From Candidatus Thorarchaeota archaeon (GTDB taxonomy: Archaea; Asgardarchaeota; Thorarchaeia; Thorarchaeales; Thorarchaeaceae): DNA of 64,000 bases. Position numbers and translations under genes: made by a program. The notes beneath the pieces were generated by a model. It was not told the origin of the DNA and did not search any database. It saw nothing but the letters and a program-made list of their open reading frames with translations. The stretch spans positions 31,704 to 95,703 of the forward strand of contig JBHLRS010000012.1 of the NCBI GenBank assembly GCA_048882325.1, in the 5' to 3' direction. How positions within the stretch are numbered: position 1 is the stretch's first letter; each line of letters starts with the position of its first letter. Positions 1 through 64,000 of the stretch are shown in pieces.

Positions 1-2196
1 TCAGACTTCATATCTGACTTCGATGAAATATTCGTCTGGGATACATCACCAAAGTTGTTTGATTCGGACGAGGATGGACTTGGAGACTGGGACGAGTTAT
101 TCTACTGGTTCAGCGATCCCAATTTGAGAGACACAGATGGGGATTTACTAGAGGACGCAGAGGAGGCCCTAACATGGCATACCTGGTTGAATAGCACTGA
201 TACCGACATGGACAATGTATCAGACTATGATGAAATCAAGGTCTTCGAAACTGATGCCTTGCATTGGGACACTGACTCAGATTCAGTTTCAGACGGGGAC
301 GAGCTCTACGTCTACAACACATCACCTCTGCGTGAGGACACTGATTCAGATCTGCTTCTTGATGGGCAGGAGATCAATGGTTTCTTCATGACATTCAACA
401 TCAGTGGAGTAGTTGAAAGCAGATGGGTCTATACTAATCCTCGAGCCAAAGACACAGATCAGGATACATTATCAGATTTCGAAGAGGTTAACATGACTGG
501 TACCGATCCGACCCTGTTCAGTACACAGGGCACAACCATCTCTGATGCAGACTGGGACATTGATAATGATATGTTGACCAATGCACAGGAGATTCGTTTG
601 ACTCGGACCGACCCTCGAGTCTTCGATAGTGATTCAGATGGGAAGTCAGATGGGGCTGACGATGAGGACCGAGACCTACTCACCAACTACTGGGAGTGTG
701 TCCTGACCGAGACTGATCCAAGGGATCCCGATAGTAACGACAATGGTGTGTCAGACTATAATGACGACGAAGATGGTGACACACTCACGAACGGTGAGGA
801 GTGTGCCATCTACGGAACAGACCCACGGGACAGGGACACGGACCAGGATCAACTCGATGACAACGAAGAGATTGACGACTGGGGAACAGACCCCTTGAAC
901 AAGGATTCAGATTTTGATGGGCTGGAAGATGGACCTGAAGTTCATGAGTGGGGTACAATGCCTGACTCCAATGACACAGATCTCGACTGGCTAACTGACT
1001 ATGAGGAAGTTGTCTTGACTGGGACTGACCCGACAAAACCAATCACCTACGGAACTACCTATGACAGATGGTATGACAGTGATGATGATGGAATCAGCAA
1101 TTGGGAAGAGCTGAGAGTATACTTCACACTACCCAACGACCCTGACTTTGACAATGACGATCTACTGGATGGCCTCGAAATCACTCTGGGAACTGATATT
1201 AATGGCACAGACACGGACTTTGACCTATTAACGGATGGTCAGGAGTATCTGCTCTACGGTACAAATCCCTTAGAACCTGACAGTGATTTTGATCAATTGA
1301 CTGACTATGAAGAAGTAACCGTCTATGAAACGAATCCAAATGAGGTTGACACCGACTCTGATCAAATCAGTGATTACGATGAGGTCTTTGGCAACAACCC
1401 GCTGAGTGTCCCGACAGACCCACTTGAGGCTGATGGAGACTTTGATGGTTTGGATGACTACGAAGAACTTTTCACTTACGGTTCAAACCCCACTCTTGTT
1501 GACAGCGATCAGGACTCCTTGACCGACTTCATGGAGGTCACTGAATACCACACTTTACCAATGAATAATGACACCGATTCCGATCTCTTATCTGATGGTG
1601 CTGAAGTGAACGTTTATGGAACAGATCCCACAAATCCTGACAGCGACGGAGACTCACTCAGTGACTATAGAGAGGTCGTGGTGCTTGGTACTGACCCGAA
1701 CCACAGAGACAGTGACCGAGACGGGATTTTGGATGGCCAGGACCTCCTCCCGAATGTCCACTGGATATTCCCGATATCAGCCATCTTTGCTCTGGCCTTT
1801 GTGTTGGCTGTGGTTGTGAGGCGAGTCAGAGAGAGATATCTTGTGGAGGAGTTCGTCACCAAAGCAGAACCCGCGAGCTTGGGCTTGGAGCCGGGCATGG
1901 ACATCGCTGTGGAGTACAAGATACGGGAAGGTAAGGTCATCTTTGGCGTGGTGGTGCGGAACGGTGCTGACAACCCGATGCAGAACGTGCAGGTGATACT
2001 GGGAGTGCCAGACCTGACTGACGCCATCAAGACAGAGAACCTCGGTACAGTGGAACCAGACACGGTTTCAGTGGCGGAAATCGAGTTCGAGCTGCAGCCT
2101 GGTGCTGAAGGCGAGCTGGTCGGCATGATTGAGTACGACAGTGTCGACGGTGAGCACAAGGTCGTGAACCTGAAGCCAGTCAAGATTGTAGCATGA
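1..2196 (+). CDS. Large single-pass surface protein, 5'-truncated: many acidic DxDxDG (thrombospondin-type-3-like, Ca-binding) repeats, one TM helix, C-terminal Ig-like domain
   Basis: Frame is open from base 1 (SDFISDFDEIF...). Over 20 repeats of type DTDxDxLxDxEE...GTDP. Hydrophobic WIFPISAIFALAFVLAVVV is followed by RRVRER, then ~110 aa of alternating beta-strand pattern. Confidence 0.8.
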   Translation, partial: SDFISDFDEIFVWDTSPKLFDSDEDGLGDWDELFYWFSDPNLRDTDGDLLEDAEEALTWHTWLNSTDTDMDNVSDYDEIKVFETDALHWDTDSDSVSDGDELYVYNTSPLREDTDSDLLLDGQEINGFFMTFNISGVVESRWVYTNPRAKDTDQDTLSDFEEVNMTGTDPTLFSTQGTTISDADWDIDNDMLTNAQEIRLTRTDPRVFDSDSDGKSDGADDEDRDLLTNYWECVLTETDPRDPDSNDNGVSDYNDDEDGDTLTNGEECAIYGTDPRDRDTDQDQLDDNEEIDDWGTDPLNKDSDFDGLEDGPEVHEWGTMPDSNDTDLDWLTDYEEVVLTGTDPTKPITYGTTYDRWYDSDDDGISNWEELRVYFTLPNDPDFDNDDLLDGLEITLGTDINGTDTDFDLLTDGQEYLLYGTNPLEPDSDFDQLTDYEEVTVYETNPNEVDTDSDQISDYDEVFGNNPLSVPTDPLEADGDFDGLDDYEELFTYGSNPTLVDSDQDSLTDFMEVTEYHTLPMNNDTDSDLLSDGAEVNVYGTDPTNPDSDGDSLSDYREVVVLGTDPNHRDSDRDGILDGQDLLPNVHWIFPISAIFALAFVLAVVVRRVRERYLVEEFVTKAEPASLGLEPGMDIAVEYKIREGKVIFGVVVRNGADNPMQNVQVILGVPDLTDAIKTENLGTVEPDTVSVAEIEFELQPGAEGELVGMIEYDSVDGEHKVVNLKPVKIVA

Positions 2197-2238
2197 GGAA
2201 ACTAAGACCTCAATCCACCTGTCAGAATCACTGACCAA

Positions 2239-3327
2239 TCAAGCAGTGGAAGATGTCTCATCAGAGAGCAGAGCCTCAGTCTTCTGTGGAAATATGAGTA
2301 CGACAATGGTGAGAGCTAGTCCAGCAACTGCAGATTGAATACGTGGTACTGGGTCTTTCCATGGTTTCCAGACATCCTGCACAGTTTCAACTGACAGATT
2401 GACAGTTGCGTCTTGTGCAATCCGGTCTAGTCGGACTGTGAACCCTGTCAGGTTCCCTCTTGGAAGTTCAAACTGTAAGGGACTCAAGGAGGTATTCGTG
2501 ATGGTCAGAAGAGGTACATTTTCCGTGAAGTCCTCCGGGGTGATAGTTACAGCTACGAATACTCCATTGGTGGAGAAGTTCGCAATCCTAGCGAAAGTTG
2601 TCGAATCCTCTAACTCCACTGACTCATTAAACTCGATGAAAGGAGTTGATGTGTTCAAATTGAAATGGTAGGTGTGAGTTTCAAGCACAAGATCATACCG
2701 GTGGAGCGTTCCTTCGTTGTTGTAGGTATACGCCAAAATGGGAGCAATTAGGACTGCACTAACCAGTAGTACTATGATTATTGCAAATCCTCTTACATCA
2801 GGTCGAGAACCCCAGTTCCGGTATAGAAGAAATACAAGAGGGATCGGAAAAAGCCAAAACACAGTGGGACTGGACATTAGGAAGTCGGTCGATGGATACG
2901 TGCCCCAGATTCCGAATCTTACAGAGATTTGTACGGACTGATTGTCATATCTTGTAATCCGAATAACGGGCCATGTTGTATCAGCTAGGCTAATACAGAC
3001 CAAAGAAATTCCTCGAATCTCAGTCACATTTTGTAGGATTGCATCGGGATTGTCAGTGTTATAATTCCAGTACGCACTGACGATAACTGGAGATCCATTT
3101 GTTGTGAGTTCTTCAATCACAATTTTGTCTGCAAAGGGAAAAGCAATCTCATACACAGGAAAGCCTTCATTCAACACTATGGTATCATCAAACACCGGTG
3201 TCACATACATGGGATACGAAGGAAAAAGAAACGGAACAAATGGGATCGTCGCGATTCCGACAAGACCAATTAGAATGACCACTGAAATTCTTCTGGTCAT
3301 GACTAACGACTTACGAGAACCCTCCAT
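2239..3327 (-). CDS. Hypothetical membrane protein with two internally duplicated extracytoplasmic beta domains
   Basis: Four hydrophobic segments. Repeated pattern LN-x-x-x-P..E....TNG..V.V....L.N/T....IR/RL.R....V.I/LSV occurs in both halves. Confidence 0.6.
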   Translation of the reverse strand: MEGSRKSLVMTRRISVVILIGLVGIATIPFVPFLFPSYPMYVTPVFDDTIVLNEGFPVYEIAFPFADKIVIEELTTNGSPVIVSAYWNYNTDNPDAILQNVTEIRGISLVCISLADTTWPVIRITRYDNQSVQISVRFGIWGTYPSTDFLMSSPTVFWLFPIPLVFLLYRNWGSRPDVRGFAIIIVLLVSAVLIAPILAYTYNNEGTLHRYDLVLETHTYHFNLNTSTPFIEFNESVELEDSTTFARIANFSTNGVFVAVTITPEDFTENVPLLTITNTSLSPLQFELPRGNLTGFTVRLDRIAQDATVNLSVETVQDVWKPWKDPVPRIQSAVAGLALTIVVLIFPQKTEALLSDETSSTA

Positions 3328-3444
3328 TCTAAACCAAGATGATATTGCATCCTAACCCAATTAAGATTGCTATTCGAAGTAAATATGTTGCGGCATCTCA
3401 GTTATTTTGCGGTGTCGAAGTATTTGGCTCAGAGTATGGAGGGG

Positions 3445-4647
3445 CTAGACCTTAGAAGCGTCAGTGGAATATGCACCCACTGACCGTGCAATCTCTTGGA
3501 CTTCAGCGGGATGACCGAAGAGTGCACAGGGAGTGTCCTCATTGGTGAGGAGGTGCTCGTTCTCGCGGATGGCGATAAATAATGGACTTGCTAGCCCCTC
3601 TCTGAAGGATGTGTTGGAGAGATTGTGTGTGGCCAGGTTCGAAACGGGACAGGCTGTGAGGTCGCCTTGAGGAGTGACATGTGCAAAACCCCGACCAGCA
3701 GAAACACATCCACCAAAATAATCCTCATCTCCGGGTGAGTGAATGACATACAGGGAATTTTTCCTCCTGTACTCAAGTACCTGTAATCGGAATTCCTCGC
3801 GCTCCTGAGGAGAGAGCATGAGGGTTTTGTTGTAGGGCCCACAGGTGTCACCAGTGAGGTTCTCAGCCATCACAGGAATGTACTCGATGAAGACTCCGAC
3901 CAGCACGCCCAGTTTGACATACCGATCCAGATTCTCTTTCTGCATCCAGAACTGGTAGTTCTGATTGGTGATTGTCACTGAGATGCCAGTTGGGACACCA
4001 CTTGACTTTAGACGGGTCAAGGTCTCAAGGGCCTGTTTGTGGACTCCTCGCCCCCGACGGGCATCGGTTGCCTCTTCACTGCCCTCAACACTCACAATCA
4101 CTGCGACGTTCTTAGTACTCCGAAGGCGTTTGTGATCGTAACGGGTGAGTGCGGTCCCATTGGTGAGGATGATGAAGAACCGATCCTTGAAGGACTCGCA
4201 TAGCTCTAACAGCCCACTGAAGAGGAACGGTTCTCCACCTGCAATAATGAAACCGAAGACACCTTGCTCAGCTGCATCCTTAATGATATCATACCATTGA
4301 TTCCAGTCAAGGGTCGGTCTTGCGGCGGAACAGCCAGAACGTTGAGCAATGTCTAGGGTTCCCACAGCAGCTGCGTAGCAACCTGCACATGTGAGATTAC
4401 ACTTGGATGTGATACTGAGGATAAGAAAGGGAGGGACACTCAGACCAGCCTCTCTGGCTTCACGTCTGAGCCTCTCGGTCTTCTTGTAAGACCGTGCAAG
4501 TCTAAAACCAGCCCTGATGTATCTAGGGTTACGCAACACCCAGGGTACGAAGAGGCGGGACATGTTGGAATCAAGTCCATCAAGGACCTTCTTCATCTGT
4601 CCTGGTGCTTTGTCTTCATTAGCGTGCTCTTTGACTGTTGTTAACAT
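3445..4647 (-). CDS. Radical SAM protein with C-terminal SPASM/twitch-type cysteines
   Basis: CNLTCAGC (CxxxCxxC), GGEP, TNG, C-terminal GCVSAGRG...G.L.ACP...C. Confidence 0.9.
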   Translation of the reverse strand: MLTTVKEHANEDKAPGQMKKVLDGLDSNMSRLFVPWVLRNPRYIRAGFRLARSYKKTERLRREAREAGLSVPPFLILSITSKCNLTCAGCYAAAVGTLDIAQRSGCSAARPTLDWNQWYDIIKDAAEQGVFGFIIAGGEPFLFSGLLELCESFKDRFFIILTNGTALTRYDHKRLRSTKNVAVIVSVEGSEEATDARRGRGVHKQALETLTRLKSSGVPTGISVTITNQNYQFWMQKENLDRYVKLGVLVGVFIEYIPVMAENLTGDTCGPYNKTLMLSPQEREEFRLQVLEYRRKNSLYVIHSPGDEDYFGGCVSAGRGFAHVTPQGDLTACPVSNLATHNLSNTSFREGLASPLFIAIRENEHLLTNEDTPCALFGHPAEVQEIARSVGAYSTDASKV

Positions 4648-4707
4648 CTACTTTCCCAACTTTGTGATGGCGCGTGTGATGTACTTCACCTCAAAACTAT
4701 ATAAAAT

Positions 4708-4761
4708 GTTTGATGTGCGCCAAACGTTGCAACAAGGCCAAACGTTTAAATGTGTTCAAAT
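4708..4761. promoter_or_regulatory. Three abutting 18-bp palindromic boxes (consensus GTTTG-N8-CAAAC) in the divergent radical SAM/flavodoxin promoter
   Basis: GTTTG-atgtgcgc-CAAAC 4708-4725; GTTGC-aacaaggc-CAAAC 4726-4743; GTTTA-aatgtgtt-CAAAT 4744-4761. Adjacent to a minus-strand TATA (tatataaa 4698-4705). Confidence 0.7.
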
Positions 4762-4817
4762 AAAACAAGAAGACACGCGCCACCTATGTCATGTACACAT
4801 AGGGGGAGATGGTACAA

Positions 4818-5309
4818 ATGAAGAAGGTACTAATCATTTACGACACGCAATTTGGAAACACTAGAAAACTTGCTCTTGAGCTTGCCATTGGTATCCAACA
4901 GAACGAGGGAGTCATGGCGAAGGTTGGAAATGGTGATAGTCTTGATACAGAGGACCTGTCACAGTATGATGGGATCTTGTTTGGCGGTCCAACACGCGCG
5001 TTCAGAGCCACTAGAGGAGCAATGAACTCCATTAAGAAAGCAGTTGAGATTGGTCTTGGCGAAAAGGTCGTTTCGACATTTGGCACCTACATGATGGGAG
5101 ATCAGTCGAGAGGTGTCAAGGCTATGGACAAGAGATTGAGGAAAGTAGCGGGTAACGCGAAGGTGATCAGTCCTGGTTTCTCAGCCAAAGTTGGTGGTGT
5201 ACGTGGTCCAATCAATGCTGAAGAGATTCCGAAGGCTCATGAATGGGGTAGAAACTTTGGCAACAAGGTGCTTCAGTACAAACCTCAGATAGCAATACAT
5301 TCTGTTTAG
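4818..5309 (+). CDS. Flavodoxin-like protein
   Basis: YDTQFGNT FMN phosphate loop, YDGILFGGPT, FGTY; flavodoxin length. Confidence 0.9.
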   Translation: MKKVLIIYDTQFGNTRKLALELAIGIQQNEGVMAKVGNGDSLDTEDLSQYDGILFGGPTRAFRATRGAMNSIKKAVEIGLGEKVVSTFGTYMMGDQSRGVKAMDKRLRKVAGNAKVISPGFSAKVGGVRGPINAEEIPKAHEWGRNFGNKVLQYKPQIAIHSV

Positions 5310-5358
5310 AAATGAGAATCACATTACTTAAGGGCTGGATTCACTCCTAGAAAGTAGT

Positions 5359-6042
5359 ATGATAGAAGTCTATACTGCGGCCTTCTGGGTGGTCGCAATA
5401 ATCTCGGTAATACTTCAGGACCGAAAGGCAGAATCTGGAGTGATTAAGGTCGCATCGCCGACCACGGTTATCAAGTTCCTCCCTACATTAAGCGCTGCAG
5501 TATACGTCCTTTTGTTCAGACCTATCACTCTGTTTACCATCCTGCTAGCAGTAGCCCTAGTGTTCTGCACATTCGGAGATGTCGGGATGGAGATCTCGCT
5601 AGTACCAGGAATTGGTATGTTTCTGATAGCTCATATTTTCTTTACATCTAACCTACTCTGGCATAGCGTTGTAGGATTGACGATAATTCCAATGGCACTT
5701 TTTGCAGTGTGCTTTGCTATTGGAATAATCTATGTCTTCATGTTCATCAGATATCTTCAATCAGATGGACCAGAAATACCACCATTCATCCTCAGAGCAG
5801 GGTCATTGTACTTTATCCTCATTGTAGCAACATTCAGCTCGACCATGCTTCTCTGGCAGACAACAGGAATTCAGCTAGGATACCTACTAGGGATTGGGGC
5901 ACTCGCCTTCATTGTCTCAGACTCGTTCATCGCAGTCAATGAGTTCCACCACAAGCTCTCACACCATGAGTTCTACATCATGCCAACATACTACTTGGCG
6001 ATATTCTTGCTCTCACTAGGTGTGTTCGTTTACGCATTATAG
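5359..6042 (+). CDS. YhhN/TMEM86 (lysoplasmalogenase) family membrane protein
   Basis: K.LP, GDVGM, GIGMFLIAHIF, GALAFIVSDSFIA, TYYLA are YhhN hallmark motifs. Confidence 0.85.
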   Translation: MIEVYTAAFWVVAIISVILQDRKAESGVIKVASPTTVIKFLPTLSAAVYVLLFRPITLFTILLAVALVFCTFGDVGMEISLVPGIGMFLIAHIFFTSNLLWHSVVGLTIIPMALFAVCFAIGIIYVFMFIRYLQSDGPEIPPFILRAGSLYFILIVATFSSTMLLWQTTGIQLGYLLGIGALAFIVSDSFIAVNEFHHKLSHHEFYIMPTYYLAIFLLSLGVFVYAL

Positions 6043-6081
6043 AAAAACAGAACAAACGCTGGTTACAAAGTTTGATAAGAA

Positions 6082-7368
6082 TTGGCAACCTCACAGGCTG
6101 ATGGGAGCCGATTGAATAACGAAGAGCTGCTGGAAACGATTGATGCCAAGCTGGATCAGCTGAACCCTGCAGAGCTGATAGAACCAGAGAGCATCCATCC
6201 AGTGGCGATTATGACCAGAGAAAGAAGGCAGCTCGGGGAGCTAGAGAAAGAGCTGCTTCAGATCCTGGACCTAGTGAAGATGGATGAACGGGTTCCAAGC
6301 ATCATCACACGACTTGCGAATGTCTACCTCAAGGAGGCTACTTTTGGAAGGGCAATAGTCCTATACGAGTTGACACTAGGGTTCAATAGCAAACAGGTCA
6401 GCGCTTGGATAAACATGGGCTTGGCATATCTAATGGTTTCAAGCCCCAAGGAAGCAATCAGTTGCCTTGGAAGTGCTCTGGCACTAGACCAGAGAAATGC
6501 TCTTGCACTGGTGTATCTTGGCATGGCGCAACTCAAGCTGGAAGAGTTCAATGATGCAAATGCAAACCTTGACCGAGCTATTTCTATAGACTCCAATATG
6601 GCAAGAGCACTTCTTGGCAAGGGAGAGTACTTCAGAGCAAGAGGAGAACCCGAAGTAGCAGTGACCTGGATTCGAAGGGCTCTGTCAATGGACCCCAATT
6701 TCCTAGCTGCCCTGATGGAACTGGGCAATGTCTACTTGTCTCTCAAGAAATACGAAGAGGGAATTGAGGTTCTTACAAAGGCTCTAGCAATCGACCCAGA
6801 ACAAGCATATGCACTGGCCACGATGGGAGACATCTATAGTGCGCAGAACGATCTCGAATCAGCTCTCTACTATTATGATAAAGCAGTGAGCATCAAGTTT
6901 GATGATCCAGAACTTTGGATAAAGAAGGGGGACATCCATAAATCACTGAAGTCTTATCAGCAGGCTTCCAACGCCTATCAGAAAGCAATCAATGCTGATC
7001 CTGAGCACATCGAGTCATGGGTAAAGAATGGCGCAGTGATGTTACTTCTTGACGATGAGGGAACAGCACTGGAGTATCTAAATACAGCATTGGCATTGAA
7101 TCCAAACAATGCAGATGTATCGCACCAGAGAGGGCTCATCTATTACTCATTGGAGAGGTATCAAGAAGCACTTGATGACTTTGATGCTGCCTTCGCAGTA
7201 GATCCTGGAAATCCTATGCATCTCTACTATCGTGCATCGATATTGGAGCAATTAGATAGAAATGAAGAGGCCAAGAGGACATGGCAGGTAGCTCTAAGTC
7301 TGTTCAAAGAGATTGGAAATGAGATGAAGGTAGCCGAGTGTTCAGCTAGACTGAAACGACTTGGGTAG
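6082..7368 (+). CDS. Tetratricopeptide repeat protein (~10 TPRs)
   Basis: Regular 34-aa repeats such as AW.N.G..Y.......A......AL..DP. Confidence 0.9.
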   Translation: MATSQADGSRLNNEELLETIDAKLDQLNPAELIEPESIHPVAIMTRERRQLGELEKELLQILDLVKMDERVPSIITRLANVYLKEATFGRAIVLYELTLGFNSKQVSAWINMGLAYLMVSSPKEAISCLGSALALDQRNALALVYLGMAQLKLEEFNDANANLDRAISIDSNMARALLGKGEYFRARGEPEVAVTWIRRALSMDPNFLAALMELGNVYLSLKKYEEGIEVLTKALAIDPEQAYALATMGDIYSAQNDLESALYYYDKAVSIKFDDPELWIKKGDIHKSLKSYQQASNAYQKAINADPEHIESWVKNGAVMLLLDDEGTALEYLNTALALNPNNADVSHQRGLIYYSLERYQEALDDFDAAFAVDPGNPMHLYYRASILEQLDRNEEAKRTWQVALSLFKEIGNEMKVAECSARLKRLG

Positions 7369-7371
7369 GTG

Positions 7372-10300
7372 TCACTCTATCCTTTCAGGGAGGGCCTTCA
7401 GCATTTCTACTGTATCCACATCTTTTGAGATGACAAGGTAGCTGACTATGTCTGTGCTCTCACCGGGCTTTAATGCCCGTCTCTCACGGACCCCGAATAT
7501 CTGAGCCTTCTCGCTAAGCGTGTCAATGTACATCATTTCGTCAGATTTGTATGCAGAGATGATTCCTAATACCGTTCCATCACTCGGACTCTTGAGGGCA
7601 CCCCAACCTGACCTACCCACAAACATGTCAACTCCACTTGTGTGTGGTTCATAGATTAGTCTGTGACCTTCTTTCTCTGTGTACACGAAACTACAACCAT
7701 CCCCACCAGGCATCGGGATTCCTCTGAACCCCAAGAGAGCACGCTTCCATTGTTTGCTGGTGTTTGAGAAAGACGCAGTCACACTCAGCAATGGTGTTCC
7801 TGGTAGTATAAGATATGTCATAGAAACCTCCACACCCTTTAGACCAGGACTATGTTGAAACGTTGAGGTTGTCTTGTATCCTACCCAGGGTCCAGACTTC
7901 ATATCGGATATGCTCCAGATTTCCTTTTGTAGAGCAGTTTCCCAGTCCCAGACATTCCAGCCTACAAACAATGGACTTAATCCACTATGGACCCGATTTG
8001 ACCACACCCAGGGGCCCACTTCTGGAAAGGTATCATAGAGTACACTCTTTGCTCCTTCTTCACCATATCTGACCAGAGTACCACCATGTTCGGGACACGC
8101 TGATATTGAGTATCCACTAGTGTTGAGTGTATGTAGATGAACGCCCTCCACCTCGGTGATCTCTCTCTCGACAGTCGCTGAGGAATCGAAGACAACTGCA
8201 GTCAGTGGCAGCCTGAAGATTCTTGACTTAAAGCGAATCTCAATCTCTCCATTCTTTCGGAACCACGTGGATTCATCGGATACTGATATTCTCAGAGGAT
8301 AGGCAAAGGGCTTGTCGAGACCAATCTCCTCAGCCTTGAACTCAATCTCACTCTTACCGTCCACAGTCAGACCATCTGGCAGTCTGAGCCGAAACTCAGC
8401 ACCTATGGGGGTTTCATGGATAAGACGCAGGCGAAGTTCATGTTCGTTCTCCTTTGCCTTATCGACAAGGATTGGACTTGGAACTTTCCTCATTTGACTA
8501 CTGCTTTTGGGAGTAATTTCCACTTCTAGATCTGACCTGATGTCAACAATCTCTGTTACTGGATCAATTATACCATTCAGTTCTCTGTAGAGTGCTCGAA
8601 CCTTACGCCAATCGCCATCCCCAATATACATGCTAAGAGGTTTCTTTGTGATTGTTTCACCTGGCTCCAAGTCAGGCAAACTATATTCTACTCGAGAAAC
8701 GTCCCAACCTCGAATGAGTCGCGCATCCTTAGCGTGTTCTGATTCCCAGATGTAGCCAATGAGGTATCTCTCTTGATGTCGATGCATTGCCATCCATGAC
8801 TCATGATATTCCTTTGCAGGCTTTGGTAACTGTCTCCAACCACCCCAGTCTACCGAATCTAAACAATAGATACTTCCACGTAGAGGTACATATCCCTGAT
8901 CGAAGACTCCTCCGAACCAGCCAATGCAACGCAAACCAAAGTTCTCAATAGGGGACGTGCCCCGATTTTCGAGCTTGGAGATGGTTTCGAGAAGATTAGG
9001 TCCAGAGTGTAGACGATAAGTAAGCGTTTGATGAAGTCCAGCTCGCTCTTGATAGTCCCCCGTGAGTCGGACATCTGCATACTCTGTGCAATACTCCAAC
9101 TCAATCTTTGGAGTGAGACGGCTCCATTCACCGCCTTCACCTGGAAAAGGATACCCTACTTCTACACCCATCACACTCCAACCGCCAACATACCTATTCA
9201 ATGGTTTATACTCGAAGCCAACAAAGCCCTGTGTAGGACGAGTGTTCATTATCGCGCGGATGTCCTGTGTTTCAAGAATCACCCTGTCATCCATACTCTT
9301 GTATGCAACCGCTCCTTTCATTCCTAAAACAGGAATGTTGAATTGCTTTGAAACAACTGTAACAAGGGATCCTTCATCCTCTAGACTGAGCGAAAAGCCA
9401 AGTGAGAGGAGGTGACCAATTTCTCCTTCAACCTCAATCGAGAGGGTTTCTTCAAAGACCTGTCCAGGTTTCAACTTAAACGGAATTTTTAGAGGTGTGA
9501 CCTTTACCTGCTCAGGTGGTGAGAGAACCATCTCTCCTTTGAGATCTACACTTGTGTTGTTCCTAGCCCCTAGACCAACTTCTTCATTACCTAAAGGTCT
9601 CAGAGTGGGATATAATGGGCCAGGTGTCACCGTCACAGCCTCAGCCGGGATGAGACCACTATAGAGTGTGATTGACTGTTCGCCTAGTTCGATGGACCAC
9701 TCTCCATAGGTCGGGACCTTCTCATCAGCATTTGTTTCTCTTTCAATTGGTCGTGCAGTATTTGAGATTGAATAATGGCCAGTGGTCTTGAAAGATTCTC
9801 CGGCAGGAACAACACCAGCGCTATTTTCAGAAAGATGGATGTCTACATTCTTCTCTGGCGTGACACTGATGTTATAGGAAAGATCCGTTTCACGACCATT
9901 CTCAATTGTAAGTTCAACCGGAACCTTCCCATATCCAATGTATCCTGTATGGACTGAAGGTTGGACTTTGGCAGATAGTGTCTGACCGCCCAGAGACAAG
10001 TGAAAGCCACAGATACCCTTTGCCTCTCTATCTACTGTGATATCTAGAAGGTCACTGTTCTCACCTTCAAAATGATACTTGAATACACCAATATCATTCT
10101 CAACAATATCATCCACTTCTTGACGTATCTCTCGTTTAAATGAATCATACCAGTGATATTTCTCAAAGAAGTCCTTAAACATGGGATTTCCGATTATCCC
10201 TGGAATATGTGACTCCATGAGGACTCTGGTTCCTGGCACCCAATTGTAGCCAGTCCGCTTGTAGAGTGGAAGTGCCTTCAGGTTTCCAGCCCAAGTGTGA

Positions 10301-10677
10301 AGGTCGATTCTCCGTTTTCCAGCATCAGCAGCTGTCTGAGCAGCCTCAATCAATAGAGCCTTTCCAAATCCCTGTTTCTGGTATTGGGGGTTCACACCTA
10401 AGAGACCCACATATGCTGCTTCTTTGTCTAGACTTGCTTCACACACATTACAATGTCCTACTATCTTGTCTTCTGTGTGAGCCACAATCACGCGAATATC
10501 TTTTCTCTTCTTCCAGTCATCAAGCACTCGTTGTGCAGTGAATGGATTGCCGCCTGTGAATCCTCCTGGCCAACTGTCAGAGTCATCGAAGGAGTTCAGG
10601 CATTCCGCAAGCCGACCACCATCTTCTAGTGTAAACTGGAAGTCGCGTACCTTACCTTGTGTATGTGTATCACTCAT
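7372..10677 (-). CDS. Very large GNAT acetyltransferase fused to multiple beta-sandwich domains (~1100 aa)
   Basis: N-terminal GNAT motif A (VNPQYQKQGFGKALL) and N..AL.LY...GY. The rest is beta-rich. Start placed at ATG 10677 behind gagagga. Confidence 0.8.
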   Translation of the reverse strand: MSDTHTQGKVRDFQFTLEDGGRLAECLNSFDDSDSWPGGFTGGNPFTAQRVLDDWKKRKDIRVIVAHTEDKIVGHCNVCEASLDKEAAYVGLLGVNPQYQKQGFGKALLIEAAQTAADAGKRRIDLHTWAGNLKALPLYKRTGYNWVPGTRVLMESHIPGIIGNPMFKDFFEKYHWYDSFKREIRQEVDDIVENDIGVFKYHFEGENSDLLDITVDREAKGICGFHLSLGGQTLSAKVQPSVHTGYIGYGKVPVELTIENGRETDLSYNISVTPEKNVDIHLSENSAGVVPAGESFKTTGHYSISNTARPIERETNADEKVPTYGEWSIELGEQSITLYSGLIPAEAVTVTPGPLYPTLRPLGNEEVGLGARNNTSVDLKGEMVLSPPEQVKVTPLKIPFKLKPGQVFEETLSIEVEGEIGHLLSLGFSLSLEDEGSLVTVVSKQFNIPVLGMKGAVAYKSMDDRVILETQDIRAIMNTRPTQGFVGFEYKPLNRYVGGWSVMGVEVGYPFPGEGGEWSRLTPKIELEYCTEYADVRLTGDYQERAGLHQTLTYRLHSGPNLLETISKLENRGTSPIENFGLRCIGWFGGVFDQGYVPLRGSIYCLDSVDWGGWRQLPKPAKEYHESWMAMHRHQERYLIGYIWESEHAKDARLIRGWDVSRVEYSLPDLEPGETITKKPLSMYIGDGDWRKVRALYRELNGIIDPVTEIVDIRSDLEVEITPKSSSQMRKVPSPILVDKAKENEHELRLRLIHETPIGAEFRLRLPDGLTVDGKSEIEFKAEEIGLDKPFAYPLRISVSDESTWFRKNGEIEIRFKSRIFRLPLTAVVFDSSATVEREITEVEGVHLHTLNTSGYSISACPEHGGTLVRYGEEGAKSVLYDTFPEVGPWVWSNRVHSGLSPLFVGWNVWDWETALQKEIWSISDMKSGPWVGYKTTSTFQHSPGLKGVEVSMTYLILPGTPLLSVTASFSNTSKQWKRALLGFRGIPMPGGDGCSFVYTEKEGHRLIYEPHTSGVDMFVGRSGWGALKSPSDGTVLGIISAYKSDEMMYIDTLSEKAQIFGVRERRALKPGESTDIVSYLVISKDVDTVEMLKALPERIE

Positions 10678-10755
10678 GAGCGTTGTCCTCTCAGAAATCG
10701 TCAATCAAGCCGACTAGAAGTTGTTAAAGAGGTTTACGGACCAAGTACTTCCTGA

Positions 10756-11400
10756 TTACATATCTTCCCTAGCAGCTGCTTTTTTTGCTTCTTTTTCTTC
10801 CTTTGCTTTCTCCCGAAAATAATCCTCCATCTTCTGTTCTAGAGCAATTATGTACTTCACATCAGAGTATTTTGTTTGCACAAAGAGTTCAAAGATACCA
10901 AAGAGGATGAGCATGAGAAATACATGAAGGAAGAGCAATCCTAAGTATATGATGGTAATCAGTTCAAGTATTTGAGCGAAATCACCAGCTAAATCTAAGA
11001 TGAATGAAGCGGCCCTCGTCCAGATCATTTGGGTGACTATCAAAGAGATATATCCTGAAATCAGAAGCTCATAACGATGTATTCGATAATACTGTAAGAA
11101 CCGATCGGTCTCAAACTCAGGAATCATGCTAATTCTAGTGATATAAGGAATAAACTGATTCTGAAACCATGTGGTTCCGGTAGTAATCCCATAGAAACCA
11201 CCAGTAATTGCCAGTAGTAATGGAGGCATTGCACCAAGGCGCAACCCCCAAGACACCCATCCTTCGGAGAGACTCAGAATCGAGATAATAATACCAATGA
11301 TGATGTGAGCGACAAAAACGTAGAGGTGATAGGGATCGGGCTTTGGATGTTCAAGTTCAGACCATTCATATTCTCGCCCTTCACTATCTCCAGAGTCCAC
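10756..11400 (-). CDS. Hypothetical 4-TM membrane protein with charged C-terminal helix
   Basis: Four hydrophobic segments; ggaggt SD-like sequence upstream of GTG. Confidence 0.6.
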   Translation of the reverse strand: MDSGDSEGREYEWSELEHPKPDPYHLYVFVAHIIIGIIISILSLSEGWVSWGLRLGAMPPLLLAITGGFYGITTGTTWFQNQFIPYITRISMIPEFETDRFLQYYRIHRYELLISGYISLIVTQMIWTRAASFILDLAGDFAQILELITIIYLGLLFLHVFLMLILFGIFELFVQTKYSDVKYIIALEQKMEDYFREKAKEEKEAKKAAAREDM

Positions 11401-11529
11401 TTCAGAACCTCCGAGGGATTTGAAGTAGATAGTGTAGTATGTCTATTAATCCATCGTTGCGTCAAGTCCATTCCTTTCCAAGCTTTATGTGACGTTGCAC
11501 ATCTGAAAATAGAAAATATCTACTGTGAG

Positions 11530-11572
11530 AGTGAAAGAAAAAGAAGAGAAGTGAGGGGAAATCCCCCCAAAT
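11530..11572 (-). terminator. Hairpin plus pyrimidine/U-rich tract after the 14908-11578 operon
   Basis: Minus strand reads GGGGGGATTTCCCC then TCACTTCTCTTCTTTTTCTTTC just after the stop at 11578. Confidence 0.55.
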
Positions 11573-11577
11573 CAAAA

Positions 11578-12339
11578 CTAAGTAAAGATGGCGTCTATGC
11601 CACCAGTCGAGGTTTCAATGACAACAGTGAGTGTCTGTGAAGCTGTGTCATAGTCCGATGACTCGTAGTGGTTAGAGGTAATCTGTGTCCAACCAGTAGC
11701 AGTGATGTCAACACTACCAATGCCAGTGGCACATTCCACACTTCCTCCAATACCAATCGGAAGATCGACAATGACTTTGACACCGCCTGTGGTAGCTTCC
11801 AAGTCAAATGTGGCATTACCTACTAGGACAACAGCATCAGTCATCCCAAAATCAATACCACCAGTCTCCGTTAAGATTGAAATGTCTGCGACATGTGCGC
11901 CAGCAACCAGATCAACATCGACACCACCTGTTGAAACATCTACATCAATAGTATAGTTGAGACCACTTCCAAGTGTGATATTCACACCAGCAGCTGTATA
12001 GTCAAGTGCGATGATGTTACTCGTAAAGGTGACTGATGGCGCTCCATCCCTCTCCAGAGTAGTGTTCTGGACCCGCATTTCAATGTCGTACAACAGAGTA
12101 GCATTGTCCACGAATGTTATTGCGACACCACCTGTTGCTAGGTTGATGTCCAAGGTTACTGTACCAGTGGTGGCTCCGACCTCAGCATCAAATGAGAAGT
12201 CGGTGGAAGCTGTACTCCAGTTAAACCAGCTATTGCCATAGAAGGATAGTGCTCCTACCCCAATAGCGCCTATAATAATAACTGCAAATATACAGACAAC
12301 CATGCTTGTGTTTCTTTCATAATTACTCATTTCATACAC
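11578..12339 (-). CDS. Membrane-anchored beta-strand-repeat protein (DUF4097/LiaG/toast-rack-like)
   Basis: N-terminal TM, then repeated [S/T]TGG[V/I].V/I motifs. Confidence 0.75.
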   Translation of the reverse strand: MYEMSNYERNTSMVVCIFAVIIIGAIGVGALSFYGNSWFNWSTASTDFSFDAEVGATTGTVTLDINLATGGVAITFVDNATLLYDIEMRVQNTTLERDGAPSVTFTSNIIALDYTAAGVNITLGSGLNYTIDVDVSTGGVDVDLVAGAHVADISILTETGGIDFGMTDAVVLVGNATFDLEATTGGVKVIVDLPIGIGGSVECATGIGSVDITATGWTQITSNHYESSDYDTASQTLTVVIETSTGGIDAIFT

Positions 12340-12958
12340 CTTTTCTGTGAGACCTTAGGAATGCGTGCCATTTCGACCTCAGGTCTCTATATTGCGAATC
12401 TTCTTCCAGAGCAAAGCGACGCATGATTCGCGAAGCATCGCCTCTAACAGAGGACTGCAGTCTATCGTAGTCCTCCTCATTCACGATAAGATTACGAGAA
12501 CTAATTTCGTTCTCGTGATCTATCAATGCCGTCATCAGTTCCATGCCCTTCTCAACCTGATCCTCTGGAACATCTATACCATAGACTGAGAGGCTTCTAA
12601 TTATGGACTTCAGGCGTTTTGTTGTGTCATCCCCAGTGGCTTGTACCATTTCACTGATACCCATCCTGTACTCACGTGCAGATGCCCGATAGTACCTCTG
12701 GACTATGCCTGTCTGAGTCTGTTCTGTTCGTTCTTCAAAGACAAGACCAACCTCCTTCAGCTTCTGTATATGGTGAAGGATAGTACCTGGATTCTTGCCT
12801 GTCACCTCTGATAACTGTTTGACCGTCATCGAGTCTTTCACGAGATAGTCGAACATTATCTTGGCTCGTGTTGGCTCCATTAGTAGTTTGATCAGGTTCT
12901 TGTCTTCAATAACTTCCATGTCTTTTATTCGTCGTTTTCGTTTTTTGGAGCCGCTCAT
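12332..12958 (-). CDS. ArsR-like winged-helix transcriptional regulator
   Basis: PTRAKI...MTVKQLSEVTGKNPGTILHHIQKLKEVGLV...YY. Confidence 0.9.
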   Translation of the reverse strand: MSGSKKRKRRIKDMEVIEDKNLIKLLMEPTRAKIMFDYLVKDSMTVKQLSEVTGKNPGTILHHIQKLKEVGLVFEERTEQTQTGIVQRYYRASAREYRMGISEMVQATGDDTTKRLKSIIRSLSVYGIDVPEDQVEKGMELMTALIDHENEISSRNLIVNEEDYDRLQSSVRGDASRIMRRFALEEDSQYRDLRSKWHAFLRSHRKGV

Positions 12959-12960
12959 TT

Positions 12961-13920
12961 TTACAGTCCTCCTATAAAGGTTGGACCACTCTCATCTTCA
13001 TCTTCTGTGAGGATGTAGTCTTCGTCATCTGCCGATAGAATCATGTATGCTCTTGTGAGACCTATGGACAAGGCAGGTAGTAGAATGAATATCAAGAATA
13101 AGATCATTACAAGTGCGTAGATTCCCAGGGCTACTAGGATAGAGGTGAGTCCGATGTTGTTCCACAAGAATGGAGTTGCCATGAGTATCAATGGTGCAAT
13201 GAGTGCAAGGATGAGGATGATGTAGGACAACCACACTCCAAACACTCGATCAAAGTACTTGATTCCCATGCTAACTGACTTCTTTGCTGCAGCAATAACC
13301 GAATGACCATCGATTATGGCAGGGAACATCATTGTCATCAATCCTGAACTAAATGTGAACCATACAACACCAAGGGCAGCGAGAATTGGATTCATTGAAC
13401 CTATTGTTCCTCCACCAATGAATGCAAGATTCAGGATTTGATCTCCAAACAAGGCCACTCCGCCTATGATGACTAACATGACAGGTCCCAGAATGAAGAG
13501 GAACACCATGATTCCTCCACCTGCGAGTGAGAAGAATTTCTTTCTATACCATGTAAAGACACCCTCTGCGGAGGTTCCTTCACTTTCCACTATCTCGCGG
13601 CTCATCCCGAAAAGCGCTCCAGTTGCTACAAAGAATGGCGCAACAAAGGGGAGTGCCAGGAGAAAGATGCCAGTAGCGATTGTTAGTCCGTTTGCAGTAT
13701 TCCAGGTATTGAATGACTCTGCCCAGATTGTAAAGCCTTCAATGCCCCCTGGAGTCAGAAACATTGGAACAAATACAAACGCCGCTACGATAGCTATAAG
13801 GATGAAGGTGACGATAAAGACTCCAAAAATCGCAAGCACGTAGGAAATCACGTTTTTCATTGCAAACCTAATGCTGATCTTCAGGTCATCAAGAAGAGTC
13901 TGAAAGCTCGCGTTTTTCAT
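12961..13920 (-). CDS. Polytopic membrane protein, paralog of 14000-14908
   Basis: ~6 TMs; shares GMS..V..G...AE..F...R.KF, P.....G......S......YFDRV.G with the upstream gene. Confidence 0.75.
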   Translation of the reverse strand: MKNASFQTLLDDLKISIRFAMKNVISYVLAIFGVFIVTFILIAIVAAFVFVPMFLTPGGIEGFTIWAESFNTWNTANGLTIATGIFLLALPFVAPFFVATGALFGMSREIVESEGTSAEGVFTWYRKKFFSLAGGGIMVFLFILGPVMLVIIGGVALFGDQILNLAFIGGGTIGSMNPILAALGVVWFTFSSGLMTMMFPAIIDGHSVIAAAKKSVSMGIKYFDRVFGVWLSYIILILALIAPLILMATPFLWNNIGLTSILVALGIYALVMILFLIFILLPALSIGLTRAYMILSADDEDYILTEDEDESGPTFIGGL

Positions 13921-13947
13921 TGTTTATTCACTCCGATAAAGTTGGTA

Positions 13948-13986
13948 GGAGAGTGTCTTATCAGTTTCCATCAAAGGACACTCTCC
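13948..13986. other. Intercistronic stem-loop (perfect 10-bp stem)
   Basis: GGAGAGTGTC (13948-13957) pairs with GACACTCTCC (13977-13986) between the two paralogous genes. Confidence 0.6.
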
Positions 13987-13999
13987 AGATTCATCGCAC

Positions 14000-14908
14000 C
14001 TAGACGATGGGCATATCGACAACACTCTGTGTTGCGATCTCTCCACCAGTGAGTTCTTGGTATACCTTAACCCAGGCGATCCTAACCATAGGCAAGAACA
14101 GCAAGAGCCAGAGAAACACCATAATCACTGTGTAGAGTCCAACAGCTACGAATAGTGGGACGAATGCCAGCGCGACTGATGGTAGAGTCGAAGCAAAGCT
14201 TAGACCAACGGCGATAACAGGACCGACGGTGGCGGCTAGTAATAGTACAATAGCAGTCAACAGACCGTATACACGATCGAAGTACTGGATGGAAAGAGAG
14301 AATGATTCCCTAAAGGCGTCCTGTACACCTTTACCACTAACAACAGCAGGCCAGACCAGTGAAGTCAAACCAGCGGTGAAGTACACCCACACAAATGTGA
14401 ATGCAGCGAGGAGGTAGGAGGCTGGCGCGGTTATTACGTAACCCATCGCATATGAGGTGAGTCCCCAAGCGATGGTTGGTGGCAACAGAACAATGATAGT
14501 GAGAATAGCTCCAGCACCAATGAATGGTAGGAACTTGTGACGGAGATAGGAGAATGCTAGCTCAGCCTTTGTTTCACCCTTAGTGACCAGATCGTGACTC
14601 ATCCCGTAGATTGAGCCGCTAACAACCATGAAGAGTGAGATGAGAGGGACTAAAACCAGAAGACCGATTCCTCCGGCGAGGAGTGGGTTGGCAGCGGCCC
14701 AGTCAGCTAGAGCACTCATTGTGGCGTTTGTGAATGGCGCGAGGGCAACCCATACTACTACGAGTACGGGGATTGCGATGATTCCAAGAAGAATCACCAT
14801 GACGATCAACATGCCTAGATTAGCAAGGAAATAACTTAGCATGCTCTTCCAAGCAAGCTTGAGGCTTGTCTTCATATCGTCGAGAATGGTTCCGAAAGTT
14901 GTAGACAT
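14000..14908 (-). CDS. Polytopic membrane protein, paralog of 12961-13920
   Basis: ~6 TMs; N-terminus FGTILDDMK.SL..A.K is colinear with its neighbour. Confidence 0.75.
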   Translation of the reverse strand: MSTTFGTILDDMKTSLKLAWKSMLSYFLANLGMLIVMVILLGIIAIPVLVVVWVALAPFTNATMSALADWAAANPLLAGGIGLLVLVPLISLFMVVSGSIYGMSHDLVTKGETKAELAFSYLRHKFLPFIGAGAILTIIVLLPPTIAWGLTSYAMGYVITAPASYLLAAFTFVWVYFTAGLTSLVWPAVVSGKGVQDAFRESFSLSIQYFDRVYGLLTAIVLLLAATVGPVIAVGLSFASTLPSVALAFVPLFVAVGLYTVIMVFLWLLLFLPMVRIAWVKVYQELTGGEIATQSVVDMPIV

Positions 14909-14941
14909 TGTTTACACCATATTATTGTCCGCAAACGCTTA

Positions 14942-15036
14942 GCTTGTTACTTACCAAACGTTTGACACATATCAAACTATAACTCATTCCCTTATAAATT
15001 GTTTGGTGAACGCCAAACGTATCAATAACATCAAAC
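14942..15036. promoter_or_regulatory. Two pairs of 18-bp GTTTG-N8-CAAAC boxes flanking the minus-strand TATA box of the membrane-protein/ArsR operon
   Basis: GCTTG-ttacttac-CAAAC 14942-14959; GTTTG-acacatat-CAAAC 14960-14977; TATA cttataaa 14991-14998; GTTTG-gtgaacgc-CAAAC 15001-15018; GTATC-aataacat-CAAAC 15019-15036. Confidence 0.72.
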
Positions 15037-15960
15037 GTTGGCCTTCTCGCGTTCTCTAACCATCTGAACTAGCTTCTTGTGACGATAGCTCGAGAAGTAC
15101 TTGTGGTAACCCCCAATCAGAGCTTTCGCACTAGCCACATGCTTGTTCTGTCGAATTACCCGGACGGTTTCAGTGAGGTCGGTGAGATCATCAGCTACAA
15201 GAAGAGTGAAGAGAATAGGCTCAGAGGCAGAGACATAGGTTTCCCAGTGCTTGAGAGCAAAGTCTTTACTCAACCAGTCGGTGATGGTCGAATAGGTGAC
15301 CATCTTCTCGTCCCACGTGATTCTAACAATATATGGCAGACTTGTAGCAGCACCAAGCTCAGCCAAAGCGCTGAATCGGATAGCTCCACTCTCTTCTAGC
15401 TCTCTGATGAGTCGTCTCACTCTGCGAGCTGTTAGCCCAGTCTTCTGAGCGATTTCTACGATGGGAAGACGTGGATCCTCAAGGAGAGGTTCCAAGACAC
15501 GAAGATGAGTCTTGGTCAAATTCATCTTATCTCCCCAAGTTCGTATGAATGTGTGAAGCTCCGCTGTTTGTACACCATCAAGTGTCCTGAGAAATTTACC
15601 AAGTTCCTGTAATTCTTGAAGACCGTTATACTCAGCCACCAACGCATAGACACCATCGGTGTAGGCTGCAGCGGCTAACACGTTCCTACTAGAACCTATC
15701 TCGTCAACCATCTCGACCTCATCACGGGACCCATCGGTTTCAAGAAGTGCAAAGAGAAAATCAGTATCAGTCATTGCTGGTGAAAGTGCTATCGAGTATC
15801 CAGAGATTACACCAGATTCTTCCAAGTTCATAATGCGTCGCCGAATTGCATTTGCGGATATTCCATACTTGCGTGAAAGTTCTTGGTAACTGATCCTACA
15901 GTTCCGTCGTAGGTCAATCAGAATGCGCTTATCCAGTTCATCCAAGAGTCCCACTTCCAC
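15031..15960 (-). CDS. Tandem (double) Lrp/AsnC-family transcriptional regulator
   Basis: Two HTH-RAM units: LDELDKRIL..L..NCRISY..LS...G.S...I..RI..LEE.GVI and L.....R.L..L..DPR.....IA...G.....V...I..LEE.G.I. Confidence 0.9.
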   Translation of the reverse strand: MEVGLLDELDKRILIDLRRNCRISYQELSRKYGISANAIRRRIMNLEESGVISGYSIALSPAMTDTDFLFALLETDGSRDEVEMVDEIGSSRNVLAAAAYTDGVYALVAEYNGLQELQELGKFLRTLDGVQTAELHTFIRTWGDKMNLTKTHLRVLEPLLEDPRLPIVEIAQKTGLTARRVRRLIRELEESGAIRFSALAELGAATSLPYIVRITWDEKMVTYSTITDWLSKDFALKHWETYVSASEPILFTLLVADDLTDLTETVRVIRQNKHVASAKALIGGYHKYFSSYRHKKLVQMVREREKANV

Positions 15961-16029
15961 ATGAGCTTGCTATTCTCCTGTGGGCATGATATTGAAATTT
16001 ATGCATTCCTAACTACGCGCAGGTCAGAT

Positions 16030-17280
16030 TCATGTGGCAACAGTTTGACGAAGATGACTCAAAATGGCCTCTCCTGTAGAATACCTCTGTGTCTTGTTCT
16101 TCCGAGCATCATACACCACCCTCTCAATTGTTAAGTCTTGATCAATCTCCTCCAAAGCCTTGTTAATTTCAGAAAGTTGATCCTTTGATACGTATCGCTT
16201 GACTCCCATGGCTGTGAGGATTTTGTTACCATAACTTGTGAGCCAAAGAGGAAATAGATCTACTCTACCGGATCTGTCAAACAAAGTCACCTCCTGGATT
16301 TCAGCTGGCCTACGTGACAAGACAGAAGGAATGAGGACACTACCCGGAGTCGTGGATAGCGCGTTTAAGTCGAAATAGAGGGTGCTGCCGCCACGCCTGA
16401 GTTGCGCATCAAGAAGATGTATCATCTCAGTGTATAGATGCTGAATGCCATTATCGTAAGACCCATCCTTCAGTAGGAGTTTTACAATATCTCGAACCCT
16501 TCCATCGTAACATGCGAGTTCAGGCATACCAAATGCATCAAGGATAATCTTCTGGGCCTCAAACTCCACGCCAATTCTCAGTTTCTTTGATAGAGCCACT
16601 AGATGCTTCTTGACTTCAGCCCATCCAAACTCAGTAACGAGCTCACGATATGATCTTGGCGAATATCTAATCTCTGTGTTCTTGTCATAAAGCCATTCTG
16701 GAACCTTTCCAGCCCTATAGTCTGTGAAGAATGCAAAGAGTCTGTCATTGAGGTTGGGAGGAACATTACTCATGAAGGAATCAATAACGAGTTTGGGTCT
16801 CTGCCCCCTGTGTCGCAGTTGGAGCACTGCAGAACTCAACTGCTTGAGCTGCATTAGTGGTGCGATATTGATCTTGGGAAAGGAGTTTTCCTGCAGGTAG
16901 AGGTAGACTAAGTTTTCACAACCAGCCAACGGTGTGAGGTCGACTTCCTTGAATCTATTATGAGACAGGTCTAAATGTCTTAGGTTCTTCAGGTTCTGAA
17001 GAGGTGTGAGGTCAATAGTTTCAAGCTTGTTCACGGCAACACTCAGATATTCAAGACTCTCACAACTTTCTAGGGGACTGAGGTCGATATCCGTTAACCA
17101 GTTTCCACTGATATCAATTCGAATTGGGTTGCTTATGTCTTCAACCCACTTCAGGTTTGATTTTCGAAGGAAGAATTCACTTCCCTCATCCGCAGGAGTC
17201 TTGAAGATGAAATGATAGTTCCGGTTAGGTGCCTTTGCACAACGTACAACCAGTAATAGCTCATTCTGCATGTTACCCAC
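16030..17280 (-). CDS. Leucine-rich repeat protein with unassigned C-terminal domain
   Basis: 4-5 LRRs, L..L.LS.N.L..IDL.PL. Confidence 0.85.
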   Translation of the reverse strand: MGNMQNELLLVVRCAKAPNRNYHFIFKTPADEGSEFFLRKSNLKWVEDISNPIRIDISGNWLTDIDLSPLESCESLEYLSVAVNKLETIDLTPLQNLKNLRHLDLSHNRFKEVDLTPLAGCENLVYLYLQENSFPKINIAPLMQLKQLSSAVLQLRHRGQRPKLVIDSFMSNVPPNLNDRLFAFFTDYRAGKVPEWLYDKNTEIRYSPRSYRELVTEFGWAEVKKHLVALSKKLRIGVEFEAQKIILDAFGMPELACYDGRVRDIVKLLLKDGSYDNGIQHLYTEMIHLLDAQLRRGGSTLYFDLNALSTTPGSVLIPSVLSRRPAEIQEVTLFDRSGRVDLFPLWLTSYGNKILTAMGVKRYVSKDQLSEINKALEEIDQDLTIERVVYDARKNKTQRYSTGEAILSHLRQTVAT

Positions 17281-17386
17281 CTCTCCTGTATACTAGTCGA
17301 TAGTTTCTGTATATTAAGCACCCAAAACTATCCAGACTGAGAACACTAATAGACATTCAAGCCAAAGGTTGAATGAAGTGATGTAG

Positions 17387-17914
17387 GTGGACTATTTCGT
17401 AGTAGGTTGGACTCTTGCAATTGTATGGATTCTAGTCCTTTTTCTTGATTGGATCCAGTCCTTCATCATTGGACCCGAGAGAATTGCACGAATACTTTGC
17501 AGGGTCTTCAGCAACAGAATTCGTAGTTTGCTAATATATTGGCCACTGTACACCATAACAACAGTTGTGTATATTCAGGGTATAATTGAAACCCGAACAA
17601 TTGTAACTGATGGTCTAATATTCCAAGCATTCTTTGAACTTCCAATCTCACTTTTATTAGTACCACTCATCGTGTACATGCATACAGATGAGGAGGATGT
17701 CATAGCTAGGTGGGTTGAATATAAGCTTCGAAAATCTGAAACCCTCGAAGAGGATGTGAAATCGCTTCTTGTTAGGAAGGACAAAGAAGCGGATCCAAAT
17801 AGAGCAAAACTACTTACTAGTGTCATTCGAACAGTCTGCCGTAATGGTGACACATTTGGATACAATGTCCGCAAAATTGTTGAGGATCACGAACAATCTA
17901 GATTAGCTTCTTAA
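17387..17914 (+). CDS. Hypothetical 3-TM membrane protein
   Basis: Three hydrophobic segments and a soluble helical tail; stop overlaps the pepF end. Confidence 0.55.
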   Translation: MDYFVVGWTLAIVWILVLFLDWIQSFIIGPERIARILCRVFSNRIRSLLIYWPLYTITTVVYIQGIIETRTIVTDGLIFQAFFELPISLLLVPLIVYMHTDEEDVIARWVEYKLRKSETLEEDVKSLLVRKDKEADPNRAKLLTSVIRTVCRNGDTFGYNVRKIVEDHEQSRLAS

Positions 17915-19679
17915 ATTCCTCAAGGAATCTATCTGCTTGTTTTGCACCGAGTTCCCAGAACTTGGGATTCGCAATGTCAAAGCCAAAGTCCAAAAGGTGC
18001 TGGCGAACACTCTTTGTGTTTCCTCCAGCCAGTAACTCTTTGAACCGCTCAACAAAGACTGAACCTTCCTGTTTGTACACCTCATACAGTGCAAATACGA
18101 GGAGCTGAGCAAAGCTGTAACTGAAGTTGTAGTATCTACGATTCGGAAGGAATGTGTGCCCAAAGCGAGCCCACTCATACTCCATGTGATCCTTCCAGTC
18201 GACACTGTCCCCAAAAACTCTCTTCTTCGCAGCGTTCCAGAGTTCACATGCAATATCTGCATCAAGGAACTTACCAGCCATAATTGTATCATATAGACTA
18301 GTCTCAAAGAGTGCCCTCAGACCAACATAGTAGACCACGTAGAAGTAGTCACCCAAGACATAGGAGAGAATCTCTATCTTTTGCTCCTTTGTCTCAGCCA
18401 TCGAGAGAATCTTGTCCGTGAGGAGAAGCTCCCCGAAGATTGATCCCATCTCAGCCAGACAGGATGAGGTGCGAGTGTTCAGTAGACTCTGCTTATGTTG
18501 GGTGAGATGACTTTGCACAGAGTGTCCAAGCTCATGAGCTAGGGTATAGACATTTGACATCGTGTCTGTGTAGGACAGCAGGACAAAGGAACTCTTGGCT
18601 CCAGGATGTTGGGCGCAAAACGCTCCATAAGCTTTGCCAGTACGATTCGCCGCATCAATCCGATGATTGGTGAACATCTCATCTACGACCATACCAATCT
18701 CGGGGTCGAAGACCGCGAAAGAATCAACCACGATCTTACGAGCCTCATCCCAACTGAACTTCCATACTGGCTCAGTAGTGAATGGAGCTATCACATCACA
18801 GCCCTCAAGCCGTTCCACACCCATGAACTTGGCTTTCAAAGAGAGAAAATCTTGAAACTTGTCAGACGTGTTCTCAATCATTGACAGTAGTGAACCGATT
18901 GTTTCCTCATCAACATCCTGATCTAACAGAGCCTGCGTCATCGGAGTGGGTTGACCTCGGAGCTTGGTCATAGCCACATGATCTGCACAGATTGACCGAA
19001 GTGCACTGCCATGAAGGAGCTTGTCTTCAGCGAGGCTCTTGTACAGTTTTTCAGTGGCCATCCTTCGAGTTTCGCGGTCGGGATTCATTCTTAGGGAATC
19101 AAATTGAGGGAAGGGAATTGTCTTCATCTCTCCCTCATGTTCAATTTCAAAGGTCTTCTCTGATACCCAAGAGGTGCGCAGTTGGGAAATCAGCTTGATA
19201 CCATAGAGGTCCTTCTGAATAATGGCCCTTTCCTCAGCCTCTGAGAGTCTGTATGGCGCCTCGTTCTTTCGCCGGTCCAAGAAGTGACGATAGGCAATGA
19301 GGTTCTCATCATCAAGAAGTTCTGGTTTTTCAGATGCAAGTCGACCCAATCTCAAGTAAAGGGATTCCTTTACTTGATACAACTTGGTCTCAGCTTGGCG
19401 GGCCCAGTCGTTCAGCTGAGCAGCTTCCTTGTCCGTAGATTGAGCACTATAACGAAGCCTCCCATATTGTATGGCATCCATGATCTTGACAAACAAACCT
19501 TCATACTCACCCAGCATTTGCTTGAGTTCAGAGGAGGTCATTGATGCTATTTTGCCTAGGTTATTTGCATCAAAACCATCAATCTTCTGTGTGAGATTGT
19601 CAATAAGTTTCTTCACTTCAGGTGCGGCTGCCCCATCTACCAAGGGAGAAAGATTCCATGAGACCTCTGTGTCTGTCAT
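17898..19679 (-). CDS. pepF: Oligoendopeptidase F (peptidase M3B)
   Basis: W.L..L N-terminus, GK..GAF, HELGH zinc motif, AE.GSIFGE, YYNFSYSF. Confidence 0.92.
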   Translation of the reverse strand: MTDTEVSWNLSPLVDGAAAPEVKKLIDNLTQKIDGFDANNLGKIASMTSSELKQMLGEYEGLFVKIMDAIQYGRLRYSAQSTDKEAAQLNDWARQAETKLYQVKESLYLRLGRLASEKPELLDDENLIAYRHFLDRRKNEAPYRLSEAEERAIIQKDLYGIKLISQLRTSWVSEKTFEIEHEGEMKTIPFPQFDSLRMNPDRETRRMATEKLYKSLAEDKLLHGSALRSICADHVAMTKLRGQPTPMTQALLDQDVDEETIGSLLSMIENTSDKFQDFLSLKAKFMGVERLEGCDVIAPFTTEPVWKFSWDEARKIVVDSFAVFDPEIGMVVDEMFTNHRIDAANRTGKAYGAFCAQHPGAKSSFVLLSYTDTMSNVYTLAHELGHSVQSHLTQHKQSLLNTRTSSCLAEMGSIFGELLLTDKILSMAETKEQKIEILSYVLGDYFYVVYYVGLRALFETSLYDTIMAGKFLDADIACELWNAAKKRVFGDSVDWKDHMEYEWARFGHTFLPNRRYYNFSYSFAQLLVFALYEVYKQEGSVFVERFKELLAGGNTKSVRQHLLDFGFDIANPKFWELGAKQADRFLEEFKKLI

Positions 19680-19766
19680 ATTGAAAAGCACATCTTGACC
19701 TACATAAAAGACTAGTCTATGGCAGAGGGGTTGAGTTAAATTGTGAAGTAAAGTCTGAAAGGTGAA

Positions 19767-20423
19767 ATGACAAGAGGACTCGAGGACTTACATATTCATT
19801 CAAAGTATTCTGATGGAGTATCAGAGATAGAAACAATCGTGAAAAGAGCGGCAACTCTCAAACTAAAGACAATAGCAATTGCAGACCACTTCTGGCCATC
19901 GATGGGATCACGGAAAGGGGGAGAAAAACTAATTCAACAAAGACGTCATGAAATACACACTTCTAGGAATGAGTTTCCAGACCTTCAGATTCTTGATGCT
20001 GCGGAAGTTGATATTCAGTCGAATGGAGATTTGACCTCAGTCGCTGGAGGTCTTGATCAGTTCGACCTTGTCATTGGGTCATTTCACTGGTATATGGACT
20101 CAACAAGATGGGCATCCGCCTTGGTGAAGGCACTAAGGAGAAGTGAGTTCCAGATCCTGGGACATTGGGATGGATATCTCTCGACATACAGAGATGAGGA
20201 TGGGAGAATCGCAGCTAAGGCACTTGCTGACTCAGGTGTTGCAATTGAATTGAATGGGCGATACTCAGTTGAACATATGGAGTTCCTTGAGCTGGCAAAC
20301 TCACTGGGATGTGTTTTCTCACTTGGAAGTGATTCCCATGATGTGTCTACTGTGGGAACCCTTTCATTCCAGGAGAACATAGCTACCAGTATGAATCTGA
20401 GCATAATGAAAATCAGGCCATAG
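19767..20423 (+). CDS. PHP-domain phosphoesterase
   Basis: DLHIHSKYSDG, ADH, GSFH, LGH, GSDSH. Confidence 0.9.
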   Translation: MTRGLEDLHIHSKYSDGVSEIETIVKRAATLKLKTIAIADHFWPSMGSRKGGEKLIQQRRHEIHTSRNEFPDLQILDAAEVDIQSNGDLTSVAGGLDQFDLVIGSFHWYMDSTRWASALVKALRRSEFQILGHWDGYLSTYRDEDGRIAAKALADSGVAIELNGRYSVEHMEFLELANSLGCVFSLGSDSHDVSTVGTLSFQENIATSMNLSIMKIRP

Positions 20424-20484
20424 ACAAATCCAGAAGCCTTTTCATTCACTAGTGATAGAACATCATTGTTGGAGGAAACAAATT

Positions 20485-20901
20485 ATGAGTGACAAGCTTG
20501 AATTCCCCTCAGATGAATGGATTGAACTTTACATGGAACTCCTGAACAAGAACGAACGCTATGAAGACGCAGCTAAGACGTGGGAGGGTGACTTCGTTTT
20601 TGAAATCACAGCTGATGGAGATACTGTAAAGGAACCAATCAGGTTCTACATGGACCTCTGGCATGGCAAGTGTAGGGAAGCACGAATGGCAGGACCCGAT
20701 GACACTGCTGAATTCACCTACTCAGGCCCTTACAAGAACTGGCGTGCCTTGTTTGATGGGAAGATTGACCCAATTAAGGGTATCATGGCTCGTAAGTTCA
20801 AACTTGATGGAGACATGGGCAAAGTAATGCGGTATACAAAGGCAGCTCTTGAGCTAGTAGCCACCACAAGACAAGTTCCTACAAAATACCTCGATGAGTA
20901 G
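20485..20901 (+). CDS. SCP2 sterol/lipid carrier domain protein
   Basis: FPS.EW, W..LF.GK.DP....M..K.KL.GDM..VM; start at ATG 20485 after ggagga. Confidence 0.88.
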   Translation: MSDKLEFPSDEWIELYMELLNKNERYEDAAKTWEGDFVFEITADGDTVKEPIRFYMDLWHGKCREARMAGPDDTAEFTYSGPYKNWRALFDGKIDPIKGIMARKFKLDGDMGKVMRYTKAALELVATTRQVPTKYLDE

Positions 20902-20934
20902 AAACTTAAATCGCAGGCTGTGATGTGAGGGACT

Positions 20935-22026
20935 ATGTCTCTGTTACACACTGAGCTCTGTGATATAGTTGGAATCAAACACCCAATACTTCAGGGAGGT
21001 ATGGGTCCGTATAAGACAGAATCATTGGCAATCGCTGTGTCTAATGCTGGTGCACTTGGGATAATCAGCTGCATTGGAATGGCTGCGACAATGATTCCTG
21101 AAGCCGCTCCTATTGATGCTGTGAGACTCTTTGGTTCTGACCCTCCTGCAGTGATTCTTCAGAAATCAATTGAAGCAGTCACAAAACAGACCCGGTCCTC
21201 AGGAGGTGTCTTTGGAGTAAATGTACCAGTGGCTGCAGAGTTCGTTCTTGCTTCAAAGATGTTCGTTGAACAGACTATCGAGGCCTGTAAAGCAGACTCG
21301 GATACTGAACGTTCACTTAGGGTCGTAGTCACATCTGCTGGCAATCCAAAGCCCTGGTCAGTCCTTAAGGATGAGGGATTTGTCTGGGGGCATGTGGTGC
21401 CTAGTCGATATCATGCTCTTAAAGCTGAAACTGCAGGAGCTGATTTCATAGTCGCCTCAGGACATGAAGGGGGAGCTCATGTTGCGTGGGATCCTGTTCA
21501 TTCCATGGTACTAGTGCCGGAGGTCGCTAAGGCAGTGAAGACACCCGTAGTGGGAGCAGGCGGATTCTGTGACGGACAAACTCTAGCTGCCGCTCTGTGC
21601 CTTGGGGCTGTGGGGATACAGATGGGAACTCGGTTCATAGCCACAAGGGAGAGCGATTTCGAGCCCATGTGGAAACAGGCAATCCTAGACAGGGAGGAGC
21701 GCCAGACACTGGTTGGTAGGGGTCTCTTTGGACCAATGAGATTCCTTCGAAACAAGCGGGCTGAAGAGATTGTCACTCAGACGTTAGAGGACCTCCCAAA
21801 CTTCTACCTTGGTGAACCTCTAGATTCGAATGAGAAGATTCTGGAGCTAGAACAGACGGGATTCGATAACCTCCTAGATAAGAAAGAAGACACTGCATTG
21901 ATGTTTGGCGGAGAGGTGGCTGGGAGAATCAGAAACCTCCCCACAGTTGCTGAACTCATAGACAACATAATTTCAAAGGCGTCAGAAGTTCTCGAAGAGG
22001 TCCCAAAATTCATTGTTAAGAAGTAG
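20935..22026 (+). CDS. Nitronate monooxygenase/FabK-like FMN enoyl reductase
   Basis: HPILQGGMG, AVSNAGALG, GHEGGAH, AGGFCDG, GIQMGTRF. Confidence 0.88.
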   Translation: MSLLHTELCDIVGIKHPILQGGMGPYKTESLAIAVSNAGALGIISCIGMAATMIPEAAPIDAVRLFGSDPPAVILQKSIEAVTKQTRSSGGVFGVNVPVAAEFVLASKMFVEQTIEACKADSDTERSLRVVVTSAGNPKPWSVLKDEGFVWGHVVPSRYHALKAETAGADFIVASGHEGGAHVAWDPVHSMVLVPEVAKAVKTPVVGAGGFCDGQTLAAALCLGAVGIQMGTRFIATRESDFEPMWKQAILDREERQTLVGRGLFGPMRFLRNKRAEEIVTQTLEDLPNFYLGEPLDSNEKILELEQTGFDNLLDKKEDTALMFGGEVAGRIRNLPTVAELIDNIISKASEVLEEVPKFIVKK

Positions 22027-22102
22027 ATTCCTCCAGTGATAGGAAATAAAGGGGACCGAGTCCAACAGTTGGTAGTATAATGCTGAACGAGGTGAGTCCT
22101 AC

Positions 22103-23278
22103 ATGGTCTGGTGGTTCTATGTACCGAATATCGTGTTCGGTGATGATGCTCTATCAGAGCTTGAAACAATTAGTGGAAGTAAAGCATTCATTGTGACTGA
22201 CAAGGTGATTAACAGTCTTGGTCTTGCAGAGAGGGTTTGCTCAATTTTGACCGAGAGGCAATGGGAAGCGGCGATTTGGGATGGAGTTGAACCAGACCCG
22301 AAGGTGTCAACAGTCAAAGCCGCTGCTGAGGCAATCAAGAGATTCGGAGCAGATTGGATAATCGCTGTCGGGGGAGGTAGTGTGATGGACACTGCAAAAG
22401 CTGCGTGGGTCTTATACGAGAAACCTGATGTCGAACTGCATGCTCTGACTCCATTCGATGAGTTAGGTCTACGGGCCAAAGCGAAACTAATCTGTATTCC
22501 AACAACAACAGGAACAGGGTCAGAGGCGACCAAAGCGATTGTAATCAGAGAAGATGAAACTGGAAGAAAGTTTGCTACTATAAATCCAGAATTGACTCCA
22601 GACATCGCAATTCTTGATCCTGAGTTTGTTGTAGGACTACCAAAAGAACTCACAGCATATACCGGAATGGATGCGTTAACCCATGCTGTTGAAAGCTATG
22701 TGTCTGTTTGGAAGAATGACTTCTCTGATGGATGTTCGCTGCAGGCAGTCAAGATGGTCTTTGACTGGCTCCCAAAATCAGTTGAAGACTTAACTGATCT
22801 AGAAGCTAGGGAGAAAATGCTCATTGCTGCATGCCTCGCAGGGATGTCATTCGGTAACTCTCAGGCAGCTCTTGCGCATTCACTCGGTCATAGTACGGGC
22901 TCTGTCCTGAGGACTCATCACGGCATGTCAGTAGGAATGGCTCTACCATATACTGTGGAATTCAACTGCTTGGACAACGAGGATGCGGCTAGACAATACT
23001 CAGAACTAGCGGCACTTTTGGGAATCTCTGGCAAGGATGACAAGGACACATCTATGAAATTCGCAGAAGCAATTCGGGAACTGATGATCAAGATTGGGTG
23101 TCCCACGAGTTTCAAGGAAGCAAAGATCAAGAAGAAGGACTTCACCGCAGCACTAGAGAAAATGGTGGAGTTTGCAATGATGGACACAAGCTTGACTATG
23201 AATCCAAGAAACACCGATAGTGATGAAATTAGAAAGTTGTACAAGTACATGTTTGATGGGAAAACTATAGACTTCTAG
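22103..23278 (+). CDS. Iron-containing alcohol dehydrogenase
   Basis: GGGSVMD, PTTTGTGSE, DALTHAVE, AHSLGH, HHG. Confidence 0.93.
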   Translation: MVWWFYVPNIVFGDDALSELETISGSKAFIVTDKVINSLGLAERVCSILTERQWEAAIWDGVEPDPKVSTVKAAAEAIKRFGADWIIAVGGGSVMDTAKAAWVLYEKPDVELHALTPFDELGLRAKAKLICIPTTTGTGSEATKAIVIREDETGRKFATINPELTPDIAILDPEFVVGLPKELTAYTGMDALTHAVESYVSVWKNDFSDGCSLQAVKMVFDWLPKSVEDLTDLEAREKMLIAACLAGMSFGNSQAALAHSLGHSTGSVLRTHHGMSVGMALPYTVEFNCLDNEDAARQYSELAALLGISGKDDKDTSMKFAEAIRELMIKIGCPTSFKEAKIKKKDFTAALEKMVEFAMMDTSLTMNPRNTDSDEIRKLYKYMFDGKTIDF

Positions 23279-23291
23279 GGGGCTAGTTAGG

Positions 23292-25112
23292 ATGAATGGC
23301 TATCGTGGGAAGATTCTCCGAGTGGATTTGAGTAAAGGTTCAACGTCTGTTACATCACTAGATGAACATCTGCTACGAGCATTCATCGGGGGAGCTGGAT
23401 TAGGAGTCCGTCTCCTCTATGACATGATTGACCATGATACCAATCCACTCGGACCTGAGAACCCGCTTTTGTATCTCACAGGTCCACTCTGTGGAACAAT
23501 GGCTCCAACAGGTAGCAAGTCAACATTCTGCTCGAGGGCCCCCAAGACTGGTCTTCTTGGATACAGTACTGTGGGAGGTCATTTGGGAGCTGACTTGAAG
23601 TTTGCAGGTTTTGACGGGATTATCATCACTGGAGCTGCAGAAGAACCATCATATCTTCTAGTGGAGGACTCAGATGTTGAGATCAGAGATGCACGACATC
23701 TGTGGGGGAAGAATACAGAACAAGTATGGGAGGAGTTGAAGACTGAGACCGGTCACAGGAACGCAGGGATTGCTAGAATCGGTATCGCTGGAGAGAATCT
23801 TGTCAAGTATGCCAGTATTATTGTGGATCATTATAGGGCCGCTGGACGGACAGGACAAGGCGCAGTCATGGGCTCTAAAAAATTGAAAGCCATAGTAATC
23901 CATGGTACAGAACGCAAAGTTCCAGTTGCAGATGAGAAAGGCATGCAGGAGTATGCTTCTGAACTAAATGAAGACAAGAAGGAAGACCCGACCTTTCGCA
24001 TGTACTCAGACCTTGGCACAGCAGGATTCACAGACATGGCTAGTATGATGTGGGGGTCACTCCCTGCTGGGTATTACACGGTTCCTGATTTTGATACATA
24101 CAATCTGAGTGGTACAAGTGTGAGAGAGACCATCTTGACTGGCAAATCAGCCTGTTATAGATGCCCGATTGGATGCGGACGAGTTATTGAGATTCCCGAG
24201 GGCAAGTACAAGATGGAAAAGTATGCAGGACCTGAGCTTGAAGTGACAGGAACCATGGGATCTCTACTCCTGAACAACAATGTTGAGGCAGTGGCCTATG
24301 CAAACAGAATACTCAACCAACTTGGGATAGACACAATATCTGGAGGGAATACAATTGCATTCGCATACTATCTCTTTAAGGAAGGAAAAATATCTGCTGA
24401 GGACTTGGATGGGATAACACCAGAGTGGGGCGAGATTGATTCAGCGGTGGCTCTGGCGGAGAAGATAGCTAGACGTGAAGGAATCGGAGATGTGATGGCT
24501 GAAGGCTCGGTTGAATTTGGGGAGAAGTTTGGTGTGTCTGAACTTGCAGTCCATGTGAACAGTCTTGAGTTTCCGATGCATGATCCGCGAGGATTTTCAG
24601 GACATGCCATTGGATACGCAACATCACCACGCGGTGCCTGTCATATGAGTGCAGACATGTACAATGTGCAGATGGGACAACCTAATGAGGCATTCCGGAT
24701 TGAGAGCGAAGACAGATTCGCAAATGAAGCAGATTTAGTTGCTAGACTCCAAGATTTTCGAGCCCTGACTAACTCCTCTGTATTGTGTAATTTCTATCCG
24801 GTTGATGGAGACCAACTCTTGAAGCTCCTTCAACTTGCAACGGGGTGGGACATCGACATTGAAGAGCTAGTGCAGACTGGTGAGAGGATTTTCACTATGA
24901 TGCGTTTACTCAATCTCAAGCTTGGTTATGATTCAAAGAAAGAAGGACTCCCAGAACTAATTCTGAAACCTCTTGAGGGAGCCACCGAGGGTCATGTTCC
25001 GGACATAGAGGCTCAGCTCAATACGTGGTACGAGTATCGAAACTGGGATAGGAACTCAGGCAAGCCCTCTAAGGAAAAAATAGAGAAGCTAGGTCTTGAA
25101 GACCTCACCTGA
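23292..25112 (+). CDS. aor: Tungsten aldehyde:ferredoxin oxidoreductase family
   Basis: GKILRVDLS, GR.G.GAVMGSKKLKA, C..CPIGC, PE.E, D.IS, HDPR, RGACH, S..LC. Confidence 0.93.
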   Translation: MNGYRGKILRVDLSKGSTSVTSLDEHLLRAFIGGAGLGVRLLYDMIDHDTNPLGPENPLLYLTGPLCGTMAPTGSKSTFCSRAPKTGLLGYSTVGGHLGADLKFAGFDGIIITGAAEEPSYLLVEDSDVEIRDARHLWGKNTEQVWEELKTETGHRNAGIARIGIAGENLVKYASIIVDHYRAAGRTGQGAVMGSKKLKAIVIHGTERKVPVADEKGMQEYASELNEDKKEDPTFRMYSDLGTAGFTDMASMMWGSLPAGYYTVPDFDTYNLSGTSVRETILTGKSACYRCPIGCGRVIEIPEGKYKMEKYAGPELEVTGTMGSLLLNNNVEAVAYANRILNQLGIDTISGGNTIAFAYYLFKEGKISAEDLDGITPEWGEIDSAVALAEKIARREGIGDVMAEGSVEFGEKFGVSELAVHVNSLEFPMHDPRGFSGHAIGYATSPRGACHMSADMYNVQMGQPNEAFRIESEDRFANEADLVARLQDFRALTNSSVLCNFYPVDGDQLLKLLQLATGWDIDIEELVQTGERIFTMMRLLNLKLGYDSKKEGLPELILKPLEGATEGHVPDIEAQLNTWYEYRNWDRNSGKPSKEKIEKLGLEDLT

Positions 25113-26607
25113 GGACCAGTTTCTTGAGGTTTGAAAGGTCTTCTACAATTGCTTTCAGAACGTTATAGAGTATCTCTACATCTATAATTCGGAGTTTCTC
25201 ATCAGGTGTATGAGGGTTCTCCATATTCGGGCCTATCGACACCATCTGGATTCCTGGAATCTTGGATCCAATAATTCCGCACTCTAAACCAGCATGGATG
25301 GCTTCGATCTTGACATCTCTCCCAGTAATCGTTTCGAAGTGTTTTCGCACAAACGAGAGAAATGGACTCTTTGGCTCAGGATTCCAACCGGGGTAAACCC
25401 CTTTCAGTGTCACTTCCCAACCACTCAGTTCCGCAAGATCTGCAATACCACGTCTAAAGGCATCTAGTTCAGAATCAATGCTACTTCTTGTGGAAAGGAG
25501 AACTGATATTTCAGGACCATCGGTCTTGACCACTGCAACATTGTTTGAGGTCTCGACTAAGCCCTCTACGTTTGGAGAGAATCGGATAGGACCATGAGGG
25601 ATGTTGTTTATCGATTGAATTATCTTCTTTGACTCTTCCAGCGAGAATGCGGGCTCTGCAGACGATTTCTCCCAGCTGATTTGAAGGTCTGGTTCAAGCT
25701 CTTTGTAGTATTCAGTTATGTCTGCTCGATTAGCTTCAAGAAGCTCTTCAGTCTCTGCTGCCTTACCTGTTTCCACTGCGAATTTTGCAGTGGCCTCTCT
25801 AGTTATTGCATTGCGTTTACTTCCACCATTCCAATTAAGAAGATGGACATTCATTTCAGCCACAATGGATGAGAGAATTCTTGCTACAATCTTGTTGGCA
25901 TTTGCTCGATGTTTGTCAATATCAACACCGGAATGTCCACCGAGGAGGCCTGAAACGATAAGGTCATAGAAAATTGCATCCCCAGTGATTTCTTTGAGTT
26001 GGAGCTTCTTCACCAGGTCCGAATCGCCGCCCCCTGCAGATCCAATCGTGATGATGCCCAGACTCTCTGAATCGATATTCACCATGAGTTTGCTTTCTAT
26101 ACCGATCTTTTCAGGTTCAAGTGCAAATGCGCCTACAAGACCTGTTTCCTCATCCACGGTGATGAGCAGCTCAAGTGGTCCATGCTTCACCTCAGGATCT
26201 AGCATCAGCGCTAGACCAAGAGATGAACCGATCCCATTGTCAGCTCCGAGGGTCGTACCATCCGCATCTACCCATTCTCCATTGTCTTGGATTCGAATGG
26301 GTATTGGATTGTTGTCGAAGTCAAATCCATCAGGTCTGTCTGTTTCGCAGACCATGTCCATATGACCTTGGAGAAGGAGAGGTTGAGTCGACTCCATCCC
26401 CTTGGTAGGACCCTTCTTGAGGAGTAGGTTTCCAGCTTCGTCCTCAATGATACTGATATCAATGCCTAATGATTTTGCACGTTCGGGAATCCATCTCTTC
26501 AGTTTCGCACGAATTTTGTCTTCCTTCTTTGACTCCCGGGGCGTCTTTGTGAAGACGTCTTCAAATATCTCCCAGACAAGTTTTGGCTCCAAGCTCTCAA
26601 AGACCAT
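25105..26607 (-). CDS. pepD: Aminoacyl-histidine dipeptidase (peptidase M20C)
   Basis: QGHMDMV, TTLGADNGIG, DEETG, GGHSG, HAGLECG, HTPDE; start ATG 26607 after ggaggt. Confidence 0.93.
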   Translation of the reverse strand: MVFESLEPKLVWEIFEDVFTKTPRESKKEDKIRAKLKRWIPERAKSLGIDISIIEDEAGNLLLKKGPTKGMESTQPLLLQGHMDMVCETDRPDGFDFDNNPIPIRIQDNGEWVDADGTTLGADNGIGSSLGLALMLDPEVKHGPLELLITVDEETGLVGAFALEPEKIGIESKLMVNIDSESLGIITIGSAGGGDSDLVKKLQLKEITGDAIFYDLIVSGLLGGHSGVDIDKHRANANKIVARILSSIVAEMNVHLLNWNGGSKRNAITREATAKFAVETGKAAETEELLEANRADITEYYKELEPDLQISWEKSSAEPAFSLEESKKIIQSINNIPHGPIRFSPNVEGLVETSNNVAVVKTDGPEISVLLSTRSSIDSELDAFRRGIADLAELSGWEVTLKGVYPGWNPEPKSPFLSFVRKHFETITGRDVKIEAIHAGLECGIIGSKIPGIQMVSIGPNMENPHTPDEKLRIIDVEILYNVLKAIVEDLSNLKKLVLR

Positions 26608-26728
26608 TAGAGAACCTCCGCGATGATTGTTGATTTCAACCACCACTATAAGGTTTTGTCTTTGAACAAACAGACTTTTCTCTCGCCAAAGACATATGGG
26701 ACACCTCCTGTCAGGAAGGATAAAGTAG

Positions 26729-27601
26729 ATGCTATTTGATCCAGGACTCACTGATGTTCTCAGAGACGCATTACCAGGCTTGGGAGACCTATTCTTCTGG
26801 ATTTCCCAAATCGGTGGTACGTTATTCTATGTCATTGCATTACTAGTCGCTTATTGGGCATACAACAAGAGGGAAGCCATCATTCTAACCTATGTACTCG
26901 TCGTTTCCATCATCTCAGAATACTACCTGAAAGTGATTATTGCTAATGATAGACCACCAGCGAGCAACTGGTATCCTGGAGTGGATCCTCCCAATTTCAG
27001 TACACCAAGTGGACATGCTCAGAACTCAGCGACTCTTTATGGATGGCTAACTGTGCGAATCAAGACTTGGTGGATGTCATTGCTAGCTGTCATACTAGTT
27101 GTACTGATAGGGATTTCAAGGATTTACTTGGGAGTTCATTATCTCGGAGATGTTCTCCTTGGATGGGGCATTGGTATTGTGATTGTGCTTCTGTTTGCTT
27201 ACTTAGAAAAACCAGTCAGGAACTACTTATCGAAATACCAGACAGAGCATCTGTTGCTAATCTTACTGATCATCGGATTCTTGGTGACTCTGATTGCAGC
27301 AGTACTTCCGCAACCACCCAACGACAACCTCGGAGCTTATGGAGGTTTGACAATGGGACTTGCGATAGGTCTCATTCTTGAGATGAAGTTTGTGAACTTC
27401 ACAACTCAACCATACAATGGGGAGAAGTGGCGCCTCGCTGCACGGATTGTAATCGGATTAGTACTCGTTATCTGTGTAATGTACGGTCTCTCACCTATTC
27501 TTCCTAGTGAGCAGATTTGGCTTCGAGCAGTAAGGTATTGCCTTGTAGCGGTCACTGGGATATTCGTTTGGCCTGCTATATTCAAGAGAGCAAACTTGTA
27601 A
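26729..27601 (+). CDS. PAP2-family membrane phosphatase
   Basis: K......RP, PSGH, SRIYLGVHY..D. Confidence 0.92.
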   Translation: MLFDPGLTDVLRDALPGLGDLFFWISQIGGTLFYVIALLVAYWAYNKREAIILTYVLVVSIISEYYLKVIIANDRPPASNWYPGVDPPNFSTPSGHAQNSATLYGWLTVRIKTWWMSLLAVILVVLIGISRIYLGVHYLGDVLLGWGIGIVIVLLFAYLEKPVRNYLSKYQTEHLLLILLIIGFLVTLIAAVLPQPPNDNLGAYGGLTMGLAIGLILEMKFVNFTTQPYNGEKWRLAARIVIGLVLVICVMYGLSPILPSEQIWLRAVRYCLVAVTGIFVWPAIFKRANL

Positions 27602-27647
27602 TCTCGGCAGATTCAATAATGGGCATCACAGTCAAGTCAGGTGAAGA

Positions 27648-28370
27648 ATGATGACGAAGGGGAAAAGTGCACCTCTGCTATCACCACATTATCCGAGACC
27701 GCCATATCACTACACAGATTCAAGATTGTTTTTGGCGATGTTCAATCCTCCTGAGGATGCAATCCAGGACTTGCTTCCAGCTCCACTACGACCATCACAG
27801 ATGCCACTGGCAGCCTTGATGTTTGGAGAAATGCCATGCAGGGAAACTGGTACCTTTATGGAGTCTGCGTTGTTGGTACAGTGCATCTTTGACAACCCAG
27901 AGACAAAGGAGGAGGAAGTCGGAGTTTACTTCGCTTACAACTATGCAGATACAGATGTCGCTCTGACATCAGGTCGTGAGATATGGGGGTATCCTCGTAA
28001 ACTAGCGGACATCTCACTAGACTGGAAGAAAGACACGATTACTGGGAAGGTTAAGCGAGGTGGAACTACGATTTACAAAGCCACTTGCAAGATGGAGGAC
28101 GAAGGAGCTTGGATTGATAGCGGACCCAACATCAACGTTAAAGTGATACCGAGTCCATCAGACGAGGGGTATGACGTGGCAGTTTTGACTGCTGCATATC
28201 TTGAATATACAACAAGGAACGGACGTTCAGGCGAGGTAGAGATTGAAATCAACGGTGGACCTGATGATGACTTCAGTCTTGTCAAAATAGAAACACCGAT
28301 GATAGGGCAATACTTTGACTGTGACATATTGCTCCCAACCGCAAAGGTGGTAGCGAAGTTGAAGCTGTGA
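27648..28370 (+). CDS. Acetoacetate decarboxylase-like superfamily protein
   Basis: YPRPPY, LLP.PL, GREIWGYPRKLA, N.K.IPS. Confidence 0.85.
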   Translation: MMTKGKSAPLLSPHYPRPPYHYTDSRLFLAMFNPPEDAIQDLLPAPLRPSQMPLAALMFGEMPCRETGTFMESALLVQCIFDNPETKEEEVGVYFAYNYADTDVALTSGREIWGYPRKLADISLDWKKDTITGKVKRGGTTIYKATCKMEDEGAWIDSGPNINVKVIPSPSDEGYDVAVLTAAYLEYTTRNGRSGEVEIEINGGPDDDFSLVKIETPMIGQYFDCDILLPTAKVVAKLKL

Positions 28371-28373
28371 GTC

Positions 28374-30092
28374 TCAGAGATAGTCTGATGCTTCTTTCTG
28401 GGTCAACTTTTTGCCTGCGCTTCGAGCATAGTGTCGAGATAGACTGAGGCATACCAGTACAAATGGTCCAATTGCCAAATACGCATATAATGGACCTAGG
28501 AAGATACCTAATCCCAGAATTACTGAAAGTCCCATGAAACCAATCAAATTGGGTATAAGTTGAGCTCTAAGAATTGACCAGCCTCTGATTGGCATCTGGA
28601 CTTGTGCACCTCTTTGTCTAGTTATTATCCGTTCTGCGCGAAAATCACCACCTATGGCTGCGGCATTGGCTGCAATTCCTCCAGCAGCTTGATTGATAGC
28701 AACAGCGGAGAGTATCAACACGGGCATGTAAATCCACAAACCGGGAGCAATAACGGTAACTAAAATTGACAGAATGGTACTTGCAACGAGAGCGAATGGT
28801 GCCGAACTATAGATCTTTCCCATTACATAGTCGTACATGCTCATTGGAGCAAGCTGGAGATTCATCAGATTCCGACCTTCGTAAACGAGCTCATAACCTG
28901 CAAAACTGACTCCATAGGATATGACGAAGGGAACAATGATTGCGATGACAAGGAACTGTGTGAAGCCCATCATCAGTTCACCACCAGCAAATAGCCCGAA
29001 AAGAATGATGACAATGAACCTTAGTGGGCCAACGAGATACTGGGCGAGTACTCGCCCCTCGCGTCTGATGTTTGTGATGTTGTACCAAATTGATGTACTT
29101 GTGGCCGTATTGAAAGAGAAACCAGGGATTAATTGAGGGTTCCAAAGGTCGTGTACTATTGGTTCTTTGGTCTTTGAGGTTCTCTTGGATCCACTAGCAA
29201 GCCAACCACTATAATGAGCAGTTTCACTCACATAGGCATTCAAATTCACGAGGAAAAAAGCACTAGCGCCATAGAGAAGAGCCAGAAGGACATCATTTAC
29301 GATAATAGGTTCTCCAACGAGTAGACTCAAAGACAACGCACTGGTTGCAGCACCTGGACTTAGTCCTGATGTGAACCCAAGCGCTTCTGCAATCTCAAAT
29401 AGGACCGGGAAGAGATTCGCAAATCCTCCATCATCTAGGAAGAAGAAGTAATAGTAGAGTGCACTACCAAGGACTGCTAATGAAGTGCCTATGAACCACC
29501 CAACCTGTTTGAGTCGTCTTCTACCTGCAAGAAAACGAGAGATCATCAGTCCGACGAGTCCTCCAATTGAAACACCAAGGGTTGTTATAACAAGCATCAT
29601 GAAAACAAATGTCGGAATTGAGAGAAGTGCGAAAGCGGCATTCGAGACCATGCTGAGGCCAATGAATATTGGAGTACCAATCGCTAGAAACAACATCGAG
29701 CTATAGAAAATCACAATGATGGTCTTTTCGAGAAACAGGGTTCGCAGAGAAATTGGCATTGTCATGAGATATTCCATACGAGAGGAGTTTCCAACGGTTG
29801 TTGTGCTGAACATTATGGAACTAATAAAAGAAAACAACAGTAGAACATTGAATAATGATGACCCGGCGCCAATGTTTTCGGAGAGTAGTGTGTCAAGTGC
29901 CACCCAACCAATGAGAGGAACAGCCCAGTTGATTATGACAATGATTAGAATTCCAATAGATACTATTACTATTGGACCCAACAACCTGCGAATCATACTC
30001 TTCTGTTCTGTACGTTTCCCTTTTGCGCCAGAAACTCTGTAACTCTGTGTAAGGTCCTGTCTGAGTAGGACCCATAACTCGGACAGTGTCAC
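28374..30092 (-). CDS. ABC-2-type exporter permease (~12 TM)
   Basis: Polytopic; LMTMPIS and YEGRN...L...P motifs; overlaps the ATPase stop. Confidence 0.82.
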   Translation of the reverse strand: MTLSELWVLLRQDLTQSYRVSGAKGKRTEQKSMIRRLLGPIVIVSIGILIIVIINWAVPLIGWVALDTLLSENIGAGSSLFNVLLLFSFISSIMFSTTTVGNSSRMEYLMTMPISLRTLFLEKTIIVIFYSSMLFLAIGTPIFIGLSMVSNAAFALLSIPTFVFMMLVITTLGVSIGGLVGLMISRFLAGRRRLKQVGWFIGTSLAVLGSALYYYFFFLDDGGFANLFPVLFEIAEALGFTSGLSPGAATSALSLSLLVGEPIIVNDVLLALLYGASAFFLVNLNAYVSETAHYSGWLASGSKRTSKTKEPIVHDLWNPQLIPGFSFNTATSTSIWYNITNIRREGRVLAQYLVGPLRFIVIILFGLFAGGELMMGFTQFLVIAIIVPFVISYGVSFAGYELVYEGRNLMNLQLAPMSMYDYVMGKIYSSAPFALVASTILSILVTVIAPGLWIYMPVLILSAVAINQAAGGIAANAAAIGGDFRAERIITRQRGAQVQMPIRGWSILRAQLIPNLIGFMGLSVILGLGIFLGPLYAYLAIGPFVLVCLSLSRHYARSAGKKLTQKEASDYL

Positions 30093-30853
30093 CTCACATC
30101 ACCAAGATATTCTGCAATCTTCTGCATATCGGGTCCACCTGTCAAGGACAGAAAAATCTCTTCCAGGGACTCCTCACCCTTTGCTTGTACTCTGAGTTCA
30201 GCCATTGAGCCTTCAGCAACCATCTTTCCCGCATTGATAATCCCGATTCGGTCACAAAGCTGTTCAGCTATTTCTAAAATGTGAGTGCTCATCAGAATTG
30301 TAGCACCTTTTGCTCGAAGTCCATTAAGTATCTCCTTAATTGTTGCAGCACCTCGTGGATCAATACCAGCTTGGAGCTCATCAAGAATCAAGACTTTTGG
30401 CTGATGTATTAATGCAGCAACAAGACTGATTTTCCGAGACATACCCTTCGAATAAGTCTCGATGAGGTCATCACTTGCATCCTTGATGTCTAAGAGAGTT
30501 AGAAGTTCGTCTAGCTCTTCCTCTCGTTCAGGACCTCTTGGTACACGCCAAATATCGCTGACATAGTTTGCATACTCCCATCCAGTGAGTCGCTCAGGAA
30601 GGACTGGTTCTTCAGGAACATATCCCATCATCATCTTTGCTTCAACAATCTCATCTCTGATGTCAAATCCCATTACTTTAGCTGTTCCCTCTGTCGGTTT
30701 CAATAGCCCGAGCAACATACGCATTGTCGTCGACTTTCCGGATCCGTTGGGACCGAGTAGTCCATAGATTTCCCCGGGGCGCACCTGAAATGAGAGATTG
30801 TCAACAGCTGTGAACTCGCTGAACATCTTCTTTAGTCCAATGGCTTCAATCAT
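30089..30853 (-). CDS. ABC transporter ATP-binding protein
   Basis: GPNGSGKST, YSKGM signature, LILDE, STH. Confidence 0.95.
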   Translation of the reverse strand: MIEAIGLKKMFSEFTAVDNLSFQVRPGEIYGLLGPNGSGKSTTMRMLLGLLKPTEGTAKVMGFDIRDEIVEAKMMMGYVPEEPVLPERLTGWEYANYVSDIWRVPRGPEREEELDELLTLLDIKDASDDLIETYSKGMSRKISLVAALIHQPKVLILDELQAGIDPRGAATIKEILNGLRAKGATILMSTHILEIAEQLCDRIGIINAGKMVAEGSMAELRVQAKGEESLEEIFLSLTGGPDMQKIAEYLGDVR

Positions 30854-30961
30854 CAGAATCGAGGGTCGTTCCTCTGGGGACCATTTATGCCTTAGCATCT
30901 AAACAAGAACACTTAGTTTCATTTGGTAACTGATATAAGAAGAACTCGTTGGCAAGAAACT

Positions 30962-32056
30962 ATGACACTTGAGAGTTGGAGACTTCTCGATTTAGGACCA
31001 ATCGCCCCAATCGAGACCCAAATTAACTACGATATGATTGCTCAAGGAATTACAGAAGGAGAGTCAGAAAACACCCTCATTATATGCTGGCCAGCTAAAC
31101 CTCTCGTGAGTCTAGGGTACTTCCAAGAGATTGAGGCTGACCTTGACACCAAATTCTGTGAGGAAAACGACATTTTCTACACTCGCAGAACTGTGGGTGG
31201 CGGCGGTGTCTATTTAGACGATGGACAAATGTTCTATCAATTGATTGGCAGCCAAGACAGCCCCACCACACCAAAGCGAATCGATGATTATTATGTCAAG
31301 TTTCTTGAAGCGCCAGTTCAAGCCTACAAGAACCTTGGAATTCCAGCAGAATTCAAACCTGTAAACGATATTATCGCAAACGGCAAGAAGATTTCAGGTA
31401 ATGGAGCAGGAGATATTGGAGATGCTAGGATTCTCGTTGGCAACTTGATCTTTGACTTCAATTTTGACATGATGGTGAAGGTCTTGAAGGTCCCTGACGA
31501 GAAGTTTAGGGACAAGATAGCTCAGAGCCTTCGAGAGAGAATGTCAACAATCCTACTGGAAACTGGTAAAATGCCAGAGAGAACCGATGTAAAAGAAGAC
31601 TTGTTGCGGCTCTACGAGGAAACACTCGATATTGAGTTGGTTCCTGGAAAGTTCAACAAATGGGAGATAGGAAAGGTCAACGAACTCAAACCGAAGTATA
31701 TGTCCGATGAGTGGCTTCATTGGAGAAGGGGTGGAAGAATAGATGCTAGAACTGTCAGAATCTCAGCCTCGACGAGTGTTGGCACCTCAAACTACAAAGC
31801 ACCAGGAGGCCTCATGCGGATAACTGCTGAAGAGGTCGATGGAAAACTGAACGAATTAGTCATCAGTGGCGACTTTTTCATGTTGCCAATGGATGCAATC
31901 TCCAACCTGGAGAAGACACTCATTGGTGCAAAGACTCAGAATGGCGATATTCGGGTCAAGATTGAGGAAGCCTACTCTAAATTCAATATCGAGTCTCCAG
32001 GTGTTACGCCTGAAGATATAGAAACTGCGATTAAGCTAGCCTTCGAGCAAAAATAA
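30962..32056 (+). CDS. lplA: Lipoate-protein ligase A with C-terminal domain
   Basis: RRTVGGGGVYLD, NDI..NGKKISGNG, KAPGGL...GDFF. Confidence 0.9.
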   Translation: MTLESWRLLDLGPIAPIETQINYDMIAQGITEGESENTLIICWPAKPLVSLGYFQEIEADLDTKFCEENDIFYTRRTVGGGGVYLDDGQMFYQLIGSQDSPTTPKRIDDYYVKFLEAPVQAYKNLGIPAEFKPVNDIIANGKKISGNGAGDIGDARILVGNLIFDFNFDMMVKVLKVPDEKFRDKIAQSLRERMSTILLETGKMPERTDVKEDLLRLYEETLDIELVPGKFNKWEIGKVNELKPKYMSDEWLHWRRGGRIDARTVRISASTSVGTSNYKAPGGLMRITAEEVDGKLNELVISGDFFMLPMDAISNLEKTLIGAKTQNGDIRVKIEEAYSKFNIESPGVTPEDIETAIKLAFEQK

Positions 32057-32119
32057 CTTCAGAAGCATCCATAAGGATGAGAGGGAGAATCAGGACCCAA
32101 CAGAGAGGAGACTAAACTG

Positions 32120-33208
32120 TTGAGCAGCGATTCTCTATTATCCTTTCGTGTGAACGCACCAGGAAGAGTCTGCCTGTTTGGCGAACATAGCGATTACTTG
32201 GGATTGGATGTTATTGCAGCTGCGATAGACATGTCAATCGAGATTATCGCAAAGCCGCGTGACGACAACACCATTTGCGTGAATTATCTAGATCTTCATG
32301 AATCGGATCAGTTCTCACTTGAATCGGAGATCCAGTATAAAACACAACGAGATTATATCAGAAGCGCATTCAATGTAATGGCACGGAGAGGGATAAGTCC
32401 CAAAACTGGATGGAATCTAGATTTATCAGGAAACATCCCCATCGCAGCAGGTCTGTCTAGTTCATCCGCAATAGCAGTTGGAGCGATCAGAACCATTTTA
32501 GAGATTTCAGAAGAAAGTATGTCACTTGATGAGATTGCCTTAAGAGCATATGACGCAGAGGTAAGAGAATTTGGCGAAAGTGGAGGGACAATGGACCACT
32601 ACACATCAGCTATTGGTGGAGTGATTCATGTAAACAATCTGGACAACACTGTGACCAAGCTGGCAGCAGAACTTGGTTCGTTCGTGATTGGAGACTCTGG
32701 AGAGCAGAAAGAGGACACCGTAGGAGACCTACGATACATCCGAACAACAGTTGAGAACGAGTACGAGAAGATAGCGACGCAAATCGATTCTTTTGATAGA
32801 AGAACCACACCTGTCCTCCGGGTTCAAGAATTGAATCAAGAAATAGCAGGCAAAGAGAGACAGATGGCGGAGGCAACACTCCGCAATAGAGACCTCACCA
32901 ATAGAGCTCTAAGATTGCTGAGTGAGGAATCACCCGACAAGCTCGCCCTTGGCAAGATGTTGAAAGAACATCACGAAATTTTGAGAGATGATTTAGATCG
33001 TTCAACACCGAAGATTGAGAGATTGATTGCTATCGCCTATGATGCCGGAGCTCTTGGATGTAAAATCAATGGAAGTGGTGGTGGCGGATCAATGATGGCA
33101 TATGCTGCGGGATGTGAACGGGAAGTGGCATCATCGATAGACAGAGCAGGTGGAACCGCGTACATTGTGAATGTGAGTAGAGGAACCACCATCACAAGAA
33201 GTGTCTAA
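32120..33208 (+). CDS. GHMP kinase, galactokinase-like
   Basis: APGRVCLFGEHSDY, PIAAGLSSSSA, G.MD, G.KINGSGGGG. Confidence 0.85.
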   Translation: MSSDSLLSFRVNAPGRVCLFGEHSDYLGLDVIAAAIDMSIEIIAKPRDDNTICVNYLDLHESDQFSLESEIQYKTQRDYIRSAFNVMARRGISPKTGWNLDLSGNIPIAAGLSSSSAIAVGAIRTILEISEESMSLDEIALRAYDAEVREFGESGGTMDHYTSAIGGVIHVNNLDNTVTKLAAELGSFVIGDSGEQKEDTVGDLRYIRTTVENEYEKIATQIDSFDRRTTPVLRVQELNQEIAGKERQMAEATLRNRDLTNRALRLLSEESPDKLALGKMLKEHHEILRDDLDRSTPKIERLIAIAYDAGALGCKINGSGGGGSMMAYAAGCEREVASSIDRAGGTAYIVNVSRGTTITRSV

Positions 33209-34776
33209 GCACCCTTAGCAAGCTCTTTCATTCGTGCCTCTACAATCTCAAGAACTTCACTCTTGATCTTGACACCATCAGTTAGAAGTTTCTCAACCTC
33301 TTTAGCAGTCTTGTCTGTGAAGGACTTGTCTGTTATATTGCCCAAGTTGATTCTGACATTCAATGCTGCACCTTCCATGGCTGCCATGAGTGCATGTGCA
33401 GCGACACCAGCATCAGTGATTGTATTGATGTTCCCCTTTGTAGCAGCTACCTTAGCATGTGTCAAAGCACTGAATGAGTGCTGCATAGTCCTCAAGGGTA
33501 TCTTTGCAGCCTCAATTGTGGCCTTTTGAGTGGCTGCTTCTTTCTTCTTCTTCTGAGCGGCGGTTTCATCAGGGAGCTTGAACGTATCCATGACTACGTC
33601 AAAGGCCTCAGAATCTTTCTCAATTAAATCCATCAAGACACCGCGGTCGTACTCACAAGCGTGGCGATGTTTAACCATCTCCTCCTTGATTCCAGCAAAC
33701 TTACGACCAGAAATTGAGAGACCTGTTACCATGCACACGAGACCAGCACCAAATGACCCGAGAGCTGCAGCTACGCTACCACCTCCAGGAGTAGCGCGTG
33801 CACGGCGGACCTGGTTACCAAACTCAATCATGGACATCTCGGTGAATGTCTTCTTTGTGGGATCTGAACCTCCACCCAAGTAGTAGAGGTCAAGAATCAT
33901 ATCCTCATCAAGCCGCTCCGGTTGAATGTAGTATCTAAGAGCGTCTAAGAGTGCGAACAATGGAACCATCCCGACAATCTCAGTCTCGATGACTGTTGCA
34001 CCAAACCGACGGGCTTCATTCCGAACAACCTCAAGCACCTGGTGAATCTTTGTTTTTTTGGGATGGGTCAGGTTCAAAGAGACCTGCACACAGTTCTTTG
34101 CAGGTAGATCCAAACCAATTCCTTGAACGTTGACAAAGCCCCCTGTAGTGGCACGAACCGCATCGGCGCAGACCTTTGCAACTTCGAGGTTGGTTGTGCT
34201 CAGGTTGATGTTGATTGCGATTAAGAAGTTACGTGCACCGGTGGCCGTTGCACCAGCGGTTGGATGAATCTTCTTTGGTCCGTAGTCAGGCTCTTTCTCA
34301 GGATTCGTGCCAATCTCATCCCTGAGGGTTTCGAATTCGCCTTCCCTGATGTTGGGCAGATCAACACGATCAGGTCGTGTGGCGGACTTCGAATAAAGAA
34401 AAACCGGCACATCACATGTTTTGGAGAACTCATTGGCAAACTCCTTTGATAGTTCAATGCATTCACCGATGGTTGTTCCATGGAGTGGGATGAATGGCAC
34501 AACATCGACTGCTCCCATTCTGGGATGGGCACCCTCATGTTTAGTCAAGTCAATCTTTTCAACAGCAAGTTTAGCAGCTATCAGTGCAGCATTCTTTACC
34601 TGTTGGGGTTCACCAATGAATGTGAAGACCGACCGGTTGTGGTCAGGATCAAACTCTACATCTAGTAGTCTGACTCCCTCAACACTCTTGATTGCATCTG
34701 ACAGGGCATCTATAACTTTCTTGTCTCGTCCTTCTGAAAAGTTGGGCACGCACTCAACTACTTTCACAAGATTCAC
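33205..34776 (-). CDS. ftcd: Bifunctional glutamate formiminotransferase/formiminotetrahydrofolate cyclodeaminase
   Basis: VECVPNFSEGRD, DHNRSV, HPRMGAVDVVPF, then cyclodeaminase TPGGGSVAA...D..AF...NV.INL. Confidence 0.95.
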   Translation of the reverse strand: MNLVKVVECVPNFSEGRDKKVIDALSDAIKSVEGVRLLDVEFDPDHNRSVFTFIGEPQQVKNAALIAAKLAVEKIDLTKHEGAHPRMGAVDVVPFIPLHGTTIGECIELSKEFANEFSKTCDVPVFLYSKSATRPDRVDLPNIREGEFETLRDEIGTNPEKEPDYGPKKIHPTAGATATGARNFLIAININLSTTNLEVAKVCADAVRATTGGFVNVQGIGLDLPAKNCVQVSLNLTHPKKTKIHQVLEVVRNEARRFGATVIETEIVGMVPLFALLDALRYYIQPERLDEDMILDLYYLGGGSDPTKKTFTEMSMIEFGNQVRRARATPGGGSVAAALGSFGAGLVCMVTGLSISGRKFAGIKEEMVKHRHACEYDRGVLMDLIEKDSEAFDVVMDTFKLPDETAAQKKKKEAATQKATIEAAKIPLRTMQHSFSALTHAKVAATKGNINTITDAGVAAHALMAAMEGAALNVRINLGNITDKSFTDKTAKEVEKLLTDGVKIKSEVLEIVEARMKELAKGA

Positions 34777-34848
34777 CGGTGCCGGTTCGATATGCCCATC
34801 TACAAAAGGGTTTGGGCCCGTTCATAATTGATAGTCTGGATTGCCGGA

Positions 34849-35898
34849 TTACTTCTTTTTCAGATAATTAGTAACATTTTCAGTTTCAATCTGGTAGCTG
34901 TAATATTCCTTGTGCACTTTGAAACCAAGCCGTTCATTAATTGCTAACATAGGTGCGTTAGATGTGGCATTACCAGTTGTGATTATCTTGATGTCGGGAT
35001 ATTCCTCCCGGATTTTGAGAAGCATTGCAGCTTTGAGCCATTTACCTTTCCCACTGCCACGATAGTTCTCTTGAACTCCTGTGAGACTCTGGTAAAGCAT
35101 ATGGGTATGCTTCGGTTCATAGTACACATCAGTCATTCCAGAAATGTTTCCATCTTTTTCCCTAGTCAAAGCTGTAATCCATGTCATTCCGGTTTCTTTA
35201 ATCCGTTCTTCATCCTTTCTCCATAGTTCTGGAGTTACTACGATATCACCTCGGTCCAACTCATCTATGGGAGCTTGGTTCAGGACCTCAGTGTAAACTT
35301 TGCAATAGTCTTCAAGAATCTCTTCTGGAATCTTAGAGTAGAACTCCAGCTTTGTATCTGGTGATCTTATAGGACCTTCCTCATCCCACTTCTTGACCAT
35401 CTCCCAGTCGATTTCATCAATGTTAGTCCTATTGTCACTCGTATGCAGAGCTTCTTTGGCACCCAGTTTCTTGAGGGCGTTTCTCCCGTCCTCTTGGGAG
35501 GCACCAGTCATGATGAGCGACTTCCCATGTTCCTGAGCCAGATCAACGACTATTTGCATCAGTTCCCGACCTATACCTTGATGGCGATAGTCTTTCAAGA
35601 CATACAGCAAAGTACGCATGATGTGTTCATTTCCAGGGTATGAGGGGGCACCTTCACTGACATATCTAGCTCTAAGTAGTGCGATCATCTCGCTGGGTTT
35701 GTCACTTGGTGTAACATAATATGTGAAAACATCAAAATCCTCATACACAGAATCCATCCAGACTTCTTCAGATTCATCATCAAAGATAGGATCTCCAGGA
35801 TTCTCCTCGTCATGTTGTATTCTTCTAAATTTATGATACAATTCCCACTGTTCTCTCGTAGCTTCTCTAAAATCAATTGGTCTAATCTCAATCTCCAT
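34849..35898 (-). CDS. Tandem GNAT acetyltransferase
   Basis: Two motif A copies (YRHQGIG; YRGSGKG) and TGNA..N..ML.IN..LGF. Confidence 0.88.
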   Translation of the reverse strand: MEIEIRPIDFREATREQWELYHKFRRIQHDEENPGDPIFDDESEEVWMDSVYEDFDVFTYYVTPSDKPSEMIALLRARYVSEGAPSYPGNEHIMRTLLYVLKDYRHQGIGRELMQIVVDLAQEHGKSLIMTGASQEDGRNALKKLGAKEALHTSDNRTNIDEIDWEMVKKWDEEGPIRSPDTKLEFYSKIPEEILEDYCKVYTEVLNQAPIDELDRGDIVVTPELWRKDEERIKETGMTWITALTREKDGNISGMTDVYYEPKHTHMLYQSLTGVQENYRGSGKGKWLKAAMLLKIREEYPDIKIITTGNATSNAPMLAINERLGFKVHKEYYSYQIETENVTNYLKKK

Positions 35899-35967
35899 TC
35901 TTACATCACTTCCCCACGCGAAAGCTCGTACATTTGAATGAAACAGGTCTTAGATAAATCCTTCACA

Positions 35968-36852
35968 TCAAGACACTTGTGCCAAGTACGCTTCAAGGAC
36001 ATTCTTCAAGAGCATGGCAATTGTCATGGGTCCAACCCCTCCAGGGACTGGAGTGACACAAAGCGCTTTCTCCTTGACCTTCTCGAAGTCAACATCACCA
36101 TGAGGTGTGGAAACATCAATGATAACGGAGCCCTGCTTGATCATGTCCTCGGTGATGAAGAATGGATCTTTCGGATTTGTACGACGACCTATAGCTGTTA
36201 CAAGGACATCAGCCTGTCGTGTGAATGAGGCTAGATCCTTCGTTCTCGAGTGGCAGACAGTCACAGTAGCGTTCCGATTCAGGAGCAACATGATGAGGGG
36301 TTTGCCCACGATATTGGATCTGTTGATGATGACTGCATGTTTTCCAGACAGGTCGTTCCATCCAATCCTGTCTAGCATCGTCACAATGCCATGAGGTGTC
36401 GCAGCGCTAAGGTCCTCGCCGCCATAAAATAGGCGGTAGACATTCTCTGGAGAGAAACCGTCTACATCCTTTAAGGGGTTGATTGCGCTGATTATCGTTT
36501 TCTCGTCAATCTGTTTGGGGAGTGGCAACTGGACAAGAATGCCATGGACCCTCTTATCGTCATTGAGTTTTCTAATCAGCTTGAGAAGATCCTTCTGGGT
36601 GGTGGTTTCAGGCAAATCATAGTGCTCAGATAGGATTCCTGCCTTGTTAGAGGCTTTGTGTTTCATCTTGACGTACATCTGAGAGCCCGGGTCCTCGCCA
36701 ACGATAATTGTAGCCAGTTTGGGAGGGACTTTGTGTTTCTTAACAAGTCTTTCAACCTCAGCTTGGACTTCATTCCTCAAGCGGTTTGATAGTCTACGCC
36801 CCTTGATGACATGGTCCTCACAGATTGGTTTCAGTTCAACTTCTTCAGACAT
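35968..36852 (-). CDS. folD: Methylene-THF dehydrogenase/cyclohydrolase
   Basis: YV..K, GILVQLPLP, KDVDG, RSNIVGKP, TPVPGGVGPMT. Confidence 0.96.
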   Translation of the reverse strand: MSEEVELKPICEDHVIKGRRLSNRLRNEVQAEVERLVKKHKVPPKLATIIVGEDPGSQMYVKMKHKASNKAGILSEHYDLPETTTQKDLLKLIRKLNDDKRVHGILVQLPLPKQIDEKTIISAINPLKDVDGFSPENVYRLFYGGEDLSAATPHGIVTMLDRIGWNDLSGKHAVIINRSNIVGKPLIMLLLNRNATVTVCHSRTKDLASFTRQADVLVTAIGRRTNPKDPFFITEDMIKQGSVIIDVSTPHGDVDFEKVKEKALCVTPVPGGVGPMTIAMLLKNVLEAYLAQVS

Positions 36853-36865
36853 TAAAATCACCTAG

Positions 36866-38467
36866 TTAGAAGACTCCACTAATGTTGCCATCATCATCTA
36901 CATCCATCCCTAGTGCTGCTGGTTCCTCTGGAAGCCCGGGCATGAGATTGATGTCGCCCATATACACAACAATGAATCCCGCACCATTACTTACGTCAAC
37001 ACCGTTAACCTCAACGTCGAAGTGTGATGGTCGACACCTCAGGCTTCTTGTGTCAGATAGACTGAATTGAGTCTTAGCGACACATATGGGGAGTTCTCCA
37101 TATCCACGTTTTTCAAAGGACCGTATCCTTCCACTTGCGCCAGTGGTGTAGTCAACGTCATCGGCTCCATAGATCTGTTGAGCCACCTTCAAAATCTTGG
37201 TCTTGATTGGGTCTTTTAGGTCGTATGTATAATTGATCCCCTTGCTAGTACGATTGTCGATTGCCTCAATGACAACTTCAGCCAATGCTTTTCCACCCTC
37301 GCTACCCTTGGCAAAGACCTCTGACACTTCCATCCTCCAACCCTTGCTTCTACAGAACTGCCGGAGTAGGTCAATCTCTTCTTCAGTATCATCTGGAAAT
37401 CGATTGAGTGCAACGACTGCTGGTACGCCAAAGTTGGTGACATTCTCTACATGCTTCTCGAGGTTCGGGAAACCTTGTTCGAGGTCATCACATCCATGAT
37501 ATTTGAGTGCACGAATTGTGGTGATAACGACACAGGCATCAACATCAAAGTTTCCAGCCCTGGTCACTATGTTGAAGAATTTCTCTGCACCTAGGTCTGC
37601 TCCAAAACCAGCCTCTATCACAACATAGTCGAACAGTTTCAGGGCGATATCTGTCGCAATGATAGAACTAGTACCGTGAGCAATGTTTGCGAAAGGTCCT
37701 GTGTGAATTATTGCAGGAGTCCCTTCTTGTGTTTGAACAAGATTTGGTTTGAGTGAGTCCCGGAGAATCACAGCCATTGCCTTCTCTGCTCCTATATCTC
37801 TCGCGAACATGTCCTCGAGTTGCTCAGATCTTCCTACAAGGATGTTCCCTAGACGTGCTTTCAGTTCTTTGTAATTCATTGAGAGACCAAGGATCGCCAT
37901 GACCTCAGATGCCGATGTTATGACAAAGCTGTCTTCCCTTGGAAAACCGTCAAATCTACCTCCCAGACCCACAATCACTTTCCGCAGGGCTCTGTCATTC
38001 ATATCCACATTCCTAGGCCAGTATGTTCTCCTGACGTCGAGCTCTGGCTGTCTGTCATGGTGTATGTAGTTGTCAATCATAGCAGACAAAAGGTTCCCTG
38101 CTGCTGAAACAGCAGGAAAGTCTCCTGTGAACATGAGGTTGATCTTCTCAAATGGAAGGACTCTGGACTTCCCACCACCAGCAGCTCCACCTTTAACGCC
38201 AAAGACGGGTCCTAAGGATGGCTGTCTGAGAGTGACAACGGCGTTATGTCCGAGAGCATTCAGAGCCATTGAGAGACCTATTGAGTTGGTGGTCTTACCC
38301 TCACCAGCAGGTGTCGGATTTGTGGCAGTGACAAGAATGAGCTTGCCCTTTCGTTCTCCCAACTCTTTTTGAATGCTAAGATCTATCTTAGCCATATAGT
38401 TTCCATAGTGTTCAAGATGTTTTTCAGCAATACCAGATTTAGAGGCCACTTCAGATATCGGTATCAA
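36866..38467 (-). CDS. fhs: Formate-tetrahydrofolate ligase
   Basis: PTPAGEGKTT, KGGAAGGG, GPFANIAHG, EAGFGADLGAEKF, AKTQFSLSD, MPGLP; probable TTG start at 38467. Confidence 0.96.
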   Translation of the reverse strand: MIPISEVASKSGIAEKHLEHYGNYMAKIDLSIQKELGERKGKLILVTATNPTPAGEGKTTNSIGLSMALNALGHNAVVTLRQPSLGPVFGVKGGAAGGGKSRVLPFEKINLMFTGDFPAVSAAGNLLSAMIDNYIHHDRQPELDVRRTYWPRNVDMNDRALRKVIVGLGGRFDGFPREDSFVITSASEVMAILGLSMNYKELKARLGNILVGRSEQLEDMFARDIGAEKAMAVILRDSLKPNLVQTQEGTPAIIHTGPFANIAHGTSSIIATDIALKLFDYVVIEAGFGADLGAEKFFNIVTRAGNFDVDACVVITTIRALKYHGCDDLEQGFPNLEKHVENVTNFGVPAVVALNRFPDDTEEEIDLLRQFCRSKGWRMEVSEVFAKGSEGGKALAEVVIEAIDNRTSKGINYTYDLKDPIKTKILKVAQQIYGADDVDYTTGASGRIRSFEKRGYGELPICVAKTQFSLSDTRSLRCRPSHFDVEVNGVDVSNGAGFIVVYMGDINLMPGLPEEPAALGMDVDDDGNISGVF

Positions 38468-38587
38468 AATCTCACTCGCCCAAGCAATTGTCGAACATGC
38501 TTTTCGGTGCGGCATGCACTGATAAACCAAGCTCTACGGCAAAGGGTAGCAATTGCGTAGATTATCACACTTAATTTACTGCAAAGG

Positions 38588-39826
38588 ATGTATCTGGACA
38601 TGAAGCTGCGAGGGGTTTCTAAGTTTGCAATAGTCATTCTTGTAGCGTATGTACTTCTTCTTGGTGTTCCTGCAGAAGCTCAGAATGATCATCCAGTGCT
38701 AGTCTGGCCAACTGAAGAATGGACAACATCGACCCCGGAGGAACAGGGCATGAGTTCTACAGCTCTTGCAGATGTCTACGACCATGTACGAACCTCAGGT
38801 GCAGATATTCGAAGTCTTGTGGTTGTGCGTCATGGAGTTATTGTAGCAGAGGAGTACTTCACACCACAGCTCTACGATGTAGATAACACGCACATTCTGT
38901 TCTCAGTAACGAAGAGCGTTGTTTCATGTCTGATTGGTATTGCAATTGACCATGGTTTCATTGACAACACAAGTCAGCTGCTACTAGACTTCTTCCCGGA
39001 CCGAACAGTAGCTAACATGAGTTCGTGGAAGGAGAACATCACGTTGGAAGACGTTTTGATGATGAGGTCCGGATTTCAGTGGGATGAGGACAATTATGAA
39101 ACCTATAACGACTTCTTCGCAATGAGAGATTCAGATGACTGGGCACAGTATGTTCTTGACCGACCAATGGCTTACGAACCTGGGACAACCTTCTACTACA
39201 ATAGCGGCAACTCACATCTCTTAGCTACAATAATCAATGTGACAACAGCTATGACACCATTAGCCTTTGCGGATGAATACCTCTTCGGTCCACTTGGAAT
39301 CACACACAGAGCTTGGTCTACAGACCCGAATGGAATCAATTTTGGAGGCTCAAATCTAGCACTCACACCCCGTGACATGGCAAAATTCGGACTTCTATAT
39401 ATCAACAACGGCACTTGGGATGACCAACAGATCGTATCGGCAGGCTGGGTGTACAACTCAAGCCATGGTCCACCAACACCGTACACACAGGTCAGCTATG
39501 GGTATCAGTGGTGGATTGATGACTACCGTGATTGGTATTCAGCAAGAGGTTACAATGGTCAATTCATCTTTGTCATAGAAGAACATGACATTGTGGTTGT
39601 CTTCTCATCAGACAATGAGGACGGACCATACGAGTATGACTGGCTTGTCGGAAATGGAATACTTGGAGCTGTAACCAACGAGTATGCTATTCCTACTCCA
39701 ACAACTAGTACATCGCCAACTTCAACACCGCCACCAGGTCTTCTGGCAGCTATTCCATACATCCTTGTTGGAGTGACAGGTACTGCAATTGTGGCTATCG
39801 TTGTTTTGTACACTAGAAGGAAGTAA
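38588..39826 (+). CDS. Secreted/membrane-anchored serine hydrolase (class C beta-lactamase-like)
   Basis: Signal peptide, FSVTKS (SxxK), YYNSGN, YGYQWW, ARG..GQ, Pro/Thr linker, C-terminal TM plus RRK. Confidence 0.9.
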   Translation: MYLDMKLRGVSKFAIVILVAYVLLLGVPAEAQNDHPVLVWPTEEWTTSTPEEQGMSSTALADVYDHVRTSGADIRSLVVVRHGVIVAEEYFTPQLYDVDNTHILFSVTKSVVSCLIGIAIDHGFIDNTSQLLLDFFPDRTVANMSSWKENITLEDVLMMRSGFQWDEDNYETYNDFFAMRDSDDWAQYVLDRPMAYEPGTTFYYNSGNSHLLATIINVTTAMTPLAFADEYLFGPLGITHRAWSTDPNGINFGGSNLALTPRDMAKFGLLYINNGTWDDQQIVSAGWVYNSSHGPPTPYTQVSYGYQWWIDDYRDWYSARGYNGQFIFVIEEHDIVVVFSSDNEDGPYEYDWLVGNGILGAVTNEYAIPTPTTSTSPTSTPPPGLLAAIPYILVGVTGTAIVAIVVLYTRRK

Positions 39827-39888
39827 ACGATTCGCTCTCTCCAAAAGAACATAAGACGGGTACGCACTGTGAAGTGTAGTTGATTACA

Positions 39889-41202
39889 ATGGAGAAACTT
39901 CCACTCGATGCACTACCTGATGCATTACCTGATGCGATTGATGAGGACAGGTATGTCATCTGTACTTATTATGTTGGACTCCCACCCTTCATGGATGCAA
40001 GGGAGTTGGCTCATGCTGCTGCCGTTGAGCAGAGTACTGGAACTTGGACATTGGTTCCTGGAGAGACACCTGCTGTCCGTAGGCGACATGTTGCCAAGGT
40101 CATAGGTGTCTATGAGGTACCACAGTATGAGTATAGTTATCCCAAGGACCTCGAGAGAAGACAGTACATTATGCAGGTCGCTTATCCTTGGGAGAACTTT
40201 GGTCAACAGATCCCTATGCTACTAAGCACTGTTATTGGAAACATTTCGCTTTACGGGAGAATCAAGTGTCTTGACATGAAGTTTCCCAAGAGCTGGCTTA
40301 AAGGATTCAAAGGTCCTAAGTTTGGTATGAAGGGACTCAGGAAATTGTTGAAAATTAAGAAGAGACCAATTCTGAACAATATGGTAAAACCCTGTGTCTA
40401 TACCTCCTGTGACATGGGAGCAGACCTTGCCTATGAGGCTGCTGTGGGAGGTGCAGACATCATCAAGGATGATGAGCTCCTAGCAAATCCAGACTTCAAT
40501 ACGCTGGAAGACAGGATTCCGAGATTCATGGAAGCGCTTGACCGGGCAGACTCAGAGAAAGGAGAGAAGACCATCTACACAGTAAACATCACAGACAGGT
40601 TGCCACGAATGTTTGAGAATGCAGAGAAAGCTATCGAGTTAGGAGCAAATGGTCTGATGATCAATTTCTTGGCTGTTGGTTACTCAGCATTCCGCCATGT
40701 GAGCGAGAATCTTGCACCCAAGGTGCCACTCTTAGCACATATGGACGTCACGGGAGCAATGTCATACTCGCCCATTGTAGGGATATCGACCAACATTGTC
40801 ATAGGAAAGCTCCCAAGAATCTGTGGGTCGGACATCACCGTCTTTCCTGCACCATATGGAAAGGCACCAGTACTGAGAGAACGATTCCTGAATGTCGCAC
40901 ATGACATGGTGATGCCTCTACACAACATAGGACAGACAGCCCCAATGCCGAGTGGTGGAATCAGTCAAGGTCATGTGGAGGAGGTCATGGATGACTTAGG
41001 ACCAGACATTGTGATTGGTACTGGGGCAGGCATCCACGCACATCCAAACGGACCACGAGCTGGTGCCATTGCATTCAGACAGGCAATCGATGCAAAGATG
41101 CAGGGCATTCCTGTGAGTAAATATGCGAAAGAAGAGGGTCACGAAGAGCTGAAGGTTGCCATGGAGGCGTGGGGTTCGGGAAAGACTGGCGCAGACCTCT
41201 AG
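39889..41202 (+). CDS. RuBisCO-like protein (form IV)
   Basis: EQSTGTW, GPKFG, KP, GGADIIKDDE, PSGG, G.GIHAHP; lacks the carboxylase residues equivalent to K177, R295 and H327. Confidence 0.92.
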   Translation: MEKLPLDALPDALPDAIDEDRYVICTYYVGLPPFMDARELAHAAAVEQSTGTWTLVPGETPAVRRRHVAKVIGVYEVPQYEYSYPKDLERRQYIMQVAYPWENFGQQIPMLLSTVIGNISLYGRIKCLDMKFPKSWLKGFKGPKFGMKGLRKLLKIKKRPILNNMVKPCVYTSCDMGADLAYEAAVGGADIIKDDELLANPDFNTLEDRIPRFMEALDRADSEKGEKTIYTVNITDRLPRMFENAEKAIELGANGLMINFLAVGYSAFRHVSENLAPKVPLLAHMDVTGAMSYSPIVGISTNIVIGKLPRICGSDITVFPAPYGKAPVLRERFLNVAHDMVMPLHNIGQTAPMPSGGISQGHVEEVMDDLGPDIVIGTGAGIHAHPNGPRAGAIAFRQAIDAKMQGIPVSKYAKEEGHEELKVAMEAWGSGKTGADL

Positions 41203-41221
41203 TTGCGATGGTGAATCTACA

Positions 41222-42265
41222 ATGGTTGACTTCTCAGAACCTATTGAGTTTGCAAGTCTTGAGGTGAAGAACCGATTCGTGATGCCGCCGATGGTACGAA
41301 ACCTTGCCACAGAAGAGGGATTTGTCACAGACGCTGTCGTACAGCACTATGAGGAGTGTAGCAAGGGGCAGGTGGGTCTTATCATAGTGGAAGCAGCTGC
41401 TATAGCTTGGGAACATCGTATTGGTATGAAGAACATTGGAATTCATGATGATAAGATGATTCCCGGACTTAGAAAGCTGGCAAGGGAAATAAAAGCGCAC
41501 GGAGCACGAGCTTTCATCCAGATCAATCATTCGGGGTCGAAAACACACTTCAAAACAAGATTTGTAGGGCCATCCGACATCCCGGTTGTGAAACATAAGA
41601 TTCCTGAACCACTCTCTAAAGATGAGATTCTGGAAATCCCACAGATGTTTGCAGAAGCAGCTAGGAGAGCTATGGAGGCAGGATTTGATGGTGTGGAAAT
41701 TCATGGTGCACATTACTACCTCTTGAGTGCGTTTCTGTCAGGCTATACCAACAGACGAAATGATCAATATGGAGGCTCAACAGAGAACAAGGCAAGGTTG
41801 TCTGTAGAGGTCATCAAGAGAATACGCGAGGAGCTAGGTGACTATCCACTAATCTTCAGAATGAATGGATTCGAGAACGTAGTCGATGGTATTTCAATGG
41901 AAGAGGGTATTAAGATTGCTAAGATCGTTGAACAGGCAGGGATCGATGTTCTTCACGTCTCATGTGTCGTGGATGCAACCTATAATCCAGGAATTCCTCA
42001 TGTGTTCAACAAGGAAACGCAACCAGAATTTCTCAAGGACTATCCCTATGATTCATGTATCCCAATTGCTGGAAAGATTAAGCCACACATGAAGATACCC
42101 GTGATAGGGGTAGGAGAAGTCCGAGATGAGAGTCTTGTGAGGAAGGTCATGGAAGACGACATGTGTGACATGCTAGGAATTGGGAGGGGACTGTTGGCTG
42201 ATCCCTACTTTGTTCAGAAAATTCTGGAAGGTCGAGGGAATGAAATCATTCCATGGAAAGACTGA
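41222..42265 (+). CDS. NADH:flavin oxidoreductase (Old Yellow Enzyme family)
   Basis: KNRFVMPPM, QINHSG, GFDGVEIHGAHYYLL, N.R.D.YGGS.EN, GRGLLADP; ATG 41222. Confidence 0.93.
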   Translation: MVDFSEPIEFASLEVKNRFVMPPMVRNLATEEGFVTDAVVQHYEECSKGQVGLIIVEAAAIAWEHRIGMKNIGIHDDKMIPGLRKLAREIKAHGARAFIQINHSGSKTHFKTRFVGPSDIPVVKHKIPEPLSKDEILEIPQMFAEAARRAMEAGFDGVEIHGAHYYLLSAFLSGYTNRRNDQYGGSTENKARLSVEVIKRIREELGDYPLIFRMNGFENVVDGISMEEGIKIAKIVEQAGIDVLHVSCVVDATYNPGIPHVFNKETQPEFLKDYPYDSCIPIAGKIKPHMKIPVIGVGEVRDESLVRKVMEDDMCDMLGIGRGLLADPYFVQKILEGRGNEIIPWKD

Positions 42266-42281
42266 TACAAGTCTGTTCTGA

Positions 42282-43283
42282 GTGATGACTATGAGTTGGG
42301 AGGACTTCATCAGCCAAGAAACTATAGAGTGGCTTCTTGGTCCAGAGAGCCCAAGTGTTAGGTTCTGGGCACTTCAGCAGCTTGAGGATAGACCAATTGG
42401 TGATACAGAAGTGATAGAAACTCAAGATGTTGTCATGGCCACGGCCTGTGTGAAAGCAATTCTGAAGGCTCAGAAAAGTGAGGGTCATTGGGAAAGATAC
42501 GAGAACATGTATGAGCCAAAGTATCGAGCCACGACACACAACTTACTTCTGCTTGCTGAACTTGGTGTCAAAAGAATTCCAGAGGTTGAGCGAGCGATTG
42601 AGTTCCTATTTCTGTTCCAGCGAAACTCAGGTCATTTCTTAATCGAGATGCCTAAGACAGAGAAAGGTCGAGATAGCGTTGTGAAGGATGCGTGTTGTCT
42701 GGATGGCAACATACTGTACTATCTCATTCATTTTGGATATCTTGCTGATGAAAGAACAGAGAAGCTTCTTGATTTCCAAGTCGAGTATCATTCAGATGAT
42801 GTTGGTGGGTGGAAGTGCAGAGCATTTCCCATTGACAAGAGTAAGGTTTTCCCAGAGAACTGCTTTATGGGCGCAGTGAAGGTGCTTCGCGCATTGGCTA
42901 GAATTCCAGAAAATCAGAGGTCTGCAGATCTAGACCGAATCATCAAACAAGAAGTCGAGATAATTCTTGAAAATGGAGTTTTCCGATATTTACGAAATCC
43001 TGATGGAAGCAGAAAGGAGAAGGCTGGATGGAAACGGTTTGGCTTTCCTCTATTCTATCAGTCAGATGCTCTAGAGGTACTCGATACACTAACTGAACTG
43101 GGCATCAAGGATAAGAGAATGAAGGATGCAATTGACCTAGTCATAATCAGTCAGAAGGATAGTCGGTGGCTTCTGAAGAACACATACAATGGGAAAATGC
43201 TCTGTGAGATTGATGAGAAACATAAGCCATCGAAATGGGTGACGCTCCGGGCTGCTCGAGTTTTGAAGCGTTATTTCAGTTGA
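42282..43283 (+). CDS. Alpha/alpha-toroid (prenyltransferase/squalene-cyclase-like) protein of unknown function
   Basis: WLL....P.VR, QW-like motifs Q...G.W and Q..SG.F, FGFP.FY.SD.LE, PSKWVT. Confidence 0.7.
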   Translation: MMTMSWEDFISQETIEWLLGPESPSVRFWALQQLEDRPIGDTEVIETQDVVMATACVKAILKAQKSEGHWERYENMYEPKYRATTHNLLLLAELGVKRIPEVERAIEFLFLFQRNSGHFLIEMPKTEKGRDSVVKDACCLDGNILYYLIHFGYLADERTEKLLDFQVEYHSDDVGGWKCRAFPIDKSKVFPENCFMGAVKVLRALARIPENQRSADLDRIIKQEVEIILENGVFRYLRNPDGSRKEKAGWKRFGFPLFYQSDALEVLDTLTELGIKDKRMKDAIDLVIISQKDSRWLLKNTYNGKMLCEIDEKHKPSKWVTLRAARVLKRYFS

Positions 43284-43287
43284 TGAA

Positions 43288-43797
43288 CTAACGCCGGTTC
43301 TCAGGAATTGTCACTTTGTATCCAGCGCTGGTGTGGTCTCCTCGCAGCTCCATCAGGCCAAATCCAAGACCATAGCAGAAAACAGTGGGTTCTGGGGTTA
43401 CCTTGACGTAAGCGTACTCGATTCCTATTTCATCAGCATCGGTCTGAAGATTCATCCGTCCGATTCTTGTCTGACTCATCGCCCAGTAACCGTCTGAATC
43501 ATCTCCCGGAAGAATCTCAGCTGTGCCTCTAAACATAACATAGCTAGCTGGGGCAAATCGAATCCAATAGTGCGGGAAGGTCACAACTAGCGAAACATTG
43601 GGGTTTCTCCGTATGTTTCTGGCCTTTGCATAGTTTGCTCCTACAATGCTATAAAGTGCGAAGGGTTTCTCAGGATGACCAACCGCATAGATGAGTCCTG
43701 TACTATGTGGTCGCCCTTTTTTGTCAATCGTAGTCAGAACTCCGAAGGTCTTTTTTCTCACCTGTTTTTCTACAAATTCAAATGTGAACCTGGTCAT
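43288..43797 (-). CDS. Pyridoxamine-5'-phosphate-oxidase-like split-barrel flavin/F420-binding protein
   Basis: L.TID..G.PH, K.RNI..NP.VSL, RG.AE. Confidence 0.82.
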   Translation of the reverse strand: MTRFTFEFVEKQVRKKTFGVLTTIDKKGRPHSTGLIYAVGHPEKPFALYSIVGANYAKARNIRRNPNVSLVVTFPHYWIRFAPASYVMFRGTAEILPGDDSDGYWAMSQTRIGRMNLQTDADEIGIEYAYVKVTPEPTVFCYGLGFGLMELRGDHTSAGYKVTIPENRR

Positions 43798-43818
43798 ACT
43801 CTCTTCTCCAATAGTGGA

Positions 43819-45408
43819 CTACTCGTTCAGTCTCTTGTTCATCCCTTTGTTGTTCTTGTAAATGTTGAGAAACTCCTTGAAGAGTTTGTCATAAAGTTCC
43901 CTATTATCCGGATTTGGTTCAAATGTGTTGGAATACCGAATGAGGTTGGGGATGTCATCAAATGTACAAAAACCGAGACCAGATGCGGCAATGAAAGCAG
44001 CACCCCGAGCATTTGCCATTATTGGGTCTTTCACCTGTCTGATGGTTCTATTGAGAACATCAGCAAATATCTGACACCAGATGTCAGACTGGCCACCGCC
44101 ACCAATGATATTCACAGGATTCATTTTCCGCTTGATGAACTTCTCAACTAGTTCGAACAACCAACGAGTATTGAAAGCCACTCCCTCAAAGACAGATCGT
44201 ACAATGTCCTCCTTATTCACGTGAAGTGACATATTATGGAATCCACCCCTGAGAGTATGGTCCTCTACAGGTGTTCTTTCACCATAAAGCCAAGGTGTAA
44301 AAATCAGACCATTACTACCAGGTGGAGATTTTGTCACGATGTCATCGAACTCTTGATAGACAGCAGGATCTCCCTTTCGAGATTCGTCATCAGAATAGAA
44401 GACTTTGTCACGTAGAAATGTAAGGCAGGCACCTGCACTCTCCTGTTCGTTAGCAACGAAGTATCTCCCAGGAATTGGTGAGGGGACAGCTGCCATGTTC
44501 GAGTTGATGTCTGTCTTTTTGAATGGAACGTGACATGTCACCCAGTCACTAGTTCCGATATAGATATGACCTTCGAAATCACGCACCGCGCCAGAGCCAA
44601 TAATCGCAGATTGAAGATCGGGAGACCCCACAACAACTTGCGTGTTCTCACGTATGCCTAGTTCAATAGCAATCTCAGGTTTTACGGGACCCAGTATATC
44701 GATGGAGCTCCTCAGTGTAGGGAGCTTCTCCTCAGCTATACCTACTTTCTTGATGAGACCCTTGTTGTAGTGAACATTATTGATGTCACGAATGTCTGTG
44801 ACCCAGTGGAGCATGATCGAGTCGAATGAAGCTGCAAACTCGCCAGTAAGTCGCAAGTTCATGTAGTCTTTAGGCTCGAGGAATTTGTACGTGGATTGAT
44901 AGATGTCCGGATGCTCATTCTTTAGCCAGAGAATATGAGCTGCAGGATCCTTTCCAGCTTTTGCAGGAAGGCCCCCAGTGCTTCGCAACCAACGAGCAAT
45001 ATTTAGAATGCCATAACCCGAGATGTTGATGATACCTTCATTCACCTTCCGGATATATGGTTCACCACGTGAATCCATCCATATGATTGCATTGTACAAA
45101 TGGTTTCCATTCTCATCAACTGCTACAGTTCCAGACCATTGGCTTGACACACAGATAGCAACAATATCATCTACTGGCTTGATGTTCCGTGATAGAAGTC
45201 GTTTCGTGGCAGTGATGAATGCAGTCCACCACTCATCTGGATTTTGCTCAGCACCACCTCCCTCAAACAGGTACAGAGGGGTTTCTTCAAACTCGAACCC
45301 AAGAATCTCTCCGCAGGTGTCAGTCAGTGCAACCTTCATGCCAGAGGTTCCGTGGTCAACTGCTATAACATACTTGGTTTCTCTCTCTGCGGTCATATCT
45401 AAACCCAC
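43819..45408 (-). CDS. FGGY-family kinase (xylulokinase-like)
   Basis: AVDHGTSGMK, EQNP..WW, W.D.R, GERTP, EGVAF, GGG.QS..W.QI.ADV. Confidence 0.92.
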   Translation of the reverse strand: MGLDMTAERETKYVIAVDHGTSGMKVALTDTCGEILGFEFEETPLYLFEGGGAEQNPDEWWTAFITATKRLLSRNIKPVDDIVAICVSSQWSGTVAVDENGNHLYNAIIWMDSRGEPYIRKVNEGIINISGYGILNIARWLRSTGGLPAKAGKDPAAHILWLKNEHPDIYQSTYKFLEPKDYMNLRLTGEFAASFDSIMLHWVTDIRDINNVHYNKGLIKKVGIAEEKLPTLRSSIDILGPVKPEIAIELGIRENTQVVVGSPDLQSAIIGSGAVRDFEGHIYIGTSDWVTCHVPFKKTDINSNMAAVPSPIPGRYFVANEQESAGACLTFLRDKVFYSDDESRKGDPAVYQEFDDIVTKSPPGSNGLIFTPWLYGERTPVEDHTLRGGFHNMSLHVNKEDIVRSVFEGVAFNTRWLFELVEKFIKRKMNPVNIIGGGGQSDIWCQIFADVLNRTIRQVKDPIMANARGAAFIAASGLGFCTFDDIPNLIRYSNTFEPNPDNRELYDKLFKEFLNIYKNNKGMNKRLNE

Positions 45409-45444
45409 TTTTACTCAGAATCAAACCGCCATATATAGAATGGC

Positions 45445-46659
45445 TCACATCTCTACTCTCTCAACATTGCCATCTTTGTCAATAGATTCAATGATCAACG
45501 GAGACCCCTTTCCGGTCATTCCTTCAAGCTCGAGATGGACCTGCATGAGGCTAAGAAAATCAAGTGGCTTAACGCATCCTTCTGGTGGAAGTACTCCTTT
45601 CTCTGTTATTTTACCACGATTCATTAGAATCGCTCCAAATGCCGCAGGAATGCCTGTGCCCTCACCCATTGACTGACCGATTGAGGACATCTGAAAGTTG
45701 TACTGACGAAACTCGTTGTCTTCAATGCCTTTGATCCTGATCTTTAAGCAACCTCGCTGGACACCGAAGTTAGTTTCCTGAAGAATTCGTTCTCTCTCTG
45801 TTATGATATATGATATGGCAAAGTCGCGGGGTGCCACCAGTGTTCCGCCAACACCAATTGGATTCTCACTGATCATTCCAGCTCTGACAACATCCTGTGT
45901 AAGTTGGTAGTATTCTGGAGGAAGGACACATCCAAGATTGGTCACTCTTTTGCATTTGATGTGTTTTGGCAACGTTATGGTTTCTGGGTGAGGATAGGGG
46001 TAACAGGTGTATGTTCCGATCTGGTGGAAGTCAACCTCCTCACGAAGCTTGATGCCGCTTTCCTCAAAGTAATCAACAGTTGTATACTCACCGTTCAGAA
46101 ACATGGGAATCGGAGATACCATACTATGAATTCGATGCGCCACAACTGCAGGACCCTCTGAAGGTTCACCCCCATGGGCATGGAGAATATCGATGGACTC
46201 TACTTCATCCAACATATGAATGTCACAGAATTTTGCAAGTAGGTTAGCTACTCCAGGTGAACTTCCCATGCCAATCAAAGCAGAGATGCCTGCTTTGTTT
46301 GCTTTATCGTTCATCTCAAGAAGGATCCGAGTAGCATCAAGATCGTCGCAGACATCCACGTAGTCAATCTTGGTTTCAATCACTGATTTCAGTACTTTTG
46401 GCCCCAGTCTGTAGAAGGGACCAGAACAATTGAGAACAAGATCGACATCCTTGATTGCGTCTTTAATCTGTTTGGAGTCGGACAAATCAATGATTTGTGC
46501 TGATACCCGAGGGTCGTCAATCTCCTCGACATATTCAGTTGCTTTTTCTCTATTGATATCGCCAATAACAATCTCGTCAAAGTCCTTGGTTGCAACCAAT
46601 GCCTTAACAGCTTGGATGCCAACAATACCACAACCTCCTAGAACAATGATTCGAGACAT
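45445..46659 (-). CDS. Saccharopine dehydrogenase-like NAD(P) oxidoreductase
   Basis: GGCGIVG, NCSGPFY, YVDVCDD, G.G.SPG..N, HPE.ITLP, TG.P, GV.PPE. Confidence 0.9.
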   Translation of the reverse strand: MSRIIVLGGCGIVGIQAVKALVATKDFDEIVIGDINREKATEYVEEIDDPRVSAQIIDLSDSKQIKDAIKDVDLVLNCSGPFYRLGPKVLKSVIETKIDYVDVCDDLDATRILLEMNDKANKAGISALIGMGSSPGVANLLAKFCDIHMLDEVESIDILHAHGGEPSEGPAVVAHRIHSMVSPIPMFLNGEYTTVDYFEESGIKLREEVDFHQIGTYTCYPYPHPETITLPKHIKCKRVTNLGCVLPPEYYQLTQDVVRAGMISENPIGVGGTLVAPRDFAISYIITERERILQETNFGVQRGCLKIRIKGIEDNEFRQYNFQMSSIGQSMGEGTGIPAAFGAILMNRGKITEKGVLPPEGCVKPLDFLSLMQVHLELEGMTGKGSPLIIESIDKDGNVERVEM

Positions 46660-46695
46660 ATCTTCTCGACAGGATTCCCGGTATTTAGTTACTTA

Positions 46696-47301
46696 CTATA
46701 CAAGCCAAATGAGAGAACTGAAGTGTGTATCATTTGATGTGCTGGTTGGAATCGGTCTGTCAGACAATAAAAAATCTGGATGCACTCTATCTTTCGAATC
46801 AAATTCAACACCCTCCATCTCAAGAAGTGCACGTTTCATCTCGAGCCCACCCTGAAAACCTCCAAGAGTTCGATCAGAGCGTATTGCACGGTGACAAGGA
46901 ACCACCAGTGGAAAAGGATTCCGGGCTAAACTACCACCCACGGCTCTTACGCCCTGTGTGTCAATCTTGCGAGCAATCCAACCATAGCTTGCAGTCATCC
47001 CCCGGGGTATGGTCCTATCAGTCACAAGGACTTTGAGCTGGAAGGGAGGACACACAGAAGTGTCAAGCAGGTCCATCGAGAATTCCAATTCTTCACCTTT
47101 TAGGTATCGAATTAAATCCTCTATCAATCCTTGAACTTTCGGTGAGTGCGCTTCTCTGCTACCAGGAAATAATCCTTGGATTCGTGAATCAGTCTCTTCC
47201 TTTGTGCGGGGCAGGAGAATATGGACTATCCTACCATCTTCCACACTTCTGTATACAATTCCAAAGGTGCCGAATGCTGTGTCAAATAGTGAATAGAACA
47301 T
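46696..47301 (-). CDS. ogt: Methylated-DNA-protein-cysteine methyltransferase
   Basis: IP.G...SYG, RAVG....NP.P..VPCHR, K..LL..EG. Confidence 0.93.
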   Translation of the reverse strand: MFYSLFDTAFGTFGIVYRSVEDGRIVHILLPRTKEETDSRIQGLFPGSREAHSPKVQGLIEDLIRYLKGEELEFSMDLLDTSVCPPFQLKVLVTDRTIPRGMTASYGWIARKIDTQGVRAVGGSLARNPFPLVVPCHRAIRSDRTLGGFQGGLEMKRALLEMEGVEFDSKDRVHPDFLLSDRPIPTSTSNDTHFSSLIWLV

Positions 47302-47410
47302 GAACAATACAAACCACATTCCTCTAGTAAAGGGGGTCTCTCGGAATTATTGAGTGGATGTAGATACATCAACAGATATTTGACTGCGAGCTTGCGGGCA
47401 GTCTTGTCTG

Positions 47411-48157
47411 GTGAAAGATGAAATGACCAATAGCAAAGAGCATGACATTGCATGCATGGTTTGCGGTACTAATCTTGTCTACGACAAGAGCGAGAGAGAA
47501 CAGTCATGTGTCTATTGTGGAGAGATAGAGTCATCAGCTATCTACTGTCCGAATGGTCATTTTGTGTGTGATTCATGTCATTCAAGTGATGCAGTGGCAT
47601 TCTTAGAAAGACTAGCTGAATTTGACAGTAGCAAGGACCCAAAAGCGGTAGCAGACAAAGCAATGTCTCATCATAGCTTTAAGTTTCACGGACCTGAACA
47701 TCATGGGTTGGTCCCTGCAGCGATTCTCATAGCATTGAAGAATCGTGGAGTAACTAGACCTGACGGATCTCCAGTGACATTCGAAGTAGTCCTTGAAGGA
47801 ATCAGACGAGGAATGAAGATTCCTGGAGGTTTTTGCGGGTACGCTGGTGCATGTGGGGCTTGCATTGGAGCTGGTGTAGCAACTGCGCTCTTTGTAGGTT
47901 CAACCCCAACAAAGGGACCTGAGAGAACAGTCTCGCACAAAGCAACAACAAATGCACTCTATTTGTCTCAAGATGGACTTAGGCGTTGTTGTAAAAGAGC
48001 GACATATATCGGGTTGACTGCAGCAATGGACCTCCTGAGAAACGAGTATGATATCGATCTTGGTGAGTCTCCAAAGCACAAGTCCTGCAAGTTTTCAACA
48101 AAGAACAGGGATTGCGAGGAGAAATCTTGTCCCTATTACAAAGGAGATGCGTCATAG
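47411..48157 (+). CDS. Cys-rich metal-binding protein (DUF5714-like)
   Basis: C..C, C..C, CPNGHFVCD.CH, HGPEHH, PGG.CG..G.CGA, RCCKR, CPYY. Confidence 0.8.
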   Translation: MKDEMTNSKEHDIACMVCGTNLVYDKSEREQSCVYCGEIESSAIYCPNGHFVCDSCHSSDAVAFLERLAEFDSSKDPKAVADKAMSHHSFKFHGPEHHGLVPAAILIALKNRGVTRPDGSPVTFEVVLEGIRRGMKIPGGFCGYAGACGACIGAGVATALFVGSTPTKGPERTVSHKATTNALYLSQDGLRRCCKRATYIGLTAAMDLLRNEYDIDLGESPKHKSCKFSTKNRDCEEKSCPYYKGDAS

Positions 48158-48159
48158 AA

Positions 48160-48891
48160 TCATTCGATGGTTAACCGTTCGCCAACCTCTAAAGCCAGTA
48201 GATCTGTTGCAGGTCTGTTCTTGGCTGCAATCTCAAGTGTGTCATAACTGCTAGAAACGAAGAAGATTCCATGTTCAGGGCCGTATTCGTAAGTTCCCAC
48301 AAAAGGTAGTTCACGAACCTCTTTCCTAACCGTCAATTTGTAACTCGTTTTAGCGGCTGGTGGGATGTTAGAGATGATATTTCCAAATTTATCAATACGC
48401 ACAACCTCTCCCTCTCTACCCTCTTGATGGAAAACCAGTGCTTGATCTAGACCAGGTTTAATCTCGGTTGACATAACGCTGAGAGTTCCCACCTCATGGT
48501 AGGCCGCAGCCTTGGCAAAGATGTCCCTACCGTGGAATGTCTTCGACATCCGTTCATCTATGTGAATACGATACACCCGCTCAATGCCATCTTCAATTGC
48601 AGCAGGAAATAGAAGTCCATTGTCAGGGCCAATGAGAATATAGTTAGTGGTGACAACCACAACTGCATCTCGTGCAGTACCGACTCCAGGATCTACAACA
48701 GAAGCAAAGATCGTTCCTTTGGGAAAATACTTGTAACTTTTCAGTAGAATCCAAGCACCCTCACGGATTGACTGAGAAGGTACCGAGTGTGTGAGATCCA
48801 CGATTTGTGCTTCTGGATGAATGGAGAATATCACTCCCTTCATGACTCCAACATATTCAGAACTTCCAAAGTCAGTCAATAACACGATCAT
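48160..48891 (-). CDS. SAM hydroxide adenosyltransferase (DUF62, SAM hydrolase family)
   Basis: LLTDFG, VVDPGVGT.R, GPDNGLL, TFHGRDIF, ID.FGN. Confidence 0.92.
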   Translation of the reverse strand: MIVLLTDFGSSEYVGVMKGVIFSIHPEAQIVDLTHSVPSQSIREGAWILLKSYKYFPKGTIFASVVDPGVGTARDAVVVVTTNYILIGPDNGLLFPAAIEDGIERVYRIHIDERMSKTFHGRDIFAKAAAYHEVGTLSVMSTEIKPGLDQALVFHQEGREGEVVRIDKFGNIISNIPPAAKTSYKLTVRKEVRELPFVGTYEYGPEHGIFFVSSSYDTLEIAAKNRPATDLLALEVGERLTIE

Positions 48892-48901
48892 GTTTCACAC
48901 C

Positions 48902-50038
48902 TCATTCAATCTTGATCATCCGCAACTCATTGTAATCAGTGACCACTCTGATATACCCCCGAAGCATATTGTCAACCTCAGAATCACCTGTGTCTACTCG
49001 AAGAATCTCCTCTGAAATTCCCTTCAACTTGGTGGGAGTACTAATGACAATGATGTGCTCTCGACCGATCCGTTCTATAATCCTAGGACTAATCTGCTGA
49101 TTCCCTCGACCAAATAACATACCTTGATGACCAATAGGAGAAACGATGATCCATGCTTTTCCGAAGTCATCAACCAACTCCAGTATCTTCTCTTCATTAA
49201 CGTCATTGTGTACTTTGCCCTGTTTATACACATCTACACCAAGAGTAGTCTTCTTCACTTTCAGCAAGTCAGTGATCGTCTTCACAGTTGTTCCAGGTCC
49301 AAGGATATAGATTCCTTCTTTATCCATCTCTTCGACGACATATCTAGCGATAGCCTCTTGCGCTTCGTGTTCATCCAAGGTCTCAGGACTTGCTTGTTTG
49401 GCTCCTTGAAATCTCGCGGGAACTGATGGACCTGTAAGATAGCCATAGAGATTAATGATGAACGTATCTTTTCTGATAGATTTCTCATCTGCATCCATAA
49501 TCTCAAACTCTGCAGTCTGAGCTGTGTCCTCGTAGACCAACTTCACCACCTCTGCAGCATCAGCAGGATTCACGACAAAGATGCCGCTATACATCTTGAC
49601 CCCTGATGGGACACCAAGGATCAGGAATCCCTCCAACTCATAGGCATTTACAGCATCCAGAATGTCACGAGCTGTTCCATCTCCACCAACAAAAATGAGA
49701 AGTCGAACATCAGCCTCATAGAGGGCGAGAACACAATCCTTTGTGTCTTCAGCGTCGGTGGAGTTCTCAATGTCAATCTCCACAACTTCATGTTTGAGAC
49801 CTGCTTCCTGAGCCACATCTTCTCCCATCTTTCCTGGACATGTGATTATCCGTAAATCATCCTTAAGCCGGGATGATAGGATAACTGACTCCAACGCAGT
49901 CAGAAACTCAAGAGCACGACCGGGAGCAACTGGCGTAGCGCCTCTCTTTATAGCCTCCTCAACGACTCCGTCAGTACCCTTTAGACCGACTCGACCACCC
50001 ATGCCAGCAATTGGATTCACAAGCAGGCCGATGTTCAT
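48902..50038 (-). CDS. Archaeal ATP-NAD/AcoX kinase family protein
   Basis: NPIAGMGG.VGLKGTDG, GGDGTARD, GVKMYSG, GRGNQQ, DTGD. Confidence 0.9.
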   Translation of the reverse strand: MNIGLLVNPIAGMGGRVGLKGTDGVVEEAIKRGATPVAPGRALEFLTALESVILSSRLKDDLRIITCPGKMGEDVAQEAGLKHEVVEIDIENSTDAEDTKDCVLALYEADVRLLIFVGGDGTARDILDAVNAYELEGFLILGVPSGVKMYSGIFVVNPADAAEVVKLVYEDTAQTAEFEIMDADEKSIRKDTFIINLYGYLTGPSVPARFQGAKQASPETLDEHEAQEAIARYVVEEMDKEGIYILGPGTTVKTITDLLKVKKTTLGVDVYKQGKVHNDVNEEKILELVDDFGKAWIIVSPIGHQGMLFGRGNQQISPRIIERIGREHIIVISTPTKLKGISEEILRVDTGDSEVDNMLRGYIRVVTDYNELRMIKIE

Positions 50039-50172
50039 ATACTTGATTCAACCTCGACCTCAGAAAGACATACCTGCTCTAAAGCAGTTTTGATTGGTCA
50101 AAGTTGTGCCAATTCATAGGAAAACATATGTTACAGCGGAGTCTGTGGTAAGAATCTGTGGAGGTCAGTTGA

Positions 50173-50862
50173 TTGAGTATTATGACCGAGGAAGAATTCA
50201 AGAAGAGGTATTTTGAGATTGTGTCAAAACCACTTCCTGAAGATCCTGAGCAGTTGGACTTTCTCTATGATCGTATAGTAACGCTGATTGAATTCACCGT
50301 GAACCGGGCAGAGTACTATGAAAACATAAGGCAGGAGAATGCCTCTACATCAAATACTCTGGTTGCCATTGCTATCGCAGGATTGGGGCTCATTGTGACA
50401 ATCATAGCCAACTATGACTGGACAACTCACCCGTACACATACATCTTCGTGCCACCTCTCATTGTCCTACTCATCGGAGGAACAGTCTGCGTGTTCAAGC
50501 ACCATCTAGATTCACGATTTCAGTATCCTCACCAAAAGTATGACTGGATTGAGGAACGGTGGTACTTCAAGAAGAATATACCCGCATTTGAAAAGATGCT
50601 TGGCGACAAGATACCTGATGAAACTCAGATTCAAGAAGCGTTCCTCAGTGACCTAGAGAGGGAGTTCACCAGAAATCAAGACAATGATAAGAGAAAAGCA
50701 ATACCCCTGGACAAAGCAAACCTTGTAATCCTCTACATCGTCACTGCATACAAGAAGAAGTTTGCGAAGTTCATTTCAAAGATTCACACTTGGAGTTTCA
50801 TAGTCGCGGGCATATCCATGGCACTCTCGACATTGTTCTATATCCTGTTCGTTATGCCGTAG
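50173..50862 (+). CDS. Hypothetical 3-TM protein, architecture reminiscent of Pycsar-type TM effectors
   Basis: N-terminal helix, TM hairpin, soluble helical loop, basic KKK segment, C-terminal TM. Confidence 0.55.
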   Translation: MSIMTEEEFKKRYFEIVSKPLPEDPEQLDFLYDRIVTLIEFTVNRAEYYENIRQENASTSNTLVAIAIAGLGLIVTIIANYDWTTHPYTYIFVPPLIVLLIGGTVCVFKHHLDSRFQYPHQKYDWIEERWYFKKNIPAFEKMLGDKIPDETQIQEAFLSDLEREFTRNQDNDKRKAIPLDKANLVILYIVTAYKKKFAKFISKIHTWSFIVAGISMALSTLFYILFVMP

Positions 50863-50865
50863 GTC

Positions 50866-51447
50866 TTACTTCAACGCACCGACCTGATGTGCAGACTGAA
50901 TCCAGAAAGCAACTCGGACCAAAACTTCCTCTAGGAACTTCTCTCGGTTGTCTGGTGTCACATCCTCTGGCCAGCGGTTCCGACGGTACTCATCGAACTT
51001 CTTGAATGTTCGACCATACTTGGTTGTCAGGGGAATCTCTACACGTTTGTCACAGACGGTGTTGAGGGCTCTGATGAATGTGACAAAGTCCAAATCTAGG
51101 CGCATTATCCACTTCCTTATAGCCTTGAAGAAGGTGTCCGCTTTGGCCTCACCCCAATCGAGCTTTTTCACAGCCTCTCTATTGGCGCCATTGATCCGCT
51201 CTGAGTTGAAATTACAACCCTTATCATAGCTGCATCGAGCTCTCAGATGGATCTTGCCCTTTGAGAACCACATGAAGATGTCGTGAGTTCCCTTCTTTCT
51301 TAGGTTCTCTCGATGGTCTTGGACAGGGAAAATGAGCTCAATGGTCTTCCCCTCCTTGTACTTACCTCCGGCCTTTAGATACAGGTCTAGAGCCCATGCT
51401 AGGGGAGGAATTGCATTTACGGGGTGTGATTCGTCGGGCTTGCTCAT
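50866..51447 (-). CDS. Hypothetical soluble basic protein
   Basis: 193-aa ORF with globular composition and ggtgtga SD-like sequence upstream; no family recognised. Confidence 0.65.
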   Translation of the reverse strand: MSKPDESHPVNAIPPLAWALDLYLKAGGKYKEGKTIELIFPVQDHRENLRKKGTHDIFMWFSKGKIHLRARCSYDKGCNFNSERINGANREAVKKLDWGEAKADTFFKAIRKWIMRLDLDFVTFIRALNTVCDKRVEIPLTTKYGRTFKKFDEYRRNRWPEDVTPDNREKFLEEVLVRVAFWIQSAHQVGALK

Positions 51448-51512
51448 TGTTCTGATTCACACCTGTAACGCTCACTGATATTCGTTGGGATGCGAACATT
51501 ATGAAAATTAGA

Positions 51513-52061
51513 CTAGTAATTGTTGCCCTTCTCGCGCTGGATCACGAGGACCTCTGCGAGCTCCTGAAAGATGTCTACGATACCCTCGCCAGTCTTTGCT
51601 GATGACTCGATATATGGCATTCCATGCCTGTCAGCGAACTCGCGCCCTTCAGATGGCTCCACAACCCTGTCAGGCAGGTCTGTCTTGTTAGCAACGAGAA
51701 CCAATGGAATCTGCTTGTTGATGGCTTTGTGCAATTCATCGAGCCACTCTTCAAGCACAATGAAGGTCCTTCGCCGCGTCACGTCGTAGACAAGTAAACC
51801 TCCGCTTGACCCCCGGTAGTACATCGGTCTCAGAATCTGAAAACGACTTTGGCCTGCTACGTCCCAGATCTGAAGTTTAACAGTCACATTGCCAATGTCC
51901 CGCGCGATGTCGACGTTCTTGACGGCGAACTGGGACCCGATTGTCGTTTTATAGTCTGTACGGAAGAAACCGTGAGAAAATCTAGTGACTATAGCTGTCT
52001 TGCCTACAGCGCCCTCACCGAGGACCACTATTTTGAACAGGTAGTCGTATGAGCTGCTCAT
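51513..52061 (-). CDS. Rab-like small GTPase (eukaryotic signature protein)
   Basis: YDYLFKIVVLGEGAVGKT, TIG..F, KLQIWDVAGQ..F, YYRG, LVYDVT, NKTD, ESSAKTG. Confidence 0.95.
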   Translation of the reverse strand: MSSSYDYLFKIVVLGEGAVGKTAIVTRFSHGFFRTDYKTTIGSQFAVKNVDIARDIGNVTVKLQIWDVAGQSRFQILRPMYYRGSSGGLLVYDVTRRRTFIVLEEWLDELHKAINKQIPLVLVANKTDLPDRVVEPSEGREFADRHGMPYIESSAKTGEGIVDIFQELAEVLVIQREKGNNY

Positions 52062-52252
52062 CTGTATAGTCACCTGAACGGGTAGGCGGTGGTACGTCTA
52101 AAGCGATAGGAGTCTGATGGCACTAATAAGGTTTCGTAAGATTTAGGTCAGGGGTTTAGCCTTGTCGAATAAGAGTTCAGAGGGAGATGCAGCTACTATT
52201 ATTCTAGGATAAAACATATCAAGTTGTCATGTTGTAGGTCTAAAAGTAGTAG

Positions 52253-52654
52253 ATGGAAGGAGAATCGAGGTTGGTTGGGAGCCCGTCAGGAGTCCGAAAT
52301 GCTACAGCTCTAATGGTCCTTGAAGGAGCATTCCACATCTATCTTGGTTATTGGGTATTGCAATTCATAGGAATGCTTCCAATGATGTTTCAATTTTATG
52401 TGATCATTGGAAGTGTAATGATTGTGCTTGGGCTTCTTGTGTTTGCAGTGAGCCTAGCAGTTTGGTTGCAGAAATCTTGGGCCACAAGGGCTATTATTGG
52501 AACTGGTGTTGCTAGTTGTGCATCCCTCGTCATTTTTGGGTACTACATGATTACTATCTTCATTATACTCATCTCTTACGCTTCAATCGATTATCTTAGA
52601 CTCCTCCATGAACAGAGCGATGAATTGGGTGGTCAAGAGGGATATAATTCATGA
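52253..52654 (+). CDS. Small 4-TM hypothetical membrane protein
   Basis: P.GV start and four hydrophobic segments. Confidence 0.6.
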   Translation: MEGESRLVGSPSGVRNATALMVLEGAFHIYLGYWVLQFIGMLPMMFQFYVIIGSVMIVLGLLVFAVSLAVWLQKSWATRAIIGTGVASCASLVIFGYYMITIFIILISYASIDYLRLLHEQSDELGGQEGYNS

Positions 52655-52754
52655 GGTTATCGAGCAACTCCGTTGATGTAGGAGTCATGAATTCAATTAT
52701 AAATGCCAAATGAAACAAAATTATACCTACTGAGAGCCTAATGGTGGAATCCGC

Positions 52755-54230
52755 TTGGCGAGCAGAAACAGTTTACTTACGGTAATCTTTCTTGCCATAC
52801 TGGCGTTTAACTTTCTTCTATTAGTGGCTGGTCTACACCTACGGATGATGACTGAGAGTGCTATGGCATTCTGGCTCTCTATTCTCTGGCCGGTGCAGGC
52901 AATCCTTGACAGTTTCATAATCTTCTATTCAATGGTCAGATACACTATGTTACGGGAATATCGTGATCTGTTGCTCCTCTTCCTCTCTGTCAATCTGCTC
53001 TTGGTCGGATTCTTCTACGTCCTCACCAACGCGTCATCCATTGTCCTGTCACCTTTTGCAGACCGTGACAGGAACAGGACCATTGTAGCGTCAATAGGCT
53101 TTATCCTAGGCCCATCCATTCTGTTGGGCTCACTCAAAGGAACAACAGAAGAGCACAGAACAAGAGCAATTGCTAGTACTGTCTGGGGAGCATTTATTGT
53201 ACCCTTCATAGAAGTTGCATTCATGGTCAGCCCAGAACCTGTGTTCATCACAAAACCAATTGGCGCGGGGCCATTGTCATTATCACCACTGTCTTGGATA
53301 ATTATGTTCATCACGTTACCCTCCCTCATCGTGTCGGTCTATAAAATCGCAAAGGCATGGATAGATGAGCAGAACACCATGGACCTTGCCTTGTTTTATG
53401 CAATAATACTATGGTGTTGCGCAATCGTCGGGTTCGTGGTTCAGACGCACCCGTTGCAGGCAATGGAACTCATCTGGTACTCGTTCTTCATGGCAGGGAC
53501 CCTTCTCATAGCAATCGCAGGTGTGATGACTGCAGTCGTTGATCCTCAACGTGAACTCACATATCTTGTGGAGAGAAGGACCAAGGAACTGGAGGAGTCC
53601 AAGCAGGAGAGTGAGTATTATCTAAACCTCTGGGGACATAAGATTGGAAACCTCCTGCAGGCGATCACGATATATCTTGAGATGATGGAGGACAGGTCTG
53701 AGAGCTCCCCCGCGCTCGAACTATCACGGAAGACAGCCCTCATCAACAGACAGGTATCGACCCTTATCGAAATCAAAGAAACTATTGGTCAGGAGCTTGT
53801 TCCCGTCCCTCTTGTTCCTCACGTTCAAAGGGTTCAGACTCAAGCAGAGGACATGACGAGGTTGATGTGTACGTATGACGTCACTATTCCACCAGATGTG
53901 ACGGTCATTGCTGACCGTATGCTTGAGTTTGTGTTTCTGAATGTGATATCGTACATCTGTGAGGAAAATCCCAAGCCCCATATCAAAATTACAGCTGAAA
54001 AACATCCCACCTCAGTTATTGTAGACATCATCTCTCCAGGAACTAGAGTCCCCTCTGCTATTGTCGAGTCGTTTGTCAGCGAACTTGTACCAACGCGAAC
54101 AACGATGAGTCTGGATCTTTTCATTGTCAAGATACTGATGGAGCGCTATGATGGGCAGCTACTGTATTCATTTAATGAAGACACGCAGAGTAACAAATTC
54201 ACGCTGAGGTTCAATAGGGCTCAGTCTTGA
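52755..54230 (+). CDS. 7-8 TM sensor with HisKA/HATPase-like cytoplasmic region (degenerate histidine kinase)
   Basis: Polytopic N-half, LVERRT.EL signalling helix, H-box HKIGNLLQAI, V.AD..L..VF.N, and K..MERY.G. Confidence 0.8.
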   Translation: MASRNSLLTVIFLAILAFNFLLLVAGLHLRMMTESAMAFWLSILWPVQAILDSFIIFYSMVRYTMLREYRDLLLLFLSVNLLLVGFFYVLTNASSIVLSPFADRDRNRTIVASIGFILGPSILLGSLKGTTEEHRTRAIASTVWGAFIVPFIEVAFMVSPEPVFITKPIGAGPLSLSPLSWIIMFITLPSLIVSVYKIAKAWIDEQNTMDLALFYAIILWCCAIVGFVVQTHPLQAMELIWYSFFMAGTLLIAIAGVMTAVVDPQRELTYLVERRTKELEESKQESEYYLNLWGHKIGNLLQAITIYLEMMEDRSESSPALELSRKTALINRQVSTLIEIKETIGQELVPVPLVPHVQRVQTQAEDMTRLMCTYDVTIPPDVTVIADRMLEFVFLNVISYICEENPKPHIKITAEKHPTSVIVDIISPGTRVPSAIVESFVSELVPTRTTMSLDLFIVKILMERYDGQLLYSFNEDTQSNKFTLRFNRAQS

Positions 54231-54231
54231 A

Positions 54232-54960
54232 TCACCGCTTCTTCAGGATAACAAGATCATTCACACGAGGAATCACAACTGTCGTGTCTGGCAGTTCACG
54301 CTCAACCAAGCTCTTGAACTTCTTGTGTTGTCCATCATCCCCATGTACAGCGACTGCAAAGTTGGGTTTCATGTCCATTACCATGGCAAGAGCCACAGCT
54401 GGATGACAGGTTGGTGATGGTGCACCAGTTGGCAGGAATGCCACATCGACCTTATCCTTTCCAACAGGCCAGTACCCTGAGTCAGCAGCATGAAAAATCT
54501 TCAACTGACCAATGGAGAGCCGGACCATGGCAAGCTGACGGGGATGTACTCCTCTGTGGAGTTCAATCCGGATACCGTTCAGCTTGAACTTCACACCATC
54601 CCGAACCTTCTGGAAGACCTCAGGACCTGATAACACCTTTTCCGCAGGTATCCGCTTGCAAAGTTCTTCAACCATATTGAACTCACTAACAATGGTGGCA
54701 TCAGTCTTCTTGTGAAGTGCAACAGCATCACTGAGGTTGTAGTGATCATGATGACTATGACTGTATGTGACGAGGTCCAGAGACTGGATTTTTGCACGCA
54801 CCTTTGAGAAGAGGTCTGCTGGGTCAAGAGCGACAACACTATCTTCTGTCCGAAGTAGGATTCCAGCGTAACCTGCATAGATGAAGGCAAACTCATCGGA
54901 AGCTAGGTCTGATTCGTATAACTTGTCCACATTCTTTGCAAGACTAATAATATCTGACAA
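54232..54960 (-). CDS. Metallo-beta-lactamase-fold hydrolase
   Basis: LDP, SHSHHDH, FHAADSG, AVH. Confidence 0.88.
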   Translation of the reverse strand: MSDIISLAKNVDKLYESDLASDEFAFIYAGYAGILLRTEDSVVALDPADLFSKVRAKIQSLDLVTYSHSHHDHYNLSDAVALHKKTDATIVSEFNMVEELCKRIPAEKVLSGPEVFQKVRDGVKFKLNGIRIELHRGVHPRQLAMVRLSIGQLKIFHAADSGYWPVGKDKVDVAFLPTGAPSPTCHPAVALAMVMDMKPNFAVAVHGDDGQHKKFKSLVERELPDTTVVIPRVNDLVILKKR

Positions 54961-55031
54961 ATTGAACCTCTCCAGCAGACCAGAACTGCTGAGATGTAAT
55001 GTAATCAGGCTTTGTGTCTACGCACGAAATT

Positions 55032-55826
55032 TCAACAATTCTCAATGACCCACTCTATGAACTTCTTGAAGATACGGTTAAACTCCTTCGAATTTTCTAC
55101 CATCGGAATGTGATCTGCGCCCTTCACGACTGCGATGTCAGCCCTCGGGAACAGTTTTTCAAACTCAGCAGCTATTGCAGGTGTAATTATGTCATCGTCT
55201 GAGCCGACCATGACAAAGACAGGTAGGTCAATCTCAGGAATCCTGTCAGTGATGTTGAACGTACTACTGGCAGCAAGGTCTCGTGCCATGACGCGAGGGT
55301 TCGCTAACCTCATGTCATCATCTAGTTTCTTCAGCTGATACGATTCAGTGTAGTCCTCAAAAAGGCGTGTCTTGAAGAAGTAAATTCGGTCCTCAATGGA
55401 CTCCTTCATGAGACCAGCCCTGAGTTTCGAGAGGTCCAAGTCTGAGGAGGTGTCCACAAGCACGAGGGCTTTGGGCTTTACTACACTCTTCTTCAGATAA
55501 TACGACATGACGACCCCTCCACCCATAGAGTGGCCGATCAGAACGAAGCACTCAAGTTTTAGGTGCTGGACCAACGCCGCAACCTCTTCAGCATAATTCA
55601 GCTCGATTGAAGGATCGCTCTTGATATCCTCAGACTTGCCGTGTCCAGAAAGATCAATGGCAATAGTTCGATAATCCTTTGAGAACTCACGAAGCTGGAG
55701 AGCCCATATCTGATGAGAAGAACCTGCACCATGAACAAAAACCAGGGATGTTCCATCCTTCTTGTCATCTCGCTTGTCAACATCGACGTAGTGAATCTTT
55801 GTCCCATTGTGCTCAAAGAATGGCAT
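55032..55826 (-). CDS. Alpha/beta hydrolase
   Basis: HGAG, DLSGHGKS, GHSMGG nucleophile elbow, D, H. Confidence 0.92.
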   Translation of the reverse strand: MPFFEHNGTKIHYVDVDKRDDKKDGTSLVFVHGAGSSHQIWALQLREFSKDYRTIAIDLSGHGKSEDIKSDPSIELNYAEEVAALVQHLKLECFVLIGHSMGGGVVMSYYLKKSVVKPKALVLVDTSSDLDLSKLRAGLMKESIEDRIYFFKTRLFEDYTESYQLKKLDDDMRLANPRVMARDLAASSTFNITDRIPEIDLPVFVMVGSDDDIITPAIAAEFEKLFPRADIAVVKGADHIPMVENSKEFNRIFKKFIEWVIENC

Positions 55827-55933
55827 GATATTTCGCCAACCAGATACAGATATAGAACTTTGCTGGTCAAAGTGTAGGTTCACCAGTAGGTATCTTTTTC
55901 TCTGAAACAGTCTCGGTTAGAATAGTGATCCCC

Positions 55934-57310
55934 ATGACGGACAGGCTCTTTGGGACGACAGGTGTGAGAAAGGTCTATGGTGATGAGTTTGATCTTGAGA
56001 TGGCGATGAACCTTGGAAAGTCGCTTGGTACCTACTTGGGTGAGGGAAATGTAATAGTAGCTCGTGATGCTCGGACAACCGGTCTAATGGTGGCTGATGC
56101 CTTGACTGCTGGTATCATGTCAACAGGAGTTAATGTAGTCCGTGCAGGAATCATTCCGACACCTACACTTGCATTCATCACAATGAAGATTGGTTATGAC
56201 GCAGGTCTAATGGTCACGGCATCTCACAATCCTCCAGAATATACAGGTGTGAAGTTCTGGTCTAAAACCAGTATGGGATTCACGGGAGCAGAAGAAGCTA
56301 AACTAGAGAGGATATATGACTCAAAGGACTTCAAAGTCGCAAATTGGGATGAGCTGGGAGAAGAAACTCGGATAGAAAATACTGTTGAGGAGCATATCAA
56401 GGCACTCCTTGAGATGTGTGATGTTGATGCCATTCAATCGAAGAAGTTCAGAGTGATTGTCGACCCTGGAAATGGGGCTGCATGCGTTCACGCACCATAC
56501 TTGATGCAACGTCTGGGTTGTCAGGTCGTAACCATAAACGGACAACTGGACGGACACTTCCCAGGAAGACGTTCTGAGCCTGATGAAGAGTCCCTCGGAG
56601 ACCTCATACAGATGATAAAGGAAACTGGCGCAGATCTAGGGATTGCTCATGATGGAGACGCTGATAGAGTAGTCTTTGTAACAGAAAGAGGTGAGGTGAT
56701 TAGAGGAGATCGGACCATCGCTCTTCTAGCACAACAATCACTTGGAAAATCCAAAAATAAGACAGTAGTGACAACGGTCGACAGTTCGCTTGTTCTTGAT
56801 GAAACAGTCAAATCAGCTGGTGGAAACACAGTACGAACTCCTGTTGGAGACATTCAGGTCGCAATCAAAGTTGCTGAAGAAAAAGGGGTCATCGGCGGGG
56901 AAGCCTGTGGAGTGTTCATTTTCCCAGATGCTCATCTTGCGCCCGAACCTTTTCTTGCAGCCTGCAAGGTCCTTGAGCTGATGGCTTTGTCTGGTAAGTC
57001 ATTCGGAGAGTTGATTGCAGCAATACCTCAGTACCCACTGCTAAGGACTAAGGTTCCGTGTCCGAATGACAAGAAACAAGGTGTGATGGACTCGCTTGAG
57101 AAGACACTCCCTGTTAAGATGAGCGACGTAAAGGAGGTCTTGACTGTGGATGGTCTCGGAATCACAATGAAGAAAGGCTGGGTATTGGTCAGACCTTCAG
57201 GCACTGAACCCGTCATAAGGATAACATGTGAAGGACAGACAGAAAACGCTGTGAAGGAAATTCTGAAGACAGCAGAGGATGTAGTTAAAGCAACAATAGC
57301 CTCAGCTTGA
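55934..57310 (+). CDS. glmM: Phosphoglucosamine mutase / phosphohexomutase
   Basis: LFGT.GVR, TASHNP, DGDADR, GGE..G, RPSGTEP. Confidence 0.88.
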   Translation: MTDRLFGTTGVRKVYGDEFDLEMAMNLGKSLGTYLGEGNVIVARDARTTGLMVADALTAGIMSTGVNVVRAGIIPTPTLAFITMKIGYDAGLMVTASHNPPEYTGVKFWSKTSMGFTGAEEAKLERIYDSKDFKVANWDELGEETRIENTVEEHIKALLEMCDVDAIQSKKFRVIVDPGNGAACVHAPYLMQRLGCQVVTINGQLDGHFPGRRSEPDEESLGDLIQMIKETGADLGIAHDGDADRVVFVTERGEVIRGDRTIALLAQQSLGKSKNKTVVTTVDSSLVLDETVKSAGGNTVRTPVGDIQVAIKVAEEKGVIGGEACGVFIFPDAHLAPEPFLAACKVLELMALSGKSFGELIAAIPQYPLLRTKVPCPNDKKQGVMDSLEKTLPVKMSDVKEVLTVDGLGITMKKGWVLVRPSGTEPVIRITCEGQTENAVKEILKTAEDVVKATIASA

Positions 57311-57330
57311 CTCTATGCCCTCGTCACGAT

Positions 57331-57347
57331 GCAAACAAGCTTAATAA
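57331..57347 (+). promoter_or_regulatory. BRE/TATA-like promoter of the 132-aa coiled-coil gene
   Basis: gcaaacaagcTTAATAA about 40 bp upstream of ATG 57388. Confidence 0.5.
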
Positions 57348-57387
57348 CGGAACCACTACCTTTCAACCTGATTAAGGGGTCAATACG

Positions 57388-57786
57388 ATGCCGGATGAAA
57401 GAGAAGAACTTGAAGCTGAGATTCTCGGTGAATTTGAATGGGCTCTAAAAGACCCCAATGAGGAGAAGATTCGTCAGCTTGGTGAGGTGGTCAGCATTAT
57501 CACAACCAAGTTGACCGAGGCAATCACGAATCTTCAGATCTCGGTTATGGATATAGAAAGCAAGCTTGATGAAATAGAGGGAAGAATCACTTCACTAGCA
57601 AGTCGAGCACCAGCTGCTTCAGCAGGACCATCAGCAGCAGCCGCAGGAGGAGAACCAATACCCACTATGGCAAGAGCACCCACTCCAAAACCAAGACCTG
57701 CAGGAGCTCCAGGTGGCGGTATGAGCATGATGGGCGAGCTGAAACAACTCCTTGCGGCCCGACGTAGAAAGTCAGAAGGTACATAG
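57388..57786 (+). CDS. Coiled-coil / Ala-Pro linker / C-terminal amphipathic-basic helix protein; candidate actin-binding regulator
   Basis: Heptad pattern over aa 28-70, low-complexity aa 74-108, C-terminal GGGMSMMGELKQLLAARRRK. Confidence 0.7.
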   Translation: MPDEREELEAEILGEFEWALKDPNEEKIRQLGEVVSIITTKLTEAITNLQISVMDIESKLDEIEGRITSLASRAPAASAGPSAAAAGGEPIPTMARAPTPKPRPAGAPGGGMSMMGELKQLLAARRRKSEGT

Positions 57787-57798
57787 TAGTCCGAATCA

Positions 57799-58467
57799 CT
57801 AGATTAAACGGGCTACACTGTTCATCTCATAGAATGGACCTGCATGTTCTGGAAGTGTGATTGAGAAGGCCTCAGCCCTCTTGCACTTCGCCTGTACCCC
57901 CCGCAGTCGTGTTCTAGCATCATAAAGCTGGAGGTAGAATGAGTCAGCCTTCTTGACCTGTGACTTGTGCTTCTTCAGAGCCGCTAGTGCAGCTGCATAT
58001 GATCCTGTGATGTCAACATGGACATTAGGTCGTGCAATCATGGTGTTGATTTCCATATTGTAAATTCGTTCTACTCTGTGAGCGTTGTCGAATATCGTTT
58101 TATGAGATGCCCACTCCGCAGCCTGATTTACAATCAATGCACATTGTTGGTGATTCCTATTGTAGTCAGCTGAGTGATGAGTTATGATGATAGCCGGGCG
58201 AGACTTCAGAATTGCTCCGACAACCTCGTTCGTGAGCTCTTCCCCAACAGCAAAGTCATCGCGTTCACTAAGATACAGATTCCTCGCACCGAGTATCCCG
58301 CAGGCGGCTTTAAGCTCTTCATTTCGTTCTTCATTTCCGGTCATGCAATGGATATCAACATTGATACCTTGGTCCACATGTGTCCTGATGGTTCCGCCTG
58401 CACCTATTGTTTCATCATCTGGGTGTGCTACCACAACGAGGATTGTTCCCACAACTGAACCGCTCAT
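57799..58467 (-). CDS. bshB: PIG-L/LmbE family deacetylase, probable BshB
   Basis: AHPDDE.IG.GGT, R..E...A...LG, VDIT, H.SQ, AEAF; divergent from bshA-bshC. Confidence 0.78.
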   Translation of the reverse strand: MSGSVVGTILVVVAHPDDETIGAGGTIRTHVDQGINVDIHCMTGNEERNEELKAACGILGARNLYLSERDDFAVGEELTNEVVGAILKSRPAIIITHHSADYNRNHQQCALIVNQAAEWASHKTIFDNAHRVERIYNMEINTMIARPNVHVDITGSYAAALAALKKHKSQVKKADSFYLQLYDARTRLRGVQAKCKRAEAFSITLPEHAGPFYEMNSVARLI

Positions 58468-58574
58468 GGGGTCAAGTTCCTAAAACTATCTAATCAAGGT
58501 TTGGCAACCTGTTTGTTGTACAAACCATTTCCCTTAAAGGGACAGCCAGCTCTGGTTGAAAGAAGGTGTACTGT

Positions 58575-59738
58575 TTGAGGATTGGAGTCAACCTGTATCC
58601 ATCAGTTGGTGGCAGCGGCTATCTTGCAACACGATTGGGGCAAGAGCTGGCTCAACACGGTCACATCATCCACTTCATCACATACCAGAGACCATTCTCG
58701 TTGATGTGGGAGCAAACCAGAGGTGTTCACGTGGATCTTGTGGACAGGTTCGACTACCCTCTGTTCAAGTCAATAGGTCCACCTTACACTATGGCTCTGG
58801 CATCCAAGATCATTAAGATTGCGAAGGACTCTAGGCTGGATCTAATACATTCTCATTATGCAATCCCACATGCGATGGCTGCATATATGGCGAGAGAAAT
58901 TTCAGGCATACCATATGTTGTGACTCTTCATGGTTCTGATGTCCATACTCTTGGTCAGGACCCAGCGTATCTACCAATTGTGAAACATACAGTTGAAAAG
59001 GCAGATGCAGTCACCGCAGTTTCAGAGTTTCTCAAAAAGAAAGCCCATGAGGAGCTTGGAATTGAGAGAGAGATACATGTCATTCCAAACTTCATTGATA
59101 CCTCCAAATTCTCTCATCTTAATGGTGTGAGGCTTTATGTTGAGAGCGGCTGTGTTGGCCTCCGAAGGAAGGAAGAAGCCATCGAGATAAATCCTGAGGA
59201 GAAGATTCTCCTTCATGCGTCCAACTTTCGAAAGGTGAAGCGTGTTGTAGAGCTTGTCGAGATAATGCGGATTGTTGTTGACCATTTTCCAAAGGCAAGA
59301 CTGATCATTGCAGGAGATGGACCAACGCGCATTGAGGTTGAACGGAAGATTGAATCTTTGGACTTATGCGACAATGTACATCTACTTGGTGTGAAGAGCA
59401 ATATGCAAGAAATCATGTGCTCTGCAGATATGTTCCTCCTGAATTCGACCCTTGAGGGAATGCCTCTTGTTCTTCTTGAGGCAATGTCTTGTAGTCTTCC
59501 GGTAATAACAACCCCAGCAGGGGGCATCCCTGAGCTTGTTCGTCCAGGAAAGGATGGAATGGTTACGAAAGGTTTCGAGCAAGAGGAGTTTGCACAGCTC
59601 ATCATTGAAATGCTAGAGAATGATGAGAAAAGAAAGAAGATTGGACAGGCTGGTAGAAAACGTGTCGAAGGCTCCTTCTCCTCAAAGCAAATTGTAAAGA
59701 TGTACGAGAAAGTATTCGAGGATGTATTATCTGAGTAG
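58575..59738 (+). CDS. bshA: N-acetyl-alpha-D-glucosaminyl L-malate synthase (GT4)
   Basis: YPSVGGSG..AT.LG..LA..GH, PPY..ALASK, HSHYAIPHA, TLHGSD, H.SNFRKVKRV, LEAM are BshA signature motifs; probable TTG start after gaaggtg. Confidence 0.92.
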   Translation: MRIGVNLYPSVGGSGYLATRLGQELAQHGHIIHFITYQRPFSLMWEQTRGVHVDLVDRFDYPLFKSIGPPYTMALASKIIKIAKDSRLDLIHSHYAIPHAMAAYMAREISGIPYVVTLHGSDVHTLGQDPAYLPIVKHTVEKADAVTAVSEFLKKKAHEELGIEREIHVIPNFIDTSKFSHLNGVRLYVESGCVGLRRKEEAIEINPEEKILLHASNFRKVKRVVELVEIMRIVVDHFPKARLIIAGDGPTRIEVERKIESLDLCDNVHLLGVKSNMQEIMCSADMFLLNSTLEGMPLVLLEAMSCSLPVITTPAGGIPELVRPGKDGMVTKGFEQEEFAQLIIEMLENDEKRKKIGQAGRKRVEGSFSSKQIVKMYEKVFEDVLSE

Positions 59739-59754
59739 GAGGTCAAGAACATAG

Positions 59755-61470
59755 TTGAATCCCAGTGTCTATAAAATCTATGAAGATTTCATCTGGAACG
59801 GTCAGAAGGCTGACTTTGCAGAGAAACTCTACGACTTGCCACCACTGACACTTGACGGACTTGCTGATAGAGCTCCTGGACTGTTGGATTCCTACAGGCA
59901 GATGCTCTGGCACATCCCAGAAAAAATGGACCTTCTAAAGAGTGCCCTCATTGAAAACAACAGAAACCTTGGTTCTCTCACACCCAAGGTGAGAGATAAT
60001 ATTGAAAACCTAGAGTATGGAGCGGTGGAGTCAGCTCATCAAACAGTCGTAATGGGCGGTCCTGCATTTATTCTGAACAAGGCAGCAACAGCTGTGAAGG
60101 TTGCCTCACTAGCTAATGAGAAAGGTACACAACTCGCACCTTTCTTCTGTGTCGCAGACTATGATATTGTTCAGACCGAATTGACACACATACGTACTCC
60201 AATTGTTGGTCAAGATGGTAACCTAATCAGTTTCCCAGTTCCAGAGGGATTTGATAACTCACCTGTACGCGTCATTCCATTGCCAGAGAATGATTGGTTG
60301 GCTCAAGTTGAAGAGGCCATCCAGAGCAGCTATCGACCGATGTTCAAGAGTCTGGAGCGAAATGCACGCTCATTGTTCGAGGAAAGACTAGACCGGTCTC
60401 TCACAATAGTACGAAATGCATTCTTCAACTCAAAGACATTAGGCGAATGGTCTCAACGTATCATGGGACATCTGTTTAATGTGGTTGGTGATCTAGGTAT
60501 ACCTCTTCTGACTGCCTCTGAGAAACCTATTCGGGATCTTCTAGTAGAAGGAATGGAGTTTCTACTTACTCGGGAGAACAGAGACCGATTCCTGAAAACC
60601 CATGATGAGATGACCAGTCTTATCGAGGTTCAAGGATATAGTCCTGGCATTGGTCGAAGAGGTCCTGATTATGTTCCTTTCTTCTACGAATGTCCGAAAC
60701 CAGAATGCAACAGCAGTCGAACTGAGCTCCATTATGAGGACTTGGGTTCCACCGCGGCTCTGACTGGCAAGTGTCCTTCATGCTCTGAACATATTGAGAT
60801 TGAAACTCCAGCTGACAGCCCCTATCTTGGAGATATTGCACATCAGATGTCACCGCGAGTTGACTCAAGACAGGTTCTCATAGATACGCTTGTCCCCACA
60901 GTAGCACACATCGGTGGTCCAGGTGAAACTGCATACTATGCGCAGGTCATACCATCAGTTAAAGCGATGAATATCCCATTTCCGTTGTTCATCAAATATC
61001 CGCGAGTCTATTTCAATACACCCTGGAATGAGCAACTTGCTAAGAGTCTAGAGGGTGAAGGATTTGAGGTTCTTCATAGAAAGGACATGTTCAGTCTGAT
61101 GGGGAAGATTGCAAAATCCAGAAAAAAGGACCAATTTGATAAGATGCATGACCATCTCGTTGAACTGAAAAACCTGATTCTAAATACACACACTTCAATG
61201 AATGAGATTTTGGAGGAAACAACCCAAAAAAGTAAGGAGTCTTCTGGAAAGGAAACAGAGAAACTTCAGCTCCTGAAATTGGATTTGGAGAGATATCTCT
61301 CATGGGTTTTTGGTCAGTATGCTGAGAGCAAACTAGGGCAGGAGTCGTCCTGGGCATGGATAGAGTGGGCAATAAATTCAGGATTCTCAGACCTGTTCGG
61401 AGCCTATGATAGAGCATATGTGGGTCCCATGAAGAACGGTGCCACTGTTTTTGTGAACTTTTCGGTCTGA
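59755..61470 (+). CDS. bshC: BshC-like cysteine-adding enzyme (divergent)
   Basis: HQ....GGP....K, P.F..A, SP.V..R......P..A.IGGPGE.AY.AQ, PR, long coiled coil; lies directly after bshA. Confidence 0.85.
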   Translation: MNPSVYKIYEDFIWNGQKADFAEKLYDLPPLTLDGLADRAPGLLDSYRQMLWHIPEKMDLLKSALIENNRNLGSLTPKVRDNIENLEYGAVESAHQTVVMGGPAFILNKAATAVKVASLANEKGTQLAPFFCVADYDIVQTELTHIRTPIVGQDGNLISFPVPEGFDNSPVRVIPLPENDWLAQVEEAIQSSYRPMFKSLERNARSLFEERLDRSLTIVRNAFFNSKTLGEWSQRIMGHLFNVVGDLGIPLLTASEKPIRDLLVEGMEFLLTRENRDRFLKTHDEMTSLIEVQGYSPGIGRRGPDYVPFFYECPKPECNSSRTELHYEDLGSTAALTGKCPSCSEHIEIETPADSPYLGDIAHQMSPRVDSRQVLIDTLVPTVAHIGGPGETAYYAQVIPSVKAMNIPFPLFIKYPRVYFNTPWNEQLAKSLEGEGFEVLHRKDMFSLMGKIAKSRKKDQFDKMHDHLVELKNLILNTHTSMNEILEETTQKSKESSGKETEKLQLLKLDLERYLSWVFGQYAESKLGQESSWAWIEWAINSGFSDLFGAYDRAYVGPMKNGATVFVNFSV

Positions 61471-61472
61471 TG

Positions 61473-62750
61473 CTATCCAAGTTCTTTAGTCAAGAGTTTG
61501 CCAAAATGAGCGATACCTTCTGCGATGATATCAGGTGATGCATAAGAGTATCCTAGTCGCATCGTGTTGTGCTCCGGTCGACTTTCTCGAAGATCTTTTC
61601 CATCCTTGGTGAGTCTATGTCCAGAAATAGGGTAGAATGCAGCTCCAGGAACGTAGAGCACGTCATTTGGAATTGCCACTCGCTCCATGAATTCGCCTGC
61701 ATCAAAGTTTTTGTCCTCGCTCTGCCACCAGATGAAGAATCCTCCAGTGGGATCGGTCCGCTCACCTGCAGGGAAGGATTCATCAATTGCCTTTGCCATC
61801 GCTTCGTAGCGCTTCTGATATTGAGGAATACCGGCCTTCATTGCAGCATCAATGTGTTTACTGTAATACTCGTCCAAAATTCGCTGAACTAGCGTGTTTG
61901 TACAGAGGTCAAGGTATCCTTTGTCTTTGAGTACCTGCTCCTTGACAAGTGGCGGGAGTACAGAATACCCTACTCTGAGAACAGCGGCTTCTTTGCTGCT
62001 GGTTCCGAGGTATGCAACACGATTGTTCTCCTTGTCCAGGGTCTTGATCGGTTTCGGGTTCTTCTTGAATTGAATCTCAGCATAAGCAGAGTCTTCGACA
62101 AGCAAGATGTCATTAGCCTCAGAAATGTCAAAAAGTGCCTGACGCCTCTTGAAGGGGAGTGTAGTGCCTTTTGGATTGTCTGAGTCTGGAACCACATAGA
62201 TCATATCAGGGGTCTTTCCGAACTTCTGTTCGGAGACCTTGACTGCTTTCTCTACCTCATCGGGGATTATCCCATCGAGGTCAGTAGGAATCGTAATGAC
62301 TCGCGCGCCAAGCTTCACAGCTGGAACAAGGAATCCAAGGTAGGCTGGAGAGGGTGTGATAATTACATCACCGGGATCAATCAATGTGTCGAGGAGAGCA
62401 TAGATTGCTTGCTGAGACCCATTCGTGACTGAAACATTGTCTGCCTCGGTTTCAGGGTCTATCGGTATTCCTCTCACATCGTGAAGACGTTTGGCCAGTG
62501 TCTTCAGAAACCATGGTTGCCCTCCTGTGGGGCCATAGTTGAGATCCTCCAGGGCCAACTTGGGGTCCTTCTTGTACCACTCACTGAGTTCAGCCATGAT
62601 ATCAGCAAAGATATCGGTGGGCATAATCCCGGGCTTTCCTCCTGCGAAATAGTACTTCACCTTGTACTTCAAGAGAGCCCTTATCTGAGATTCCTCGATA
62701 AAATTAGTCCAGGTAGCAAAGCTATAGCCATTACCCATTGTGTTTGCCAT
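61473..62750 (-). CDS. PLP-dependent class I/II aminotransferase (LysN/ARO8-like)
   Basis: FAGG.P, YGPT.G, NGSQQA, NP.G.T, ED.AY, GT.SK.....RVG, GGFF.W, PG..F. Confidence 0.92.
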   Translation of the reverse strand: MANTMGNGYSFATWTNFIEESQIRALLKYKVKYYFAGGKPGIMPTDIFADIMAELSEWYKKDPKLALEDLNYGPTGGQPWFLKTLAKRLHDVRGIPIDPETEADNVSVTNGSQQAIYALLDTLIDPGDVIITPSPAYLGFLVPAVKLGARVITIPTDLDGIIPDEVEKAVKVSEQKFGKTPDMIYVVPDSDNPKGTTLPFKRRQALFDISEANDILLVEDSAYAEIQFKKNPKPIKTLDKENNRVAYLGTSSKEAAVLRVGYSVLPPLVKEQVLKDKGYLDLCTNTLVQRILDEYYSKHIDAAMKAGIPQYQKRYEAMAKAIDESFPAGERTDPTGGFFIWWQSEDKNFDAGEFMERVAIPNDVLYVPGAAFYPISGHRLTKDGKDLRESRPEHNTMRLGYSYASPDIIAEGIAHFGKLLTKELG

Positions 62751-62921
62751 AATGTACCCGCTCCGAAGGACCCCGACTGATCCTCAGATTATGAAGCTTG
62801 CACACCTCTGTACATGACCTCCTGAAATTCTCCTTTATCCTTTTCCACATGTACATTGAATCTGTTGTTCCCTTTGGAACTGTGATGTACACAAGTGGAC
62901 GTCATAATTGTGCGTTTGCAC

Positions 62922-63713
62922 TCAACGCATTTCAGCAGCAAATGATGCAGCAGCCGCGGCAGGGTCGGACGCTTCAACAATTGAACGAGCCACAATGACA
63001 AAATCGGCACCTGCATCGATTGCTGTACGTGCATTTCCTCCCTGGGCACCAACTCCAGGACTCATGATAGGTATCTCTGTACCAAGGACCTCTCTAATCT
63101 CTGTGATTTTCTCTGGATGCGTGGCTCCAACAATCACCCCATCTGTGTCCCACTTTCTCGCAATCCGAGCAAAATAATGGTAGAAGGGCTCAGTCTTCTG
63201 TTTCCCATCTGGTGATACATAAAGACCATATCCCTCTCTTGCACCAGGATGAGACATGTAGCAGAGTGTAATTATCCCACGCTTTTTGAGAAGAGCCATT
63301 TCAAACACACTACTCAGACCGCCTTCCATTCCAACGAGGGGATTCACAATGATGGCGTCAAACCCTGCGTCGAAATAATACTTGGCAATGTGCTTGTTTG
63401 TGTTACCAATATCATTCAGTTTGATATCAGCGATAGCCGTGATTCCAGCATCATGAATGGCATCTATGATACGTGGAATACCCTCGAAGAGACCCACGGG
63501 TAGGACCAACTGACGGTTAATCTTGAATGCGACAGCGTGTTCAGCTGTTTGAGATATCAGCTGAAGTGCTTCCTTTTCCAAACGACTTTTTTCAGCTTGA
63601 ACCGCAGATCCATCCTTGCCTGCCATGTCAACAGTCAGGTCAAGTCCAATGATCAGTTTACTCTTTCTCACAAAACTAGATGCTGTAAGTTTCCTCTTGT
63701 ACACGCGAGCCAC
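62922..63713 (-). CDS. pyrF: Orotidine-5'-phosphate decarboxylase
   Basis: GLD, FK, DIKLNDIGNT (DxKxxD), MSHPG, VGAT.P, PGVGAQGG, V.RSI. Confidence 0.93.
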   Translation of the reverse strand: MARVYKRKLTASSFVRKSKLIIGLDLTVDMAGKDGSAVQAEKSRLEKEALQLISQTAEHAVAFKINRQLVLPVGLFEGIPRIIDAIHDAGITAIADIKLNDIGNTNKHIAKYYFDAGFDAIIVNPLVGMEGGLSSVFEMALLKKRGIITLCYMSHPGAREGYGLYVSPDGKQKTEPFYHYFARIARKWDTDGVIVGATHPEKITEIREVLGTEIPIMSPGVGAQGGNARTAIDAGADFVIVARSIVEASDPAAAAASFAAEMR

Positions 63714-63834
63714 ACCTCACTCACAGGAGTTCCCACATTCTCCAATGGAGTAGGTACACACGTATTACTTTTCCAAATAAATCTCGTGTACACTTATATC
63801 GGAATCAGGAACACCAAAGCATGGAGAGGTCACC

Positions 63835-64000
63835 GTGAGTCCTGATGTATTAGCCACACGTTTCGCTGTTGTCATTCTGGCTGTAGTTGGACCAATATAC
63901 TTCTTCCTACTGATGTTCTTCATTCCGCAGATGGTGCCTTTTGGTGACGCCTTCTTGGACCTGTTGTTTCACCATATTGCAGTCCCGATTGTTTTCTCCG
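63835..64000 (+). CDS. Membrane protein, 3'-truncated by the window edge
   Basis: ggagaggt then GTG 63835, open to the end: MSPDVLATRFAVVILAVVGPIYFFLLMFFIPQ... Confidence 0.5.
   Translation, partial: MSPDVLATRFAVVILAVVGPIYFFLLMFFIPQMVPFGDAFLDLLFHHIAVPIVFS

Follow-up and report, generated by a model that had tools for sequence, protein, structure and literature searches.

Asgard archaea possess eukaryote-like actin, profilins and gelsolins, and in the species brought into culture both movement and the growth of protrusions depend on actin (PMC13716822). In the literature, the known regulators of Asgard actin are profilins and gelsolins only, and neither a nucleator nor an elongation factor for this actin has been identified. 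Nor is an archaeal poly-Pro ligand known for the profilins, and PMC8410842 cites a report that Loki and Odin profilins do not bind VASP poly-Pro peptides.

Several described systems can be compared with the protein studied here. Human VASP contains a G-actin-binding motif (GAB, residues 223-239), an F-actin-binding motif (FAB, residues 259-278, which an earlier note on this DNA had given correctly) and a tetramerising coiled coil (residues 343-380) (PMC10340426). ESCRT-III proteins display the MIM1 motif as a C-terminal helix on a Pro-rich tether (PMC7240154). The I-BAR adaptors IRSp53 and MIM couple a BAR-type domain to VASP or WAVE binding, or to WH2, and the tandem-WH2 nucleators are represented by Spire, Cobl and VopL/VopF. 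The MIM1 consensus is (D/E)xxLxxRLxxL(K/R), located at the C-terminus of a Snf7-fold protein. BimA of Burkholderia, an Ena/VASP mimic, is a trimeric surface autotransporter with canonical WH2 motifs, and provides a precedent that a minimal design suffices for filament elongation and bundling. Benanti and colleagues reportedly described, in 2015, oligomeric bacterial WH2/Pro-rich actin polymerases as Ena/VASP mimics.

In this study, we examined a small gene in the window, which is the whole stretch of 64,000 nucleotides of Thorarchaeota DNA that was analysed. We found that the 132-aa gene proposed in the earlier note is present, with an ATG start, and its product is referred to as P0001 (Table 1). 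By sequence reading, a TATA-like element is located about 40 nt 5' of the ATG and is followed by a GGGG Shine-Dalgarno-like run. P0001 has 314 homologs at E<=0.01, and the alignment of its Thor homologs contains long invariant blocks. The gene is under strong purifying selection, with a dN/dS of about 0.04-0.14 against orthologs in the same GTDB family, for which dS is saturated. P0001 is a genuine, conserved, single-copy gene; its genome contains one copy of the tail motif described below, scoring 39 bits, and the next best ORF scores 9 bits.

On its 5' side, P0001 adjoins an archaeal phosphoglucosamine mutase gene (glmM, positions 55925-57310; its match exceeds the TIGR03990 cut-off), and on the other flank there is a divergent bacillithiol-type cluster. 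The Thor gene context, in which the family gene stands between glmM and a PIG-L deacetylase gene, is kept in the 20 loci examined in P0001's own GTDB family (f1). A functional link between P0001 and the flanking glmM and bacillithiol-type genes was rejected because the synteny is confined to these 20 loci. We also searched a set of 5.8 billion proteins for longer fused relatives, and the sole match was a 472-aa gene call that joins upstream phosphoglucosamine-mutase domains to P0001, which is probably an artefact. The true fusions described below came from genome searches.

Table 1. Features of the P0001 gene and its upstream region, in positions of the window
Feature	Position	Strand	Basis
AT-rich TATA-like element AAGCTTAATAAC, putative archaeal promoter	about 57339-57350	+	read from sequence
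Complete CDS, 132 aa plus stop (P0001)	57388..57786	+	314 homologs; dN/dS 0.04-0.14
N-terminal helix, aa 2-21, with conserved acidic-aromatic motif	57391..57450	+	AlphaFold2 helix; conservation
Long heptad helix, aa 25-73, presumed homo-oligomerising coiled coil	57460..57606	+	AlphaFold2 pLDDT above 90; heptads in translation
Disordered Ala/Pro/Gly linker, aa 74-111	57607..57720	+	AlphaFold2 pLDDT about 52, no secondary structure
Thor-conserved linear motif within the linker EPIPTMARAPTPKP, aa 89-102	57652..57693	+	invariant residues in 20 Thor sequences
C-terminal amphipathic basic helix MSMMGELKQLLAARRRKSE, aa 112-130, family signature, VASP-FAB-like	57721..57777	+	conservation; profile 39 bits

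The earlier note had divided the protein into a coiled coil, a linker and a terminal helix, and this three-module architecture was borne out by an AlphaFold2 model computed from an alignment of 33 sequences. In the model, two N-terminal helices and a disordered linker are followed by a C-terminal helix with a pLDDT of 74-88. The acidic Trp segment EELEAEILGEFEW described for the N-terminus is present in the translation, and the N-terminal helix carries the motif E-F-E-W-A-L in Thor and E-E-F in other lineages, with F16 nearly invariant. The heptad positions that had been listed for the coiled coil (28, 31, 35, 38, 42, 46, 49, 53, 56, 60, 63, 67 and 70) are all occupied by I, L or V. When the whole-family profile was compared with the PDB, it matched coiled coils only, mostly trimeric and left-handed, autotransporter stalks included. 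The Thor linker is Ala/Pro-rich and does not contain a poly-Pro run; within its linear motif, P90, P92, T93, M94, A97, P98 and P100 are invariant. The terminal helix sequence reported earlier, GGGMSMMGELKQLLAARRRKSEGT, is also present and maps to 57712-57783, followed by the stop codon at 57784-57786. We found no EVH1 (WH1) domain in the protein, all 132 residues of which are helices and linker, and, with respect to a G-actin-binding (GAB) motif, no second motif.

P0001 is the Thorarchaeota member of an unnamed, so far undescribed family, seen so far only in Asgard archaea. Members share, in order from the N-terminus, a helix with E-(E/D)-F, about 50 aa of coiled coil, a linker that varies and, at the C-terminus, x-E-L-K-x-L-(F/L)-x-(K/R)-R, and P0001 carries all of these features. 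Its whole length can be aligned with members in genomes labelled Thor, Loki, Hel, Odin and Jord/Frey, and the family profile scores 185 bits on it. An exhaustive HMMER search of 1.84 billion representative proteins found 15 clusters. In the distant ones, both terminal helices and the coiled coil between them are retained, and it is the linker that is altered or almost gone. The source names on the members are Thor, Loki, Hel, Odinarchaeum LCB_4, Frey/Jordarchaeia and 'Hodarchaeota'. Among the known families of Pfam and NCBIfam, the whole of P0001 matched coiled-coil noise only, and the ESM Atlas returned solely the family's own unnamed clusters, with no named match for the tail.

The signature of the family is the tail, with the consensus P-(V/M)-S-x-R-x-x-(I/L)-(M/Q)-x-E-L-K-x-L-(F/L)-x-(K/R)-R-(K/R). 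Across 33 diverse members, L118 never varies, and E117, K119 and L121 hardly ever do. The earlier note had proposed to check whether the C-terminal helix is conserved while the linker varies. This is the pattern that we found: the tail helix persists in genomes labelled Thor, Loki, Hel, Odin and Jord/Frey, and the linker changes freely, in both length and composition. The end of the tail is basic in the family, or a run of Asp in one Loki-type genome, and does not contain Trp; the Asp run, of six residues, belongs to the copy in the presumed L. ossiferum genome.

The relatives also vary in what is attached to the tail. Loki-type relatives carry PPPPPG-type repeats, a true poly-Pro, immediately before the tail helix, and runs of five or six Pro are present in Loki-type and Odin relatives. 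With these poly-Pro tracts, the Ena/VASP-like design is clearer in the Loki-type relatives than in Thor. As a unit, the coiled coil, Pro arm and helix also follow Arf-like GTPase domains (Pfam Arf, Gtr1_RagA) in proteins of 405-454 aa, and HEAT repeats in one protein. A minimal version of 98 aa still carries the tail helix. One Loki-type protein of 306 aa contains the tail motif three times (N-terminal, internal and C-terminal), a layout like that of the tandem-WH2 nucleators.

To describe the distribution of the family, we searched 400 Asgard genomes. The family profile matched 338 of them, part of which is coiled-coil signal. The tail profile (26 positions) is more specific and found matches in 282 of the 400, usually one per genome. 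By GTDB family, the tail motif was found in 79 of 85 genomes of f1, in nearly all genomes of f15-f23 and in all four Odin genomes (4/4). The same search did not find it in f8 (0/31), f13 (0/12), f6 (0/4) or f27 (0/5). The closed Loki-type genomes of 4.36 and 6.04 Mb, which we take to be MK-D1 and L. ossiferum, contain exactly one strong copy each, at about 50 bits.

Actin presence was sampled in 61 genomes. Every sampled GTDB family with the motif includes one or more members with actin, and the motif-bearing genomes without a full actin match are incomplete, some of them with actin fragments at contig ends. The motif-free families still carry actin, which is 53-72% identical to the Thor actin, and a 0.9-Mb genome (G285) has an actin-like gene and lacks the tail motif. 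The earlier note had reasoned that homologs common in actin-less prokaryotes with another known role would speak against a role in actin regulation. Such homologs were not seen: in the protein databases, all homologs with a named source are Asgard-labelled except one 'Bathyarchaeota' partial, which shares 77% identity with the Thor protein and was probably misbinned.

As in the EVH2 region of Ena/VASP, a presumed oligomerising coiled coil is joined in the family to a flexible Pro-rich stretch and to a short amphipathic helix with an Arg/Lys cluster at its end. Unlike Ena/VASP, it has no EVH1, no GAB/WH2 motif and no VASP_tetra match, and the module order is reversed, with the coiled coil N-terminal in the family and a right-handed tetramerisation coiled coil at the C-terminus of VASP. 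We compared the tail with known motifs by profile scores. The VASP FAB scored 6.4 bits against the pan-family tail profile, gapless over positions 7-23, and 6 of 2000 and 24 of 5000 shuffled versions scored as high, for a motif that was picked post hoc. Against the Thor-only tail profile it scored 11.6 bits, which 3 of 5000 shuffles reached. The WH2-like GAB of VASP scored 1.3 bits against the pan-family profile, and the two ESCRT-III tails of the genome itself scored -1.1 and -1.2 bits. The aligned FAB has the same hydrophobic spacing and the same basic cluster as the family tail. The FAB-like layout that the earlier note saw in the C-terminal helix is thus real and order-specific in the shuffle tests, and by these scores the tail appears to resemble FAB more than WH2 or MIM1. 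The similarity is suggestive and lies far below database-level significance. It amounts to 6-12 bits only, and therefore homology to VASP is not demonstrable.

Searches with named domains were negative. The Pfam families WH2, VASP_tetra, WH1 and WAHD had no match at hmmscan E<=10 in the 33 members or in ten isolated 50-aa tails. Compared with the PDB, the tail profile matched designed coils only, and no WH2 or VASP chain. We note separately that a similarity of the size found for FAB, 6.4 bits, would escape a database search.

The tail can also be set beside other helices. Like WH2/beta-thymosin (PF02205), the N-terminal half of the tail helix contains M-x-E-(I/L) and hydrophobic residues at i, i+3 and i+6, then a basic cluster. 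Unlike WH2, the family has neither the LKKT/V motif nor a helix-breaking Gly, and the basic cluster directly follows the helix. The earlier note had stated that the protein lacks the LKKT of WH2, a long poly-Pro and a C-terminal acidic Trp, and we agree: there is no L-K-K-T/V in the alignment, no Pro run in Thor, and the tail is basic. The family also resembles BimA in its plan, a coiled-coil oligomer from which Pro-rich arms and short actin-binding helices project; in the family, the oligomer and the actin binding are putative. Unlike BimA, the protein is cytoplasmic and has no WH2 match. The tails of the ESCRT-III MIM1 class (Vps2/24/46, Asgard included) are likewise amphipathic Leu-rich C-terminal helices on a flexible, partly Pro-rich tether that serve as docking sites, but the family keeps Glu where MIM1 has Arg, and has no Snf7 core.

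Outside f1, the family gene has a different neighbour. In seven loci from three GTDB families, it adjoins a gene of 207 aa. The pair is arranged in three ways, with the 207-aa gene upstream or downstream on the same strand, or convergent. The model of this neighbour consists of three long helices (pLDDT 91.8), and its structural matches are almost all BAR domains, with TM scores of 0.57-0.64 for arfaptin and 0.42-0.52 for the I-BAR domains of IRSp53 and MIM, at weak E-values of 0.017-0.1. The pair thus resembles IRSp53/MIM in bringing together a BAR module, a Pro-rich arm and a candidate actin-motif module. It differs from them in that two separate genes are involved and the BAR fold match is weak by E-value; moreover, the BAR-like gene was not found in P0001's Thor genome or in Odinarchaeum, though the family is present in both. 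Family genes also stand near genes for a VTT/DedA membrane protein (three lineages) and for a Vps36-GLUE-like protein (one lineage).

Proteome and Lokiactin co-IP data are available for L. ossiferum (bioRxiv 10.1101/2025.11.30.690169, Supplementary Table 2). Locus tags were mapped with two 2DGel genes as position markers, and the upstream Elf1-like gene of 24.01 kDa was assigned to GNAMCCOK_02218 by mass. By adjacency to it, GNAMCCOK_02219 is the presumptive L. ossiferum ortholog of P0001. This protein was detected in all proteome samples, with a mean log2 of 18.47 versus 17.38 for the profilin Pro2. It is absent among the Lokiactin co-IP rows listed, which extend down to a log2 ratio of -1.06 in a table with 841 further rows, and the co-IP is enriched for profilin and gelsolins that are less abundant than GNAMCCOK_02219. 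The absence among the rows listed is weak evidence against a stable association with actin. As a general property, low-affinity contacts of the FAB or WH2 type are easily lost in pull-downs. We also considered whether the 'Arf' or 'Bar1' of the co-IP is a fusion or neighbour of the family. This was rejected, as the closed L. ossiferum genome has a single strong motif copy; its BAR-like homolog maps about 390 kb from the family gene, at a position other than that of Bar1.

Taken together, the best-supported mechanism is a coiled-coil oligomer that shows several tethered copies of a specific docking helix. The family protein would be a small cytoplasmic scaffold, whose N-terminal helices may form a parallel homo-oligomeric coiled coil. 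We propose that each particle would therefore have several flexible Pro-rich arms, each tipped with the same conserved amphipathic basic docking helix. The partner of this helix would most likely be actin, in which case the particle would act in the manner of the EVH2 part of Ena/VASP, or of Burkholderia's trimeric BimA. A cluster of individually weak actin-binding helices could tether or bundle filaments, the poly-Pro arms of the Loki-type relatives may also pass profilin-actin to filament ends that are growing, and the protein probably acts near membranes. Here we infer the oligomerisation, actin as the partner, the binding of profilin to the arm and the location of the activity. Actin is favoured by the design, which is like that of Ena/VASP, by the FAB-like spacing of the helix, by the poly-Pro arms of relatives and by the tandem-motif protein, and the family is limited to an actin-bearing phylum in which no other elongation factor or poly-Pro ligand is known. 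The fusions to Arf-like GTPases and HEAT repeats, the BAR-like neighbour and the abundance of GNAMCCOK_02219 also count in favour of this reading. Against it count the lack of a match to any actin-binding family, the actin-bearing families in which the motif was not found, the reversed module order, the Thor arm without a Pro run, and the report that Loki and Odin profilins do not bind VASP poly-Pro peptides. Actin binding is plausible, and the family may work like Ena/VASP. Still, an oligomer of tethered helices with actin as the partner of the tail remains a tentative reading, to which we give somewhat less than an even chance.

The same scaffold may instead dock on a membrane-remodelling protein other than actin and serve as an adaptor that clusters this partner, for which the BAR-like neighbour, an Arf-family GTPase effector or a helical bundle such as the Vps4 MIT domain are candidates. 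We consider this nearly as likely as actin, a possible reading that is well short of probable. The near-invariant E-L-K core suggests a specific protein contact, and the linkage to the BAR-like gene and the Arf-like GTPase fusions tie the module to membrane remodelling, not directly to actin; the VTT/DedA and Vps36-GLUE-like neighbours point the same way. No actin-binding family gave a significant match, the co-IP rows listed do not include GNAMCCOK_02219, and MIM1 offers a described example of a C-terminal helix on a Pro-rich tether (PMC7240154). Docking of the MIM1 type is opposed by the consensus, which requires Arg where the family has an almost invariant Glu, and by the negative scores of the genome's own ESCRT-III tails versus +6.4 bits for VASP FAB. 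A BAR-like partner is opposed by the two genomes, Thor and Odinarchaeum, that have the family and in which the BAR-like gene was not found. The tail could also be a membrane-targeting amphipathic helix of the MinD/FtsA type, which would anchor the coiled-coil/Pro-arm protein to the inner membrane face. A hydrophobic face followed by a C-terminal Lys/Arg cluster is typical of membrane-targeting sequences, and the tail has such a face at i, i+1, i+4, i+7 and i+8, then a Lys/Arg cluster at its extreme C-terminus; the associations with Arf-like GTPases and the BAR-like protein are membrane-related as well. However, E117, L118 and K119 are almost invariant across the phylum, although membrane-targeting helices tolerate drift, and the three-motif protein holds internal and N-terminal copies of the motif. 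We therefore regard a membrane anchor as improbable.

The earlier note had gone further, and suggested kinship to WASH, WAVE, BRK1 and CCDC53, and a precursor of the WASP-family/VASP architecture. It had offered gapless alignments, and weak CCDC53 matches (best E 0.017, in 4 of 33 members) and the FAB-like layout could be read in the same direction. Our data do not uphold this. No WAHD, WHD, WH2, WH1 or VASP_tetra match was found in the searches above, and the CCDC53 matches, at E>=0.017, are coiled-coil noise. Coiled-coil similarity carries little information, and many unrelated coiled coils match the profile better. Moreover, the family has no C-terminal acidic-Trp element and no LKKT, and its module order is unlike that of all the named families. 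With no WAHD or WH2 match and a GAB score of 1.3 bits, a precursor relationship is not demonstrable, and true descent in common with the WASH, WAVE and other WASP-family nucleation-promoting factors or with Ena/VASP is very hard to credit.

If actin is the partner of the tethered docking helices, the family could be the missing actin-assembly factor of Asgard archaea. Its FAB/WH2-like helices would bind actin, its poly-Pro arms would recruit profilin-actin, and in some lineages Arf-like GTPases would exert control or a BAR-like protein would provide coupling. This fuller proposal is possible but well short of probable. Should it be true, the family would represent in archaea an analogue, or possibly an ancestor, of the logic by which Ena/VASP, WASP or formin elongate filaments close to membranes, and could help to drive the actin-dependent protrusions of cultured Asgard archaea. 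As a small, abundant and so far Asgard-only family with a minimal design of the Ena/VASP polymerase type, it is a concrete candidate for the gap in actin regulators that is cheap to test. Binding to actin would mean that multivalent, membrane-coupled filament assembly predates eukaryotes. If the partner is something else, the family would add to Asgard cell biology a docking module that is new and has been reused widely.

The 132-aa family gene at 57388-57786 (+) is enclosed by a bacillithiol-type locus, which is unusual in an archaeon. We found that the archaeal GlmM (TIGR03990, 531 bits) and BshA (384 bits) of this locus scored above the cut-offs of their models, and that the BshB1-like PIG-L deacetylase (83 bits) and the BshC-like protein (74 bits) scored below. 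The homolog P0204 is a 472-aa gene call on a JGI contig of 2127 nt, in which phosphoglucosamine-mutase domains are joined to a 79%-identical copy of this 132-aa protein. The joined call is probably due to a frameshift, or to the loss of a stop codon, on a short contig.

Loci in other Asgard genomes (L-numbers) carry the tail motif, the basic C-terminal helix conserved in the family, in other architectures. In the L096 protein, it occupies N-terminal, internal and C-terminal positions, and a Cys-rich region and linkers of low complexity lie between the copies. In four GTPase fusions of 405-454 aa, an Arf / Gtr1-RagA-like GTPase domain lies between an N-terminal region and the family module of coiled coil, Pro-rich arm and tail helix. 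The L099 protein has HEAT-type repeats at its N-terminus and carries the same module behind them.

Features of the family locus and of related Asgard loci
Feature	Coordinates	Strand	Basis or remark
Bacillithiol-type locus	window 55925-61470		Encloses family gene; model scores
Three-motif protein, 306 aa, Loki-type genome	L096:1312-2232	-	Tail motif x3
GTPase fusion	L038:526-1872	+	Pfam GTPase call
GTPase fusion	L043:1489-2820	-	Pfam GTPase call
GTPase fusion	L045:1-1362	-	Pfam GTPase call
GTPase fusion	L098:358-1575	+	GTPase domain read from sequence only
HEAT-repeat fusion, 406 aa	L099:1489-2709	-	
VTT/DedA-family membrane protein gene beside family gene	L042:338-1075	+	
Vps36 GLUE-like / zinc-ribbon protein, 217 aa	L023:1261-1914	+	
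BAR-like three-helix protein gene, 207 aa	L031:5566-6186	-	Predicted fold
Elf1-like zinc-ribbon protein gene	L028:4232-4852	+	Pfam PF05129

We also examined the neighbours of the family gene. A VTT/DedA-family gene adjoins it at L039 and L040 as well as L042, representing three different GTDB families and including Odinarchaeum LCB_4. At L023 and L037, tandem paralogs of the family gene adjoin the gene for the 217-aa protein, which has a zinc ribbon and a weakly Vps36 GLUE-like N-terminus. The 207-aa protein of L031, with orthologs at L026, L032-L035 and L046, had no match in Pfam; its confidently predicted fold is BAR-like, with arfaptin as the top match (TM up to 0.64). Its gene and the family gene lie side by side, and the pair takes three different arrangements.

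The Elf1-like gene is a conserved neighbour in two GTDB families (L027-L029, L031-L035). It encodes a protein of 196-206 aa, with an N-terminal Elf1-like zinc ribbon followed by a long acidic helical tail. The L. ossiferum copy is GNAMCCOK_02218 (24.01 kDa; tag assigned by mass match). This protein, which is not discussed in the paper reporting the Lokiactin co-IP (bioRxiv 10.1101/2025.11.30.690169; PMC13716822), was enriched in that published dataset (log2 1.36, adjusted p 0.034).
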